Assembly: GCA_002372935.1 (NCBI GenBank)
Contig: DFJF01000006.1
Span: 35,405-99,404 of the forward strand
Length of the DNA stretch: 64,000 bases
Direction of reading: 5' to 3'
Origin: Clostridiales bacterium UBA3678
Lineage (GTDB): Bacteria > Bacillota > Clostridia > TANB77 > CAG-508
In this document: one piece after another, positions 1 to 64,000 of the stretch
Position numbering within the stretch: the stretch's first letter is position 1
How the letters are laid out: every line of letters begins with the position of its first letter
Program-made: the position numbers and the translations under genes
The notes under the pieces: model-generated
The model's database searches: none
The model's input: the letters and a program-made list of their open reading frames with translations, nothing else
What the model was told of the DNA's origin: nothing

Positions 1-1
1 A

Positions 2-982
2 TCAAATGTAAAAAGACTTCAGATTTCTGCAGAAGTTATATCAACTTTAGATGTTTTAACTTCATTTGCACAAGTTGCAGAAGACATGAATTACTGTATG
101 CCAGATGTTACAAATGATGGGGTAATTGACATAAAAGATGGAAGACATCCAGTAATAGAAAAAATGCTACCAACAGGAGAATTTATCTCAAATGATACAT
201 ATTTAGATAAAGGAGAAAATAGACTTTCAATAATAACAGGTCCAAATATGGCAGGAAAGTCAACATATATGAGGCAAGTAGCATTAATAACACTAATGGC
301 CCAAGTTGGAAGCTTTGTACCTGCTACATCAGCAAAAATAGGAGTTGTGGATAAAATCTTCACAAGAGTTGGAGCATCAGATGACCTAAGTATGGGACAA
401 AGTACATTTATGGTAGAAATGATGGAAGTTGCAACTATCTTAAAAGAAGCAACACAAAATAGTTTGGTCATATTAGATGAAATAGGACGTGGAACATCAA
501 CATATGATGGACTATCAATTGCATGGGCAGTTGCAGAATTTATAGCAGATAAAGAAAAATGTGGAGCAAAAACATTATTTGCAACTCATTATCATGAATT
601 AATCGAATTAGAAGAAAAACAAGAAGGAATAAAAAACTACTCAATAGCAGTAAAAGAAAAAGGAGAAGACATAATATTTTTGCGTAAAATAGTTAGAGGA
701 GGCACAGATGAAAGTTATGGAATACATGTTGCAAAACTAGCAGGTGTACCAAAAGCTGTTACAACTCGTGCAAATCAGATATTGCGCACAATAGAAAGAA
801 AAAGTGTATTAAACAATAAAAAGCCAGAAAAAGAAGATAAGAAAAAAGTAGAAGGACAATTTGATATGTTTAACTATAAATTAGCAGAGATAGCCCAGGA
901 GCTAGATAAAGTCAATCTAAACGAACTAACCCCAATAGATGCGTTAAACACTTTATCTAGAATAAAAGAAAAAATGAAATAA
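2..982 (+). CDS. mutS: DNA mismatch repair protein MutS, C-terminal part (5' end lies outside the window)
   Basis: The frame is open from the window edge. Walker [33 protein letters not shown] and ATHYHEL motifs are present. Confidence 0.92.
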
Positions 983-990
983 TTTCATTT

Positions 991-1074
991 GGGGACACTT
1001 CTCTTTCAAAAAGGGACGGTTCTTTTTTGAAAGGGGACGGTTCTTTTCTGAAAGGGGACGGATCTTTTCAAGAA
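991..1074. repeat. 21-bp repeat family, site A: 4 direct units
   Basis: Units start at 991, 1012, 1033 and 1054 (exact 21-bp phase): ggggacacttctctttcaaaa / agggacggttcttttttgaaa / ggggacggttcttttctgaaa / ggggacggatcttttcaagaa. The array is preceded by tttcattt. Confidence 0.9.
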
Positions 1075-1128
1075 TTGAATCTAAAAGATCTGTTTCTAAT
1101 TGGAAAAAATAGAAAGGAAATAAAAATA

Positions 1129-2304
1129 ATGAAAAATTTTAAACAAGTACCAATAACAATACTTACAGGATATTTAGGAGCAGGAAAAACTACTCTTATG
1201 AATCATGTATTGACAAACCAGCAAGGATATAAAGTTGCTGTAATTGTAAATGATATAGGTGAGGTAAATATAGATGCAAAACTTATATCTGATGAAGGTT
1301 TTATTCAAGAGGAAGATAAAGGAAATGTTGTACCACTTTCAAATGGATGTATTTGCTGTACCTTGAAAGCAGATTTAATGCAACAAATTGTTGATATTTT
1401 AAAAACTCAAAAGTTTGACTATATTTTAATTGAAGCTAGTGGGATTTGTGAACCTCTTCCAATTGCTCAAACTATAACAACACTTGCAAATTCTATGGAA
1501 CAATATGGATTGCCTCCAATATGCAGATTAGACAATGTTGTAACAGTTGTTGATGCAATGCGTTTAGTAACAGAATTTGGCTGTGGAGAAAATCTTGTAA
1601 AAGATGATATAGAAGAAGAAGATATTGAAAATCTTCTAATTCAGCAAATTGAATTTTGCAATGTGATTGTTTTAAATAAGGTTGATGAAGTTACAAAAGA
1701 ACAATTAAATGAAGTAAAAGCAGTTATAAAATTTCTTCAACCAACTGCAAAAATTATAGAAACAAATTATGCAAAAGTTGATGTAAAAGAAATTATGGAT
1801 ACAAATAATTTTGATTTTGAAGATATTCAAACATCTGCTGGGTGGATTAAAGAACTTGAAAAAGAAGACGAAGAAACTCATCATAATGATCATAACCATG
1901 ATGAGCATCACCACCATCATCATGAAGAAGGAGAAGCAGAGGAATACGGAATTTCAACATTTGTATATACTTCAAGAAAACCACTAGATGAGAAAAAATT
2001 TGAAGATTTTGTAAATGATAGATTTCCATCAAGTATAATAAGATGCAAGGGATTAGTGTGGTTTGGAAATGATTATGATATGTCATATTTATTTGAACAA
2101 GCAGGAAAGCAAATGCAACTTACACAAACAGGATATTGGCTTGCATCAGCCCCAAAAGATGAGCTAAAGGAAATGATTGCACAAGATCCAGAAATCTTAA
2201 AAGATTGGGATAAAGAAGTTGGAGACAGAATGGTTAAACTTGTATTTATTGGAAGAAAGATGAATAAAGAAGCAATTATAAAAGAAATGGAAAATTGTCA
2301 TTAA
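1129..2304 (+). CDS. COG0523-family (CobW/YciC/ZigA-like) metal-chaperone GTPase with a His-rich insert
   Basis: ITILTGYLGAGKTTL P-loop, CICC motif and an HHNDHNHDEHHHHHHEE tract. I moved the start from the track ORF (1027) to the ATG at 1129, because 1027-1128 only translates the 21-bp repeats (KGDGSF). Confidence 0.85.
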   Translation: MKNFKQVPITILTGYLGAGKTTLMNHVLTNQQGYKVAVIVNDIGEVNIDAKLISDEGFIQEEDKGNVVPLSNGCICCTLKADLMQQIVDILKTQKFDYILIEASGICEPLPIAQTITTLANSMEQYGLPPICRLDNVVTVVDAMRLVTEFGCGENLVKDDIEEEDIENLLIQQIEFCNVIVLNKVDEVTKEQLNEVKAVIKFLQPTAKIIETNYAKVDVKEIMDTNNFDFEDIQTSAGWIKELEKEDEETHHNDHNHDEHHHHHHEEGEAEEYGISTFVYTSRKPLDEKKFEDFVNDRFPSSIIRCKGLVWFGNDYDMSYLFEQAGKQMQLTQTGYWLASAPKDELKEMIAQDPEILKDWDKEVGDRMVKLVFIGRKMNKEAIIKEMENCH

Positions 2305-2387
2305 TAGCTCACAAGAAAATATTCGGATTAAAGAAAAAAATAATCGATTATAAATTTTACCTGCAATTTCATAAAAATTCATGAAAA

Positions 2388-2410
2388 CCCCTTGCAAAAG
2401 GGGCTTTTTT
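2388..2410 (+). terminator. Rho-independent terminator after the COG0523 gene
   Basis: Stem cccctt / aagggg with a 4-nt loop, followed by c and a T6 run. Confidence 0.7.
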
Positions 2411-2534
2411 ATGATACAATGTGTTTTGTTAAAAAATATAGGAATTTTAACATCCTTACTCACAACAAATTTTATATAAATAAATTTATATAATAAAAGA
2501 GTGTGGGTTTTATATCCAGAAGGAGGTGGAAATA

Positions 2535-2819
2535 ATGAATAAATACGAAAGTGTAATCATTATTAATCCAAATATTACAGAAGAAGCTATAAAAGCTTTA
2601 GAAAGTAAATATACAGGATTAATAAATGAAAACGGAAAAGTAGAATCTTTCGAAAATCAAGGAAAGAAAAGATTAGCTTATGAAATTAAAAAGAATACAG
2701 AAGCAATCTATGTATTAGTAAACTTTGAAGCTAAACCAGATTCTGTTGCTGAATTAGAAAGAAACTACAGAATAGATGATAATATATTAAAATTTATCAT
2801 CGTTAGAAAAGATGCATAA
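2535..2819 (+). CDS. rpsF: 30S ribosomal protein S6
   Basis: MNKYESVIIINP...; canonical rpsF-ssb-rpsR gene order. AGGAGG at 2521-2526 sits 8 nt before the ATG at 2535; the track ORF starts at a GTG at 2526. Confidence 0.9.
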   Translation: MNKYESVIIINPNITEEAIKALESKYTGLINENGKVESFENQGKKRLAYEIKKNTEAIYVLVNFEAKPDSVAELERNYRIDDNILKFIIVRKDA

Positions 2820-2875
2820 TGATGCAAAAAAAAGAAAATTATAGAAGGGGCCTTTTGAAAGGTGAGTGATAGTTA

Positions 2876-3325
2876 ATGAACAAAGTAATTTTAATGGGAA
2901 GATTGACAAAAGATCCAGAAGTAAGATATACACAAACAAGCAATACATTGGTTGCATCATTTAGTCTTGCAGTAAATAGAAGATTTGTAAGACAAGGAGA
3001 AGAAAGGCAAGCAGATTTCTTTAATATAGTTGCTTGGGGTAAAACAGGAGAATTTTGTAGCAAATACTTTAAAAAAGGTCAACAAGTTGGAATCATTGGA
3101 AGACTTCAAACAAGAACATGGGATGATGATAAAGGAAGGCATTATATAACAGAGGTTGTAGCAGAAGAAGCATATTTTGCAGATAGTAAAAGAGATGGAA
3201 CTTCTTCAAATGCAGCTTTTGAGGAAAGCTTTGGAGCAACAATGCCAGGTGGAATGGATTCAGGAGCAAATATAACATCAACTTCAGATTTTGAGGTATC
3301 AAGTAATGATGATTTACCATTCTAA
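2876..3325 (+). CDS. ssb: Single-stranded DNA-binding protein
   Basis: MNKVILMGRLTKDPEVRYT OB-fold N-terminus and an acidic tail ending DDLPF. Confidence 0.93.
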   Translation: MNKVILMGRLTKDPEVRYTQTSNTLVASFSLAVNRRFVRQGEERQADFFNIVAWGKTGEFCSKYFKKGQQVGIIGRLQTRTWDDDKGRHYITEVVAEEAYFADSKRDGTSSNAAFEESFGATMPGGMDSGANITSTSDFEVSSNDDLPF

Positions 3326-3350
3326 TAAAATTAATTAGATAGGGGGGAAA

Positions 3351-3641
3351 ATGAAAATGGCAGATAACAAAAAAAATAGAAAAAACAATAGAAATAAAAA
3401 TTATGATGATGATTATAATCCTAGAATAAGAAAACAAAGAAAAAAAGTATGTCCTTTATGTGGAGACAAGAACTTTGTTTTAGATTATAAAGATTATGAT
3501 ATTATGAAGAAATTTGTAAATGATAAAGGAAAAATATTGCCAAGAAGAACAACAGGAGCATGTGCAAAACATCAAAGAGATATTACTCTAGCAGTAAAAA
3601 GAGCTAGACAAATAGCCGTATTACCTTATACTCAAGATTAA
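3351..3641 (+). CDS. rpsR: 30S ribosomal protein S18 (Cys-containing form) with an N/K/R-rich N-terminal extension
   Basis: [32 protein letters not shown]...ARQIAVLPY, with CPLC upstream. The start could also be 3357. Confidence 0.9.
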
Positions 3642-3677
3642 TAAAAACATGGATCTAATATTTTTTATATCTAAATT

Positions 3678-3719
3678 CAGCTTTAAGTTATTTTATATAA
3701 ACTTAAAGCTGGATTTTTT
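3678..3719 (+). terminator. Rho-independent terminator after rpsR
   Basis: 12-bp stem cagctttaagtt / aacttaaagctg, followed by a T6 run. Confidence 0.8.
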
Positions 3720-3810
3720 ATTTTTTTACAATTTGTAGTTAATTATTAAGACTTTCAAGCTGGGAATTGTAATTTATTTTAAAATAAACAAAAAAATGTT
3801 CGCAAAACCA

Positions 3811-3839
3811 TTGACATTTTTAAAAATTTTTGTTAGTAT
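3811..3839 (+). promoter_or_regulatory. Sigma-A-type promoter for the nuclease pair
   Basis: TTGACA, a 17-nt spacer ending in TGt (extended -10), then TAGTAT, 34 nt upstream of the ATG at 3873. Confidence 0.5.
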
Positions 3840-3872
3840 AAAGGAAAACAATTTTACAAAAGGAGCGCAGAT

Positions 3873-4973
3873 ATGAAAATAATACATTGTGCAGATTTAC
3901 ATTTAGACTCTAAAATGGAAACACACTTAAGTAAGGAAAAAGCAAGAGAAAGAAAAAATGAGATTCTTATCACATTCCAAAATATGGTAGAATATGCTAC
4001 AAAAAATAAAGTAAAAATTATTATAATTGCAGGAGATATGTTCGACAAAAAAAATATATCAGTAAAGGCAAAAAAAATAGTAAAAAATGCAATAGAAGTA
4101 AATCCAGAAATAGATTTTATATATTTAAAAGGAAATCACGATGAAGCAGGATTTTTAGATGCAGATGAAGAAATTCCTCAAAATTTAAAATTATTTAAAA
4201 GTGAGGAATGGACAACTTATGAATATTTAGATGATGAAAATCCAACTAAAATCACAATTTCAGGAATTGAATTTGGAGGAAAGCAAGAGTATGAAATTTA
4301 TAATTCTCTAATTTTAGATAAGGGAAAAATCAATATTGTTGTTATGCATGGCCAAGAAAGCGAAAATAGTGTAAAAGATAAAACAGAAATTATAAATTTA
4401 AAAAAATTAAAAAATAAAAATATAGATTACTTAGCTCTAGGGCACATACATTCATATAAAAAAGAAAAATTAGATAATAGAGGAGAATACTGCTATTCTG
4501 GATGTTTAGAAGGCAGAGGCTTTGATGAATGTGGAGATAAAGGTTTTGTGTTGTTAGACATAAAAAGTGGAAAGATAAATTCAGAGTTCATAAAATTTGC
4601 ACAAAGGACTCTATATGAAATAAATATAGATTTAACAGGACTTACTGCAAGTAATGAAATTGAAGAAAAAATAAAAAAAGAAATAGAAAATATTCCAAAA
4701 TCAAGTTTAGTAAAAATAATTTTAGGTGGAGAAACTGAAATAGGAGAAGAAAGAGATGTTGATTTTTTAGAAAAAAAGTTCAAGTCATATTTTTACTATT
4801 TAAAAATAAAAGATAATCCAAAAATTAAAATTGATTATATGAAATATCAAAATGATATTTCTTTAAAAGGCGAATTTATAAGGTTAGTGTTACAACAAGA
4901 TAAACTTAGTGATGATGAAAAGAGCAAAGTTATAAGTACAGGAATAAAAGCACTTTCTGGAGAGGAATTTTAA
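3873..4973 (+). CDS. SbcD/Mre11-type metallophosphoesterase exonuclease (YhaO-like)
   Basis: MKIIHCADLHLDS, AGDMFD, GNHD and GHIH phosphoesterase motifs. Confidence 0.75.
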   Translation: MKIIHCADLHLDSKMETHLSKEKARERKNEILITFQNMVEYATKNKVKIIIIAGDMFDKKNISVKAKKIVKNAIEVNPEIDFIYLKGNHDEAGFLDADEEIPQNLKLFKSEEWTTYEYLDDENPTKITISGIEFGGKQEYEIYNSLILDKGKINIVVMHGQESENSVKDKTEIINLKKLKNKNIDYLALGHIHSYKKEKLDNRGEYCYSGCLEGRGFDECGDKGFVLLDIKSGKINSEFIKFAQRTLYEINIDLTGLTASNEIEEKIKKEIENIPKSSLVKIILGGETEIGEERDVDFLEKKFKSYFYYLKIKDNPKIKIDYMKYQNDISLKGEFIRLVLQQDKLSDDEKSKVISTGIKALSGEEF

Positions 4974-5031
4974 AAAAGAATAATGAAAAGGAAATTTTGA
5001 CCTAAAATTATTATACTAGGAGGAAATACAA

Positions 5032-7326
5032 TTGAAATTAATTAAATGTTATGTAGAAAACTTTGGAAAATTAAGCAATTTTACATATAATTTTAAAGAT
5101 GGGCTTAATATTATAAAAGAGCAAAATGGGTTTGGAAAAACGACTTTTGCAGTTTTTATAAAATCAATGTTTTATGGTATGGATGCTGGAAAAAACACCA
5201 AAATAGAAAAATCAGAAAGAAAAAAATATTATCCATGGCAAGGTGGCAATTATGGTGGAAATATTGAATTTGAAGTAGATGGGAATAAATATAAAATAGA
5301 AAGGTTTTTCGGGAAAAAGCCAGCAGAAGATACTTTTAAGTTATATGATTTAGCTACAAATTTAGAGAGTAAAGATTTTACAGAAAATATAGGAGAAGAA
5401 ATATTTAAAATTAACAAAGAGGGATATGAAAGAAGTACATATATTCCACAAGGGCAAATTCAGATAGAAATGGAAGATAGTATAAATGCAAAACTAGGAA
5501 ATGTTTTAGAGAGTGATAATGATGTAAATTCATCAGAACAAGCAATTATAGCAATAAATAATGCTAAAAAGCTTTATAAAAAAGAAAGAGGAAAAGGTGG
5601 CTTAATAGACGAAAAAAAAGAAAAATTAAACCAATTAGAAAGAGAACTTGAAAAAAGGCAATCAGATTTTGAGATTTTAAAAATTCAAGAAGAAAAATTA
5701 AATAAACTAAATAATAATATAAAAGAGCAGGGAAAATTAAGAGACCAATCACAACAGATGTTATCAGAGAAAATGGAACAAGGAAGAAAAGTAGCAAAAC
5801 TAGAAACTTATAAAACAATTTTAACTAAGTATAATAAGTCACAAGAAAATATAGATGAGTTAACAGAATTTTTTGCAAATGATATACCAAGTGATGATTT
5901 AATTAAAAATCTTACAGAAAAGAATTTTGAATTAGAAATTACAAAAAATCAATTGAAAAATAATAAGTTTTCTGTAGAAGACCAAGAAAAAGTTACATAT
6001 TACAAAGATATTTTTGACAGAAATCAAATTACAGAAACACAAGTAAATAAGGGAATAGAAGAATATTCTAAAATATCAAATCTGGAAAACGAAATCCAGA
6101 ATAAAACAAATAAAAAAGAAATTATACAAAATGAATTAAAATCAAAAAGGTTAGCAACAATTTTAGATAGTATTTTAGCAATAGTATTTATTATATTAGG
6201 GTTTTTCCTGATTTTTAAAGGAGTGCAAGAAATTGTAGGATTTATTTCTGCAATTATTGGAATTGGATTATTTATTTTGTTTTTAGTCAATTTAAAAAAA
6301 TCCAAAAAATTAGATGTTAAAGAACTAGAAGAAAAAATAGAAGAGATGCAAAGCGAAAAAAAGTTAATTGAAAGGAACATAGATAAAATCTTAGATATAT
6401 GTAACGAAAAAGAGCAAAATAAATTAAATGGTCTATATAATATAAAAAATCAAATAAATTCATATAACAATTTATTAAGAAAGCAAAATGATATAAATGC
6501 AAATGTACAGAAAAATAATATTAAAAAAGCTACTTTAGAAAATGAAATAAAAAATGGGTTAACAAAATATTTTGTAGATTTAACAAAGCCATATTCTGAG
6601 CTTTTACAAGAGCTAACTATAAAGAAAAATGAATATCAATCACAGTTAGAACAATTTAATAGTCTAAAAAGAGAAAAAGAAGATTTTGAAAAATCTAATG
6701 ATATGCAAAATCTAGATGATGTAAAAGATTTGTCTAACATTGATGAGTCCGTGTTAAAAGAAAAAATAAAAGAAATAAATATTCATTTTGATAAATTATC
6801 AGATGAAAAAAATCAAGTAAAAAATCAAATAGAAGTATTAGAAAATAGGATTGATGAATATGAATTTTTGGAAAGTGATATAGAAAATACGGCAAGTGAA
6901 ATTGAAGAAGAAACAGAAAAATATAAAATTTTAAATACTACAGAAAGTCTATTAAAACAAGCAAAAGAACAATTTTCTTCAAGCTATTTACAAGATATGA
7001 TTCAAAATTTTAATGAATATATGAAATTAATAGATAATGGTGAAATGTCTACTAATATAGACATAAAACTTGATGTTAAAGTTGATGTAAATGGTTCACA
7101 AAAAGAAATAAAATATTTTAGTGCTGGATATAAAGATTTAGTTTATATTTGTATGAGATTTAGTTTGATTAAAACATTATTTAAAAATGAGGCACCATTT
7201 GTAGTGCTAGATGACCCATTTGTAAATTTAGATGAAGAAAAAACTACAAAGGCAATAAATGTAATATCAACTATATCTGAAAAATATCAAATAATATATT
7301 TTGTCTGTAATTCTAGCAGAATATAA
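5032..7326 (+). CDS. SbcC/Rad50-like AAA ATPase with coiled coil and central TM segments (YhaN-like)
   Basis: N-terminal NGFGKTTF P-loop, long K/E coiled coil, hydrophobic segment ILAIVFIILGFFLIF and C-terminal VVLDDPFVNLD Walker B. TTG start, 8 nt after AGGAGG. Confidence 0.7.
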   Translation: MKLIKCYVENFGKLSNFTYNFKDGLNIIKEQNGFGKTTFAVFIKSMFYGMDAGKNTKIEKSERKKYYPWQGGNYGGNIEFEVDGNKYKIERFFGKKPAEDTFKLYDLATNLESKDFTENIGEEIFKINKEGYERSTYIPQGQIQIEMEDSINAKLGNVLESDNDVNSSEQAIIAINNAKKLYKKERGKGGLIDEKKEKLNQLERELEKRQSDFEILKIQEEKLNKLNNNIKEQGKLRDQSQQMLSEKMEQGRKVAKLETYKTILTKYNKSQENIDELTEFFANDIPSDDLIKNLTEKNFELEITKNQLKNNKFSVEDQEKVTYYKDIFDRNQITETQVNKGIEEYSKISNLENEIQNKTNKKEIIQNELKSKRLATILDSILAIVFIILGFFLIFKGVQEIVGFISAIIGIGLFILFLVNLKKSKKLDVKELEEKIEEMQSEKKLIERNIDKILDICNEKEQNKLNGLYNIKNQINSYNNLLRKQNDINANVQKNNIKKATLENEIKNGLTKYFVDLTKPYSELLQELTIKKNEYQSQLEQFNSLKREKEDFEKSNDMQNLDDVKDLSNIDESVLKEKIKEINIHFDKLSDEKNQVKNQIEVLENRIDEYEFLESDIENTASEIEEETEKYKILNTTESLLKQAKEQFSSSYLQDMIQNFNEYMKLIDNGEMSTNIDIKLDVKVDVNGSQKEIKYFSAGYKDLVYICMRFSLIKTLFKNEAPFVVLDDPFVNLDEEKTTKAINVISTISEKYQIIYFVCNSSRI

Positions 7327-7498
7327 ATCAATTAATTTGAAAATTTGGGCAATATAAGGAAGAAATTTAAAATACAAAAATTCAAAAAGTTAAATTGTAA
7401 AAAAGTAAGATTTGTTGAGATTAAATCATATTTTCAAAGAAAGCAACTTTTAAATTATAAAAATATTAAAAAATCAAGCAAATTTGAGAATTTTAAAA

Positions 7499-7527
7499 TT
7501 TGAAAATATATTAGATATATGGTATTA
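7499..7527 (+). promoter_or_regulatory. Extended -10 promoter facing the GC-rich intergenic island
   Basis: TTGAAA, a 17-nt spacer ending in TGg, then TATTAT. Confidence 0.4.
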
Positions 7528-7534
7528 TAAATGT

Positions 7535-7762
7535 AACAAAAAAATAAAAAAACCCCTGCATAGTGCGTGAAGACAGAATTTTTAGAACCTACAAGTTTAA
7601 AGAGGGACCAATCTCTGGATATGGCGTGCAAGCTTACACAGCATTTAATATGACAAATATTGTAGTAAGAAGCCCATAAGTATTTAGGTAGGAACCCACC
7701 TGTTTTAGAGCAGGTTGTTAAAAATTTTGACATAATTTACGGCTAAGGCGGGGATTTTTTTG
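7535..7762 (+). ncRNA. Candidate structured RNA or long leader; class unknown and strand uncertain
   Basis: A GC-enriched island of about 210 nt inside a 585-nt AT-rich intergenic gap. It is bounded by A7CCCC ... GGGGAT7, which could form a closing helix. There is no credible ORF. A promoter-like element lies upstream on the + strand. Confidence 0.25.
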
Positions 7763-7832
7763 GTTTATTTTAGGAATTTTTAATAACAAAATGAAAGGCA
7801 ATTTAATATACAGGTTACATATTACAATAACA

Positions 7833-7861
7833 ATCAGGCAAATAGTGCTTGATTTTTTTTA
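7833..7861 (+). terminator. Terminator or attenuator hairpin 50 nt upstream of the next CDS
   Basis: Stem atcaggca / tgcttgat (one G.U pair), followed by a T8 run. Confidence 0.5.
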
Positions 7862-7911
7862 TTATTGATGTTAAACTAAGTTATATAATTTAAAAAAGAG
7901 GTTTACTAATT

Positions 7912-8862
7912 ATGGAAAATAAGAAAGAGGAAATTAACGAAAATATAGAAAAAGATAATAAAAAAATCCCATTTTTTAGGAAATTTTGGTATTCAATTGG
8001 AAGAATAGGTCAATATGAAAAATTAAATAAAGAAGGATTGGTAGCAAGTTTGAAATATTTTTTTGGATTAGTAGCAATATTAGCATTTATATTAGCAATT
8101 ATTTATTCAGTTGTCCAAGTCAAAATGTCAAATGAAGTTATTCAATACTTAAATGATAATTTACCAGAAATTACATTTAAAAATAATCAATTGTCATTAG
8201 ATAATGATGATGCAACGATTATTGATAACGAAGATATGGCAGATAAATTAGGAAATGCAATTGTTATAAATCCATTAATTGATGAGAATGAAGCAGTTAA
8301 AAATTATAGTAATTTAGCAACAGATAAGCACAACTGTATAGTATTTTTATCAGAAGAATTTATTATAATTACATCAAAATACAATTCTGAGAATTCAGAT
8401 GAAAATACAGATTTAAATAATGTCGAAGGAATTACAATATCTAAGTATTCAGATGTATCATCAAGATATATTTCAGATACTGATTCAGAATATCACAAAG
8501 AAGCAGTTATTGCTGTTCTTCAAAATTCCAATTCATATTATTATTATATAGCAGAAAATTTTATTGTATGTTATATAAAACTATTTATTGAATATTTTAT
8601 ATATATAACTATAATTTCTATATTAATTTGGATAGTTGTTAAATTGTTAGGTAAAAAGAAAAATATAAAATGGGAATTTAAAGAAACAGCTACTAATGTA
8701 ATATATGCTTCAACATTATCAATTGTATTTTCTGTTATATATTTTATTGTAAACTATTTCACCAAATTTTCAATTCCAATTTATGATGTAATAAGTATTT
8801 TGTTGATTTTTGTATATGTGTATATATTATTAATAAAAAGCAAAAAGAAAAAAATAGAATAA
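7912..8862 (+). CDS. Multi-pass membrane protein, possibly DUF1189-like
   Basis: An N-terminal FFRKFWYSIGRIGQYEKL...ASLKYFFGLVAILAFIL pattern, and several C-terminal TM helices. Confidence 0.45.
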   Translation: MENKKEEINENIEKDNKKIPFFRKFWYSIGRIGQYEKLNKEGLVASLKYFFGLVAILAFILAIIYSVVQVKMSNEVIQYLNDNLPEITFKNNQLSLDNDDATIIDNEDMADKLGNAIVINPLIDENEAVKNYSNLATDKHNCIVFLSEEFIIITSKYNSENSDENTDLNNVEGITISKYSDVSSRYISDTDSEYHKEAVIAVLQNSNSYYYYIAENFIVCYIKLFIEYFIYITIISILIWIVVKLLGKKKNIKWEFKETATNVIYASTLSIVFSVIYFIVNYFTKFSIPIYDVISILLIFVYVYILLIKSKKKKIE

Positions 8863-8865
8863 AAT

Positions 8866-8903
8866 AAAACTCTCAATACCTATATGGGTTTTGAGAGTTT
8901 TTG
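8866..8903. terminator. Terminator between convergent genes
   Basis: Stem aaaactctcaa / ttgagagtttt followed by T residues. Confidence 0.7.
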
Positions 8904-8973
8904 TATGTATATTTTAAACAAAGTGATAATGTTGAATAAATTACAACTATAATTTATACATAGTATATCGATA

Positions 8974-9882
8974 TTATATAGGTTCTACATGTACAATGGT
9001 TTTGTAAACTTTTGATAATTTATTAACTTCTACTTCAAGATTATCAGCTAATTTATGACTATTAAATGTTGTCATATTTCCATCAACAGCAATAGTAATA
9101 AAAATAATGTATTTATATCCAACAGGTGTAGATGAAATGTTTAAAACTTTATGTATATCAGAAAATCGTTTTGCTATATCAAGAATTAAATTTTGTGTAT
9201 TTATATCAACAGAGACATCCATTAAAATATTATAACTTTCAACAAAAATTTCTATACCTGTATAACCAATCCAAATAGCAATCCCAATACCAACAATACT
9301 ATCAAAATAATTCCAACCTTTCAAGCTAAGCAAACTTGAGATAAGAGTAAAACTTGTTATAATACAATCATTTCTATGGTCTTTGACATTGGCTTTTAAT
9401 AAAATGTTATCAAATTTTTTAGCAACATGATTTGAATAAATAAAAAGTGCAAGCTTAGTTAAAATTGTTATAATACATACAGCTACCAAGATCCAGGAAA
9501 ACTCAAGATTACTGCCATATATAAGAGTTTGAATTGCATCAATTAATAATTTTAAAGCTACTAAAATCATAGATATGCCAATAAAAAGTGAAAAAATATA
9601 TTCAGCTTTTCCATGACCAAAATTATGACCATCATCATTCGGAACACTTGATATTTTATTACCAATAAATGTCATAAGAGAAGCAAAAATATCTCCAGCA
9701 CTATTAAAAGAATCTGCAATCATTGCTTGACTATGTGTAGAAAAACCAATGAATCCTTTAATTACTAGTAAAAAAATATTACCAATTATGCCTAAAACTC
9801 CAACTTTTTTTGTTTGTGAAAAACGTGTATCATCCATAATAAAAAACATCCCTTTCTTTGATTTGAAGGCACAAATTGTCAT
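8974..9882 (-). CDS. Cation diffusion facilitator (CDF) family metal efflux transporter
   Basis: SQAMIADSFNSAGDIFASL, DDGHNFGHGKAEY, six TM segments and a C-terminal cytoplasmic domain. The true start may be an internal Met (9849 or 9837). Confidence 0.85.
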   Translation of the reverse strand: MTICAFKSKKGMFFIMDDTRFSQTKKVGVLGIIGNIFLLVIKGFIGFSTHSQAMIADSFNSAGDIFASLMTFIGNKISSVPNDDGHNFGHGKAEYIFSLFIGISMILVALKLLIDAIQTLIYGSNLEFSWILVAVCIITILTKLALFIYSNHVAKKFDNILLKANVKDHRNDCIITSFTLISSLLSLKGWNYFDSIVGIGIAIWIGYTGIEIFVESYNILMDVSVDINTQNLILDIAKRFSDIHKVLNISSTPVGYKYIIFITIAVDGNMTTFNSHKLADNLEVEVNKLSKVYKTIVHVEPI

Positions 9883-10040
9883 AAAAAATTTTTATATAAT
9901 ATTCAAGAAATTTGTTTAATGTGAATTATAACATATTATTTATAAAAAGCAAATGTATTTTAAAACATTTTTACTTAACATGAATTTTGAAACATTTTTA
10001 TCTGACAGTTACATAACATAAAATAAATAGTAAAAAAGCA

Positions 10041-10069
10041 TTGCATAAAAGTCAATTAAATGGTAAAAT
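10041..10069 (+). promoter_or_regulatory. Sigma-A-type promoter upstream of mtaB
   Basis: TTGCAT, a 17-nt spacer ending in TGg, then TAAAAT. Confidence 0.45.
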
Positions 10070-10162
10070 ACAAGAGAAATTGAAAATCTTAAATATAAGG
10101 ATTTATTAAATTGGAATGATAATTTATTTAAAGAAAAAATTTAATGAAATGGGTGAAAATAT

Positions 10163-11422
10163 ATGGCAAAAAAAGTAGCTTTTTTAACATTAGGCTGTAA
10201 AACAAATCAATATGAAACAAATGGAATGATGCAGCAATTTTTAGATGCAGGATACGAAATATGTAATGCAGATGAAGAACCTGATATTTATATAGTAAAT
10301 ACATGTACAGTAACAAATATTGCAGATAGAAAATCAAGACAATCATTAAGAAAAGTGAAAAATAAAAAGGATACAATTGTTATAGCAGTTGGCTGTTATG
10401 CACAAGTTGCAAAAGATACATTACAAAATATGCCAGAAATTGACATTATTTTAGGAAACAAAGAAAAGAAAAATATTATAAAATATATAGAAGACTATGA
10501 AATAAGCAGAAATAAAATAGTTGATGTTGCAAACATCAATATGCAACAAGATTTTGATGAATATGGATGTATTACATATACAGAAAAAGCAAGAACAACA
10601 ATTAAAATTCAAGATGGATGCAATAATTTTTGCTCATATTGCTTAATTCCTTATGCAAGAGGCAGAGTTAGAAGTAGAAATAAAGAAAACATCTTAGAAG
10701 AGGCAAGAAAAATTGCAAATAAAGGAATAAAAGAAATAGTTTTAACAGGAATTCACATTGCATCATATGGAAAAGACTTTAATGAAGAATATGAATTAGT
10801 AGACTTATTAGAAGATTTAAATAAAATTGAAGGTATAGAAAGAATTAGATTAGGGTCACTTGAACCAACAATTATCACAGAAGAGTTTGTGGAAAGGCTT
10901 ACAAAATTAGACAAAATTTGCAATCATTTTCATCTATCTTTACAAAGTGGATGTGATGAAACTTTAAAAAGAATGAATAGAAAATATACAACTAAAGAAT
11001 TTAGAGAAGTTGTAAAAAGATTAAGAGATAATATAAAAGATGTAAATTTAACAACAGATATAATAGTTGGATTTCCAGGAGAAACAGAAGAAGAATTCAA
11101 TACAACTTATGAATTTTTAAAAGAAATAAAATTTTACAAAATGCACATATTTAAATATTCAAAAAGAGATGGAACAATCGCAGCAACAATGCCAAATCAA
11201 ATAGATGGAAATATAGCAGAACAAAGAAGTAAAAAGCTTATAGAGTTATCAGAAAGAAACCAGAAAGAATATGAAAAAAAATATGCAGGTAAGGAAGTTG
11301 AAGTTCTATTCGAAGAAAAACAAGGAGAATATTGGGTTGGACATACAACAAATTATATGCTAGTAAAATATAAATCAAATCAAAATCTCGAAAATAAAAT
11401 TTTAAGTTGCACTTTCAAATAG
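10163..11422 (+). CDS. mtaB: Radical SAM methylthiotransferase, MtaB (YqeV)-like
   Basis: UPF0004 N-terminal domain (FLTLGCKTNQYE), CNNFCSYCLIPYARG radical-SAM cluster motif and a TRAM-like C-terminus. Confidence 0.85.
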   Translation: MAKKVAFLTLGCKTNQYETNGMMQQFLDAGYEICNADEEPDIYIVNTCTVTNIADRKSRQSLRKVKNKKDTIVIAVGCYAQVAKDTLQNMPEIDIILGNKEKKNIIKYIEDYEISRNKIVDVANINMQQDFDEYGCITYTEKARTTIKIQDGCNNFCSYCLIPYARGRVRSRNKENILEEARKIANKGIKEIVLTGIHIASYGKDFNEEYELVDLLEDLNKIEGIERIRLGSLEPTIITEEFVERLTKLDKICNHFHLSLQSGCDETLKRMNRKYTTKEFREVVKRLRDNIKDVNLTTDIIVGFPGETEEEFNTTYEFLKEIKFYKMHIFKYSKRDGTIAATMPNQIDGNIAEQRSKKLIELSERNQKEYEKKYAGKEVEVLFEEKQGEYWVGHTTNYMLVKYKSNQNLENKILSCTFK

Positions 11423-11526
11423 GGACGGTTCTCTTTAAAAAGGGGACGGTTCTTTTTTTAAAAAGAACCGTCCCCTTTCAAAAAAGAACCGTCCCCTTTT
11501 TAAAAAGAACCGTCCCCTTTTGAAAG
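11421..11526. repeat. 21-bp repeat family, site B: 2 forward plus 3 reverse units (large palindrome)
   Basis: agggacggttc and aggggacggttc, then agaaccgtcccc three times. The element overlaps the mtaB stop codon (tttcaaaTAGggacgg). Confidence 0.9.
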
Positions 11527-11636
11527 ACAGGAGCACAACTCCTGCCTTTATGTATTACTAAAATAAAGTAATCCTATAAAACCAAGAATAATACCCCTGT
11601 CAATTATTAAGTTATAACATATCGTATCAAAGTAAC

Positions 11637-11843
11637 TTATTTGTTTGCCATGTTATTTTCAACTTGTTGGATCATTTTTTTAACCATGTTACCACCGATT
11701 CTTCCTGCATCTCTTGAAGATATATCACCATTGTAACCATCTTTTAAATTTACACCAACTTCACTAGCTACTTCGTATTTGAATTTATCTAAAGCAGACA
11801 TAGCTTCTGGAACTAATTTTTTATTTGTATTAGTATTTGCCAT
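11637..11843 (-). CDS. Small acid-soluble spore protein, alpha/beta type
   Basis: KLVPEAMSALDKFKYEVASEVGV...SRDAGRIGGNMVKKMI is the classic SASP signature. GGAGGTG RBS. Confidence 0.92.
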   Translation of the reverse strand: MANTNTNKKLVPEAMSALDKFKYEVASEVGVNLKDGYNGDISSRDAGRIGGNMVKKMIQQVENNMANK

Positions 11844-12167
11844 TTTGAATTCACCTCCTGTTAATATTAATTAACATCAAAAAAACATTTTGTTTTTTCT
11901 AAACTTATGATGTGCAATTAATAAGAATTTAAACAGGAAATTTTCGGAAATTGCTTTTCATATTGAAAAAGAATCTTTTTAAAAGTAGAAAAATTAATTT
12001 TAAAAACTATAGAATAATTTTCAAAATCAAAAATTTTTTTAAAACCATTGTAAAAAATCAAAAAAAAATATATAATATACAAGCAAACAAAAAGGAAAAA
12101 ACAAAAATAAATAGACATAAAAAGAATAAAGATACGCAAAAAGATAAAAGTTGAAAGGGTTGTTAAA

Positions 12168-13046
12168 ATGTACAAATTACTCGCAATTGATTTAGATGGA
12201 ACGATGTTAAATACTTATGGAGAAGTAAGTGAAAAAACAAAAAGAGTTTTAGAAGAGGCAAATAAAATCGGAGCAGAAGTGGTAATTTCTTCTGGGAGAA
12301 CAATAGATTCTATAAGAAATATAGCTGAAGAAGTTTCTGCAACTAAATACACAATAGCTGGAAATGGTGCTCTTTTGTATGATCTTCAAAACAATAAAGT
12401 TATGTATGAAAAATATATATCAAAACAGAAAGCATTAAAAATCATAAAAATATGTGATGAAAATAGTATAATGTATAGTGTTTATACAGATAAAACAATT
12501 GTTGCACATTTTTTAAAATATAATATTTTATATTATTATAAAGAAAATATCAAAAAGCCACAAAGTAAGAAAACAAGTATTACATTAGTACAAGATATAT
12601 ATGATTATGTAAGAAATATGCAAGATGAAAATGTTATGAAAATCTTTATTTGTGATAAACATAAATCTATATTTAATTCAATTACAAAAAAGCTTAAAGG
12701 AAGTATAGAAGATATAGAAATTTTAGATGTATCACATATGTCAAGAAAGATTATTGTAAATGGAAGTAAAGAGGTGCCTTTGGAGTATTTTTATACAGAA
12801 ATTACAGAAAGTGATACAGATAAATGGAATGCTTTGGAATATTTATTAAAAAAATTAAATATTTCAAAAGATGAAGTTATTTCTATAGGTGATAATGTAA
12901 ATGACATAAAAATGGTAGAGAATGCAGGACTTGGAATTGCAATGAAAGGGAGTACTCCTAAGCTTATAAGTGTTGCAGATTATGTAACAGAAGAAGATAA
13001 TAATCATGATGGTGTTGCAAATGCTTTAGAAAAATATTTGCTATAA
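12168..13046 (+). CDS. Cof-type HAD-IIB phosphatase
   Basis: LLAIDLDGTML, SGR and GDNVNDIKMVENAG motifs. Confidence 0.8.
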   Translation: MYKLLAIDLDGTMLNTYGEVSEKTKRVLEEANKIGAEVVISSGRTIDSIRNIAEEVSATKYTIAGNGALLYDLQNNKVMYEKYISKQKALKIIKICDENSIMYSVYTDKTIVAHFLKYNILYYYKENIKKPQSKKTSITLVQDIYDYVRNMQDENVMKIFICDKHKSIFNSITKKLKGSIEDIEILDVSHMSRKIIVNGSKEVPLEYFYTEITESDTDKWNALEYLLKKLNISKDEVISIGDNVNDIKMVENAGLGIAMKGSTPKLISVADYVTEEDNNHDGVANALEKYLL

Positions 13047-13082
13047 TTTATTGTAGAAATAAACTATAGCAAATATAAAAAA

Positions 13083-14831
13083 TTATACATATAAAGTCTT
13101 ATTATTTTTGTAAATTACAAGTCCTGGTTTATTGCCTGGAATTTTTTTTACAAAACTGACTTCACAATAATCTACAGGTACATTAGAAGAATTTTTTGCT
13201 TTACTATGTAAAGCTGCAAGCTTTGCTACCTCATAAATTACATTGTCTGGAGTAATCTCATTTGGATGAGTTTTTAAAATAACATGACTTCCATGAATGT
13301 CTTTTGTATGAAACCAAATATCATGTTTATTTGCAAATTTATTTGTTAAGTAATCATTTTCTTTATTATTTCTTCCTACTAAAATAGTATAACCATCTAT
13401 TACAAATTTTAAAGGATTAAAATTAGCAAATTTATTTGAAGTCAATTGCTTTTTTGAATTTGACTTTTTCTTATAATTTTTATTCTTACCATTAGAAGAG
13501 GAAAAATACTTAGATTTAAATGATTTATTTTCAAAAATTGGATTATCTTCAATTTCATCATATATTTGTTTTATGTCATCAATATCTTTACAATTTTCTA
13601 TTTCATAAATTATACTTTCTATATAATCAATTTCTTCTGAAGTATCTATTTTCTGTTTTCCAACTATATCCAACGCATTTTTTAATTTGTTATATTTTTT
13701 AAAAAATCTTTTAGCATTATTTTGCGGAGAATATTTTTTATCAAGTGGAATTGTAATAGGTTTATTATTATCATAATAATTTTCTAAAGATATAGAACTT
13801 ACATTATAATTTGGTATTTTATACAAATTTGCAATTATCAATTCACCATATAATTTAAAAGTATCCATTTTTGAGCATTCATCAAGTTTATCATCAATAT
13901 TTTGCAAGCGTTTTTCATACTTTTTTAATGTTGATAAAATCAAATTAAGGATTGAATTTCTATAATTTTTAAATAATTCTAAAGATTCTTTTTCAAAATA
14001 AAAATCATCTAAAGAATAATTTAATTCAAAACCATTTTGAGAAGTTTTGTCTAAGCACTTTAATGCATAATCTTTTGGTAGATTATTTTTATACATTATA
14101 TCAATTGTAAGAGACTTAGAATAAAGCAATTTTGTTATTTCAGTATATATTTTATGAGCAAATAATTTAGAAGATTTATATTCATTGTCTTTTTGAAGAG
14201 AGATGTTTTTTACAATATAATTTAAATTGATTGCTCCAATACCTGCAAAATTATCTAAAATAGAATTTACTACATTTTCTGAATCGATATGTGAATAAAA
14301 TTCCTCAAAATTTTTCATTTCTAGGATATTATATTTATTTAAATTTGGTAACATATATTTAGCAGTGGGGTAGATGTCTCTTAAAGAATTTTCTTCAATA
14401 GAAGTATGTCTAATAGAATCTATAACAATATTGTTTTCATCAACTAAAATGATATTACTATGTTTTCCCATTAGCTCTATAATTAATGTTTTAAATATAG
14501 GTTTTTCTGGATTTTCTAAATTTTCAAGAACAAGAAATACAATTCTTTCAAGAGATTTTGTATATATGTTTTTTATTTTATAACCTAAAATATGTTTACG
14601 AAGTAGCATACAAAAATTTGGAGCAGTATTTGGATTTTTTACAACATGTTTTGTTAAATGTATTCTGTAATTATTTGAGATAGAAGCTAAAATAGAAATA
14701 TTTTGAAAATTTCCATAAAGTCCAAGTGTAATAGTATTTTTGTCTGGTTCATAAATTTTATCAATTTTATAATTTTTTAAATCTGATAACTCATCAACAA
14801 TTTTTTTGGTAACGATTCCATCAAATGCCAT
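13083..14831 (-). CDS. rqcH: NFACT-family ribosome quality control protein (FbpA/RqcH)
   Basis: MAFDGIVTKKIV... NFACT-N domain, coiled-coil middle, and a C-terminal DIWFHTKDIHGSHVILK NFACT-R (DUF814) domain. The start is set at the Met preceded by GAAAGGAAA. Confidence 0.85.
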   Translation of the reverse strand: MAFDGIVTKKIVDELSDLKNYKIDKIYEPDKNTITLGLYGNFQNISILASISNNYRIHLTKHVVKNPNTAPNFCMLLRKHILGYKIKNIYTKSLERIVFLVLENLENPEKPIFKTLIIELMGKHSNIILVDENNIVIDSIRHTSIEENSLRDIYPTAKYMLPNLNKYNILEMKNFEEFYSHIDSENVVNSILDNFAGIGAINLNYIVKNISLQKDNEYKSSKLFAHKIYTEITKLLYSKSLTIDIMYKNNLPKDYALKCLDKTSQNGFELNYSLDDFYFEKESLELFKNYRNSILNLILSTLKKYEKRLQNIDDKLDECSKMDTFKLYGELIIANLYKIPNYNVSSISLENYYDNNKPITIPLDKKYSPQNNAKRFFKKYNKLKNALDIVGKQKIDTSEEIDYIESIIYEIENCKDIDDIKQIYDEIEDNPIFENKSFKSKYFSSSNGKNKNYKKKSNSKKQLTSNKFANFNPLKFVIDGYTILVGRNNKENDYLTNKFANKHDIWFHTKDIHGSHVILKTHPNEITPDNVIYEVAKLAALHSKAKNSSNVPVDYCEVSFVKKIPGNKPGLVIYKNNKTLYV

Positions 14832-14976
14832 AAGAATTTCCTTTCTTTTGTTACGATTCACAGCTTTAAAGTTTAGATAGTCATGATACAAGAAAGAAGT
14901 TTTATTATTATTCGTAACACAATATATTCAAAATTTTTATATAATTATACCACATATGTCAATAGATAAAAATTAA

Positions 14977-15017
14977 ATATTACAAAAATATTACAAAAAT
15001 ATTACGCCAATATTAAA
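14977..15017 (+). promoter_or_regulatory. Four 11-bp-phased ATATTACA-like repeats upstream of the Tad-like locus
   Basis: ATATTACA at 14977 and 14988, ATATTACG at 14999 and ATATTAAA at 15010. The same arrangement is seen at 38332-38372. Confidence 0.6.
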
Positions 15018-15041
15018 TTTAACAAATAAAATAATTATTTG

Positions 15042-15070
15042 TTGATTTTAGAAAAAAAATGTTGTAAAAT
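15042..15070 (+). promoter_or_regulatory. Promoter of the Tad-like locus
   Basis: TTGATT-17-TAAAAT. The spacer ttagaaaaaaaatgttg is almost identical to the one at 38377-38405. Confidence 0.6.
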
Positions 15071-15106
15071 TAAATAGAATATAAAAATATCGAGGAGGAA
15101 TTCAAT

Positions 15107-16279
15107 ATGGCAACCAATCCAATGCAAAGAAAATCAAGAATATCATTTTTATTAGGAATGTTATTAATGCTGATAATAGCAGCATTAGTAATAGCATTAT
15201 TATATATGAAAATACAAGAGAAAGAAAAAGAAATAAAAACTTATCAGCAATCAACATTATATGCTTATGTTCTAAGCCAGGATGTTAAATCAGGACAAGC
15301 ATTAACACCAGAAATGTTTTCACTTCAACAAGTTTCTAAATCAGCAGTACCTGCAGATGCTTCAGGAAATATAACAACAATTTTAGAAGCATATAAATTA
15401 ACTGATAAAGAAGGAAGACAAATATATTTAAAGTCAGATGCTAGTGAAAATGCACAATATTATTACTATATGATAGGCAATAAAGAACATCAAATTTATA
15501 CAGAAGGAAATGTTTTAGCTACAGCTTTAAAAGCTGGAGATTCGGCTTATTTTTATGCTGGAGACAATAATACAGAAAGAACAGATGTAATAATTTCAGA
15601 AAATGCTGTAGTAGCAAAAGTAGATATGAATAAAAATACAATAATTACTAGAAACCTTATTTCAAGAGGGGGAGAAGCAACTACAAATGATTTAAGAAAG
15701 GCAGAATATAATGTTATAGATTTGCCAGTTGATTTAGCACCAGATGAATATGTAGATATAAGATTTACATTACCTACAGGAGAAGATTATATAGTTGCAT
15801 CTAAAAAGCAAGTTTCAATACCAGTAGTAGATGGCGTATATTCAACAGATACAATTCAAATGAAATTAAATGAGAGTGAAATTATGTGTATGTCATGTGC
15901 AATAGTAGAAAATTATAAAATACCAGGATCAAAATTATATGCAGTAAGATATTCAGATGCAGGAATACAAGATGCTGCAACTACAACATATATTCCAAGT
16001 ACATCAGTAGTTAATTTGATAAAAACTGATCCAAATGTTGTAAATAGTGCAATAAAAGCATTAAGAGAACCAAGAAAACCTGAAATAGACAATGCACTAA
16101 ATGCAAATAGTGAAGATGCTTCAGATAATATATCTGAAGGAAGTACAAATAGCAAAGAATCTGCAAAAGAGCAAAGAAAGTTGTATTTACAATCATTGCC
16201 TGCAACAACATCTTCAACAACAACATCTTCAGCAACTACATCAGCAACTACATCAGCAACAACATCAACATCAAATTAA
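15107..16279 (+). CDS. CpaB/RcpC-like pilus assembly protein (N-terminal TM, SAF-like domain, Thr/Ser-rich tail)
   Basis: TM segment ISFLLGMLLMLIIAALVIALLY, then a SAF-like YAYVLSQDVKSGQALTPEMFSLQQVSKSAVPADA. The C-terminus is TTSSTTTSSATTSATTSATTSTSN. Confidence 0.55.
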   Translation: MATNPMQRKSRISFLLGMLLMLIIAALVIALLYMKIQEKEKEIKTYQQSTLYAYVLSQDVKSGQALTPEMFSLQQVSKSAVPADASGNITTILEAYKLTDKEGRQIYLKSDASENAQYYYYMIGNKEHQIYTEGNVLATALKAGDSAYFYAGDNNTERTDVIISENAVVAKVDMNKNTIITRNLISRGGEATTNDLRKAEYNVIDLPVDLAPDEYVDIRFTLPTGEDYIVASKKQVSIPVVDGVYSTDTIQMKLNESEIMCMSCAIVENYKIPGSKLYAVRYSDAGIQDAATTTYIPSTSVVNLIKTDPNVVNSAIKALREPRKPEIDNALNANSEDASDNISEGSTNSKESAKEQRKLYLQSLPATTSSTTTSSATTSATTSATTSTSN

Positions 16280-16300
16280 TGTTTAAGAAGGGATTTATCT

Positions 16301-16993
16301 ATGAAAAAAATAGGATTTATAGGCGGAGCGGACAAAACAAATTTAATAATGTATATTGCCAAAGTTCTAGAAGATTTAAATAAAAAGGTAATAGTAGCTG
16401 ATACTACATTAATGCAAAAAACTAAATATGTAGTACCAACATTAGATCCTACAAAATCATATATTACAGATTACCAAAATGTAGATTATGCAATTGGATT
16501 TGAAAGCATAAGTGATATAGGACAATATCTAGGTGTGAAAAATACAAATTCAACAGAAACTTGGCCATATGATTATATGATTATTGATATAGATAGTGCA
16601 TCTGCAATAGAAAATTTTGAAATTGATGATGGTTTAGATAATTATTTTGTAACCACTTTTGATATATATTCTTTAAAAAGGGGAATGGAAATATTAAAAA
16701 ACCTTCCATCTACAATGACAATGTCTAAAATTTTAATGAATTACAACATAAAAAAAGATGATGAAGAATATCTATTGTATTTATCAGCAGACACAAAAGC
16801 AATTTGGAATGATTTTAGTCTATATATTCCAATACTAGATGAAAATGAGCAACTTATGGAAGAAAATCAAAGAGTATATAGACCAAGATTAAAAAAATTA
16901 ATTCCAGAATATCAAGATGGAATTATATATATTGTTCAAAATATCATTAAAGAACAGAGTGTAAGTAGAATAAGAAAGATGATTAAGGAGTAG
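16301..16993 (+). CDS. ParA/MinD-fold protein with a deviant P-loop (TadZ/CpaE-like position)
   Basis: KKIGFIGGADKTN lies where a KGGxGKT P-loop is expected. DYMIIDID is Walker-B-like. Confidence 0.45.
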   Translation: MKKIGFIGGADKTNLIMYIAKVLEDLNKKVIVADTTLMQKTKYVVPTLDPTKSYITDYQNVDYAIGFESISDIGQYLGVKNTNSTETWPYDYMIIDIDSASAIENFEIDDGLDNYFVTTFDIYSLKRGMEILKNLPSTMTMSKILMNYNIKKDDEEYLLYLSADTKAIWNDFSLYIPILDENEQLMEENQRVYRPRLKKLIPEYQDGIIYIVQNIIKEQSVSRIRKMIKE

Positions 16994-16995
16994 AG

Positions 16996-17850
16996 GTGAA
17001 AAAAATGGCTGTAATTACATTTTATACAAGTTGTGAAGATCAAACAGGAAATACTACTTCAGCATTAGCTCTTGCAACATATTTAGGAATAGTACAGAAT
17101 AAAAAAATATTATATATTTCTACTGCCTTTAATGATAATACAATAAGAAATGCAATGTGGGAAAAAAGAGTAATAAGAAGATCTGGACTATTTGGTCCAA
17201 ACACAGCTAATGATGCTATGAATGATAATGGTATTGAAGGACTTGACAGAATAATTAGAAGTAATAGAATTTCTTCAAGTATAGTAACAGATTATACAAG
17301 AGTAGCATTAACAGGAAGATTAGAATTTTTGCTTGGATACAAAGGAGAAATTAAGCAATATAAAGAAATACAAAATCAGTATTCACAAATAGTTGCTATT
17401 TCTGCACAGTATTATGATAATGTTATAGTTGATATAGATAGAGGTTTGGAGGAAAAAAACAAAATAGAAATTTTAAATATTTCTGATATAGTTATAGCTA
17501 TGACAACTCAAAAGTTAGAAAATATTAATAAATTAGCTGAATCTATTGAAAATGGCAATATATTAAAAGATACAAATACATTAATTACTATAGGAAACTA
17601 TGATTATAATTCTAAATATAATGCTAAAAACATATCAAGATCATATTTAAAAAGAAAAAAAATAATAAACACAATTCCACATAATACCTTATTATTAGAA
17701 GCAGAACAAGAGGGGCAAGTTATAGATTTATTTATTAAATTACTAGGTTTAAAGGGAAAAGATGAAAATACTTTCTTTTTAGATGAAATAAAAAGATTAA
17801 GTACATCTATAGAAGATACATATATGATGATTCAAAAAATGAGAAGATAA
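16996..17850 (+). CDS. Second ParA/MinD-fold protein with a deviant P-loop
   Basis: MAVITFYTSCEDQTGNTTSALALA (Lys replaced by Asn in the GK[ST] position), YDNVIVDIDRG, and an SDIVIAMTTQ pattern. Confidence 0.45.
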   Translation: MKKMAVITFYTSCEDQTGNTTSALALATYLGIVQNKKILYISTAFNDNTIRNAMWEKRVIRRSGLFGPNTANDAMNDNGIEGLDRIIRSNRISSSIVTDYTRVALTGRLEFLLGYKGEIKQYKEIQNQYSQIVAISAQYYDNVIVDIDRGLEEKNKIEILNISDIVIAMTTQKLENINKLAESIENGNILKDTNTLITIGNYDYNSKYNAKNISRSYLKRKKIINTIPHNTLLLEAEQEGQVIDLFIKLLGLKGKDENTFFLDEIKRLSTSIEDTYMMIQKMRR

Positions 17851-17875
17851 AAAAATATTGAAAGGAAGTTCGGAA

Positions 17876-26145: not shown

Positions 26146-27876
26146 ATGAAATTACAGTATTTAACAGTTATATTTATTCTAATAATAATGCCAATAATAA
26201 TTGTATATTCAACATATTTAGACACACAAGTTTCAATTATTAGACAGGAAGCAAGTTATGATTCTAGTTTATATAATTCAACTTATGATGCAATTAAATC
26301 TTTCCAAATAAATGCTATAAATACTACATTATATACACCAGAGACAAGAGTAAATATAATTACAGCATCAGCTAATACATTTTTCAATTCTTTATCTACT
26401 GCATTAAAGTATCAAGGAAACAAGTCAGATGTAATGAAAGAATATGTTCCAGCTGTTGTTTTTACAATGTATGATGGATATTATATATACTCACCATTTA
26501 TTAATACCCTAACTGGTGTACAAGATTATCCTGATAATGATCAAAACCCTGCTCATCAAAATCAAGATGAAGTTGATGATAAATATGCAGATGACAAAGT
26601 ATATAATGGATTAAAACCATATGTTTCTTATACTGTAAAATATCTAGTAAATAGAAATATTTATTATATAACATATACAATGGATAATTATATTTCTGTC
26701 GATAAATTTGATAGCAGTAATAATTATGATCATAGAGAAGGATATTTGGTAAGTGGAATAAGAAAATCAGGTGAATCTTACAAATATGATAATGTTACAT
26801 TTAATAAAAGCGACTCAGAAGCTTTATCAGAATACTTATATTTAAGTGATACTGAAAAAGGAATATACTATTACGCAACTATTGATGGTACAAAATATTA
26901 TTATGAGGGTAATAATACTCATAGCAGGAATGTAAACCAGTGTGGTGAAAATGATAAAATTTTTTATATAAATAATTCAGGTACAAAAACATATCAAGTT
27001 CAAGAATATAAAAATAACAAGGAAAGATTTACATTATATTATAATAGAATATTTAACAATAATAGTGCATATTGGTATTATGCAAAGGCTTATGAATTTA
27101 CAGAGTGGGTAAGAAGTAATTTATCAGGATTGACAATTTCTAATATAGATAAAACAAACTCAAGTTATTTAAATTATGATTTCGCTAATGTTGGAAATAT
27201 ATTTGATGGTACAATTCAATATTCAAATTCAAATTTTAATCAGCATAGAAAAGATGTAATAAGAGCAGTAATATCAACAAATTTATCAACAGCAATTCAA
27301 GGATTCAGAAGATTTTCAAACTCTAATGAACAATTTTTAATGCCAATGATTTCTGATGATAATTGGGAATTACTTGAAAATAATATATGTGTTGCAACAT
27401 TTTTGCAAGGATTGAAGTTTGGAAATAAAACATACAACAGTTATGCAGTTGTACCAAATAATTATAACAAAGAATATGTTGATGAAAATGATATATATTT
27501 ATTAACCACGAATTATGAGTTTGCAAAAGTAAATAATACAGCAGTTAATAATTCAAATCTAGCAAAAAATTTAAAGTATCAGCCAGGAGTTTTAAAAATA
27601 AATATAAAAACAAGAAGAAGTTCAAATGGATATTATAACCCATTAAGTTATTATGATACTTCGGGTAAATTACAGCCATATTTAGGAGATTACACAAGTA
27701 TATATGGAAGTAGTGGAACAGCTGATGTTAGTACAATAGATATGTATAGATATGTTGAAAGATTATCAGATGTAACAAAAAAACAAGTATATTATACTGC
27801 TCTTGCAAGAGAGAGAGAAAGTTCATATAAATTTATAAATGATAATGCTGATGATGTATTAAAAAATGAACAATAA
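26146..27876 (+). CDS. Large (576 aa) N-terminally anchored Tyr/Asn-rich extracytoplasmic protein, filament-associated by position
   Basis: MKLQYLTVIFILIIMPIIIVYSTY anchor. I recognise no catalytic motif. The start is set at the Met 8 nt after AAAGGAAA (the track ORF starts at 26086). Confidence 0.4.
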   Translation: MKLQYLTVIFILIIMPIIIVYSTYLDTQVSIIRQEASYDSSLYNSTYDAIKSFQINAINTTLYTPETRVNIITASANTFFNSLSTALKYQGNKSDVMKEYVPAVVFTMYDGYYIYSPFINTLTGVQDYPDNDQNPAHQNQDEVDDKYADDKVYNGLKPYVSYTVKYLVNRNIYYITYTMDNYISVDKFDSSNNYDHREGYLVSGIRKSGESYKYDNVTFNKSDSEALSEYLYLSDTEKGIYYYATIDGTKYYYEGNNTHSRNVNQCGENDKIFYINNSGTKTYQVQEYKNNKERFTLYYNRIFNNNSAYWYYAKAYEFTEWVRSNLSGLTISNIDKTNSSYLNYDFANVGNIFDGTIQYSNSNFNQHRKDVIRAVISTNLSTAIQGFRRFSNSNEQFLMPMISDDNWELLENNICVATFLQGLKFGNKTYNSYAVVPNNYNKEYVDENDIYLLTTNYEFAKVNNTAVNNSNLAKNLKYQPGVLKINIKTRRSSNGYYNPLSYYDTSGKLQPYLGDYTSIYGSSGTADVSTIDMYRYVERLSDVTKKQVYYTALARERESSYKFINDNADDVLKNEQ

Positions 27877-27879
27877 ATG

Positions 27880-27916
27880 AAAACCTTTGAAGATTATATA
27901 TCTACAAAGGTTTTTT
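27880..27916 (+). terminator. Rho-independent terminator ending the filament locus
   Basis: Stem aaaacctttg / caaaggtttt, followed by T residues. Confidence 0.75.
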
Positions 27917-28064
27917 GTTGGTTAAAGTATAAAGCGATGAATTTATAATATTAGGTAAGTGAAAAAACTGTTAAATTTTTAAAAATTGTAGACAATAATA
28001 AAAAAATATGATATATTTAAGGCATTAATAGGATAAAAAATAAAATTGAAAGGAAGCGAAAAAG

Positions 28065-30401
28065 TTGCAAAAAAAGAAAGTATCAGCAGAAACTACTATA
28101 AAAGAAAAAATACAATACTTAGGATTAAATTTTGAGAAAGTTCCAAAGACACTTATTGCAACTGATAAACTAGGGTTTAATTCACTAAAAGGATTTGATG
28201 AAAAACAATACAAACAATATAAATATGTAAAAGTTAGTGATATTGATATTTTATTAACTCCAAAGCATAGGCTAGATAGCTTAGGAGAGAAGTATGATGA
28301 GGCATCACCACTATATATGTATTTTGATTCTAAGCATGAAGAAAATGTTCCAAAATATACCACATTTTTAAATATGCTAAAAAAAGTAGAAATATCAGAA
28401 GTAGAAAAAATAGCAGAGGAGCAAGAATTATTAGCTAAAGAGATACCATATAGAGTAAAATATAATGGTAATTATTTATGGCAAGTATATTATTCAGAAA
28501 CTGCAGAAAGATATTTTATGCTTGTACCTACAGAGGATACAGATTACTCTACTTTTTTTTATCTACTAAAAAAGAAAATAGAAAACAAAAAAAATGAGAA
28601 AATTTTTATACCAATAAGCTATTTGGATTATTCTGGAGATATATTAACTAGATCAGAAATAAAAGATTTAGAAAACTATTTATGGCTATTTACAAAAGAT
28701 TATCCAAATATTTATGAGGTATATAATTCAAGACAAAAACAAACATTGCAAATAATAGGAGAGACTGAAGTTTATGGCAAAATAAAATCATTATATAAAA
28801 TGGTTTATAGTGATAAAAAAGATGCAATAAAATATTACAAGTTACTAAAAGCATTATTTATACTCCAAGTAGAATTACCACATTACTTTGAACTTATTCC
28901 AAGAGTGAATAAAAAAGGTGAGTTAGAGCTCTATTTTGAAAAAGAGAAAATAGAATACAATACATTATTAGATTTTGTAAAAAAACAGTATAAAAAATCA
29001 ATAGAACAAAAAGAGCAAAATAATAAAGATATATTAGAATTAAAAAGAAAATTAAAAAATCTAAAAAGAGAAGAAACAAAATTAGAACAAGATTATGTAG
29101 AAAAAGAAAAAATAATTTCAACATATTTAGAGTGTAAAAAGTCATTTTTTGGTAGAGTGAAATATTATTTTAAATATGGAAAATCTGTGAAAAAGGTAAA
29201 TAAAAAAGGAAAAGAAAAAAAAGAGGAAAATCAAAATAATGAAGAGCAAAGAATAGAAAAAAAGGAAGTAAAAATCAAAAATTATACATTAGATGAATTA
29301 ATAGTAAGTTTTAAAGAACTTGAAATTACAGAAAATGAAAAGAAAAGTATAGTACAAGATATAAATGCAATAAAATTAAAAAACAAAAATTTGAAAAAGA
29401 AAATTGAAAATGCAACACTATACATTAACGAAATAAACGAGCACAAAAAGAGTATATTTGAATTTTGGAAATATTCAAACAAAGATGAAGTTTCTGCTTT
29501 AGAAGAGGGAGAAGCAGAAGAGGTTAATGTTTCAAAAATTGAAAGGTATTTTGATTTTGATAAAGACTTTGAAAAATTTGGAGAGAGTGTAGATAAATCT
29601 CAAAGACTTAAATTTACAGATTCAGAGCTTGACAGCAGTTTTGTTGCATCTACTAGTTTAATAGATACAATAAATGAAATCTCTACAAAAAAGAATTTAA
29701 GACTAGATGATTTTAATGAGATACTAGAAAAATTAAAATCAGAAAAAGATTTAAGATCTGATGACGAAGAAGAAAATGAATTCGACATATTAGGCAGATT
29801 TAATGATGATGAGAAAAAAGAAAGAAGTATTGGAAGTAAAATACACAGGGAAACACATAGAAATATATATAATATTTTAGATATAAAAAATGATACTACT
29901 TCTTTTGAATTTAAAAGAAGCTTTGTAAATATAATAAAAAATCTAAGAAAAGCTTTAAATAAAAACACTCTTGATGAAGATATGTATGTATATAAAGCTA
30001 CAAATTCACCAATAAATTTAAAAGGTTTACAATTACTTTCTTTAAATGAAGAAAAAGAACTAAATGAGTGTTATGAAAAAAACAATATTATAACAGAAGA
30101 AAGCTTTTTAGATAAAGAAAAAAATGAAATTTACTTGTACAAAATAAAATTAAATAAAGGTATCAATTTTATAGCTATTTCTAATATTGTTTTATACAAT
30201 AATAAAAATATGACTCTACCTGTTGGAATGAATGAGTCAAACAATATTATCGTAAATATGGACGATTTAGAAATAAAAGAAGTAAGTAAAGAAGAGTTAA
30301 ATATTAATAGAATTAGAAATGAAAAAGATGATTTTTCAGATTTAATTTTATATGATGTTCAAATTTTAGAATATAATACAAACAAAAAGGATGAGAATTA
30401 G
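28065..30401 (+). CDS. Hypothetical 778-aa cytoplasmic protein with a long K/E coiled-coil centre
   Basis: Long ORF with a TTG start after GAAAGGAAG. There is no TM segment and no motif I recognise. Confidence 0.5.
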   Translation: MQKKKVSAETTIKEKIQYLGLNFEKVPKTLIATDKLGFNSLKGFDEKQYKQYKYVKVSDIDILLTPKHRLDSLGEKYDEASPLYMYFDSKHEENVPKYTTFLNMLKKVEISEVEKIAEEQELLAKEIPYRVKYNGNYLWQVYYSETAERYFMLVPTEDTDYSTFFYLLKKKIENKKNEKIFIPISYLDYSGDILTRSEIKDLENYLWLFTKDYPNIYEVYNSRQKQTLQIIGETEVYGKIKSLYKMVYSDKKDAIKYYKLLKALFILQVELPHYFELIPRVNKKGELELYFEKEKIEYNTLLDFVKKQYKKSIEQKEQNNKDILELKRKLKNLKREETKLEQDYVEKEKIISTYLECKKSFFGRVKYYFKYGKSVKKVNKKGKEKKEENQNNEEQRIEKKEVKIKNYTLDELIVSFKELEITENEKKSIVQDINAIKLKNKNLKKKIENATLYINEINEHKKSIFEFWKYSNKDEVSALEEGEAEEVNVSKIERYFDFDKDFEKFGESVDKSQRLKFTDSELDSSFVASTSLIDTINEISTKKNLRLDDFNEILEKLKSEKDLRSDDEEENEFDILGRFNDDEKKERSIGSKIHRETHRNIYNILDIKNDTTSFEFKRSFVNIIKNLRKALNKNTLDEDMYVYKATNSPINLKGLQLLSLNEEKELNECYEKNNIITEESFLDKEKNEIYLYKIKLNKGINFIAISNIVLYNNKNMTLPVGMNESNNIIVNMDDLEIKEVSKEELNINRIRNEKDDFSDLILYDVQILEYNTNKKDEN

Positions 30402-30414
30402 TTCTCATCCTTTT
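30389..30414. terminator. Bidirectional terminator between convergent genes
   Basis: Stem ggatgagaa / ttctcatcc, flanked by A5 on one side and T4 on the other. The stop codon of the 28065 gene lies in the loop. Confidence 0.7.
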
Positions 30415-30417
30415 AAG

Positions 30418-30978
30418 CTAAATTTCTAATTGACTTCCAAGGAAGTTTGCAGCAGATTGTGCTACTTTTTTTTCAACTTCATTCATTTTTGTGTTAGCTT
30501 GTTTAGAAAGCAAAATAACTGTACCAATTGTATCTCCATTAGATATAATTGGATACACAATTTGAGAATTATACCTTTTTTCTTTGTTATCTTTGTCATG
30601 TTCAGTTATAGGCAAAGCAATATCACTATTTTCTTTGCTAGTATAAACTTCTTTGTCTTCCATAAGCTGTTCTAATTCATCACTTACATTTTGCTCCAAA
30701 TAATCTTTTTTTGGTCCACCAGATACAGCAATTACAGTATCTTTATCTGTTATAAAAGCTATATGACCAGTAGTTTTTGCTAATGTTTCTGCATATCCAG
30801 TTGCAAATTCTGAAAGCTCACCAATAGGGGAATATTTTCGCAAAATAATACTACCTTCTTTTTCTGTGAAAATTTCAAGAGGATCGCCTTCTTTAATACG
30901 AAGTGTTTTTCTTATTTCCTTTGGAATAACAATTCTTCCTAAATCATCTATTCTTCTAACAACACCAGTTGCTTTCAT
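30418..30978 (-). CDS. spoVT: Stage V sporulation protein T (AbrB-type N-terminal domain plus GAF-like domain)
   Basis: MKATGVVRRIDDLGRIVIPKEIRKTLRIKEGDPLEIF; the 186-aa length is typical of SpoVT. Confidence 0.9.
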   Translation of the reverse strand: MKATGVVRRIDDLGRIVIPKEIRKTLRIKEGDPLEIFTEKEGSIILRKYSPIGELSEFATGYAETLAKTTGHIAFITDKDTVIAVSGGPKKDYLEQNVSDELEQLMEDKEVYTSKENSDIALPITEHDKDNKEKRYNSQIVYPIISNGDTIGTVILLSKQANTKMNEVEKKVAQSAANFLGSQLEI

Positions 30979-31106
30979 ATTTTTCAGTCCTTTCTTCTGA
31001 GTATAAAATGCTCTAAAAAAAAGCCTTTTACTCCTAAAATTGTTTTTATAATCTTATTATGACAAAAATGTAAAAAAATATACAAAAATTTTTTGAACTT
31101 TCAATT

Positions 31107-31245
31107 GGGGACGGTTCTTTTTCAGAAGGGGACGGTTCTTTTTTGAAAAGGGACGGTTCTTTTTTGAAAAGGGACGGTTCTTTTTTGAAAGGGGACGGTT
31201 CTTTTTTGAAAAGGGACGGTTCTTTTTTGAAAGTGGAACTGTACA
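31107..31245. repeat. 21-bp repeat family, site C: 6 in-phase direct units plus 1 degenerate unit
   Basis: Unit starts (aligned to the GGGG core, as read in my indexing) at 31107, 31128, 31149, 31170, 31191 and 31212, with a degenerate gtggaactgtac at 31233. The array lies in the divergent region between spoVT and the 31408 gene. Confidence 0.92.
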
Positions 31246-31281
31246 TATTAAAAAGTGATATATTAATTTTTGTGAAATGGG

Positions 31282-31311
31282 TTGACTTATTATGACATAA
31301 AATGATATACT
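31282..31311 (+). promoter_or_regulatory. Sigma-A-type promoter for the 31408 gene
   Basis: TTGACT-18-TATACT. Confidence 0.4.
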
Positions 31312-31407
31312 ATAAACAAATTAGACAAAATGTAGTAAAAAAAATAAAGGTAAAATTAGAAACATACAATGGTAATAAATATAAAAACAAAAGAGGTGTA
31401 ATAAATT

Positions 31408-32751
31408 ATGAAATTAAATAAATTTATTTTCAATATTTTTATAACAATTTTAATTATTTCAATATTATTTGGAAAATTCCCTAGTTCTGTTTTTGCGACA
31501 AGTCAATCAACTAAATCAGTGAGTAAAATAAAAAGCAGTGATGAATCTGCATGGAAAGAGATAAAAAATCAAGTAGACTCATTACAAAAAAAACATCAAA
31601 ATTGGAATTTTAAAGTTTTTTACACAGACCTTGATTGGAAAGATGTAATAAATAATGAAGGAAAAAAACATGGAAATTATGCTAAAAATTTAGTTTATTA
31701 TAAAGCAAATTATAGTTATAAATGGTTATGCAGTGATTGTTATGATATTACAAAATCATACAAAAATGGAAAATGGATGTGTGCTTCTAAAGATGCAATA
31801 AAATACATGATGGATCCAAGAAATTCTATAAATGAAAACGATATTTTTCAATTTATGTTATTATCATATGATGAGGAAATTAGTGACAATAATTATAAAA
31901 ATAGTGTAAAATCAATTTTGACAGATTCTTTTTTAGATGTTGATAATTCATTAGGTAAATATGCTGATACAATTGTAAAAGAATGTAAGAAGCAAAATAT
32001 TAATCCATCTTATATTGCAGTAAAAATCATACAAGAACAAGGCAAAGATGGTGGAGCAACATATGAAATGTATGATGATGAAACAGATAAAATTTATTAT
32101 AATATATTTAATATTAATGCAACTTTTACATCTACAATTTCAAATGCTTTATCATATTCGAAAAAGAATAAATTAACAACAGTTGAAAAATGTTTAATAG
32201 ATGGAATTGATTTTATTAAAAATGGTTATATAGAGCAAGGGCAAGATACATTATATTTTGAAAAATTTGATGTAGTTGGTACTAATTCAAATAGTTTGTA
32301 TTCACATCAATATGCACAAGATGTTATGTATGCACAAAATCAAGGTAAACAATTAAGAATTGCATTAGAAAAAATAAATGCAAAAGATAATACATATACA
32401 TTTGTTATACCACTTTATAAAAATATGCCAAGTAGTATAAGTGCAAGACCTACAATTTTAGCAAATATGAGTAATGATAATAATAATAGAAATAATAATA
32501 GTAATACATCAAATACTCCAACTAATAATAGCAATAATGACAGCACAAAATATAAATTGGGAGACCCAAATGGTGACAACGAAATAAATTCAGGAGATTT
32601 GCTAATGATTAGAAAATATCTTTTGAAAAAACAAAGTTTTAATAAAGAACAAGAAATAGCTATGGATATAAATAAAGATGGAGAGATAAATTCAGGAGAT
32701 TTATTATTAGTAAGGAAACATTTATTAGGTAAGTATAAAATAAAATGGTAA
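31408..32751 (+). CDS. Secreted cell-wall hydrolase-like protein (glucosaminidase-like region) with a C-terminal dockerin-type repeat pair
   Basis: Signal peptide; an IAVKIIQEQGKDGG region; Asn-rich linker; two EF-hand-like dockerin segments, DPNGDNEINSGDLLMIRKYLL and DINKDGEINSGDLLLVRKHLLG. Confidence 0.55.
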   Translation: MKLNKFIFNIFITILIISILFGKFPSSVFATSQSTKSVSKIKSSDESAWKEIKNQVDSLQKKHQNWNFKVFYTDLDWKDVINNEGKKHGNYAKNLVYYKANYSYKWLCSDCYDITKSYKNGKWMCASKDAIKYMMDPRNSINENDIFQFMLLSYDEEISDNNYKNSVKSILTDSFLDVDNSLGKYADTIVKECKKQNINPSYIAVKIIQEQGKDGGATYEMYDDETDKIYYNIFNINATFTSTISNALSYSKKNKLTTVEKCLIDGIDFIKNGYIEQGQDTLYFEKFDVVGTNSNSLYSHQYAQDVMYAQNQGKQLRIALEKINAKDNTYTFVIPLYKNMPSSISARPTILANMSNDNNNRNNNSNTSNTPTNNSNNDSTKYKLGDPNGDNEINSGDLLMIRKYLLKKQSFNKEQEIAMDINKDGEINSGDLLLVRKHLLGKYKIKW

Positions 32752-32870
32752 ACATAAAATTGAATTCTATGTAAATTTCATAGAAATTGACAAGTAGAAA
32801 AAATCTATATAGTAAAAGTTTTATAGGTTTTCCTTTAAAAATCTAAATATCTTATAAGGAAATAATAGAA

Positions 32871-34283
32871 ATGAGATTAAACAGAAATCTTTTGATTTTT
32901 ATAATATTTATTGTATTAACTTTTATACCACATTCAAAAGTAAAAGCAGCAAGTGGAAGCTTATCAGTTAGTAAAACCAATGTTAAGGCAGGTCAAGCTG
33001 TTACTGTTTCAGTTTCTGTAAATGCTGCTTCATGGAATATACATGTTTCAGGAGCAGCAAGTATAAATGAGGCAGCTAGTAGTAGTTCAGGGGATAATGT
33101 TAAAAAAACATTTTCAACCAAATTCACTCCTAAAAAAGCTGGCAAATATACAGTTACACTTAGTGGAGATGTTACAGATGGAAAAAATAATAAAGTTACT
33201 AAATTATCAAGCTCAAAGACAATAACAGTAGAAGAAGCAACATCATCTAACAATACATCAAATAATTCCAATGAAAGTAATTCTACAGAAAATAATTCAT
33301 CTACAACTACTACGGAAAAGTCATCTGATGCAACTTTAAGAAATCTTGGTGTAAATCCAAAATTGTATGATTTTTCAGGATTTTCAAAAACAAGAACAAG
33401 TTATAGTGTTGATGTACCAGAAAATGTTTCATCAATTTATATATATGCATATCCAACGAGTACTAAAGCTAAAGTTTCTGGAATAGGAACAAAATCTTTA
33501 AAAAAAGGTTCAAACACTTTTCCAATTAAAGTAACAGCAGAAGATGGAAAAACTACAAAAACATATTCATTAACAATAAATAGAACAAATGAAGATGATG
33601 CTGAAAATAATACAACAGAAAATAATACAACAAATAACACAACAGAGAATAATACTGTAAATGAAGAGAATAGTAATACAGAAAGTACAGATTCTGGACT
33701 TACAAATCTAGAAGTAGAAGGATACACAATTTCTCCTGCATTTTCAGGTGATATATATATATATAGTGTAGATTTACCAGATGGTACAAAGAGTATTAAT
33801 ATCAATACAGAGAAAATAAATGATGATATAAAAGTTGAGATAATTGGAAATGATAATTTAGAGACAGGAACAAATTATATTACAATTTTAGTTTATAATG
33901 GAGATGAAACAACTACATATCAAGTAGTTGCAAATGTTGGAACTACAAGTGAAGAATCTATAGCAACTGCAAATACTAATACTCAGAATGCAAAATCTAA
34001 AATAAAATCATCATGGGGAAAAATAATTATTGCTATTATTGTACTAATTTTCATAATTTATTTAATTATAAGACACAAGAGAAAAAATTATTTTGATGAT
34101 GAAGATGAAGATTATTATGATACTGATGAGGAAAATAATGATCCATATAGGATGAATATAGATTCATATAATCCATATAATGAAAATCTATCACCTGAAA
34201 AAGAAAGTGATTACTCAGAAGATATAGAAGATGTCAAAAAGACAAAAAGACATAAAAGAGCAAAGGGGAGAAGATATAAATAA
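32871..34283 (+). CDS. Surface protein with two cadherin-like beta-sandwich domains, a C-terminal TM anchor and a charged cytoplasmic tail
   Basis: Signal peptide; SDATLRNLGVNPKLYDFSGFSKTRTSYSVDVP...VTAEDGKTTKTYSLTINR and GLTNLEVEGYTISPAFSGDIYIYSVDLP; TM segment IIIAIIVLIFIIYLII. Confidence 0.6.
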   Translation: MRLNRNLLIFIIFIVLTFIPHSKVKAASGSLSVSKTNVKAGQAVTVSVSVNAASWNIHVSGAASINEAASSSSGDNVKKTFSTKFTPKKAGKYTVTLSGDVTDGKNNKVTKLSSSKTITVEEATSSNNTSNNSNESNSTENNSSTTTTEKSSDATLRNLGVNPKLYDFSGFSKTRTSYSVDVPENVSSIYIYAYPTSTKAKVSGIGTKSLKKGSNTFPIKVTAEDGKTTKTYSLTINRTNEDDAENNTTENNTTNNTTENNTVNEENSNTESTDSGLTNLEVEGYTISPAFSGDIYIYSVDLPDGTKSININTEKINDDIKVEIIGNDNLETGTNYITILVYNGDETTTYQVVANVGTTSEESIATANTNTQNAKSKIKSSWGKIIIAIIVLIFIIYLIIRHKRKNYFDDEDEDYYDTDEENNDPYRMNIDSYNPYNENLSPEKESDYSEDIEDVKKTKRHKRAKGRRYK

Positions 34284-34436
34284 TAATTTTATTTTTTGAA
34301 TAAAATAGCTTACCACTTTTATTGCCAAGCCAAAATATTTTTATAATAAGGTTTTGAGCAAAAAGTTCTAAGCTATTTCATTTTATATGAAAGACAACAA
34401 ATTATCAAAAAAAATTAATTTTTTTAAAAATTGGTA

Positions 34437-34465
34437 TTGATAAAATACAATAAATGTAATATAAT
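34437..34465 (+). promoter_or_regulatory. Sigma-A-type promoter for mreB
   Basis: TTGATA-17-TATAAT. Confidence 0.5.
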
Positions 34466-34529
34466 TGTAACGAAAATGTAATAAAAGTGTAAAAGAAAAG
34501 ATATAATAATAACAAGGGAGAAGATTAGC

Positions 34530-35546
34530 ATGTTTAAATTTGGAATAGGACAAGATATTGGAATAGATTTAGGTACAGCTACAGTTATAGCTTATGTTAA
34601 AGGTAAGGGTATTGTTCTTAGAGAACCATCTGTAGTAGCAATAGACAATAATACTGGAGAAGTTGTTGCAGTTGGTGGAGAAGCACAAAGAATGCTTGGT
34701 AGAACACCAGGAAATATAGTAGCAACAAGACCTTTAAGAGAAGGTGTAATTTCAGATTACACAGTTACAGAAAAAATGTTAAAGTATTTTATAAATAAAG
34801 TAGGAGCAAAAAGTATATTTGCACCTAGAATTATGATATGTATTCCATCAAGAGTTACAGAAGTAGAAAAAAAAGCTGTAATAGATGCTGCAACAGAAGC
34901 TGGAGCAAGGAAGGTTTATCTTATAGAAGAGCCAATAGCTGCAGCAATTGGTGCTGGAATAGACATATCAAAACCATGTGGAAATATGGTAGTAGATATA
35001 GGAGGAGGAACAACAGATATTGCAGTTATATCATTAGGTGGGTCTGTTGTTAGTACATCAATAAAAGTAGCAGGAGACAAATTTGACGAATATGTTGCAA
35101 AATATATCAAGAAAAAACACAATGTTGTAATTGGAGAAAGGACATCAGAAGAATTAAAAAAGAATATTGGATGTGTATATCCAAAAATTCAAGATGTAGA
35201 AATGGATGTTAGAGGTCGTGATTTAATTTCAGGCCTACCAGTTACAATATCAATACATTCTAGTGAGATGTTAGAAGCTTTAGAAGAACCAGCAAACATG
35301 ATAGTAGATGCTGTACATTCCGTTTTAGAAAAGACGCCACCAGAGCTAGCAGCAGACATTAGTGACAGAGGTATATATATGACAGGTGGAGGAGCATTAA
35401 TCGATGGGCTTGATAAGTTGCTTCAAGAAAAAACAGGAATAAATGTAATGATAGCACAAGACACAGTATCATGTGTTGCACTTGGTACAGGAAAAGCATT
35501 AGATAACCTAGATGCACTAGACGAAAAAGAAAGAAAAAAATTATAA
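34530..35546 (+). CDS. mreB: Rod shape-determining actin homologue, MreB/Mbl family
   Basis: IGIDLGTATVIAYVKGKGIVLREPSVVA, DIGGGTTDIAVISLGG and MTGGGALIDGLDKLL. Confidence 0.93.
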   Translation: MFKFGIGQDIGIDLGTATVIAYVKGKGIVLREPSVVAIDNNTGEVVAVGGEAQRMLGRTPGNIVATRPLREGVISDYTVTEKMLKYFINKVGAKSIFAPRIMICIPSRVTEVEKKAVIDAATEAGARKVYLIEEPIAAAIGAGIDISKPCGNMVVDIGGGTTDIAVISLGGSVVSTSIKVAGDKFDEYVAKYIKKKHNVVIGERTSEELKKNIGCVYPKIQDVEMDVRGRDLISGLPVTISIHSSEMLEALEEPANMIVDAVHSVLEKTPPELAADISDRGIYMTGGGALIDGLDKLLQEKTGINVMIAQDTVSCVALGTGKALDNLDALDEKERKKL

Positions 35547-35616
35547 TTTTCAGAAGGGGACGGTTCTTTTTATGAAGGGGACGGTTCTTTTTTGAAAGAG
35601 AACCGTCCCAATTTTA
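35547..35616. repeat. 21-bp repeat family, site D: 2 forward plus 1 reverse unit (terminator-like hairpin)
   Basis: ggggacggttc twice, then gagaaccgtccc, starting directly after the mreB stop. Confidence 0.85.
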
Positions 35617-35747
35617 AAAAATTGTAATAAAAATTTTAAAAAATGCAATAATAAATTTTGAAAGAATCAATTAAAAGTAAAATAATATGTTTATACAATT
35701 TACCTGAAATAATTTTTGCAAACATATTATATGAGGGATTTGATTAA

Positions 35748-36980
35748 ATGAAAAAGAAAAATTTATTTATTGCAATTTTTTTATGCTTACTTTTATGTAT
35801 ATATGTATATATTTGTGCAATTGATGCAATACCTGAAAAAATAATAATATATGAAGGCGAAGAATTAAATATAAAAAAATTTTTTGGAATTTCCATAGGT
35901 CATAAAAATGAAAAAACATCAGTGTTAACATCTGCTAAAGAGAATTCAGATGATACTATAAATAAAAATGTAGAAAATTTAGAAGTAAAATTATTTAATA
36001 AAAATGTAAAAAATATAGATGTTAACATAATAGAAAAAACTCAGGTTATTCCAATTGGTCTTGTTTCTGGAATAAAACTTTACACAAGTGGTGCATTAGT
36101 TGTGGGAATGTCAGAAATAAAAGGACTTGATAATCAAAAATATAAGCCCTATGAAAGGTCTGGTATAGAAGAAGGAGATACAATTATACAAATAGGTAAA
36201 AAAGAAATAAATAATGCAAATGATTTAGTAAATGTTGTTAATCAATCAAATGGAGAAGAGTTAAATATTTTTTATATAAGAAATGGAAGAAAAGAAGAAA
36301 CTAGAATATATCCATTAAAGACTGGAGAGAATGAATATAAGCTTGGATTATGGGTAAGAGATAGTGCAGCAGGTATAGGTACAATGACATATTATGAACC
36401 TAAAACTGGGAAATTTGCTGCACTTGGGCATGGTATAGCTGATATAGACACAGGAGAACTAATAGATGTTGGTAATGGTGAATTTATTACAACAAAGGTT
36501 TTATCAACTATAAAAGGAGAAAATGGAACTCCTGGAAAAATTCAAGGGTCTATTAATGATCAATCACAAATAGGAATAATAACTAAAAATAGTGTTTTTG
36601 GCATATATGGAAAAGTTACTGATATTTCAAAAGTAAATGCTAATTCTGGCAATTTAATGGATGTTGCTTTAAGAAAAGAGATTCAACTAGGAAAGGCAAC
36701 AATGCTATGTTCTTTGGATGGAAAAAATGTAGAAGAATACGAAATCAAAATCGAAAAAATTTATTTGAATAATGATTATGATAATAAAAGCATGTTGATA
36801 AAAGTAACTGATAAAAGATTAATAGAAAAAACAGGAGGAATTATACAAGGAATGAGTGGTTCGCCAGTTATTCAAAATGGAAAGTTTATTGGTGCTGTCA
36901 CAAATGTATTGGTAAGTGACCCAACACAAGGGTATGTTGTATTTGGTGATATAATGATAAAGGAGGGAACAGCTAACTAA
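35748..36980 (+). CDS. spoIVB: Stage IV sporulation protein B, S55 signalling peptidase with a PDZ domain
   Basis: PDZ-like GIEEGDTIIQIG, AAGIGTMTYYEPKTGKFAALGHGI and GMSGSPVIQNGKFIGAV. Confidence 0.9.
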   Translation: MKKKNLFIAIFLCLLLCIYVYICAIDAIPEKIIIYEGEELNIKKFFGISIGHKNEKTSVLTSAKENSDDTINKNVENLEVKLFNKNVKNIDVNIIEKTQVIPIGLVSGIKLYTSGALVVGMSEIKGLDNQKYKPYERSGIEEGDTIIQIGKKEINNANDLVNVVNQSNGEELNIFYIRNGRKEETRIYPLKTGENEYKLGLWVRDSAAGIGTMTYYEPKTGKFAALGHGIADIDTGELIDVGNGEFITTKVLSTIKGENGTPGKIQGSINDQSQIGIITKNSVFGIYGKVTDISKVNANSGNLMDVALRKEIQLGKATMLCSLDGKNVEEYEIKIEKIYLNNDYDNKSMLIKVTDKRLIEKTGGIIQGMSGSPVIQNGKFIGAVTNVLVSDPTQGYVVFGDIMIKEGTAN

Positions 36981-37040
36981 AGTGAGATAAATAATGGGAT
37001 TTATGTACTTGAAAAAATAAAACAATAGTAGTATAATGAA

Positions 37041-37155
37041 TTTCAAAGAGGGACGGTTCTCTTTTGAAAAAGAACCGTCCCCTTTCAAAAAAGAACCGTC
37101 CCTTTCTGAAAAAGAACCGTCCCTTTCTGAAAGAGAACCGTCCCCAAATGAAAGA
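37041..37155. repeat. 21-bp repeat family, site E: 1 forward plus 4 reverse units, ending in AAATGAAAG
   Basis: gagggacggttc, then agaaccgtccc four times at 21-bp spacing, then caaatgaaagaagagagg. Confidence 0.9.
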
Positions 37156-37170
37156 AGAGAGGAAATAGAA

Positions 37171-38262
37171 ATGAAAATAGGAATAGTTGGATTACCAAAT
37201 GTAGGAAAAAGTACATTATTTAATAGTATAACAAAAGCAGGTGCTGAGTGTGCAAATTATCCTTTTTGTACTATAGAGCCTAATGTGGGTGTTGTTGCTG
37301 TGCCAGATGAGAGATTAGATAAATTAACTGAGATGTATCATCCACAAAAAACTAGTCATGCAATTGTGGAGTTTGTTGATATTGCAGGTCTTGTAAAAGG
37401 TGCTAGTAAAGGCGAAGGTCTTGGAAATAAGTTTTTATCTCACATAAGAGAAACAGATGCAATATGTGAGGTTGTTAGATGTTTTGAAGATTCAAATATC
37501 ACACATGTTGATGGAAGTGTTGATCCAATAAGAGATATAGAGACTATAAATTTTGAACTTATTTTTGCTGATATTGAAACTATTGATAAAAGATTAGATA
37601 GAGCTAAAAAAATGCTTAAAGCTGATAAAAAATATCAATTGGAAATTGATTTATTGGAAAAAATTAAGATTAATCTAGAAAATGGAGTTCCTGCAAGAAG
37701 TTTGGAATATTCTGATGAGGAATTGCCTATTGTGAAAGATTTGTGGCTTTTGTCTTCAAAACCAGTTTTATATGTTGTAAATATTTCAGAAGATCAATTA
37801 AATACATGGAAAGATGATGAGATGGTAAAAAAAGTTCAAGAATATGCTAAAAAAGAAGGCTCAGATATTGTTCCTTTATGTGTAAAAATTGAAGAAGAAA
37901 TATCTGCTTTAGACGATAGTGACAAAAAAGAAATGTTAGAAGCTTTAGGATTAGAAGAATCAGGGCTAGATAAACTCATAAAAAAGAGTTATGATTTGCT
38001 TGGATTGATGTCATTTTTGACAGCTGGAGAGCCAGAAGTAAGAGCTTGGACAATAAAGAAAGGAACTAAAGCTCCAGAAGCTGCGGGTAAAATTCATTCA
38101 GATATACAAAGAGGATTTATAAAGGCAGAAGTTGTTTCTTTTGATGATTTGATGAATTGTGGATCTATGGTAGAGGCTAAAGAAAAAGGACTTGTTCGCT
38201 CAGAAGGAAAAGATTATATAATGCAAGATGGAGATATAGTATTATTCAAATTTAATGTGTAG
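37171..38262 (+). CDS. ychF: Ribosome-binding ATPase YchF (Obg-like)
   Basis: MKIGIVGLPNVGKSTLFN, CTIEPNVG and DIAGLVKGAS, with a TGS-type C-terminus. The track ORF start at 37036 only translates the repeats (KEPSPF), so the start is moved to 37171. Confidence 0.92.
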   Translation: MKIGIVGLPNVGKSTLFNSITKAGAECANYPFCTIEPNVGVVAVPDERLDKLTEMYHPQKTSHAIVEFVDIAGLVKGASKGEGLGNKFLSHIRETDAICEVVRCFEDSNITHVDGSVDPIRDIETINFELIFADIETIDKRLDRAKKMLKADKKYQLEIDLLEKIKINLENGVPARSLEYSDEELPIVKDLWLLSSKPVLYVVNISEDQLNTWKDDEMVKKVQEYAKKEGSDIVPLCVKIEEEISALDDSDKKEMLEALGLEESGLDKLIKKSYDLLGLMSFLTAGEPEVRAWTIKKGTKAPEAAGKIHSDIQRGFIKAEVVSFDDLMNCGSMVEAKEKGLVRSEGKDYIMQDGDIVLFKFNV

Positions 38263-38270
38263 CACTTTCA

Positions 38271-38313
38271 AAGAGGGATAGATCTCTTACAAAAGAGAAC
38301 TATCCCTTTTTTA
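38271..38313 (+). terminator. Terminator after ychF, built from a GATCT-variant copy of the repeat family (site F)
   Basis: agagggatagatctctt acaa aagagaactatccct, followed by a T6 run. Confidence 0.75.
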
Positions 38314-38331
38314 TAAAAAATCACAAAAAAT

Positions 38332-38372
38332 ATATTACAAAAATATTACAGTTACATTACAATTATGTTAAA
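38332..38372 (+). promoter_or_regulatory. Four 11-bp-phased ATATTACA-like repeats upstream of the type IV pilus cluster
   Basis: ATATTACA at 38332 and 38343, ACATTACA at 38354 and ATGTTAAA at 38365. Confidence 0.6.
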
Positions 38373-38376
38373 TGTA

Positions 38377-38405
38377 TTGATTTTTAGAATAAAAATGTTT
38401 AAAAT
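38377..38405 (+). promoter_or_regulatory. Promoter of the type IV pilus cluster
   Basis: TTGATT-17-TAAAAT. The spacer tttagaataaaaatgtt is near-identical to the one at 15042-15070. Confidence 0.6.
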
Positions 38406-38471
38406 AGAAAAAGATAATTGGGAGGAAATTTGTAGAAAAAAAGAAGAAAATAAATTGAGGAGTCCAGGAAA

Positions 38472-40085
38472 ATGCGAAAATGCTTAGGAATATATATAGA
38501 AAGTAACATAATTAAATATGCACTTGTTTCTGAAAATCACAATGAGATGAAGATTGAAGCTTTTGGAATTAGATTTTTTGAAAATTTTTCATCTGAACTA
38601 AGCAAGGTTATAGAAGAGACTTATAGTTTTAACACGCCTATTAGTATAAATATTGCAAATGAAAAATATTTGTATTTTGATGTTTTTGCATTATTAAACA
38701 AAAAAGATATAGAAAAAACAATACAAACAGAATTTGAAACATACTGTGATGAAAATAAATATAATGTTAATGCATTTGTAGAAAAACATACATTAATGCC
38801 AAAAAAAGATGATGATGAAAAAATAAGAGTAATAGATGCATATATAAATAAGATTGAATTAGACAGGCAGACAGAGCCATTTAAAAAATACAGATTGAGT
38901 TTTGCAACACCTATATCTATAGCAATTGCAAATATTGCAAGACTAAACAAAAAAGAAAACCAAATTATTGTTAATATGGAAGAAAGCACAATTATAACAA
39001 CGATTTATGATAATCAAATTTATAACATTGATACTCTTGAAATAGGAAGCAGAGAAGTATTAAGCAATATTAACAAGTTAGAGAATTCTTATTCAAAAGC
39101 ATACGAAATTTGCAAAAACACAACGATTTATACTGCTGATGTAGATGAAACTAGTGAAGAACAACCTTATTTGCAATATATTGTACCTGTAATATATAAA
39201 ATTGTACAGGAAATACAAGGAATTGTTGCAAATACAGCTACAAATTTTAAAACAATATATTTAACAGGAACTCTTGCCTCAATAAATAATATAGATTTAT
39301 ATTTTCAAGAATTTTTTACCAATGTTGAATGTAAAATTTTAAAACCAAATATTGTTGATGAAACAGTAACCAAAATAAATATAAAAGATTATATAGAAGC
39401 AAATTCAGCTATTGCTTTAGCTACTGCAGGACTTGGAAGAGGATTACAAGAATTCAATTTTGGACAACTAGAGGCTTCAAGTAAATTAGCTAAATTTTTG
39501 ACTATTCAGTTACCAAATGGAAAGGAAATTGTGCCAAAAACTAATTTTAAATTAAATAAAGACTTTAAAGATCCTTTATCAAATGGTGAATTAAGAATTG
39601 TAAGAAGTATAGTTGCTGTTTTATTAATATTAATTATTTTTATAGCATTTTCAAAATTATTATCAATTCAAATGCTTGAAAAAGAAGATGAAATAAATAA
39701 CTCAATTTTAAGCCAAAATGCACAAATAACAACTGCAAATTCTGATAAGTCTTCTCTGGATTCGAAAAATCAAAAATATCAACAATTAATTAGTGATATG
39801 AAAAAGACAAATGAAAGGTTAAGTGATATTGCATCAAGTAGAAATTCAATACCAAATTTGTTAAATCAAATAATGTATGTAATACCAGAAAGTGTGCAAT
39901 TGATTTCTATAGATAATGATTCAGACAAAAACATTACAATCCAAGCACAATCATCAGATTATGAACAAATAGGAATCTTTGTTGCTACATTAAGAACTAA
40001 AGGAATATTAAAAAATGTAGCATCTTCAAAAGGTACAAAAAGTAATGGTATAATAACAGTAACAATAGAAGGAGAATTGCCATGA
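38472..40085 (+). CDS. pilM: Type IV pilus assembly protein, PilM-PilN fusion
   Basis: Actin-like ATPase N-terminus (CLGIYIESNIIKYALV), a central TM segment (IVRSIVAVLLILIIFIAF) and a PilN-like C-terminal part. This fusion is typical of Clostridium T4P clusters. Confidence 0.7.
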   Translation: MRKCLGIYIESNIIKYALVSENHNEMKIEAFGIRFFENFSSELSKVIEETYSFNTPISINIANEKYLYFDVFALLNKKDIEKTIQTEFETYCDENKYNVNAFVEKHTLMPKKDDDEKIRVIDAYINKIELDRQTEPFKKYRLSFATPISIAIANIARLNKKENQIIVNMEESTIITTIYDNQIYNIDTLEIGSREVLSNINKLENSYSKAYEICKNTTIYTADVDETSEEQPYLQYIVPVIYKIVQEIQGIVANTATNFKTIYLTGTLASINNIDLYFQEFFTNVECKILKPNIVDETVTKINIKDYIEANSAIALATAGLGRGLQEFNFGQLEASSKLAKFLTIQLPNGKEIVPKTNFKLNKDFKDPLSNGELRIVRSIVAVLLILIIFIAFSKLLSIQMLEKEDEINNSILSQNAQITTANSDKSSLDSKNQKYQQLISDMKKTNERLSDIASSRNSIPNLLNQIMYVIPESVQLISIDNDSDKNITIQAQSSDYEQIGIFVATLRTKGILKNVASSKGTKSNGIITVTIEGELP

Positions 40086-40870
40086 GAAAATTGTTATTAA
40101 TTTTAGTATTAATATTGATGCTGGTGGTTACTGGAATGGTAATTTACAAAGGAACATCTGTTGGCAACATTTGGGGAATTAAGCAAATAATAGAGAAAAA
40201 TGCAGAGGTTGATAAAGTTAATTCAGATCTTTCTAGCCTAGTAAATAGTACTTTTCCAATGACTGAATCATCAGTAAATAGTAGTGCTAAAACATTAGAA
40301 GAAACTAAAAATGAATATGAAGAACAAGCAATTTTATTGTCAAAGAGTGATTATTATGCACAATCAGAAGAATATAAAATTGAATATCTATGGACAAGAA
40401 TTGGTAAATATGCAAGACAAAATAATATTATTATGAGCTTAGAAGTTACAAATACTTCTATTAAGGGCTTATATGACTTAAATATTACTTCAGAAGGTAA
40501 GTATTCAGATATTGCTAAATTTATATCTGATATAGAAAATGATTCTAAATTAGGATTTAAAATTGAAGATTTTTCTATGAAATCTGGAAATGAGTCAACA
40601 ACAAATGAAAATACCTCTAATAACGGAGAGAAAAAACATACTGAAAATAATGTAGTAGGAAAATTCTCTTGCAAAGAGATAAGATTAGATGAAAAATCAA
40701 TTGATTCTAATATTGGATTAAATTCTGATACAAATGGCGATTCACAAAATAATGGTAGTGCTACAGATGCTAATAATACAAATGCCAATACTGCAGATAG
40801 ATCTAATACAAATAATACTACACAGACACAACAAAATACAACTACAGAAAATAATACAAATGTAAACTAG
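40082..40870 (+). CDS. pilO: PilO-like bitopic pilus assembly protein with an Asn/Thr-rich tail
   Basis: N-terminal TM segment (LLLILVLILMLVVTGMVIY), coiled-coil region, position after pilMN, and a 4-nt overlap with it. Confidence 0.55.
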   Translation: MRKLLLILVLILMLVVTGMVIYKGTSVGNIWGIKQIIEKNAEVDKVNSDLSSLVNSTFPMTESSVNSSAKTLEETKNEYEEQAILLSKSDYYAQSEEYKIEYLWTRIGKYARQNNIIMSLEVTNTSIKGLYDLNITSEGKYSDIAKFISDIENDSKLGFKIEDFSMKSGNESTTNENTSNNGEKKHTENNVVGKFSCKEIRLDEKSIDSNIGLNSDTNGDSQNNGSATDANNTNANTADRSNTNNTTQTQQNTTTENNTNVN

Positions 40871-40884
40871 AAAGGGATGAAATT

Positions 40885-41352
40885 ATGGGAAAAATTATTA
40901 AAGAAATAATAATTATGCTTCTAATTTGTTTAGTTGGTATTTTATTATTTGCAGTTATATTTTATCGATATATACCAAATAGAAAAATAGTTGCAGAAGT
41001 TGCAGAATATAAAGCTTCTGATGAAGTTGAACAACTATTGCAAGACAATGTTGATCAAGATGATAATGAGGTTGTATTAACTTATTCAGTCACATCTTCT
41101 GATTTAAGCAATTATGAAGCTACAAATAATTATAATCCTGGAAAGGCGAACCCATTTTCACCTGCTACTACAACTTCTAAAGAAAAAACTACAACTTCTA
41201 CAGGAAGTGGCAATGACAGTAGCAATAGTAGTAACAGTGCAAAGGATTCTACGAACTCAGGAGGTTCTAATAATTCTGATAGTTCAGATAGTAGTTCAAG
41301 TAGAGATTCAAATTCTAATAGTTCATATATTAGTGAAAATGGAACAAAATAA
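40885..41352 (+). CDS. Bitopic membrane protein with a Ser/Thr/Asn-rich tail (pilus cluster accessory)
   Basis: N-terminal TM segment IIIMLLICLVGILLFAVIFY and a low-complexity C-terminus. Confidence 0.4.
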   Translation: MGKIIKEIIIMLLICLVGILLFAVIFYRYIPNRKIVAEVAEYKASDEVEQLLQDNVDQDDNEVVLTYSVTSSDLSNYEATNNYNPGKANPFSPATTTSKEKTTTSTGSGNDSSNSSNSAKDSTNSGGSNNSDSSDSSSSRDSNSNSSYISENGTK

Positions 41353-41438
41353 TTTTATTAAGTTATCGACGTTATATTAATTTTAATTAATATACTAAAA
41401 ATAAATATTTTTATATAAAAAAAGGAGGAAAAATCAAA

Positions 41439-41885
41439 ATGAAAGGAAACAAAGGTATAACATTAATTGCATTAGTTATCACAATTATCGTATTATTAAT
41501 TTTAGCAGGTGTATCAATTGCAATGCTAACAGGAGATAACTCATTATTGGGTAATGCACAAAGGACTGGCCCATATAATGATATTGGTGCTGCAAAAGAT
41601 GAAATAGGACTTGTATACAATTCTGCTATGCAACAGTTCTATGAACAAAAATATACTGGTGAACAATTAGATTCAAGTGCATCATTTGCAAAAGTTTTTA
41701 ATACAGCATATACAGCTTTAACTGATGCTCAAAAGCACGGATGTCAAGTTCAATATACTGGTGATGATACAAAAGGTGGTACAATTACAATAACAAAAGA
41801 ATCTTATAAGCTTGAAGGAACCGTTACTGTTACTGCTGGAAGCGAAAGCTTAAAATGGAGTGAATCTGGAATTACCAAACAATAG
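41439..41885 (+). CDS. pilA: Type IV major pilin (prepilin)
   Basis: MKGNKG|ITLIALVITIIVLLILAGVSIAML class III leader, AGGAGG SD and a strong terminator downstream. Confidence 0.85.
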   Translation: MKGNKGITLIALVITIIVLLILAGVSIAMLTGDNSLLGNAQRTGPYNDIGAAKDEIGLVYNSAMQQFYEQKYTGEQLDSSASFAKVFNTAYTALTDAQKHGCQVQYTGDDTKGGTITITKESYKLEGTVTVTAGSESLKWSESGITKQ

Positions 41886-41899
41886 TAATAAATAAAAAA

Positions 41900-41930
41900 G
41901 CATATGCATGCTATATGCATATGTTTTTTT
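41900..41930 (+). terminator. Rho-independent terminator after pilA
   Basis: Stem gcatatgcat / atgcatatgt, followed by a T7 run. Confidence 0.8.
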
Positions 41931-41950
41931 GAAAAATAAATAGTAAAAAA

Positions 41951-42000
41951 GTGGAAGATCTATTACTCTTTGAAAAGAGAACCGTCCCTAAATGAAAGGA
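41951..42000. repeat. 21-bp repeat family, site G: degenerate forward (GATCT variant) plus 1 reverse unit, ending in AAATGAAAGG
   Basis: gtggaagatctattactctttgaaaagagaaccgtccctaaatgaaagga. Confidence 0.75.
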
Positions 42001-42009
42001 AAATAAAAA

Positions 42010-42819
42010 ATGAATATATTCTTATACATAATTATTTTTATAATGGGTACTGTATTTGGAAGTTTTTATACACTTGCAGTTTACAGGATTCCAAAAAAAA
42101 TAGATATTACACACACACATTCTTTTTGCCCAAATTGTAATCATAAATTAGGCTTTTGGGAATTGATACCAGTTTGGAGTTATATATTTTTAGGAGGAAA
42201 ATGCAAGAATTGTGGCAAAAAAATAAGACCTAGATATTTAATTATTGAAGTTATGTCTGGTTTTACTTTTGTATTATTTGCACTTGCAACTAAAGTCTCT
42301 GTAGAAACTTTAGAACCATCTTTACTTATTGGTTTCTTATTTATGGTTTTATATATAACTGCTATTTTTATTATAGCTGGAATTGATTTGGAAAGAAGAG
42401 AAATTGAAAAAAGTGTTTTATATTATGCATTAGGAATATTAGTTTTATACATAATATATTTATGCATAGTAGATAAAACTAATATATGTAGATATGTTAT
42501 GTATCTTGCAATTACACTTATATTATTAATAATTGACACCATTAGATTAAAGAAAACTGCAAAAAGCTGTTATTTAATGTCTTTATTGATATTATTGATG
42601 TTCATGGCTGTATTTACTGGAGAAATTGTAACATATTTAACAATTATAATGACTTTATTAATTATAGCTTTTTATGTATTAGCTAAAAAGATTAAACAGT
42701 CAAGAAACAAAGTAAAGAGAGATGACAAAGAAATTGCCAGCAATTTGAATTTTGGTTTTTATTTAGGTGTGTCTAATATTATAATAACAATTTTTGCTTT
42801 GTTTATTGCAAATTATTAG
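42010..42819 (+). CDS. pilD: Prepilin peptidase (A24 family, PilD/ComC-like), divergent
   Basis: N-terminal CPNCNHKL...CKNCGKKI zinc-finger region with WELIPVWSY, first Asp region AGIDLERREI, and C-terminal NFGFYLG (similar to PFGPFL). Confidence 0.75.
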   Translation: MNIFLYIIIFIMGTVFGSFYTLAVYRIPKKIDITHTHSFCPNCNHKLGFWELIPVWSYIFLGGKCKNCGKKIRPRYLIIEVMSGFTFVLFALATKVSVETLEPSLLIGFLFMVLYITAIFIIAGIDLERREIEKSVLYYALGILVLYIIYLCIVDKTNICRYVMYLAITLILLIIDTIRLKKTAKSCYLMSLLILLMFMAVFTGEIVTYLTIIMTLLIIAFYVLAKKIKQSRNKVKRDDKEIASNLNFGFYLGVSNIIITIFALFIANY

Positions 42820-42863
42820 GGTTATATGTTATATAAGCAACATTAAAAAGAAAGGAATTTCTT

Positions 42864-43301
42864 ATGAATTTTAAAAATAATAAAGGTTATGTAGTTGTAG
42901 ATGCTACAATTGCAGTTATTATATTTATGATACTTATTCCCGTACTTATGGGAATGGTATATAGAGTAAATTTGACTAACCATGAGACAAAGATAAAAGC
43001 TGAAGTAATTAATATTTTAGTAAATACTATTGAAACAGCAAAAGGTATAGAATTAGAGAATTTGACGGAAGAAAAAGTTATTAATAAACTTCAAGATACA
43101 TATACAATAAGTAATATAACATCTAATTCTGCTGTGATAACTACTTCTATAGCATCATATAAACTAAAAGTTAGTGTTGTAGATTATCATGATATACATT
43201 CTGATGCAAAAGAAAATGTATTAAAAACAGTAAAAGCAGTTGTAACATATAAAATTGGAAACAAAGAGAAAACAATGGATTTAAGTACAGTAGTAAAATA
43301 A
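42864..43301 (+). CDS. Minor (pseudo)pilin
   Basis: MNFKNNKG|YVVVDATIAVIIFMILIPVL, with an acidic residue at +5. Confidence 0.65.
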   Translation: MNFKNNKGYVVVDATIAVIIFMILIPVLMGMVYRVNLTNHETKIKAEVINILVNTIETAKGIELENLTEEKVINKLQDTYTISNITSNSAVITTSIASYKLKVSVVDYHDIHSDAKENVLKTVKAVVTYKIGNKEKTMDLSTVVK

Positions 43302-43352
43302 AGAGATAATATCAATCCAGAATAAAATAAAAAGAGAAAGGATAAAATATAT

Positions 43353-43815
43353 ATGAAATCTAATAAAGGTATGACTTTGATTTCACTTCTAATTTACTTG
43401 ATAGTTTTATTTGTGGTAATTGGAACTATGTCATTGATAATTAAATACTTTTATGAAAATATGGATGAAACAGTTATTTCAAGTGATACATCAGATCAGT
43501 ATTCAAGATTTATTGCATATATATCCTCAGACATAAATTCACGGAAAAATTAATAGTGAAAATGTTAAAATAAAATCTGATTCAACAGGTTCAGGAAAAG
43601 AAATAGATTTCATTTTAAATGATAATACAACACATGTGTATTGTTTCGAAAATAATAAACTTTATTATAAAGTTTTGGATTCAGAAGAAAATATAGAAAA
43701 ATATATAACATTGTGTGAAAATTTAGATAATTGCGAATTTAGTTATAATGATAATAAATTAACAAGTAAAATGATAATTCAAAATTTGCCATATACAAAT
43801 GTATTTAATATATAA
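43353..43815 (+). pseudogene. Minor pilin gene interrupted by a frameshift at an A5 tract
   Basis: MKSNKG|MTLISLLIYLIVLFVVIG is open over 43353-43553. The +1 frame is open from 43537 to the stop at 43813-43815 (HGKINSENVKIKSDSTGSGKEIDF...). Removing one A from 43545-43549 fuses the two into a 153-aa ORF. Confidence 0.7.
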
Positions 43816-43841
43816 TTTACAAAGGAAAGGAAGAAAGAATT

Positions 43842-45485
43842 ATGCCAAGTAAACAACCATTAGGAATTGAATTAGTAAAAAGAAAAATTGTTTCTGGTGA
43901 AGATATAGAAAAAGCTTTAAAATATCAAGAAACACATAGATCAAGAAAAATAGGAGATATATTATATATATTAAAAGCCGCAGAGCCAAACATATTAGCA
44001 CAAAATGTAGGAGAAATCTTGGGAAAAAAGGCAGTATATTTGGATATTAATAAAATTAAAATTGAACCTACAGATTATATACCTTTTGATATAATGAAAA
44101 AAAATAAAGCTATTCCATTTGCTGTAGAATCAGGAAAAATAAAAATTGCTTTTGCAGATATTGCAAATAATGATGCAAATATTAAAAGCATTAAAATGTT
44201 AATGCTTAATAAAGGATTAGTAGTAGATGTTTATATAGCTTTTCAAACAAATGTGGAAGAATTTTTGGATAAATATGATGAAAAAAACACTCAACAAGAT
44301 ATTGAAGAAATGAGTGGAAATGAAACAACTACTGAAATAGTAGACAATATCATAAAACTTGCAATAGAAAAGAGAGCTAGTGATATTCATATTGAGCCAC
44401 AATCAGATTCTGTTAGAGTAAGATATAGAATTGATGGTGAATTATTTGTTATGACAAATATTCCAAAAGAAAGACAAGCACAATTAATTGGAAGATTAAA
44501 AGCAATATCAAATATGCATCAAGAAATAACAGAATCACAAGATGGTAGAATTTTATTATATCCAGATTACAATATCCGTGTATCTTCACAAAAAAATATA
44601 TATGGTGAAAAGTTTGTTTTAAGATTATTAAAGAAAAACTCTAATATTAAAAATATATTTGAATTGGGATATCCTTATGATGAAGAACAATTGGAAAAAA
44701 CTATAAATAAAAGAAATTGTTTAACAATAATTGCTGCTCCTACTGGAGAAGGTAAAACAACTACACTATATAGCTTTTTAGATTACTTAAAAAGTGACAA
44801 TATAAATATTACTACAATTGAAGATCCAGTAGAGATTAGAATACCAGGATTAAATCAGATTGAAGTAGAAAAAAATAGTACTTTTTCAGATAATTTAAGA
44901 ACTATTTTAAGACAAGATCCAGATGTTATACTTGTTGGAGAAATAAGAGATAAAGAAACTGCAGAAATAGCAATCCAGGCTGGACAAACAGGACATTATG
45001 TATTGTCTACAATTCACACAATAGATGCAGTAGAAGTTTTAACAAGACTTAGAAAAATAGGAGTTTCTGATTATGATATAGCAAGTACTGTTGCAACTAC
45101 AATTTCTCAAAGGTTAGTAAGAAAACTTTGTCCAAAATGTAGAAGAGAAAGAGACTTTGATAAAAGAGAAATAGATTTTATCAAAAAAATTGGAGAAAAA
45201 TATGGAATAGAATTTAACTTAAAAGATGCTAAAACATATGATGCAGTTGGTTGTGATTATTGTAATGGCTCAGGATATTATGATAGAATTGCTTTATTTG
45301 AAGTTTTAAGTATAACAGAAGAATTAAAAGAGATGATTATGGCTGGAAAGTCAAGTATTGAAGTAAGAAAGAAAGCATTAGAACAAGATTATAGACCATT
45401 ATTAATAGATGGAATAAACAAAGCAATTGCAGGAATTACAAATTTTGATGAATTAAACAGAAAATTGTTAATATATAATCAATAA
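43842..45485 (+). CDS. pilB: Type IV pilus assembly ATPase, PilB/GspE family
   Basis: N-terminal GspE-N/MshEN-like domain, Walker A AAPTGEGKTTTLYS, VGEIRDKETA, and a CPKC...CDYCNGSGY tetracysteine motif. Confidence 0.9.
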   Translation: MPSKQPLGIELVKRKIVSGEDIEKALKYQETHRSRKIGDILYILKAAEPNILAQNVGEILGKKAVYLDINKIKIEPTDYIPFDIMKKNKAIPFAVESGKIKIAFADIANNDANIKSIKMLMLNKGLVVDVYIAFQTNVEEFLDKYDEKNTQQDIEEMSGNETTTEIVDNIIKLAIEKRASDIHIEPQSDSVRVRYRIDGELFVMTNIPKERQAQLIGRLKAISNMHQEITESQDGRILLYPDYNIRVSSQKNIYGEKFVLRLLKKNSNIKNIFELGYPYDEEQLEKTINKRNCLTIIAAPTGEGKTTTLYSFLDYLKSDNINITTIEDPVEIRIPGLNQIEVEKNSTFSDNLRTILRQDPDVILVGEIRDKETAEIAIQAGQTGHYVLSTIHTIDAVEVLTRLRKIGVSDYDIASTVATTISQRLVRKLCPKCRRERDFDKREIDFIKKIGEKYGIEFNLKDAKTYDAVGCDYCNGSGYYDRIALFEVLSITEELKEMIMAGKSSIEVRKKALEQDYRPLLIDGINKAIAGITNFDELNRKLLIYNQ

Positions 45486-45542
45486 TAAAATGAAAAAATA
45501 TATAAAAAGAATTATCAAAAATTTAAAGGAGAGATAATAATT

Positions 45543-46646
45543 ATGGTAGATATGAATAAAATTCTAGATATTGCTATTGCTAAAGATGCATCAGATGTAC
45601 ATTTGATACCAGGAAATAAGCCAATGCTAAGAATAGCTAGAAGATTAGCACCTATAGAAGTAATGAAAGAATTAACAGAAAATGATATGACAGAAATATA
45701 TGACTATTTAGTTAAAGGAAATGTGGAAGCTGATGAACAATATAAGAAATATAGAAGACTTGATACCTCTTATGAGCATGCAGGGCTAAGATTTAGGGTA
45801 AATATTTCTTATTCTGAAAATATACCTATTGCAACACTCAGAATTATCAAAAATACTTTACCTAAATATGAGGACTTAGGATTGCCAGATATTGTAAGAA
45901 GGATGACTTATCAACCACAAGGTTTAATTCTTGTTACTGGAAAAACTAACTCTGGTAAAACTACAACTTTGAATGCTTTAATTAATGATATTAATGAAAA
46001 TCAAAATAGAAAAATCCTTACACTAGAAAACCCTATAGAGTTTAAACATCATTCAAAAAATTCTTTAATAGTTCAAAAAGAAGTTGGAAAAGGAAAAGAT
46101 TCTTTGACATTTAGTGATGGAGTTAAAAACTCTTTGAGAGAGGACTGTGATATATTAGTTATAGGAGAAATTCGTGATAAGGAAACTATGGAAGCTGGAA
46201 TAGAAATGGCAGAATCTGGACACTTGGTAATTGGTACACTTCATACAAAATCTTGTGCAGAAACTATAGACAGAATGATAAACTTTTATGAAGTTAGAGA
46301 TCAAGCATCTATTAAATATTTGTTATCATCATTATTGAAAATGGTTGTATCTCAAAGATTATTGCCTGCTCCAGATGATAAAATGGTTTTAGTTCCTGAA
46401 GTAATGGTTGTTGACAATATTGTTGCTGGAGTAATAAGAAAAGATAAAATTAATGTTTCAGAAATTGAAGATGCTATACAAAGTGGTGCTTCAAATGGAA
46501 GTATAGGTCTTATAAATTCTTTAGCAGAATTATTTGTTGAAGACAAGATAACATTAGAACAAGCAAAAGCTCAAATAGAAGAAAAAAATATTGAGACATT
46601 AAATAGAACAATTATGCAATTAAAATTGCAAAAAAAGAAGTTTTAA
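45543..46646 (+). CDS. pilT: Twitching motility retraction ATPase, PilT family
   Basis: ASDVHLIPGNKPMLRI, GKTNSGKTTTLNALI, IGEIRDKETM and GHLVIGTLHT. Confidence 0.88.
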   Translation: MVDMNKILDIAIAKDASDVHLIPGNKPMLRIARRLAPIEVMKELTENDMTEIYDYLVKGNVEADEQYKKYRRLDTSYEHAGLRFRVNISYSENIPIATLRIIKNTLPKYEDLGLPDIVRRMTYQPQGLILVTGKTNSGKTTTLNALINDINENQNRKILTLENPIEFKHHSKNSLIVQKEVGKGKDSLTFSDGVKNSLREDCDILVIGEIRDKETMEAGIEMAESGHLVIGTLHTKSCAETIDRMINFYEVRDQASIKYLLSSLLKMVVSQRLLPAPDDKMVLVPEVMVVDNIVAGVIRKDKINVSEIEDAIQSGASNGSIGLINSLAELFVEDKITLEQAKAQIEEKNIETLNRTIMQLKLQKKKF

Positions 46647-46676
46647 TAAAGATAACTCATAAAATAGGAGGTAATT

Positions 46677-48017
46677 ATGCCAACTTATATTTACAAAGCT
46701 GTTGACAAATATGGTAGAATAGTAAGAAATAAGGTTGAAGAAGGAAATAAATTGACTCTTATTAGGAAATTAAAAGCCAATGAATTAGCACCTATTACTA
46801 TTCGACAAACAATAGCAAGAAAATTTCAAAGTCAAAAAAAGAAAAAAAATATTAATAATGTACAAGAAATAATTAAAGCATCTGGAGTTTCGAAAATTCA
46901 AACTAAAAAAATGACTCCTGTTGATACTGTAAAATCATATTTTGCTATGCAACAAAAAGTTACAGAAAGAGATTTAGTAATATTTGCGCAAAATTTTTAT
47001 TTGCTTAAAAAAGCTAATTTTAATAATGTACATGCTTTATCAACAATAATAGATAGCACAGAAAATATTGCATTTGCTGGAATTTTGGAAGATATTCTAG
47101 CAGGTGTTGAAGCTGGAGATTATATGTATAAAACTATGGAATATTATTCTAACGTATTTCCATACATATTTGTAAATATGATTAGAGTTGGTGAATTATC
47201 TGGATCATTAGAAAACTCTTTAAAACAAGCAGTTGAATATTTGGATAATTCCACAGCAATAACAAAAAAGATTAAAGGAATCTTAATACCAAATATTGCA
47301 CAGTTTGTATTATTAATTGCTATGTTATTTGCAGGAACTTTATATGCTTTGCCTTCTGTACAGAATGTTTTAAATGAGTTAGGAGCAAGTAAAGATGTAA
47401 TTCCTGCTAGAACACTTAGATTCCAAGCATTTTTGAATGGATTTTTAAAGTGGTGGCCAATCCCTACTGTAATACTGGCCGGAATTATTTTAGTAATTGT
47501 GTTATATGTGCAAACTCCAAAAGGAAAATATAAATTCCATTATTTTAAATATACAATGCCTATTTTTGGTAAATTGAATTTCTCATTAGATTTTTCAAGA
47601 CTTATGAAAGCAATGCTTTTAAATTTAAGAAATGGAATGAGGATACAAGATGCTTTAGAAGTAAGTAAAAATGTTATAAATAATTATGTTATGCTTTCAA
47701 TTATAGAAAATGCTTTAAATAATATTTTGATTGGTGAATCTTGGATAGATCCATTCGAAAAATCAGGACTTGCATCATCTATGATAATTGAAATGTTAAA
47801 AATAGGAATGCAGACAGATTTGCCAGAAATGATGGATAAATTGGTTGAATATATGGAAATAGATATAAATAACACAATAGAAAAAATTACAATTGTATTG
47901 CCACAAGTTATGTATACAATTGTTGGCGCAGTACTTATATTCTTTGTTGTAATAGTATTAGTACCAATGATTCAAATCTATTTTGGTAACTTCTTGTTTG
48001 ATATTTATTTAAAATAA
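46677..48017 (+). CDS. pilC: Type IV pilus platform protein, PilC/GspF family
   Basis: MPTYIYKAVDKYGRIV N-terminus and two T2SS-F repeats with TM segments. Confidence 0.85.
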   Translation: MPTYIYKAVDKYGRIVRNKVEEGNKLTLIRKLKANELAPITIRQTIARKFQSQKKKKNINNVQEIIKASGVSKIQTKKMTPVDTVKSYFAMQQKVTERDLVIFAQNFYLLKKANFNNVHALSTIIDSTENIAFAGILEDILAGVEAGDYMYKTMEYYSNVFPYIFVNMIRVGELSGSLENSLKQAVEYLDNSTAITKKIKGILIPNIAQFVLLIAMLFAGTLYALPSVQNVLNELGASKDVIPARTLRFQAFLNGFLKWWPIPTVILAGIILVIVLYVQTPKGKYKFHYFKYTMPIFGKLNFSLDFSRLMKAMLLNLRNGMRIQDALEVSKNVINNYVMLSIIENALNNILIGESWIDPFEKSGLASSMIIEMLKIGMQTDLPEMMDKLVEYMEIDINNTIEKITIVLPQVMYTIVGAVLIFFVVIVLVPMIQIYFGNFLFDIYLK

Positions 48018-48020
48018 AAA

Positions 48021-48063
48021 AATATCAGTACAAAATCTAATTTTTGTATTGATATTTTTTTTG
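48021..48063 (+). terminator. Rho-independent terminator ending the T4P cluster
   Basis: 15-bp stem aatatcagtacaaaa / ttttgtattgatatt, followed by a T8 run. Confidence 0.85.
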
Positions 48064-48126
48064 TAGTTTGATAGAATAGTACCTGTAAAAGTAGATAGAA
48101 AATAGATTGATATAAATGCGAAAGGA

Positions 48127-50610
48127 ATGATATTTAAAATGACTAAAAAGAGAAAATATCATAAGAGAAGAACAGATGATACTTTAACAATAAAAATAAT
48201 TGGAACAATTGTATTTAGCGTGCTTTTGGCAATATTATTATATACAAATTCAGGACTTTTAGGACAAAAGTTAAATGAGGTTTTAGGTGGAATGATGGGA
48301 TGGCTCAGATATATTTTACCTATAGGTACATTTGCTATCTCTATAAAAATGGCCTGTAATGAAAAAGAAAAAGAAAATGAATATATATCAAAAAAATTAA
48401 TGCAATATACTATTTTACTTATTTGTGTAGCAATTGTAATGAGTATTTATCAAATATCTCAAGGAAATTTAGAGATTTCTGGAGATATATCACAAATACT
48501 TAAAAAATCTTATGTTTTAGGTAGCTCTAATATTGGTGGAGGAGCAATTGGAACACTTGCTGCTGTGCCACTTGTAAGGTTACTTGGAAATTTGGGCGCT
48601 GTTGTTTTAAGTATAGGTGTTTCTATAATGTTATTTGCATTTGTATTTGGAATAGATATTTCAGAAATTATTAGTAATAGTGTTGAAAACTGGCTTGTAA
48701 AGCATGAGGAAAGAAAGAATGAAAAAGAGGAGCTAAGAGAGCAAAGATATGAAGAAGAAGAGGCTAGACGTGCAGAGATTTTAAATAATAGAAAAAATGC
48801 AAAAAGAGAAACACAATCTGTTGCACAAAATTTGTCATCAAAGGAGATGCAAGATGCTAGAAATATAGAACCAGAGCAAATAAAGATTAATTTAAATGGT
48901 GGAGCTATAGAAAATATAGAGCCAGCTCAAGAAGAAAAAAAAGGCTGGGGACTATTTAACAGAAAGAAACAAAAGGATGAAAAAGAAACTCAGGCAAAAA
49001 TGAGTATGACAGATTTTGCAAATTCTATGGATACAAATGCAATTGATAATTTTTTTGTTCAAGAGGAAGAGCAAAAGCAAGACAAAACAAAACAGGTTTT
49101 GCAATTAGAGCATACAATAACAGTAGAAGAGGATAATTATGTTTACCCATCTGTAAAATTACTTGCAAGAACACCAAAAAAAGCATTAAAAGGTGGAACA
49201 AAAGCATTACAAGATACTGCTGCAAAACTTCAAAGGACTTTATATAGTTTTGGAGTACAAGCAAAAGTAGAAAATGTCTCAGTTGGACCAGCAATTACAA
49301 GATATGAATTAAGACCTGCAGAAGGAGTTAGAGTTAGCAAAATTGCGAATTTAGCAGATGATATTGCACTTAACTTAGCAGCAGAGACAATTAGAATAGA
49401 AGCTCCAATTCCTGGAAAACAAGCTGTAGGAATAGAAGTGCCAAATAAAGAAAAAGAAATGGTACCTTTAAGAGATGTAATAGAAAGTGATGAGTTTAAA
49501 AATAATAAATCTAAACTTAGTATAGCTCTTGGAAAAGATGTTGCAGGAAATGTAGTTATAGGAAATATTGCAAAAATGCCACATGTATTGATTGCAGGTT
49601 CTACAGGTTCTGGAAAATCTGTATGTATAAATACAATTATTACAAGTATTGTTTATAATGCAAAACCAAGTGAAGTTAAACTTGTTATGATAGATCCAAA
49701 AGTTGTTGAACTTTCAGTATATAATGGAATTCCACATTTATTAATCCCAGTTGTAACAGATCCTAAAAAAGCCGCTGGAGCTTTAGCTTGGGCTGTTCAA
49801 GAAATGGACAATAGATATAATCTATTTGCAGAAAAAGGAGTTAGAGATTTAAAAGGATACAACAATGCAATAGAAAAATCTGGAGAAAGTGGTAAACTAC
49901 CACAAATAGTAATTATTGTTGATGAGCTTGCAGATTTAATGATGGTTGCTTCAAAAGAGGTTGAAGAGTCAATATGTAGATTAGCACAAAAAGCAAGAGC
50001 AGCAGGTATGCATTTAGTTATAGCAACACAAAGACCATCTGTTGATGTTATCACAGGTTTAATCAAAGCTAATATTCCTTCAAGAATTGCATTTGCTGTA
50101 TCTTCACAAGTAGATTCAAGAACAATATTGGATCAAATTGGAGCTGAAAAGCTTTTAGGAAAAGGTGATATGCTATTCTTTCCAGCAGGAGATCCTAAGC
50201 CTACAAGAATACAAGGTGCATTTGTATCAGATGATGAAGTAGAAAAAATAGTAGACTTCATCAAATCAAATGGAACAGCTACATATAGTGAAGATATATT
50301 AGAAACAATAGAAAATAATAATAAGACTGACAAAGAGAAAGCTTTAGAAGCAGAGCATTCTGCAGATGATGATGTAGATCCATTTTTGAAAGATGCAATA
50401 AGTACTGTTGTAGAGACAGGACAAGCATCAACATCATTTATACAAAGAAGATTTAAAGTTGGCTATGCTAGAGCAGGAAGAATTATAGATCAAATGGAAG
50501 AAAGAGGAGTTATTTCTGGTTATCAAGGTAGTAAACCACGTGAAGTATTGTGGACAGTAGAAAAATTGGCAGAATTAAATATGTCATCATCATCAAATGT
50601 AGAAGAGTAG
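48127..50610 (+). CDS. ftsK: DNA translocase FtsK/SpoIIIE
   Basis: N-terminal TM segments, [30 protein letters not shown], and a gamma domain with [25 protein letters not shown]. The start may be 48139. Confidence 0.92.
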
Positions 50611-50700
50611 TTTCAAAAAGGGACGGTTCTCTTTCAAAAGGGGACGGTTCTCTTTCAAAAAGGGACGGTTCTTTTTCAAAAAAGAACCGTCCCCAAATGA
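50611..50700. repeat. 21-bp repeat family, site H: 3 forward plus 1 reverse unit
   Basis: agggacggttc, ggggacggttc and agggacggttc, then agaaccgtcccc. It begins right after the ftsK stop. Confidence 0.9.
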
Positions 50701-50733
50701 AAAAACAAATGAAACAAATGAAACAAATGAAAG
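50695..50733 (+). repeat. 9-bp tandem repeat AAATGAAAC (about 4 copies) extending the repeat-family flank
   Basis: aaatgaaaaaac aaatgaaac aaatgaaac aaatgaaag. Confidence 0.85.
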
Positions 50734-50752
50734 AGGAAGAAAGGAGAAGACT

Positions 50753-52312
50753 TTGGCACGAAAGAAACAAAAAATTTTAGGTAGATTAGTAAAGAAAGAT
50801 TATGATAATGATCTAGAAGAAGTACTTTTAAAAAAGAACTTTCAAGCAGAGGTTAAAAGCTTTCTTCTTAACATAATGTATAAAATTGATTATTCATATA
50901 CAGATTATGAAAATGCTAAGAAAAATGTACTTTCTAAACAACAATATATAGAGAATTTTATAAATAATATTAAGACAAATTGTGATACGATTTCTTTTAT
51001 GAAGATGGATAAAATGCAAAGGAGGACAGCATTAGTAGAAAGAGATAAGAAAATAATATTATGTTATCCAATAGAAACAAAATTATTGTATTGTTTATCA
51101 CAAATAAACAAGCAAGATGATATTATAAAATCTGAACCAAATGTTTTATGTAAAAGTTTAACTGATTTAATAAATATAGGAAATGATATAAATACAACTG
51201 AACCTATAAGAGATTTTAATGGATATTCTTGGGACATTACAACTTTAAATATTGAAAATTTTTATTATAATTTAATTTATCAGGATCTAATATTTATTGT
51301 AGGTAATAAGAAACTTGAAGATTGGGCAAACCATTATAATTATATGATTGATTATATGAATTTATTTAATGATTATTTGGAAAAAACATATGGTAAAAAA
51401 ATTAATAAAGATATCTCAAATTCTTTGAAAAAAATTTCTATTTTGCTTGAATTAACTTCAAATAAGAAATTTAAAGACGAGTTAATCAAAAGAAAAGTTG
51501 AAGTTGAAGATAAATTAAATGCTATGAATGATAAGATTTCATATTTAAATAATTTATCTGTTCAGAAAAGACAAATAGTAAATGATATTAGAAAAATTGA
51601 ATTAATATTAAGTGATAAAAATAAAATTGATGAAGAATATAAAAGAAGAAATAAAGAGTTGCCTTTAGAGAAAAAAATTTTTAGCAAGAGAGTTTTAGTA
51701 AAAAGTTTAGAAGATGAACAAGAAGAACTAATGATAAATTTAAAAGAATGCAACAATCAAATGAACTCTAAACAATTTATAAAAACTCAAAAAGATTTGA
51801 AATATGAATTAGATTATTTGAATTTAGTAGAAGTTGCAAATTTTAAAAAACAAATGTTAGATGAGATAATATTATTCCAAAAGCAGGTTTTGAAAATATT
51901 CAAATTAAAAATAGAAAAAGCAAATAATAAAAAAGAGTTGATAAAAATTTTATATGAAATAAGATATTTTAATTTAATTCCATTTGATGAAACAAAGAAC
52001 ATTAGTCAAATTTCTACTTTAAAAAGAAGTTTAAAATCTGTAGAAGATTGCGCAATAGAAAAATCTTATGATTTAAAATTAATTAATGAATTATTTAAAA
52101 ATATCGATTTAAATAAAAAGATTTTTGCATCAATATTTTCATTTAATATAATAAAATTAGAAGATATATATTTCAAAGTGATAAAAGATAATGAATTTTA
52201 TTTGCAATTTTATGATTATGATATTGAAGATAAAAAAATAAAAATTGATTTTAAGTTTGAAATTAAAGATTTAAAGGTAAAGTTAAATAAAAAAATTAAA
52301 TTATTTATTTAG
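50753..52312 (+). CDS. Hypothetical 519-aa Lys/Asn-rich protein
   Basis: Long ORF with a TTG start 6 nt after AAAGGAG. There is no motif I recognise. Confidence 0.5.
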   Translation: MARKKQKILGRLVKKDYDNDLEEVLLKKNFQAEVKSFLLNIMYKIDYSYTDYENAKKNVLSKQQYIENFINNIKTNCDTISFMKMDKMQRRTALVERDKKIILCYPIETKLLYCLSQINKQDDIIKSEPNVLCKSLTDLINIGNDINTTEPIRDFNGYSWDITTLNIENFYYNLIYQDLIFIVGNKKLEDWANHYNYMIDYMNLFNDYLEKTYGKKINKDISNSLKKISILLELTSNKKFKDELIKRKVEVEDKLNAMNDKISYLNNLSVQKRQIVNDIRKIELILSDKNKIDEEYKRRNKELPLEKKIFSKRVLVKSLEDEQEELMINLKECNNQMNSKQFIKTQKDLKYELDYLNLVEVANFKKQMLDEIILFQKQVLKIFKLKIEKANNKKELIKILYEIRYFNLIPFDETKNISQISTLKRSLKSVEDCAIEKSYDLKLINELFKNIDLNKKIFASIFSFNIIKLEDIYFKVIKDNEFYLQFYDYDIEDKKIKIDFKFEIKDLKVKLNKKIKLFI

Positions 52313-52338
52313 TAAATTGAGAAAGGATAAAATTAAGT

Positions 52339-53982
52339 ATGAAAATTACATTTTTGGGAGCTGCTAAAACAGTTACAGGATCAAATTTTTTAGTAGAAGC
52401 GGCTGGAAAAAAATTTTTAGTGGATTGTGGTATGTATCAAGGAAGTGCAGAAGAAGAGTTTGAAAATGAAGCACCTTTTGCATTTGATGTTCAAGATATT
52501 GATTTCATGTTACTTACTCATGCACATATAGATCATTCTGGAAGAATTCCGAAACTATATAATGAAGGATATAGACATCCAATATATGCACATAAAGCAA
52601 CTTGTGATTTATGCAGTTTAATGTTACCAGATAGTGGACATATTCAAGAAATGGAAATTGATTGGAAAAATAGAAAGAGAATTAGAAAGGGTGAAAAAGC
52701 ACTTCCACCTCTTTATACTGCAGAAGAAGCAGCTCGTTCTTTGGAATTGTTTATTCCTGTTCAATATAATGAGATAGTTGAAGTATCGCCAGAAATACAT
52801 GTTAGATTTAATGATGCAGGACACATGCTAGGGTCAAGTATTATCGAATTATGGGTAAACGAAGGGGATAAAGTAATAAAAACAGTATTTACAGGAGATA
52901 TAGGAAATAATGATCTTCCACTTTTAAGTGAACCGACTATGATAGAATCTGCGGATTATTTGGTTATGGAATCTACTTATGCAAACAGGTTACATATGAG
53001 GAATGACGATAAAGCAGAGATATTTTTACAAATTGTTTCAGAAACTATAGAAGGTGGAGGAAATGTTGTAATACCATCTTTTGCAGTAGGAAGAACACAA
53101 GAGATTTTATATGAATTAGATAAAATTAAAGAAACAAAAGATGATCCTGATTTTGTCAAAAAATATAGGACTTTAATGAAAACACCTGTATATGTAGACA
53201 GTCCACTTGCTATTTCTGCTACAGAGGTTTTTAGAGATAATATGGAATTATTTGATGATAAAACAAAAAAAAGAATATCACAAGGAGATAATCCATTAGA
53301 GTTTCCTGGTCTTCAATTTACAATGACAGCAGAAGAGTCAAAAGCTTTAAATGAAATTGATATGCCATCAATTATTATTTCTGCAAGTGGTATGTGTGAT
53401 GTAGGAAGAATTAAACATCATTTAAAGCATAATTTATGGAATCCTAAAAATACAATCTTATTTGTAGGATATCAAGCACCTGGCACATTAGGATATAATA
53501 TAGTAAATGGAGCAAAAAAGGTTAAGATTTTTGGTGAAGAAATAGCAGTAGAAGCTAGAATAGAGTATATAGAGGGATATTCAGGACATGCAGATCAAGA
53601 GGGATTAATAAATTTCGTGTATTCTTTTAGAGATCAGAAACCAAGTCATATTTTCTTGGTTCATGGTGAAGAAGATGCTCAAGAAGTTTTAGCTCAAAAA
53701 ATAGAAGATGAAACTGAAATCCCAGTTACTATACCAAATTTTGGGGAGAAATATGAATTAGAAGATGTTCCAAAAATGGTTGGAAAGGTTGCAGTTAAAC
53801 CTACTTCAACTAGAAGAGAAATAATGAATATTCTAAACAAATTACAAAGTGAGATGGCTGATATGAGAGAAGCTGTAAATGATGACTTAGAAAATAAAAA
53901 CTTAAAAGATGAAGATATGTTTAGAATTAAAGAAAAAGTCAAAGATTTAGAAAAACAAATTATAAGAATTATTGAGGGGTAA
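52339..53982 (+). CDS. Metallo-beta-lactamase / beta-CASP family RNA-metabolising hydrolase (CPSF73-like)
   Basis: ITFLGAAKTVTGSNFLV, DCGMYQG, LLTHAHIDHSGRIP, and GHAD in a beta-CASP-like C-terminal part. Confidence 0.8.
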   Translation: MKITFLGAAKTVTGSNFLVEAAGKKFLVDCGMYQGSAEEEFENEAPFAFDVQDIDFMLLTHAHIDHSGRIPKLYNEGYRHPIYAHKATCDLCSLMLPDSGHIQEMEIDWKNRKRIRKGEKALPPLYTAEEAARSLELFIPVQYNEIVEVSPEIHVRFNDAGHMLGSSIIELWVNEGDKVIKTVFTGDIGNNDLPLLSEPTMIESADYLVMESTYANRLHMRNDDKAEIFLQIVSETIEGGGNVVIPSFAVGRTQEILYELDKIKETKDDPDFVKKYRTLMKTPVYVDSPLAISATEVFRDNMELFDDKTKKRISQGDNPLEFPGLQFTMTAEESKALNEIDMPSIIISASGMCDVGRIKHHLKHNLWNPKNTILFVGYQAPGTLGYNIVNGAKKVKIFGEEIAVEARIEYIEGYSGHADQEGLINFVYSFRDQKPSHIFLVHGEEDAQEVLAQKIEDETEIPVTIPNFGEKYELEDVPKMVGKVAVKPTSTRREIMNILNKLQSEMADMREAVNDDLENKNLKDEDMFRIKEKVKDLEKQIIRIIEG

Positions 53983-54064
53983 CTAGATAACAATTTTATT
54001 TCTATAAGTCAAAAGTATTAATTTTGTTATTTAACAGCGAAATTGTCTAAAAGGAGGGAATGAC

Positions 54065-54862
54065 TTGGATAAAAGACCAATTGGAATGTTTGATTCTGGA
54101 GTTGGAGGACTTACAGTTTTAAAAGAGTTTAGAAAAAAACTTCCAAATGAAAAAATTATTTATTTAGGAGATACAAAAAGATTTCCTTATGGATCTAAAT
54201 CAAAAGAAGCAATTTTAGAAATATCAAAAAAATGTGTGGATTTTTTGATATCAAAAAATGTAAAAATGATAATTATAGCATGCGGAACTGCAACAAGTCA
54301 GGCTTTAGATAGCTTGATAAATTCTTATGATATACCAATTTTGGGAATTATAAATCCTACAGTGGAATATATAAGTAATTTGAATTTGGAAAAGCCTAGA
54401 GTAGGTGTAATAGCAACTTCTGGTACAATAAAGAGTGGAGCATGGGAGAAAAAAATATTAGAAAAAATACCTGAAGCAAAAGTTATAAATGAAAAAGCAC
54501 CATTACTTGCTACAATGGCAGAAACTGGATGGACCAGTAATAAGGTTGCAGAATATACAATTAAAGAATATATGAAATGTTTTAAAGATATTGATATTCT
54601 AATTTTAGGTTGCACACATTATCCAATGTTTGAGAATTTGATTCATAAAAATCTTGAAAAAAATGTGAAAGTTCTAAATACAGGAACAATCTTGGCACAA
54701 TATACGAAAAAAATAATAGAAACAAAAAAAATGGAAAATATAGAAACTTCTGGTCAATTTGAAATATACCTTACAGATATTGAAGCAGATACTGATTTTT
54801 TAAATATTGCAGAACAATTTCTTGGAGAAAAAAACATTAATATAAAAGAAGCGAATTTCTAG
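54065..54862 (+). CDS. murI: Glutamate racemase
   Basis: IGMFDSGVGGLTVL, IIIACGTAT and ILGCTHYP. TTG start 7 nt after AGGAGG. Confidence 0.9.
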   Translation: MDKRPIGMFDSGVGGLTVLKEFRKKLPNEKIIYLGDTKRFPYGSKSKEAILEISKKCVDFLISKNVKMIIIACGTATSQALDSLINSYDIPILGIINPTVEYISNLNLEKPRVGVIATSGTIKSGAWEKKILEKIPEAKVINEKAPLLATMAETGWTSNKVAEYTIKEYMKCFKDIDILILGCTHYPMFENLIHKNLEKNVKVLNTGTILAQYTKKIIETKKMENIETSGQFEIYLTDIEADTDFLNIAEQFLGEKNINIKEANF

Positions 54863-54889
54863 AGAGATTACTAAAAAGTAATCTCTTTT
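54863..54889 (+). terminator. Terminator after murI
   Basis: Stem agagattact / agtaatctct with a 4-nt loop, followed by TTT. Confidence 0.65.
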
Positions 54890-54940
54890 GTCACATTTAG
54901 TAGATTATTGTAATAAAATATATTAAATTGAAAAGAAAGG

Positions 54941-55297
54941 ATGGTTTATAATATGTATACTAGATACAAAAGATCATGTTGCAATAATAATATGCAATGT
55001 GTATTAAACACTATGGAAACCAGTTGCAATTATATACAGCAAAATAATGATTTCAATATTGGATGTGGCTGTGGATTTGATGATAATAACAATGTTTTCC
55101 CATCTGATCCAATGTTTGGCCAGAGCTATGTTCCAATTCAATATATGAATAATACATTTAATCCTTGTGCTGGATTACACCATGGAACACTTTTTCCAGA
55201 ACTTGTAAGTTCATATTCTCCAGGGGATTCAATGGCTCAAATTAATTATATTAGTAATTCAAATACAATAGGAAAGGGGTGTAATGCTAATGGATGA
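54941..55297 (+). CDS. cotJA: Spore coat-associated protein CotJA
   Basis: GQSYVPIQYMNNTFNPCAGLHHGTLFPELVSSY and its position before cotJB/cotJC. The start may be 54953. Confidence 0.75.
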   Translation: MVYNMYTRYKRSCCNNNMQCVLNTMETSCNYIQQNNDFNIGCGCGFDDNNNVFPSDPMFGQSYVPIQYMNNTFNPCAGLHHGTLFPELVSSYSPGDSMAQINYISNSNTIGKGCNANG

Positions 55298-55568
55298 TAA
55301 TAATTGTATGAATAATAATCAATCAAATAGAGAAGAAATGTTGCATAAAATTAAATGTTTGAAATTTGCAATAACAGATTTAGCATTATATCTTGATACA
55401 CACCCAAATGATGAAAAAGCATTATGTTTGCATAATAAATATTGCAAAGAATTGAGAACTTTGACAGATCAATATCAAAAAATGTATGGACCTCTATCTA
55501 TAGAATGTCCATGTAATAAATGGAGATGGCTTGAAGAACCATGGCCTTGGGAAGGAGGAGTTTCATAA
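55284..55568 (+). CDS. cotJB: Spore coat protein CotJB
   Basis: LHKIKCLKFAITDLALYLDTHPNDEKAL...YQKMYGPL. The start may be 55290. It overlaps cotJA. Confidence 0.85.
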   Translation: MLMDDNNCMNNNQSNREEMLHKIKCLKFAITDLALYLDTHPNDEKALCLHNKYCKELRTLTDQYQKMYGPLSIECPCNKWRWLEEPWPWEGGVS

Positions 55569-56170
55569 TGTGGACATATAACAAAGTTTTGCAATATCCA
55601 ATAAATATAAAACAACCAGATCCAAAACTTGCGAAAGTAATTATTTCACAATATGGAGGACCAGATGGAGAGCTTGGAGCATCTCTTAGATATTTATCAC
55701 AAAGATTTGCAATGCCTGATCAAAATTCAAAAGCGATTTTAAATGATATAGGAACAGAAGAATTAGCACACTTAGAAATGGTTGGATCAATAGTACGTCA
55801 GCTTACAAAAAATGCTAGTTTAGAAGAACTAGAGGCTGCTGGTTTAGCACCATATTATACAGATCATGGTGTAGATGTATATCCTCAATCTGCTGCAGGA
55901 GTTCCATTTGATGCTAATTGTTTGGCTTGTAAAGGAGATCCTGTTGCAAACTTACAAGAAGACTTGGCAGCAGAGCAAAAAGCTCGTGCAACATATGAGA
56001 AATTAATAGACTTGTCTAGAGATAATCCAGATGTATTAGATCCTTTAAGATTCTTGCGTGAAAGGGAAATTGTACATTTCCAAAGATTTGGAGAGGCACT
56101 AAGGGGAGTTCAGGATAAAATTGCAACAAAGCATAATATGTATTTAAATAATTGCAAAAAAAATAATTAA
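55568..56170 (+). CDS. cotJC: Spore coat protein CotJC (manganese catalase family)
   Basis: MWTYNKVLQYPINIKQPDPKLAKVIISQYGGPDGELGASLRYLSQRF, ELAHLEM. TAATG overlap with cotJB. Confidence 0.9.
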   Translation: MWTYNKVLQYPINIKQPDPKLAKVIISQYGGPDGELGASLRYLSQRFAMPDQNSKAILNDIGTEELAHLEMVGSIVRQLTKNASLEELEAAGLAPYYTDHGVDVYPQSAAGVPFDANCLACKGDPVANLQEDLAAEQKARATYEKLIDLSRDNPDVLDPLRFLREREIVHFQRFGEALRGVQDKIATKHNMYLNNCKKNN

Positions 56171-56446
56171 ATTTTGAAAACAAAAATGACACATAATCAA
56201 AACTTATGGAACAATGTTAAACCAAATATTGAAACAAGGTATTGATTATGTGTCAATCTAAATAATTATATATTACATGGTGGTGTAATAAAGAAACCTA
56301 TGAAAAATATAATACAAAAAATTTTAAAAAAATATTCCCATTAAATAAAAAGTATGATAGAATAGTTGTAAATTATATGAAGAAGAAAACATAAAAATGG
56401 ATGAGACAGTAGAAAAAATGGGCTATTAGCAATAAAAAGCAGAAAA

Positions 56447-56499
56447 AAGATCTGTTCTTGATTGAAAAAAATATAAAAAGGGCCTGTTATCTACTGAAA
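56447..56499. repeat. Degenerate copies of the 21-bp family (site K), ending at the next SD
   Basis: aagatctgttcttgattgaaa and aagggcctgttatctactgaaaa, followed by aaataaggagg. Confidence 0.5.
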
Positions 56500-56520
56500 A
56501 AATAAGGAGGATAAAATTTA

Positions 56521-58839
56521 ATGGATAAGATTAATGATTATAAAAAGGAGAGTTTAAATAAGTTTTTGTTAATTACTGCAATTGTGTTAGTAATAATTGC
56601 GGTTGTTATTACGATTTTGTATATTGTAGTAAAAAATAATGAGGACACAGGTGCAGATTATTCTGATACAATAGTAGGTAAAAACTATTTTACTGCGATA
56701 TATATTGATTTATCAACTAAGTCTGTTAAAAGGGATAATATTGATACTACATTGCAAGAAGAGTTTGGCATTGGTGACAATGAAGCCAATTCTTTATTGA
56801 ATTCTACGGAAGATTTGCACAATTTTTTTGCAAATTCCACAATAGATGTAAATGTCGAAAATAATAGTATCCAACTTCAAGATAAATATCAAACAAAAAC
56901 AATTTTTCTTGAGGCTGACGAAGTAAAAGATGACTTTGGTGCTATATCATCTGAAAAACTCATGGATGGAATTTTTATTTTAAAATATGACACAGAAAAA
57001 AGGACAAGAGCTGCATATGAATTTTTTAGAACAGAGACATGGGTAAAGAAAGCTGTATTAGATCAAGTATCAGTTATAGAAACAATTAATGATGAATCAC
57101 AAACTATATATAAAGATAATGAAAAAAATAATAATGTCAATGAAAATTCTTATGGAGTTTCTGCAATGGGATTAGAAAATTATAAAAAAATAGTATCAGA
57201 TAATGGGAATCCTGCAGATGTTGTTGTTGCAACTATTGGCTATGGTGGTAATATTGATAATTCATATTTTGATGGAAGAATTAGTGATGAGTATTATAAT
57301 TTTATAGAAGATTCAAAAGATGTACATGAGACTATTGCACAAGGTAGTAGAACATTAGAAGTCATTAAAGAAGGAACAAGTGATAATGTTAAGATAATGC
57401 CATTGGTAGTTATAAATGATGAATATTATACAACTACTGCAGCAATTTTAAAGGCTATAGTATATGCTACAGAAAAGGCTGATGTAATCTGCTATGAGTT
57501 CGTTCAGAAACAAAATGAAATAATAGATTTAGTATTAAAAAATGCATTTAAAGAAGAAGTTCCAGTATGTTGTGTTACAAAAGAAGCAGTTAATGAAAAT
57601 GATGATATATATCCAGCAAATAATGGAACTACAATTGCAGTTTCATCAGTTGACAAGGATTTGAAGACTACAAGTTATTCTGCAAAGGGTGACTATCTAG
57701 ATTTTGTTGCAAGTAGTACAGATGTTAAAGAAATATTCAATTCATCATCTTCAGTATCAATGTGGTCAGGACCAGAATACGCAAATGCACATATAGTAGA
57801 TATTATTGCAATGATAAAAACATATAATAAAGATTTTACTTTAGTAGAGATATATAATATGATTAGAAATTATTGTAAAGACCTAGGAGATCAGGGCAAA
57901 GACGATATTTTTGGATATGGGTTCCCTGACTTTACTGGAATAAAAATATCAGATATAGATAAGCATTCACCAGAAATACAAGAGGTTAATTTTGACAATG
58001 ATAAATGGGAAAAGAGCAAAAAAATTCAAATTAAGGCAACAGATAACATAAAAATATATGGATGGAATATTACAAATTCAAATACTGCCCCAACAGAATG
58101 GACTAAAATAGATGGAAATTCAAATAATATAGATGTATCTGGAGATGTAAATAAAAACGGAACATTTTATGTTTGGGTTTCAGATAGTGCAGGAAATACA
58201 GCATATAGAACAATTGAAATAAATAAGGTAGATACAACAGGTCCAAAATTACAATATGCAATTGATAGTAGTAAACAGGCTACTGAAAAATATGTTACAA
58301 TTACAGCATCTGCAAAAGACGATGAATCAGGATTACATGATATGCCTTATAGCTGGGATGGTCAAAGTTGGGGAAATAATAATAACACATATAAGGTTAC
58401 ACGAAATGGAACATATAAATTATATGTTAGAGATAAATTAGGAAATACAACAGAAAGATCAATAACAATAAAGAATTTCCCAGAAGAAGGTAAAGCAGAT
58501 ATTGACAATGGAACAATAATAAAATCAATTTCTGTATCATCAGATTGGAATGGAAATAGGAATAATAGAGTTACAATTACAATCAACGAAGATGTAAGTG
58601 TAGAGAAATGGAGAGTTACAGAATCAGATGAAGTTCCATCAGATTTTCAAAATAATTCATCTGCAAATAATACAGATAATTCAAAAAGTAATGAAAATAC
58701 ATTACCAAGTAATGATTCATTATCTGGATACGCAAATCTTACAATTACAGTATCATTAAATGCAGGAACTAAATATTATTTTTGGGTAAAAGATTCAGAT
58801 GGAGATATTGTATCTCAAAGTTTTACAATTAGAAAATAA
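56521..58839 (+). CDS. Membrane-anchored subtilase (S8)-fold protein with substituted catalytic residues, plus C-terminal Ig-like repeats
   Basis: The S8 block order is conserved: VVVATIGYG (Asp position is Thr), IAQGSRT (His is Gln), CCVTKE (Asn is absent), WSGPEYANAHIVDIIAMI (Ser is Glu) and DIFGYGFPDF. N-terminal TM segment. Repeats of the type FYVWVSDSAGNTAY / YKLYVRDKLGNTTE / YYFWVKDSDGDIVS. Confidence 0.6.
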   Translation: MDKINDYKKESLNKFLLITAIVLVIIAVVITILYIVVKNNEDTGADYSDTIVGKNYFTAIYIDLSTKSVKRDNIDTTLQEEFGIGDNEANSLLNSTEDLHNFFANSTIDVNVENNSIQLQDKYQTKTIFLEADEVKDDFGAISSEKLMDGIFILKYDTEKRTRAAYEFFRTETWVKKAVLDQVSVIETINDESQTIYKDNEKNNNVNENSYGVSAMGLENYKKIVSDNGNPADVVVATIGYGGNIDNSYFDGRISDEYYNFIEDSKDVHETIAQGSRTLEVIKEGTSDNVKIMPLVVINDEYYTTTAAILKAIVYATEKADVICYEFVQKQNEIIDLVLKNAFKEEVPVCCVTKEAVNENDDIYPANNGTTIAVSSVDKDLKTTSYSAKGDYLDFVASSTDVKEIFNSSSSVSMWSGPEYANAHIVDIIAMIKTYNKDFTLVEIYNMIRNYCKDLGDQGKDDIFGYGFPDFTGIKISDIDKHSPEIQEVNFDNDKWEKSKKIQIKATDNIKIYGWNITNSNTAPTEWTKIDGNSNNIDVSGDVNKNGTFYVWVSDSAGNTAYRTIEINKVDTTGPKLQYAIDSSKQATEKYVTITASAKDDESGLHDMPYSWDGQSWGNNNNTYKVTRNGTYKLYVRDKLGNTTERSITIKNFPEEGKADIDNGTIIKSISVSSDWNGNRNNRVTITINEDVSVEKWRVTESDEVPSDFQNNSSANNTDNSKSNENTLPSNDSLSGYANLTITVSLNAGTKYYFWVKDSDGDIVSQSFTIRK

Positions 58840-58890
58840 TAATAATATATTTCAAAGTCTTGTTTCCAATTAGGAAACACAACCTAAGAG

Positions 58891-58921
58891 AGGTCTGGAA
58901 GGTTTCCAGACCTTTTTTTTA
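58891..58921 (+). terminator. Rho-independent terminator
   Basis: Stem aggtctggaa / ttccagacct with a 3-nt loop, followed by a T8 run. Confidence 0.85.
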
Positions 58922-59009
58922 GAATTAGAGAAAAATATTGTTTTGGAAATATATGGAAAAAAGATTTAATTCAAATATTTTTAATCTGTATTATTTTTTT
59001 ATAAAACAA

Positions 59010-59038
59010 TTGACAAATAAAAATCTATATAGTATAAT
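59010..59038 (+). promoter_or_regulatory. Perfect-consensus sigma-A promoter of the regulator-suf operon
   Basis: TTGACA-17-TATAAT. Confidence 0.7.
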
Positions 59039-59059
59039 GTTAGCCGTGGTTAACATTAT
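59034..59059 (+). promoter_or_regulatory. 26-bp palindromic operator candidate overlapping the -10 box
   Basis: ataatgttagcc gt ggttaacattat, with 11 of 12 arm positions complementary. The TTAGCC..GGTTAA core resembles DtxR/IdeR-type boxes. Confidence 0.55.
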
Positions 59060-59098
59060 GAAATTTAAAATTAATAAATATAAAGGAAAGAAGAAAAA

Positions 59099-59566
59099 AT
59101 GATTTCAAAATCACTAGAAGAATATTTAAAAACAATTTATATAATTGAAAAACAAAACGACAAACCTAGGGTAACAGATATTGCTGAAAAAATGAATTGT
59201 ACTAAGCCTAGTGTAAACAAGTCATTAAAGCTATTAAAAGAAAAAGAGCTTGTTATTTATGAACCTTATGGTCAAATAGAATTAACAGAAGAGGGAAAAA
59301 AACTTGCAAAAAAAATTTTAGAAGCAAATGATATTGTATATTTATTTCTAAGAGAAATTTTAGGAGAAGACGAAGAAATAGCAGAGTCTGAAGCTAAGAA
59401 GATAAAAATGGAAATGAATGATACAACATTAAATAAGCTTGCCAAGTATTTGCATAAGGAATTAGGACTATATAGCTTAGATTGTGGGTATGATATTAAT
59501 AATGAGCACTGTATAGATTGTGCAAGAAGAACAGAAAATAAAGCTCTTCAGAAAAAAGGTTTATAG
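59099..59566 (+). CDS. DtxR/MntR-family metal-dependent transcriptional repressor
   Basis: LEEYLKTIYIIEKQNDKPRVTDIAEKMNCTKPSVNKSLKLLKEKELV winged helix, plus a dimerisation/metal domain. Confidence 0.8.
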   Translation: MISKSLEEYLKTIYIIEKQNDKPRVTDIAEKMNCTKPSVNKSLKLLKEKELVIYEPYGQIELTEEGKKLAKKILEANDIVYLFLREILGEDEEIAESEAKKIKMEMNDTTLNKLAKYLHKELGLYSLDCGYDINNEHCIDCARRTENKALQKKGL

Positions 59567-59609
59567 GTACCTCTAAAAAACCTAAATATATTTACGAGGA
59601 TAGATAGAA

Positions 59610-60347
59610 ATGAACGAATTATTAAAAATTGAAAATTTACACGCAAATGTTGGAGAAAAAGAGATTTTAAAAGGATTAAATTTAGAAATAAAAAAGGGAG
59701 AAACACATGTTATAATGGGACCAAATGGTTCTGGTAAATCAACACTTGCAAATGTAATATTAAATAATCCAGTATATACAAAAACAGCTGGAAATATTGA
59801 ATTTGAAGGAGAAAACATAAATAATTTAAAAACAGATGAAATTGCAAGAAAAGGTATATTTATGTCATTTCAGTCACCAGAAGAAATACCTGGAATTTCA
59901 GTTATGAATTTTTTGAAATATGCAAAGAACAAAACAACAGGTCAGCCGGTAAAAGTATTTCAATTTAAAGAAGAAATAGCAAAAAATATGGAAGAATTAA
60001 AAATGAATGCAAGTTACATAAACAGAAATTTAAATGTAGGGTTTTCAGGAGGAGAGAAAAAGAAAACAGAAATACTTCAAATGCTTACATTACAGCCAAA
60101 GCTTGCTATATTAGACGAAACAGATTCAGGACTTGATGTAGACGCAATAAGAATTGTATCAAAAGGAATCAAAATGTTTAGCAATGAAAACAATGCAACA
60201 CTAATAATCACACATGGCACAAAAATCCTAAAAGAGCTTGATGTAGACTATGTCCACATTTTAGTTAATGGACAAATTGTTACAACAAAAGGTGGAGAAC
60301 TTGCAAAAGAGATTGAAGAAAACGGATATGCACAATATATAAGCTAA
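59610..60347 (+). CDS. sufC: Fe-S cluster assembly ATPase SufC
   Basis: IMGPNGSGKSTL, FSGGEKKK and LAILDETDSGLDVDA. Confidence 0.92.
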   Translation: MNELLKIENLHANVGEKEILKGLNLEIKKGETHVIMGPNGSGKSTLANVILNNPVYTKTAGNIEFEGENINNLKTDEIARKGIFMSFQSPEEIPGISVMNFLKYAKNKTTGQPVKVFQFKEEIAKNMEELKMNASYINRNLNVGFSGGEKKKTEILQMLTLQPKLAILDETDSGLDVDAIRIVSKGIKMFSNENNATLIITHGTKILKELDVDYVHILVNGQIVTTKGGELAKEIEENGYAQYIS

Positions 60348-60452
60348 GTCCTGTTTAGCCTAGCTGGGAACAGATCTTTTCTGATATTTTTTGTAACTAA
60401 TGCAGTTAGTCAAGAATAAAATAGATTTTTTTGATATGCGAAAGGATTTAAA

Positions 60453-61850
60453 ATGAAAACAGATATAGAAGAAATTAATAGAAATATTTATGATATAAAA
60501 AATAAAGATGAATATGATTTTAAAATAAAAAAAGGATTGACTAAAGAGATAATTGAAGAAATTTCTAAACAAAAAAATGATCCAGAATGGATGAGAGAGA
60601 TAAGGCTAAAAGCCTTAGAAACATATAATAAACTTGAACTCCCAACATGGGGGCCTGATTTATCTGAACTTAATATGGATGATATTGCAACATATGTAAG
60701 ACCTAAAACTAAGATGACTGATAATTGGGATGATGTTCCAGATGATATTAAAAATACATTTGATAGGTTAGGAATTCCAGAAGCGGAAAAGAGATCTTTA
60801 GCAGGTGTTGGAGCACAATATGATTCTGAAGTTGTATATCATAGCATGAAAAAAGAGCTTTTAGAGCAAGGAGTAATCTATACAGATATGGAGTCTGCTG
60901 TTAGAGATTACCCTGAAATAGTAAAAGAACATTTTATGAAATGTGTACCAATGTCAAATCATAAATTTGTAGCACTTCATGCAGCAGTTTGGTCTGGAGG
61001 ATCATTTGTATATGTGCCAAAAGGTGTGAAAGTTGAGATACCTTTGCAATCATATTTTAGATTGAATTCTCCTGAATCAGGACAATTTGAACATACTCTA
61101 ATTATAGTAGAAGAAGGAGCATCTTTGCACTTTATAGAAGGATGTTCAGCTCCAAAATATAATAAGGTAAATTTACATGCAGGATGTGTTGAACTTTATG
61201 TAAAAGATAATGCATATTTAAGATATTCGACAATAGAAAATTGGTCAAAAAATATGATGAATTTAAATACTAAAAGAGCAATTGTAGGAAAAAATGCTCA
61301 AATAGATTGGGTTTCAGGATCATTTGGATCACATATATCAATGTTATATCCGATGAGTGTATTAAATGGAGAAGGTGCAAAAACAGAATACACAGGAATT
61401 TCATTTGCAGGAAAAAATCAAAATTTAGATACTGGATTTAAAGTTATACACAATGCACCAAATACATCTTCTGTTGTAAATTCAAAGTCTATATCAAAAA
61501 ATGGTGGAATATGTACATATAGAGCATTAACCAAAATAAATGAAAATGCAAAAGGTTCAAAATGTTCAGTATCTTGTGAATCATTAATGCTTGATGACAT
61601 ATCAAGATCAGATACAATACCTGTAAATGATATAAGGAATGATGATATTGAATTTTCGCATGAGGCAAAAATAGGGAAAATAAGTGATAAGACCATTTTC
61701 TACTTAATGTCTAGAGGAATATCAGAAGAAGATGCGAAAGCAATGATAGTAAGGGGATTTGCATATCCAATATCCAAAGAGCTTCCTGTAGAATATGCAG
61801 TGGAAATGAATAACTTAATCAATTTAGAATTAGAAGGTAGTATTGGTTAA
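60453..61850 (+). CDS. sufB: Fe-S cluster assembly scaffold protein SufB
   Basis: 465 aa, with HAAVWSGGSFVYVPKGV, HEAKIGKISDKTIFYLMSRGISEEDA and its position after sufC. Confidence 0.9.
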   Translation: MKTDIEEINRNIYDIKNKDEYDFKIKKGLTKEIIEEISKQKNDPEWMREIRLKALETYNKLELPTWGPDLSELNMDDIATYVRPKTKMTDNWDDVPDDIKNTFDRLGIPEAEKRSLAGVGAQYDSEVVYHSMKKELLEQGVIYTDMESAVRDYPEIVKEHFMKCVPMSNHKFVALHAAVWSGGSFVYVPKGVKVEIPLQSYFRLNSPESGQFEHTLIIVEEGASLHFIEGCSAPKYNKVNLHAGCVELYVKDNAYLRYSTIENWSKNMMNLNTKRAIVGKNAQIDWVSGSFGSHISMLYPMSVLNGEGAKTEYTGISFAGKNQNLDTGFKVIHNAPNTSSVVNSKSISKNGGICTYRALTKINENAKGSKCSVSCESLMLDDISRSDTIPVNDIRNDDIEFSHEAKIGKISDKTIFYLMSRGISEEDAKAMIVRGFAYPISKELPVEYAVEMNNLINLELEGSIG

Positions 61851-61930
61851 CACTTTCAAAAGGGGACGGTTCTTTTTTGAAAGAGAACCGTCCCCTTCTG
61901 AAAAAGAACCGTCCCTAAATGAAAGAAGGA
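61851..61930. repeat. 21-bp repeat family, site I: 1 forward plus 2 reverse units between sufB and sufD
   Basis: cactttcaaaaggggacggttcttttttgaaagagaaccgtccccttctgaaaaagaaccgtccctaaatgaaagaagga. Confidence 0.9.
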
Positions 61931-61936
61931 ATGAAA

Positions 61937-63001
61937 ATGATAGTAAATAGAACTCCTATAAGAACATCGGTAAACTATGGTATAAATGAAGTGGATATAC
62001 AGGATTTAAAAATACATAGTAAAGTGGTAGAGTTCAATAATTTAACAATTTTGGGTGATTCCTCAAAATTTGATATTTACACAAATGATGATAATAATCA
62101 GGTAAATAGAAAAGATTTAGTGTATGGAAATGGCAAAGAACTTGAGGAAGAAGTTTATGAAAAGGCAAATCAAAATATAAAAATAGGTGTTAATAATTCA
62201 GGTACATTAAATCTAGAGTTTGAGCTTGATGATGAAAATAAATGCTTAATTGATAATATAAATATTATTTCAAATTCTAAGAAACAGGCAACTATTGTTA
62301 TAAAGTATGGTTCAGATGATGCACAAGAGTATTATCATAATGGAATAATAAGAGTAGATGCTAAAGAGAATTCAAGAATTAATATTATAGTTATAAATTT
62401 ATTGAATGAAAAAACAAATAATTTTTTAAGTATAGAAAATATATTAGGACAAGATGCAATTGTTAATTATACAATTGTAGACTTTGGCGGAAAGTCAAGT
62501 ATCTCGAATTATTATTCTAATTTAATAGGACAAAGATCAAAAGCAAATATAAATACAATCTATTTAGGAAATACTGAACAATTATTTGATCTAAATTACA
62601 TTGCAGAGCTTAGAGGAGAAAAAACAGATGTAAATATAGAAGTTCAAGGTGCTCTAAAAGATTTTGCTAAAAAGAATTTTAAAGGGACAATTGATTTCAA
62701 AAAAGGAAGCAAAAAGTCTACTGGGAATGAAAATGAATATTGCATGTTATTATCAGATAAAGCAAAATCAAAAGCTCTACCAATGCTTCTTTGTACAGAA
62801 GAAGATGTAGAAGGAAACCATAGTAGTGCAGCTGGAAAAGTAGACAAAAAATCATTATTTTACATTATGAGTAGGGGTATTTCATATAGAGATGCCATGA
62901 AATTAATTGTAAAAGCCAAGTTCAACAAAATTTTAGAAACGATAAAAGATGAAAATTTAAAAGATGAAATTTTAAAAGAGATAGATACCAAATTAGATTA
63001 A
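61937..63001 (+). CDS. sufD: Fe-S cluster assembly protein SufD
   Basis: HSSAAGKVDKKSLFYIMSRGISYRDA SufBD-family C-terminus. The start is ambiguous (61919, 61931 or 61937); 61937 has the best spacing after GAAGGA. Confidence 0.85.
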   Translation: MIVNRTPIRTSVNYGINEVDIQDLKIHSKVVEFNNLTILGDSSKFDIYTNDDNNQVNRKDLVYGNGKELEEEVYEKANQNIKIGVNNSGTLNLEFELDDENKCLIDNINIISNSKKQATIVIKYGSDDAQEYYHNGIIRVDAKENSRINIIVINLLNEKTNNFLSIENILGQDAIVNYTIVDFGGKSSISNYYSNLIGQRSKANINTIYLGNTEQLFDLNYIAELRGEKTDVNIEVQGALKDFAKKNFKGTIDFKKGSKKSTGNENEYCMLLSDKAKSKALPMLLCTEEDVEGNHSSAAGKVDKKSLFYIMSRGISYRDAMKLIVKAKFNKILETIKDENLKDEILKEIDTKLD

Positions 63002-63106
63002 TTTCATTTCAGAAGGGGACGGTTCTTTTTCAGAAGGGGACGGTTCTCTTTCAAAAAAGAACCGTCCCCTTCTGAAAAAGAACCGTCCCTAAATGAAAGA
63101 AAGGAG
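63002..63106. repeat. 21-bp repeat family, site J: 2 forward plus 2 reverse units bounded by TTTCATTT / AAATGAAA, between sufD and sufS
   Basis: tttcatttcagaaggggacggttc... ggggacggttc ... agaaccgtcccc ... agaaccgtccctaaatgaaagaaaggag. Confidence 0.92.
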
Positions 63107-63114
63107 ATAATAAT

Positions 63115-64000: not shown

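Follow-up and report, generated by a model that had tools for sequence, protein, structure and literature searches.

Phased four-box arrays at two pilus operons and mreB of a low-GC Clostridia genome are probable binding sites for an OmpR/PhoB-family regulator, with WalR as the leading candidate

To our knowledge, little has been established on how Clostridia other than a few pathogens regulate their type IV and Tad-like pili. The DNA studied here raises the question whether two filament systems of one genome, a Tad-like locus and a type IV pilus operon, are controlled by a single factor and, if so, by which one. The original prediction was that each locus is preceded by four boxes spaced 11 bp apart and a TTGATT-17-TAAAAT promoter, an arrangement read as the site of an oligomerising transcription factor. 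We analyzed this in the window, i.e. the whole 64-kb stretch of DNA (64,000 nucleotides, GC ~27%), which belongs to a spore-forming Clostridia MAG and encodes SpoVT, SpoIVB, CotJ and dockerin proteins. The features are collected in Table 1.

Table 1. Features of the three array loci in the window and protein identity of the relatives' first genes.
Feature	Position	Strand	Remark
Array 1, four boxes at 11-bp spacing	14977..15017	+	upstream of Tad-like operon
Linker, box 4 to -35 element	15018..15041	+	24 nt = 4 nt + two helical turns
Putative sigma-A promoter, Tad-like operon	15042..15070	+	9/12 consensus positions
390-aa SAF-domain protein, CpaB type	15107..16279	+	first gene of Tad-like operon; SAF domain match
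672-aa ATPase, Tad-like operon	17858-19876	+	CpaF is best solved-structure match, E = 7.5e-9
Putative mreB/mbl promoter P1, TTGATA-17-TATAAT	34437..34465	+	11/12 consensus positions
Array 3, four boxes 11 bp apart	34455..34493	+	opposite orientation to pilus arrays
mreB/mbl-family actin-like gene	34530..35546	+	downstream of array 3; PF06723, E = 2e-141
Array 2, four boxes at 11-bp spacing	38332..38372	+	upstream of type IV pilus operon
Putative sigma-A promoter, type IV pilus operon	38377..38405	+	begins 4 nt past box 4
pilM/pilN fusion	38472..40085	+	first gene of type IV pilus operon
PilD, PilB, PilT, PilC	42010, 43842, 45543, 46677		downstream of pilM/pilN fusion
pilMN relatives			protein identity: L004 85%, L005 63%
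SAF relatives			protein identity: L006 70%, L007 53%

The boxes upstream of the Tad-like operon were found at exactly the predicted coordinates, with ATATTACA at 14977 and 14988, ATATTACG at 14999 and ATATTAAA at 15010. On the minus strand this array consists of direct repeats of TGTAATAT, and Tandem Repeats Finder described positions 14975-15005 as 2.8 perfect tandem copies of AAATATTACAA. The putative promoter follows as predicted (TTGATT at 15042-15047, a 17-nt spacer and TAAAAT at 15065-15070), and the first gene has a GAGGAGG ribosome-binding site and an ATG at 15107. The operon runs on through + strand ORFs to 30401 and encodes a series of small proteins with the common N-terminus MENASKALIIAG. 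The only solved-structure relatives of its 672-aa ATPase are CpaF Tad ATPases, and the synteny of the locus is kept in the relatives L006 and L007. This first filament locus is very divergent, and the label Tad-like is fair. Array 1 was also considered as an element serving the divergent NFACT gene. This was rejected because the distance from the array to the TTGACA is not phase-locked, being 14 nt in the window, 37 nt in L006 and 10 nt in L007.

The matching module of four boxes and a promoter at the type IV pilus cluster (38332-38405) was confirmed as well. Here the boxes are ATATTACA (38332 and 38343), ACATTACA (38354) and ATGTTAAA (38365), followed by TTGATT at 38377-38382, a 17-nt spacer, TAAAAT at 38400-38405 and an ATG at 38472. 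This second filament locus is a standard type IV pilus operon, encoding PilMN, pilin-like proteins, PilD, PilB, PilT and PilC. The extra 20 bp predicted between box 4 and the -35 element of the first copy are also present, as the gap is 24 nt in copy 1 against 4 nt in copy 2, and this difference is conserved in relatives.

As originally proposed, the modules are best explained by one factor controlling both filament loci, but the module is not private to them, since a third array, which the original prediction did not mention, lies at mreB. It is built of the same boxes as arrays 1 and 2, reversed relative to the downstream gene (TGTAAT at 34455, TGTAAC at 34466, TGTAAT at 34477 and TGTAAA at 34488). 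The putative promoter P1 has TTGATA at 34437 and TATAAT at 34460, the latter between boxes 1 and 2, and the array spans roughly -17 to +22 of P1, covering the -10 element, the predicted start site and ~20 nt of the leader. A second TATAAT (34502-34507) sits 8 nt past box 4 and could be an activator-dependent -10 element, so that activation at mreB would also be possible.

Arrays of this kind are rare in the window. A two-box pattern with 0 or 1 mismatch matched only at the two pilus loci. When at least three of four TTAMA boxes at an 11-bp period were required, arrays were found in three places against 0.15 expected from order-3 Markov simulations (200 runs), which gave a maximum of 2, with none reaching three. 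Only period 11 was enriched, as the other periods from 6 to 17 yielded 0 or 1 array in the window. The original prediction named comparable arrays in other AT-rich intergenic DNA as the finding that would speak against it; in the intergenic regions of the window besides the three array loci no such array was found. Promoter-like hexamer pairs are less distinctive, with 4-7 in the array regions against 2.4-3.4 in shuffles.

We then compared the loci with those of relatives. Homologues of the SAF and pilMN first genes are abundant in Clostridia MAGs. L004-L007 keep the boxes and both promoter hexamers upstream of the orthologous operons, and the DNA 5' of the arrays is unrelated. The boxes and promoter hexamers are kept also in distant relatives with 30-47% protein identity, in which the flanking DNA has diverged as well. 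Array 2 is conserved in L004, L005 and, among the matches listed, nine more distant PilMN loci, where the relatives' promoters read TTGAYT-16/17-TAAAAT (TATAAT in L093) and begin 4 or 14 nt past the array. Array 3 is near-identical in L004 and L005, and mreB arrays occur in L012, L013 and L053 too; the mreB -35 begins 56 nt before the array end in the window, L004, L005, L012 and L013. In L053 this distance is 45 nt. In close relatives the linker length is constant, with 4 nt at pilMN (L004 and L005) and 24 nt at SAF, where it is exactly 24 nt in the window, L006 and L007 despite differing sequence; distant SAF-locus homologues have a 14-nt linker.

The comparison also shows which part of the module is constrained. 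The near-identical promoter spacers, to which the original prediction pointed, hold in the window, where the -35/spacer/-10 stretches of the two pilus promoters match in 27 of 30 aligned columns when one 1-nt shift is allowed. This likeness is confined to the window genome and its closest relatives and is gone in more distant ones, so the spacer similarity is not the constrained part. To call the two upstream regions clearly homologous was an overstatement, as conservation between species is limited to the boxes and the two promoter hexamers, and shared constraint accounts for the resemblance of the two loci at least as well as duplication does. That imperfect boxes keep their TTACA core over large evolutionary distances points to selection on the boxes and not to a recent expansion. 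From these patterns, the arrays are very probably real, conserved cis-regulatory sites to which a protein binds.

The spacing between array and promoter adds to this. Among the matches listed, scorable promoters gave a gap between last box and -35 of 4 nt at 12 loci, 14 nt at seven and 24 nt at two loci plus L007. Gaps off this series were 13, 15 and 23 nt (one each) and 6 nt (two), with outliers at 40, 46 and -32 nt. The pilMN promoters come with a gap of 4 or 14 nt and the SAF promoters with 24 or 14 nt, and at most scored loci the arrays thus keep one helical-face relation to the core promoter (4, 14 or 24 nt). Exact 10-bp steps imply a same-face requirement, as for an activator touching the RNA polymerase, and the quantised gap indicates that activation would depend on the face of the helix. 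The 4/14/24-nt series and the single helix face are what is expected of an oligomerising factor, and on this point they support the original prediction.

To see how widely the arrays occur, GTDB genomes were scanned for TTACA-N6-TTACA-N6-TTACA-N6-TTAMA, which gave at least 119 loci; the pattern requires perfect TTACA cores, so the resulting sample of the regulon is biased. One class of matches comprises perfect 11-bp microsatellites of unrelated phyla, which are irrelevant to the arrays. The other class, from low-GC uncultured Clostridia/Clostridium MAGs, comprises at least about 60 arrays that are imperfect and differ in their 3-nt spacers, and among the matches listed 55 of 62 arrays are intergenic, though 82% of those loci is ORF. 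In the TTACA orientation, the downstream genes among the matches listed are pilMN homologues (9 loci), SAF-locus homologues (3), PrgI-family genes (6), SepF (4), a pilin-like protein and a FIST protein. In the TGTAA orientation near the gene start, again among those listed, they are mreB (3 loci), veg (6) and two uncharacterised families, and nrdD follows at ~270 nt in 4 listed loci. A glucosaminidase autolysin gene of Parvimonas (L026) carries an array in TGTAA orientation and a gene for a Hydrolase_2 + PG_binding_1 protein (L056) one in TTACA orientation. Arrays at mreB, sepF, veg, nrdD, prgI-family, FIST and hydrolase genes suggest that the factor is a global regulator. In other phyla the four-box pattern lies upstream of pstC-like and PiT phosphate-transporter-like ORFs, as judged by their N-terminal sequence only, and the presence of the pattern at presumed Pho boxes suggests that it captures OmpR/PhoB-family sites in general.

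An RNA element was considered as well. A riboswitch or similar reading of the arrays was dropped after an Rfam scan of the whole window matched only 6S RNA and gave no match at the three array sites, and the pilus arrays would not be transcribed from the pilus promoters, since they sit upstream of them. A response-regulator gene was looked for across the 64-kb window and none was found; the only transcription factors encoded there are SpoVT (30418-30978, minus strand) and a DtxR-like repressor (59099). The adjacency of SpoVT is ordinary synteny, found in L004 too, and carries no weight as evidence. A scan of all listed low-GC array loci with a receiver-domain pattern had a response regulator in L060 as its sole match, and so gave no sign of an autoregulated regulator gene beside the arrays in the MAG group.

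Which protein family would bind the boxes can be approached from their consensus. The 62 sites among the matches listed give A-T-A/G-TTACA, whose reverse complement is TGTAAYAT. Two bases ahead of TTACA, a T (the A at position 7 of the other strand) is present in 74-85% of these 62 listed sites. Directly ahead of TTACA, about 85-95% of the listed boxes have A or G and 5-15% have T. We take the boxes to be unlike the Spo0A (TGTCGAA), CodY, CcpA, SinR, LytTR-type and NrdR motifs. Direct repeats with 10-11 bp from centre to centre, in two or more units, mark OmpR/PhoB-family sites, and the three arrays have four units at exactly 11 bp. For ArcA, three to five direct repeats at 11-bp spacing are common (PMC3798270). 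The similarity makes it likely that the arrays are tandem sites for a response regulator of the OmpR/PhoB family.

At 27% GC, hexamers like TGTWAH turn up readily. In the window, all six perfect matches to TGTWAH-N5-TGTWAH lie inside the three arrays (1.7 expected in the window), as do all seven matches to TGTAAYA-N4-TGTAAYA with at most one mismatch (0.36 expected). The former pattern is the WalR consensus, and TGTWAHA-N4-TGTWAHA is that of S. mutans VicR (PMC4168254; PMC9210968); the arrays have both the two hexamers of WalR and the A at position 7 of VicR. In S. aureus, position and not orientation decides whether WalR activates or represses (PMC10746227). WalRK is, by a statement in PMC9210968, present in all Firmicutes, and the main text of this C. 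difficile WalRK paper is without mention of pil or mreB. The WalR-repressed hydrolase gene cd630_27680 of C. difficile has two TGTAAT-CTTTT-TGTAAT matches to the WalR consensus.

A link to WalR was further supported by two cultured Clostridia, Wukongibacter baidiensis (L060) and Clostridiaceae bacterium 35-E11 (L107), in which a four-box array lies inside the wal operon. These arrays read TTTAAA/TGTAAT/TGTAAT/TGTAAY at 11-bp spacing, with spacers that differ between the genera, and are placed directly past the stop codon of a wal-type kinase gene, 10 nt upstream of TATAAT. In L060, the response regulator scores 349 bits with the NCBIfam YycF equivalog model, above the cut-off of 340, and the kinase has WalK as its best model, with 563 bits below the 725-bit cut-off. 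The L107 kinase has the same N-terminus as that of L060 and a HAMP-PAS-HisKA-HATPase architecture, on which its assignment is based, and the gene order is kinase, array, homologous secreted protein and YycH (PF07435). Peptidoglycan hydrolase genes are the canonical WalR targets. In relatives, among the matches listed, arrays are seen at hydrolase genes (L026 and L056) and downstream of wal-type kinase genes (L060 and L107); the targets in the window are the pilus operons and mreB, and we know of no pilus operon as a WalR target. Taken together, the regulator may be WalR itself, to which we give a probability of roughly 0.55.

In the mechanism we propose, the rows of boxes would be bound by a global winged-helix regulator from the OmpR/PhoB family, of which the lineage's WalR (YycF/VicR) orthologue is the most probable. 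Each 11-bp unit would provide one half-site (TGTAAYAT on the complementary strand), and a row of four would accommodate two dimers, arranged head to tail along the same helix face. At the pilus operons the regulator would be placed upstream of TTGATT-17-TAAAAT, with its suboptimal -10. With a gap of either 4 or 24 nt it would turn the same side to the RNA polymerase, and it would act as an activator. The inverted array at mreB, which covers the -10, the predicted start site and the beginning of the transcript, would block a strong constitutive promoter. We infer activation of the two pilus operons and repression of mreB P1 from position only.

The same architecture may be used by another OmpR/PhoB member, such as a PhoP-type phosphate regulator or a lineage-specific or orphan regulator, and although other paralogues of the OmpR family (PhoP, ResD-like and orphan regulators) recognize very similar repeats, we regard this as fairly unlikely. 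The core site of B. subtilis PhoP has four TT(A/T/C)ACA at an 11-bp period, on the coding strand of activated and on the non-coding strand of repressed genes, and the arrays resemble it in number of boxes, in period and in how strand and position go with the inferred sign. Also in line with a regulator other than WalR are the identical pattern at presumed Pho boxes in other phyla and a regulon (pili, veg, nrdD and FIST) that is broader here than classical WalR regulons, and the consensus sequences of WalR and PhoB are acknowledged to be very similar (PMC4168254). For PhoP in particular, the first T of its hexamer is found in only 5-15% of the boxes among the matches listed, though the other five positions fit, and among the matches listed for the low-GC Clostridia group no array was found beside a phosphate-uptake gene. 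The occurrence of arrays within wal operons and beside peptidoglycan hydrolase genes favors WalR over another member of the family.

A different view of the repeats is that they form a slippage-prone tract, i.e. a contingency or phase-variation promoter, in which gain and loss of 11-bp units tunes the pili and no dedicated factor is needed. Perfect tandem repetition extends over the first 2.8 units of array 1, and box number does vary. A 100%-identical SAF protein is encoded in eight assemblies, four of which have four boxes like the window and three of which lack exactly one ATATTACAAAA unit, while the contig of the remaining one ends inside the repeat. Two of the three 3-box assemblies show no further difference in the intergenic DNA, and the third (L133) has a nearby deletion too; L007 also has three boxes at its SAF locus. 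Box number is thus polymorphic in natural populations, which fits slippage tuning of a protein site, and the strain differences are weak evidence for a phase-variation switch. Most arrays are imperfect, with 3-nt spacers that vary (aaa, att, ttt, gtt) around a conserved TTACA core, and two or three perfect units slip rarely. In addition, a change of 11 bp keeps the helical phase and so alters the number of sites and not the promoter geometry, which fits modulation of a protein site better. Switching by slippage in place of a dedicated factor is in our judgement improbable.

It is more improbable still that the arrays act independently of any protein regulator, as phased A/T tracts that bend the DNA or as UP elements boosting strong promoters. 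The DNA is indeed very AT-rich, AAAAA runs occur between the first boxes of arrays 1 and 2, and these arrays are upstream of the -35 at one-turn phasing. What is conserved is the TTACA core with its invariant C, and the spacers are mixed A/T with no fixed A-run. Furthermore, the mreB array extends over and downstream of the -10, and both the placement in 10-bp steps relative to the -35 and the match to a known protein consensus speak against this reading. That the arrays are a chance product of AT-rich intergenic DNA, or only a recent duplication of one promoter, can be regarded as refuted as far as sequence analysis allows: GC of ~27%, common promoter-like hexamer pairs and a spacer likeness of the two loci confined to the window genome and its closest relatives could favor it, but the array statistics, the conservation of three loci across species, the intergenic position of 55 of the 62 listed arrays and the quantised spacing all oppose it.

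If WalRK is involved, the WalR regulon would extend beyond autolysins. A tentative and rather doubtful extension is that in a large clade of uncultured low-GC gut Clostridia WalRK directly drives the type IV pilus and the divergent CpaF-type Tad-like system through phase-locked four-box arrays, switches an mreB paralogue off and also acts on sepF, veg and nrdD. Production of surface filaments would in that case be hard-wired to the status of cell-wall growth, with gain and loss of 11-bp boxes between strains as a heritable rheostat on this coupling. The arrays provide a testable regulon signature, TGTAAYAT repeats at 11-bp spacing and 4 + 10n nt from the -35, which connects both pilus systems with genes of cell shape and cell division, and probably with WalRK. 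The natural series of distances and box numbers is also a resource on activation by tandem response-regulator dimers. In practical terms the gain is modest: the prediction of regulation is well supported, but the mechanism is not a new one.

Compared with known systems, the arrays share with WalR sites the hexamer, the 5-nt spacer that gives the 11-bp period, the direct-repeat orientation and the A at position 7. WalR sites work in either orientation, with the position relative to the promoter setting the sign, as we suggest for the arrays. In related Clostridia, arrays lie near genes of cell-wall hydrolysis, cell shape and cell division and within the wal operon, as would fit WalR. The canonical WalR site has two half-sites, whereas the arrays have four (sometimes three or five), are phase-locked to the -35 at 4 + 10n nt and lie at two pilus loci, the type IV operon and the divergent Tad-like one, neither of which is, as far as we know, a described WalR target. 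The multi-repeat sites of other OmpR/PhoB members (E. coli ArcA, Streptomyces and B. subtilis PhoP) likewise consist of three to five one-turn repeats with a TGTnA/TnACA core, and they activate or repress depending on position, as we suggest for the arrays. The half-site here differs from those of ArcA (TGTTA) and of B. subtilis PhoP (the first T), and organism and targets differ too; for Streptomyces PhoP, a passage in PMC2275107 describes 11-nt direct repeat units.

Among pilus-type and A-tract systems the likeness is more partial. The plc promoter of C. perfringens has a phased A-tract upstream element, which shares with the arrays the AT-richness, the one-turn phasing and the position upstream of the -35, but in the arrays a C-containing core and not the A-runs is conserved, and one array overlaps the core promoter. 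Fimbrial genes of Haemophilus and Neisseria have simple-sequence-repeat (contingency) promoters, which have in common with array 1 tandem repeats at a pilus promoter and unit-number polymorphism between strains; here, by contrast, there are only two to three perfect units, the helical phase is kept and imperfect copies are conserved across species. What is unusual in this familiar kind of control element is the number of four boxes, the strict 4 + 10n phasing, the pilus targets and the polymorphism in box number.

Box number at the Tad-like promoter varies between strains. Of eight assemblies that encode a SAF protein 100% identical to that of the window, three (L127, L129 and L133) lack one ATATTACAAAA unit relative to window 14977-14998, a strain-level 11-bp indel that leaves three boxes vs. 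four in the window. The remaining intergenic DNA of L127 and L129 is identical to the window's, and in L133 an additional nearby deletion takes out the divergent TTGACA. Of the six ORFs located within 22004-25432, five begin with a common sequence, MENASKA(L/I)I(I/M)AG, and continue with a hydrophobic helix. These MENASKA-type ORFs had no match in Pfam, and their products are probably the pilin set of the divergent Tad-like system, which has an ATPase only distantly related to CpaF and is widespread among unnamed Clostridia MAGs.

The TTACA arrays, i.e. rows of four boxes spaced by 11 bp, are an element separate from a 21-bp intergenic repeat, GGGACGGTTCT, that is present in 34 copies in the window (0.04 expected). 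The copies are spaced exactly 21 bp apart and are distributed over nine tandem intergenic clusters and one lone copy, the biggest cluster being six tandem units between spoVT and a dockerin-protein gene. Convergent arrangements (+ + - -) are frequent among the clusters and could give long hairpins. One cluster (37050-37144) is overlapped by the surplus 5' part of the mechanically called ychF ORF (37036-38262), which has 408 aa as compared to 363 aa in relatives, and the called start is probably too early.

Features in the window and in loci from other genomes (L-numbers)
Feature	Location	Strand	Remark
6S (SsrS) RNA	window 7550-7758	+	Rfam RF00013, 85.6 bits
GGGACGGTTCT cluster	window 1013-1065
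GGGACGGTTCT cluster	window 11422-11516
GGGACGGTTCT cluster	window 31108-31223
GGGACGGTTCT cluster	window 35557-35609
GGGACGGTTCT cluster	window 37050-37144
GGGACGGTTCT single copy	window 41978
GGGACGGTTCT cluster	window 50620-50693
GGGACGGTTCT cluster	window 61863-61915
GGGACGGTTCT cluster	window 63016-63089
MENASKA-type ORFs	window 22004, 22840, 23787, 24347, 24791
Second TATAAT at mreB	window 34502-34507
Array (TTTAAA/TGTAAT/TGTAAT/TGTAAY) + TATAAT	L060 1380-1445	-	Wukongibacter baidiensis
Array (TTTAAA/TGTAAT/TGTAAT/TGTAAY) + TATAAT	L107 6040-6115	-	Clostridiaceae bacterium 35-E11
Four-box TTACA pattern	L083, L087, L090, L098, L103, L106		upstream of pstC- and PiT-type phosphate-transporter-like ORFs
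Hairpin + T-run directly after array	L036, L038, L070, L108, L111, L116		upstream of PrgI-family genes

Among the matches listed from the four-box scan of GTDB genomes, the pattern also precedes ORFs whose pstC/PiT-type likeness was judged from their N-termini. The hosts are Nitrospirae, Lachnospiraceae, Oscillospiraceae and two unassigned bacteria (GC 42-60%), and the boxes at these loci are presumably Pho boxes. At the PrgI-family loci the order is array, hairpin, T-run and, about 30 nt on, TATAAT. The hairpin carries apparently compensatory changes, e.g. GTGCATTTAAAATGCAC, and looks like a terminator or operator between array and promoter.

In the cultured Clostridia L060 and L107, the genes for a wal-type kinase and a secreted protein are separated by an array with a TATAAT, and in L107 the secreted-protein gene is followed by yycH. 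These two arrays suggest that the wal operon has a WalR-dependent internal promoter. The mreB array of the window is followed by a second TATAAT, and in a relative with an mreB array (L012) there is no room for a promoter matching it. In the window this TATAAT starts 8 nt after the last box and thereby resembles the wal-operon arrays, where TATAAT follows after 10 nt, and because of this similar geometry the mreB array could also serve an activator-dependent promoter.
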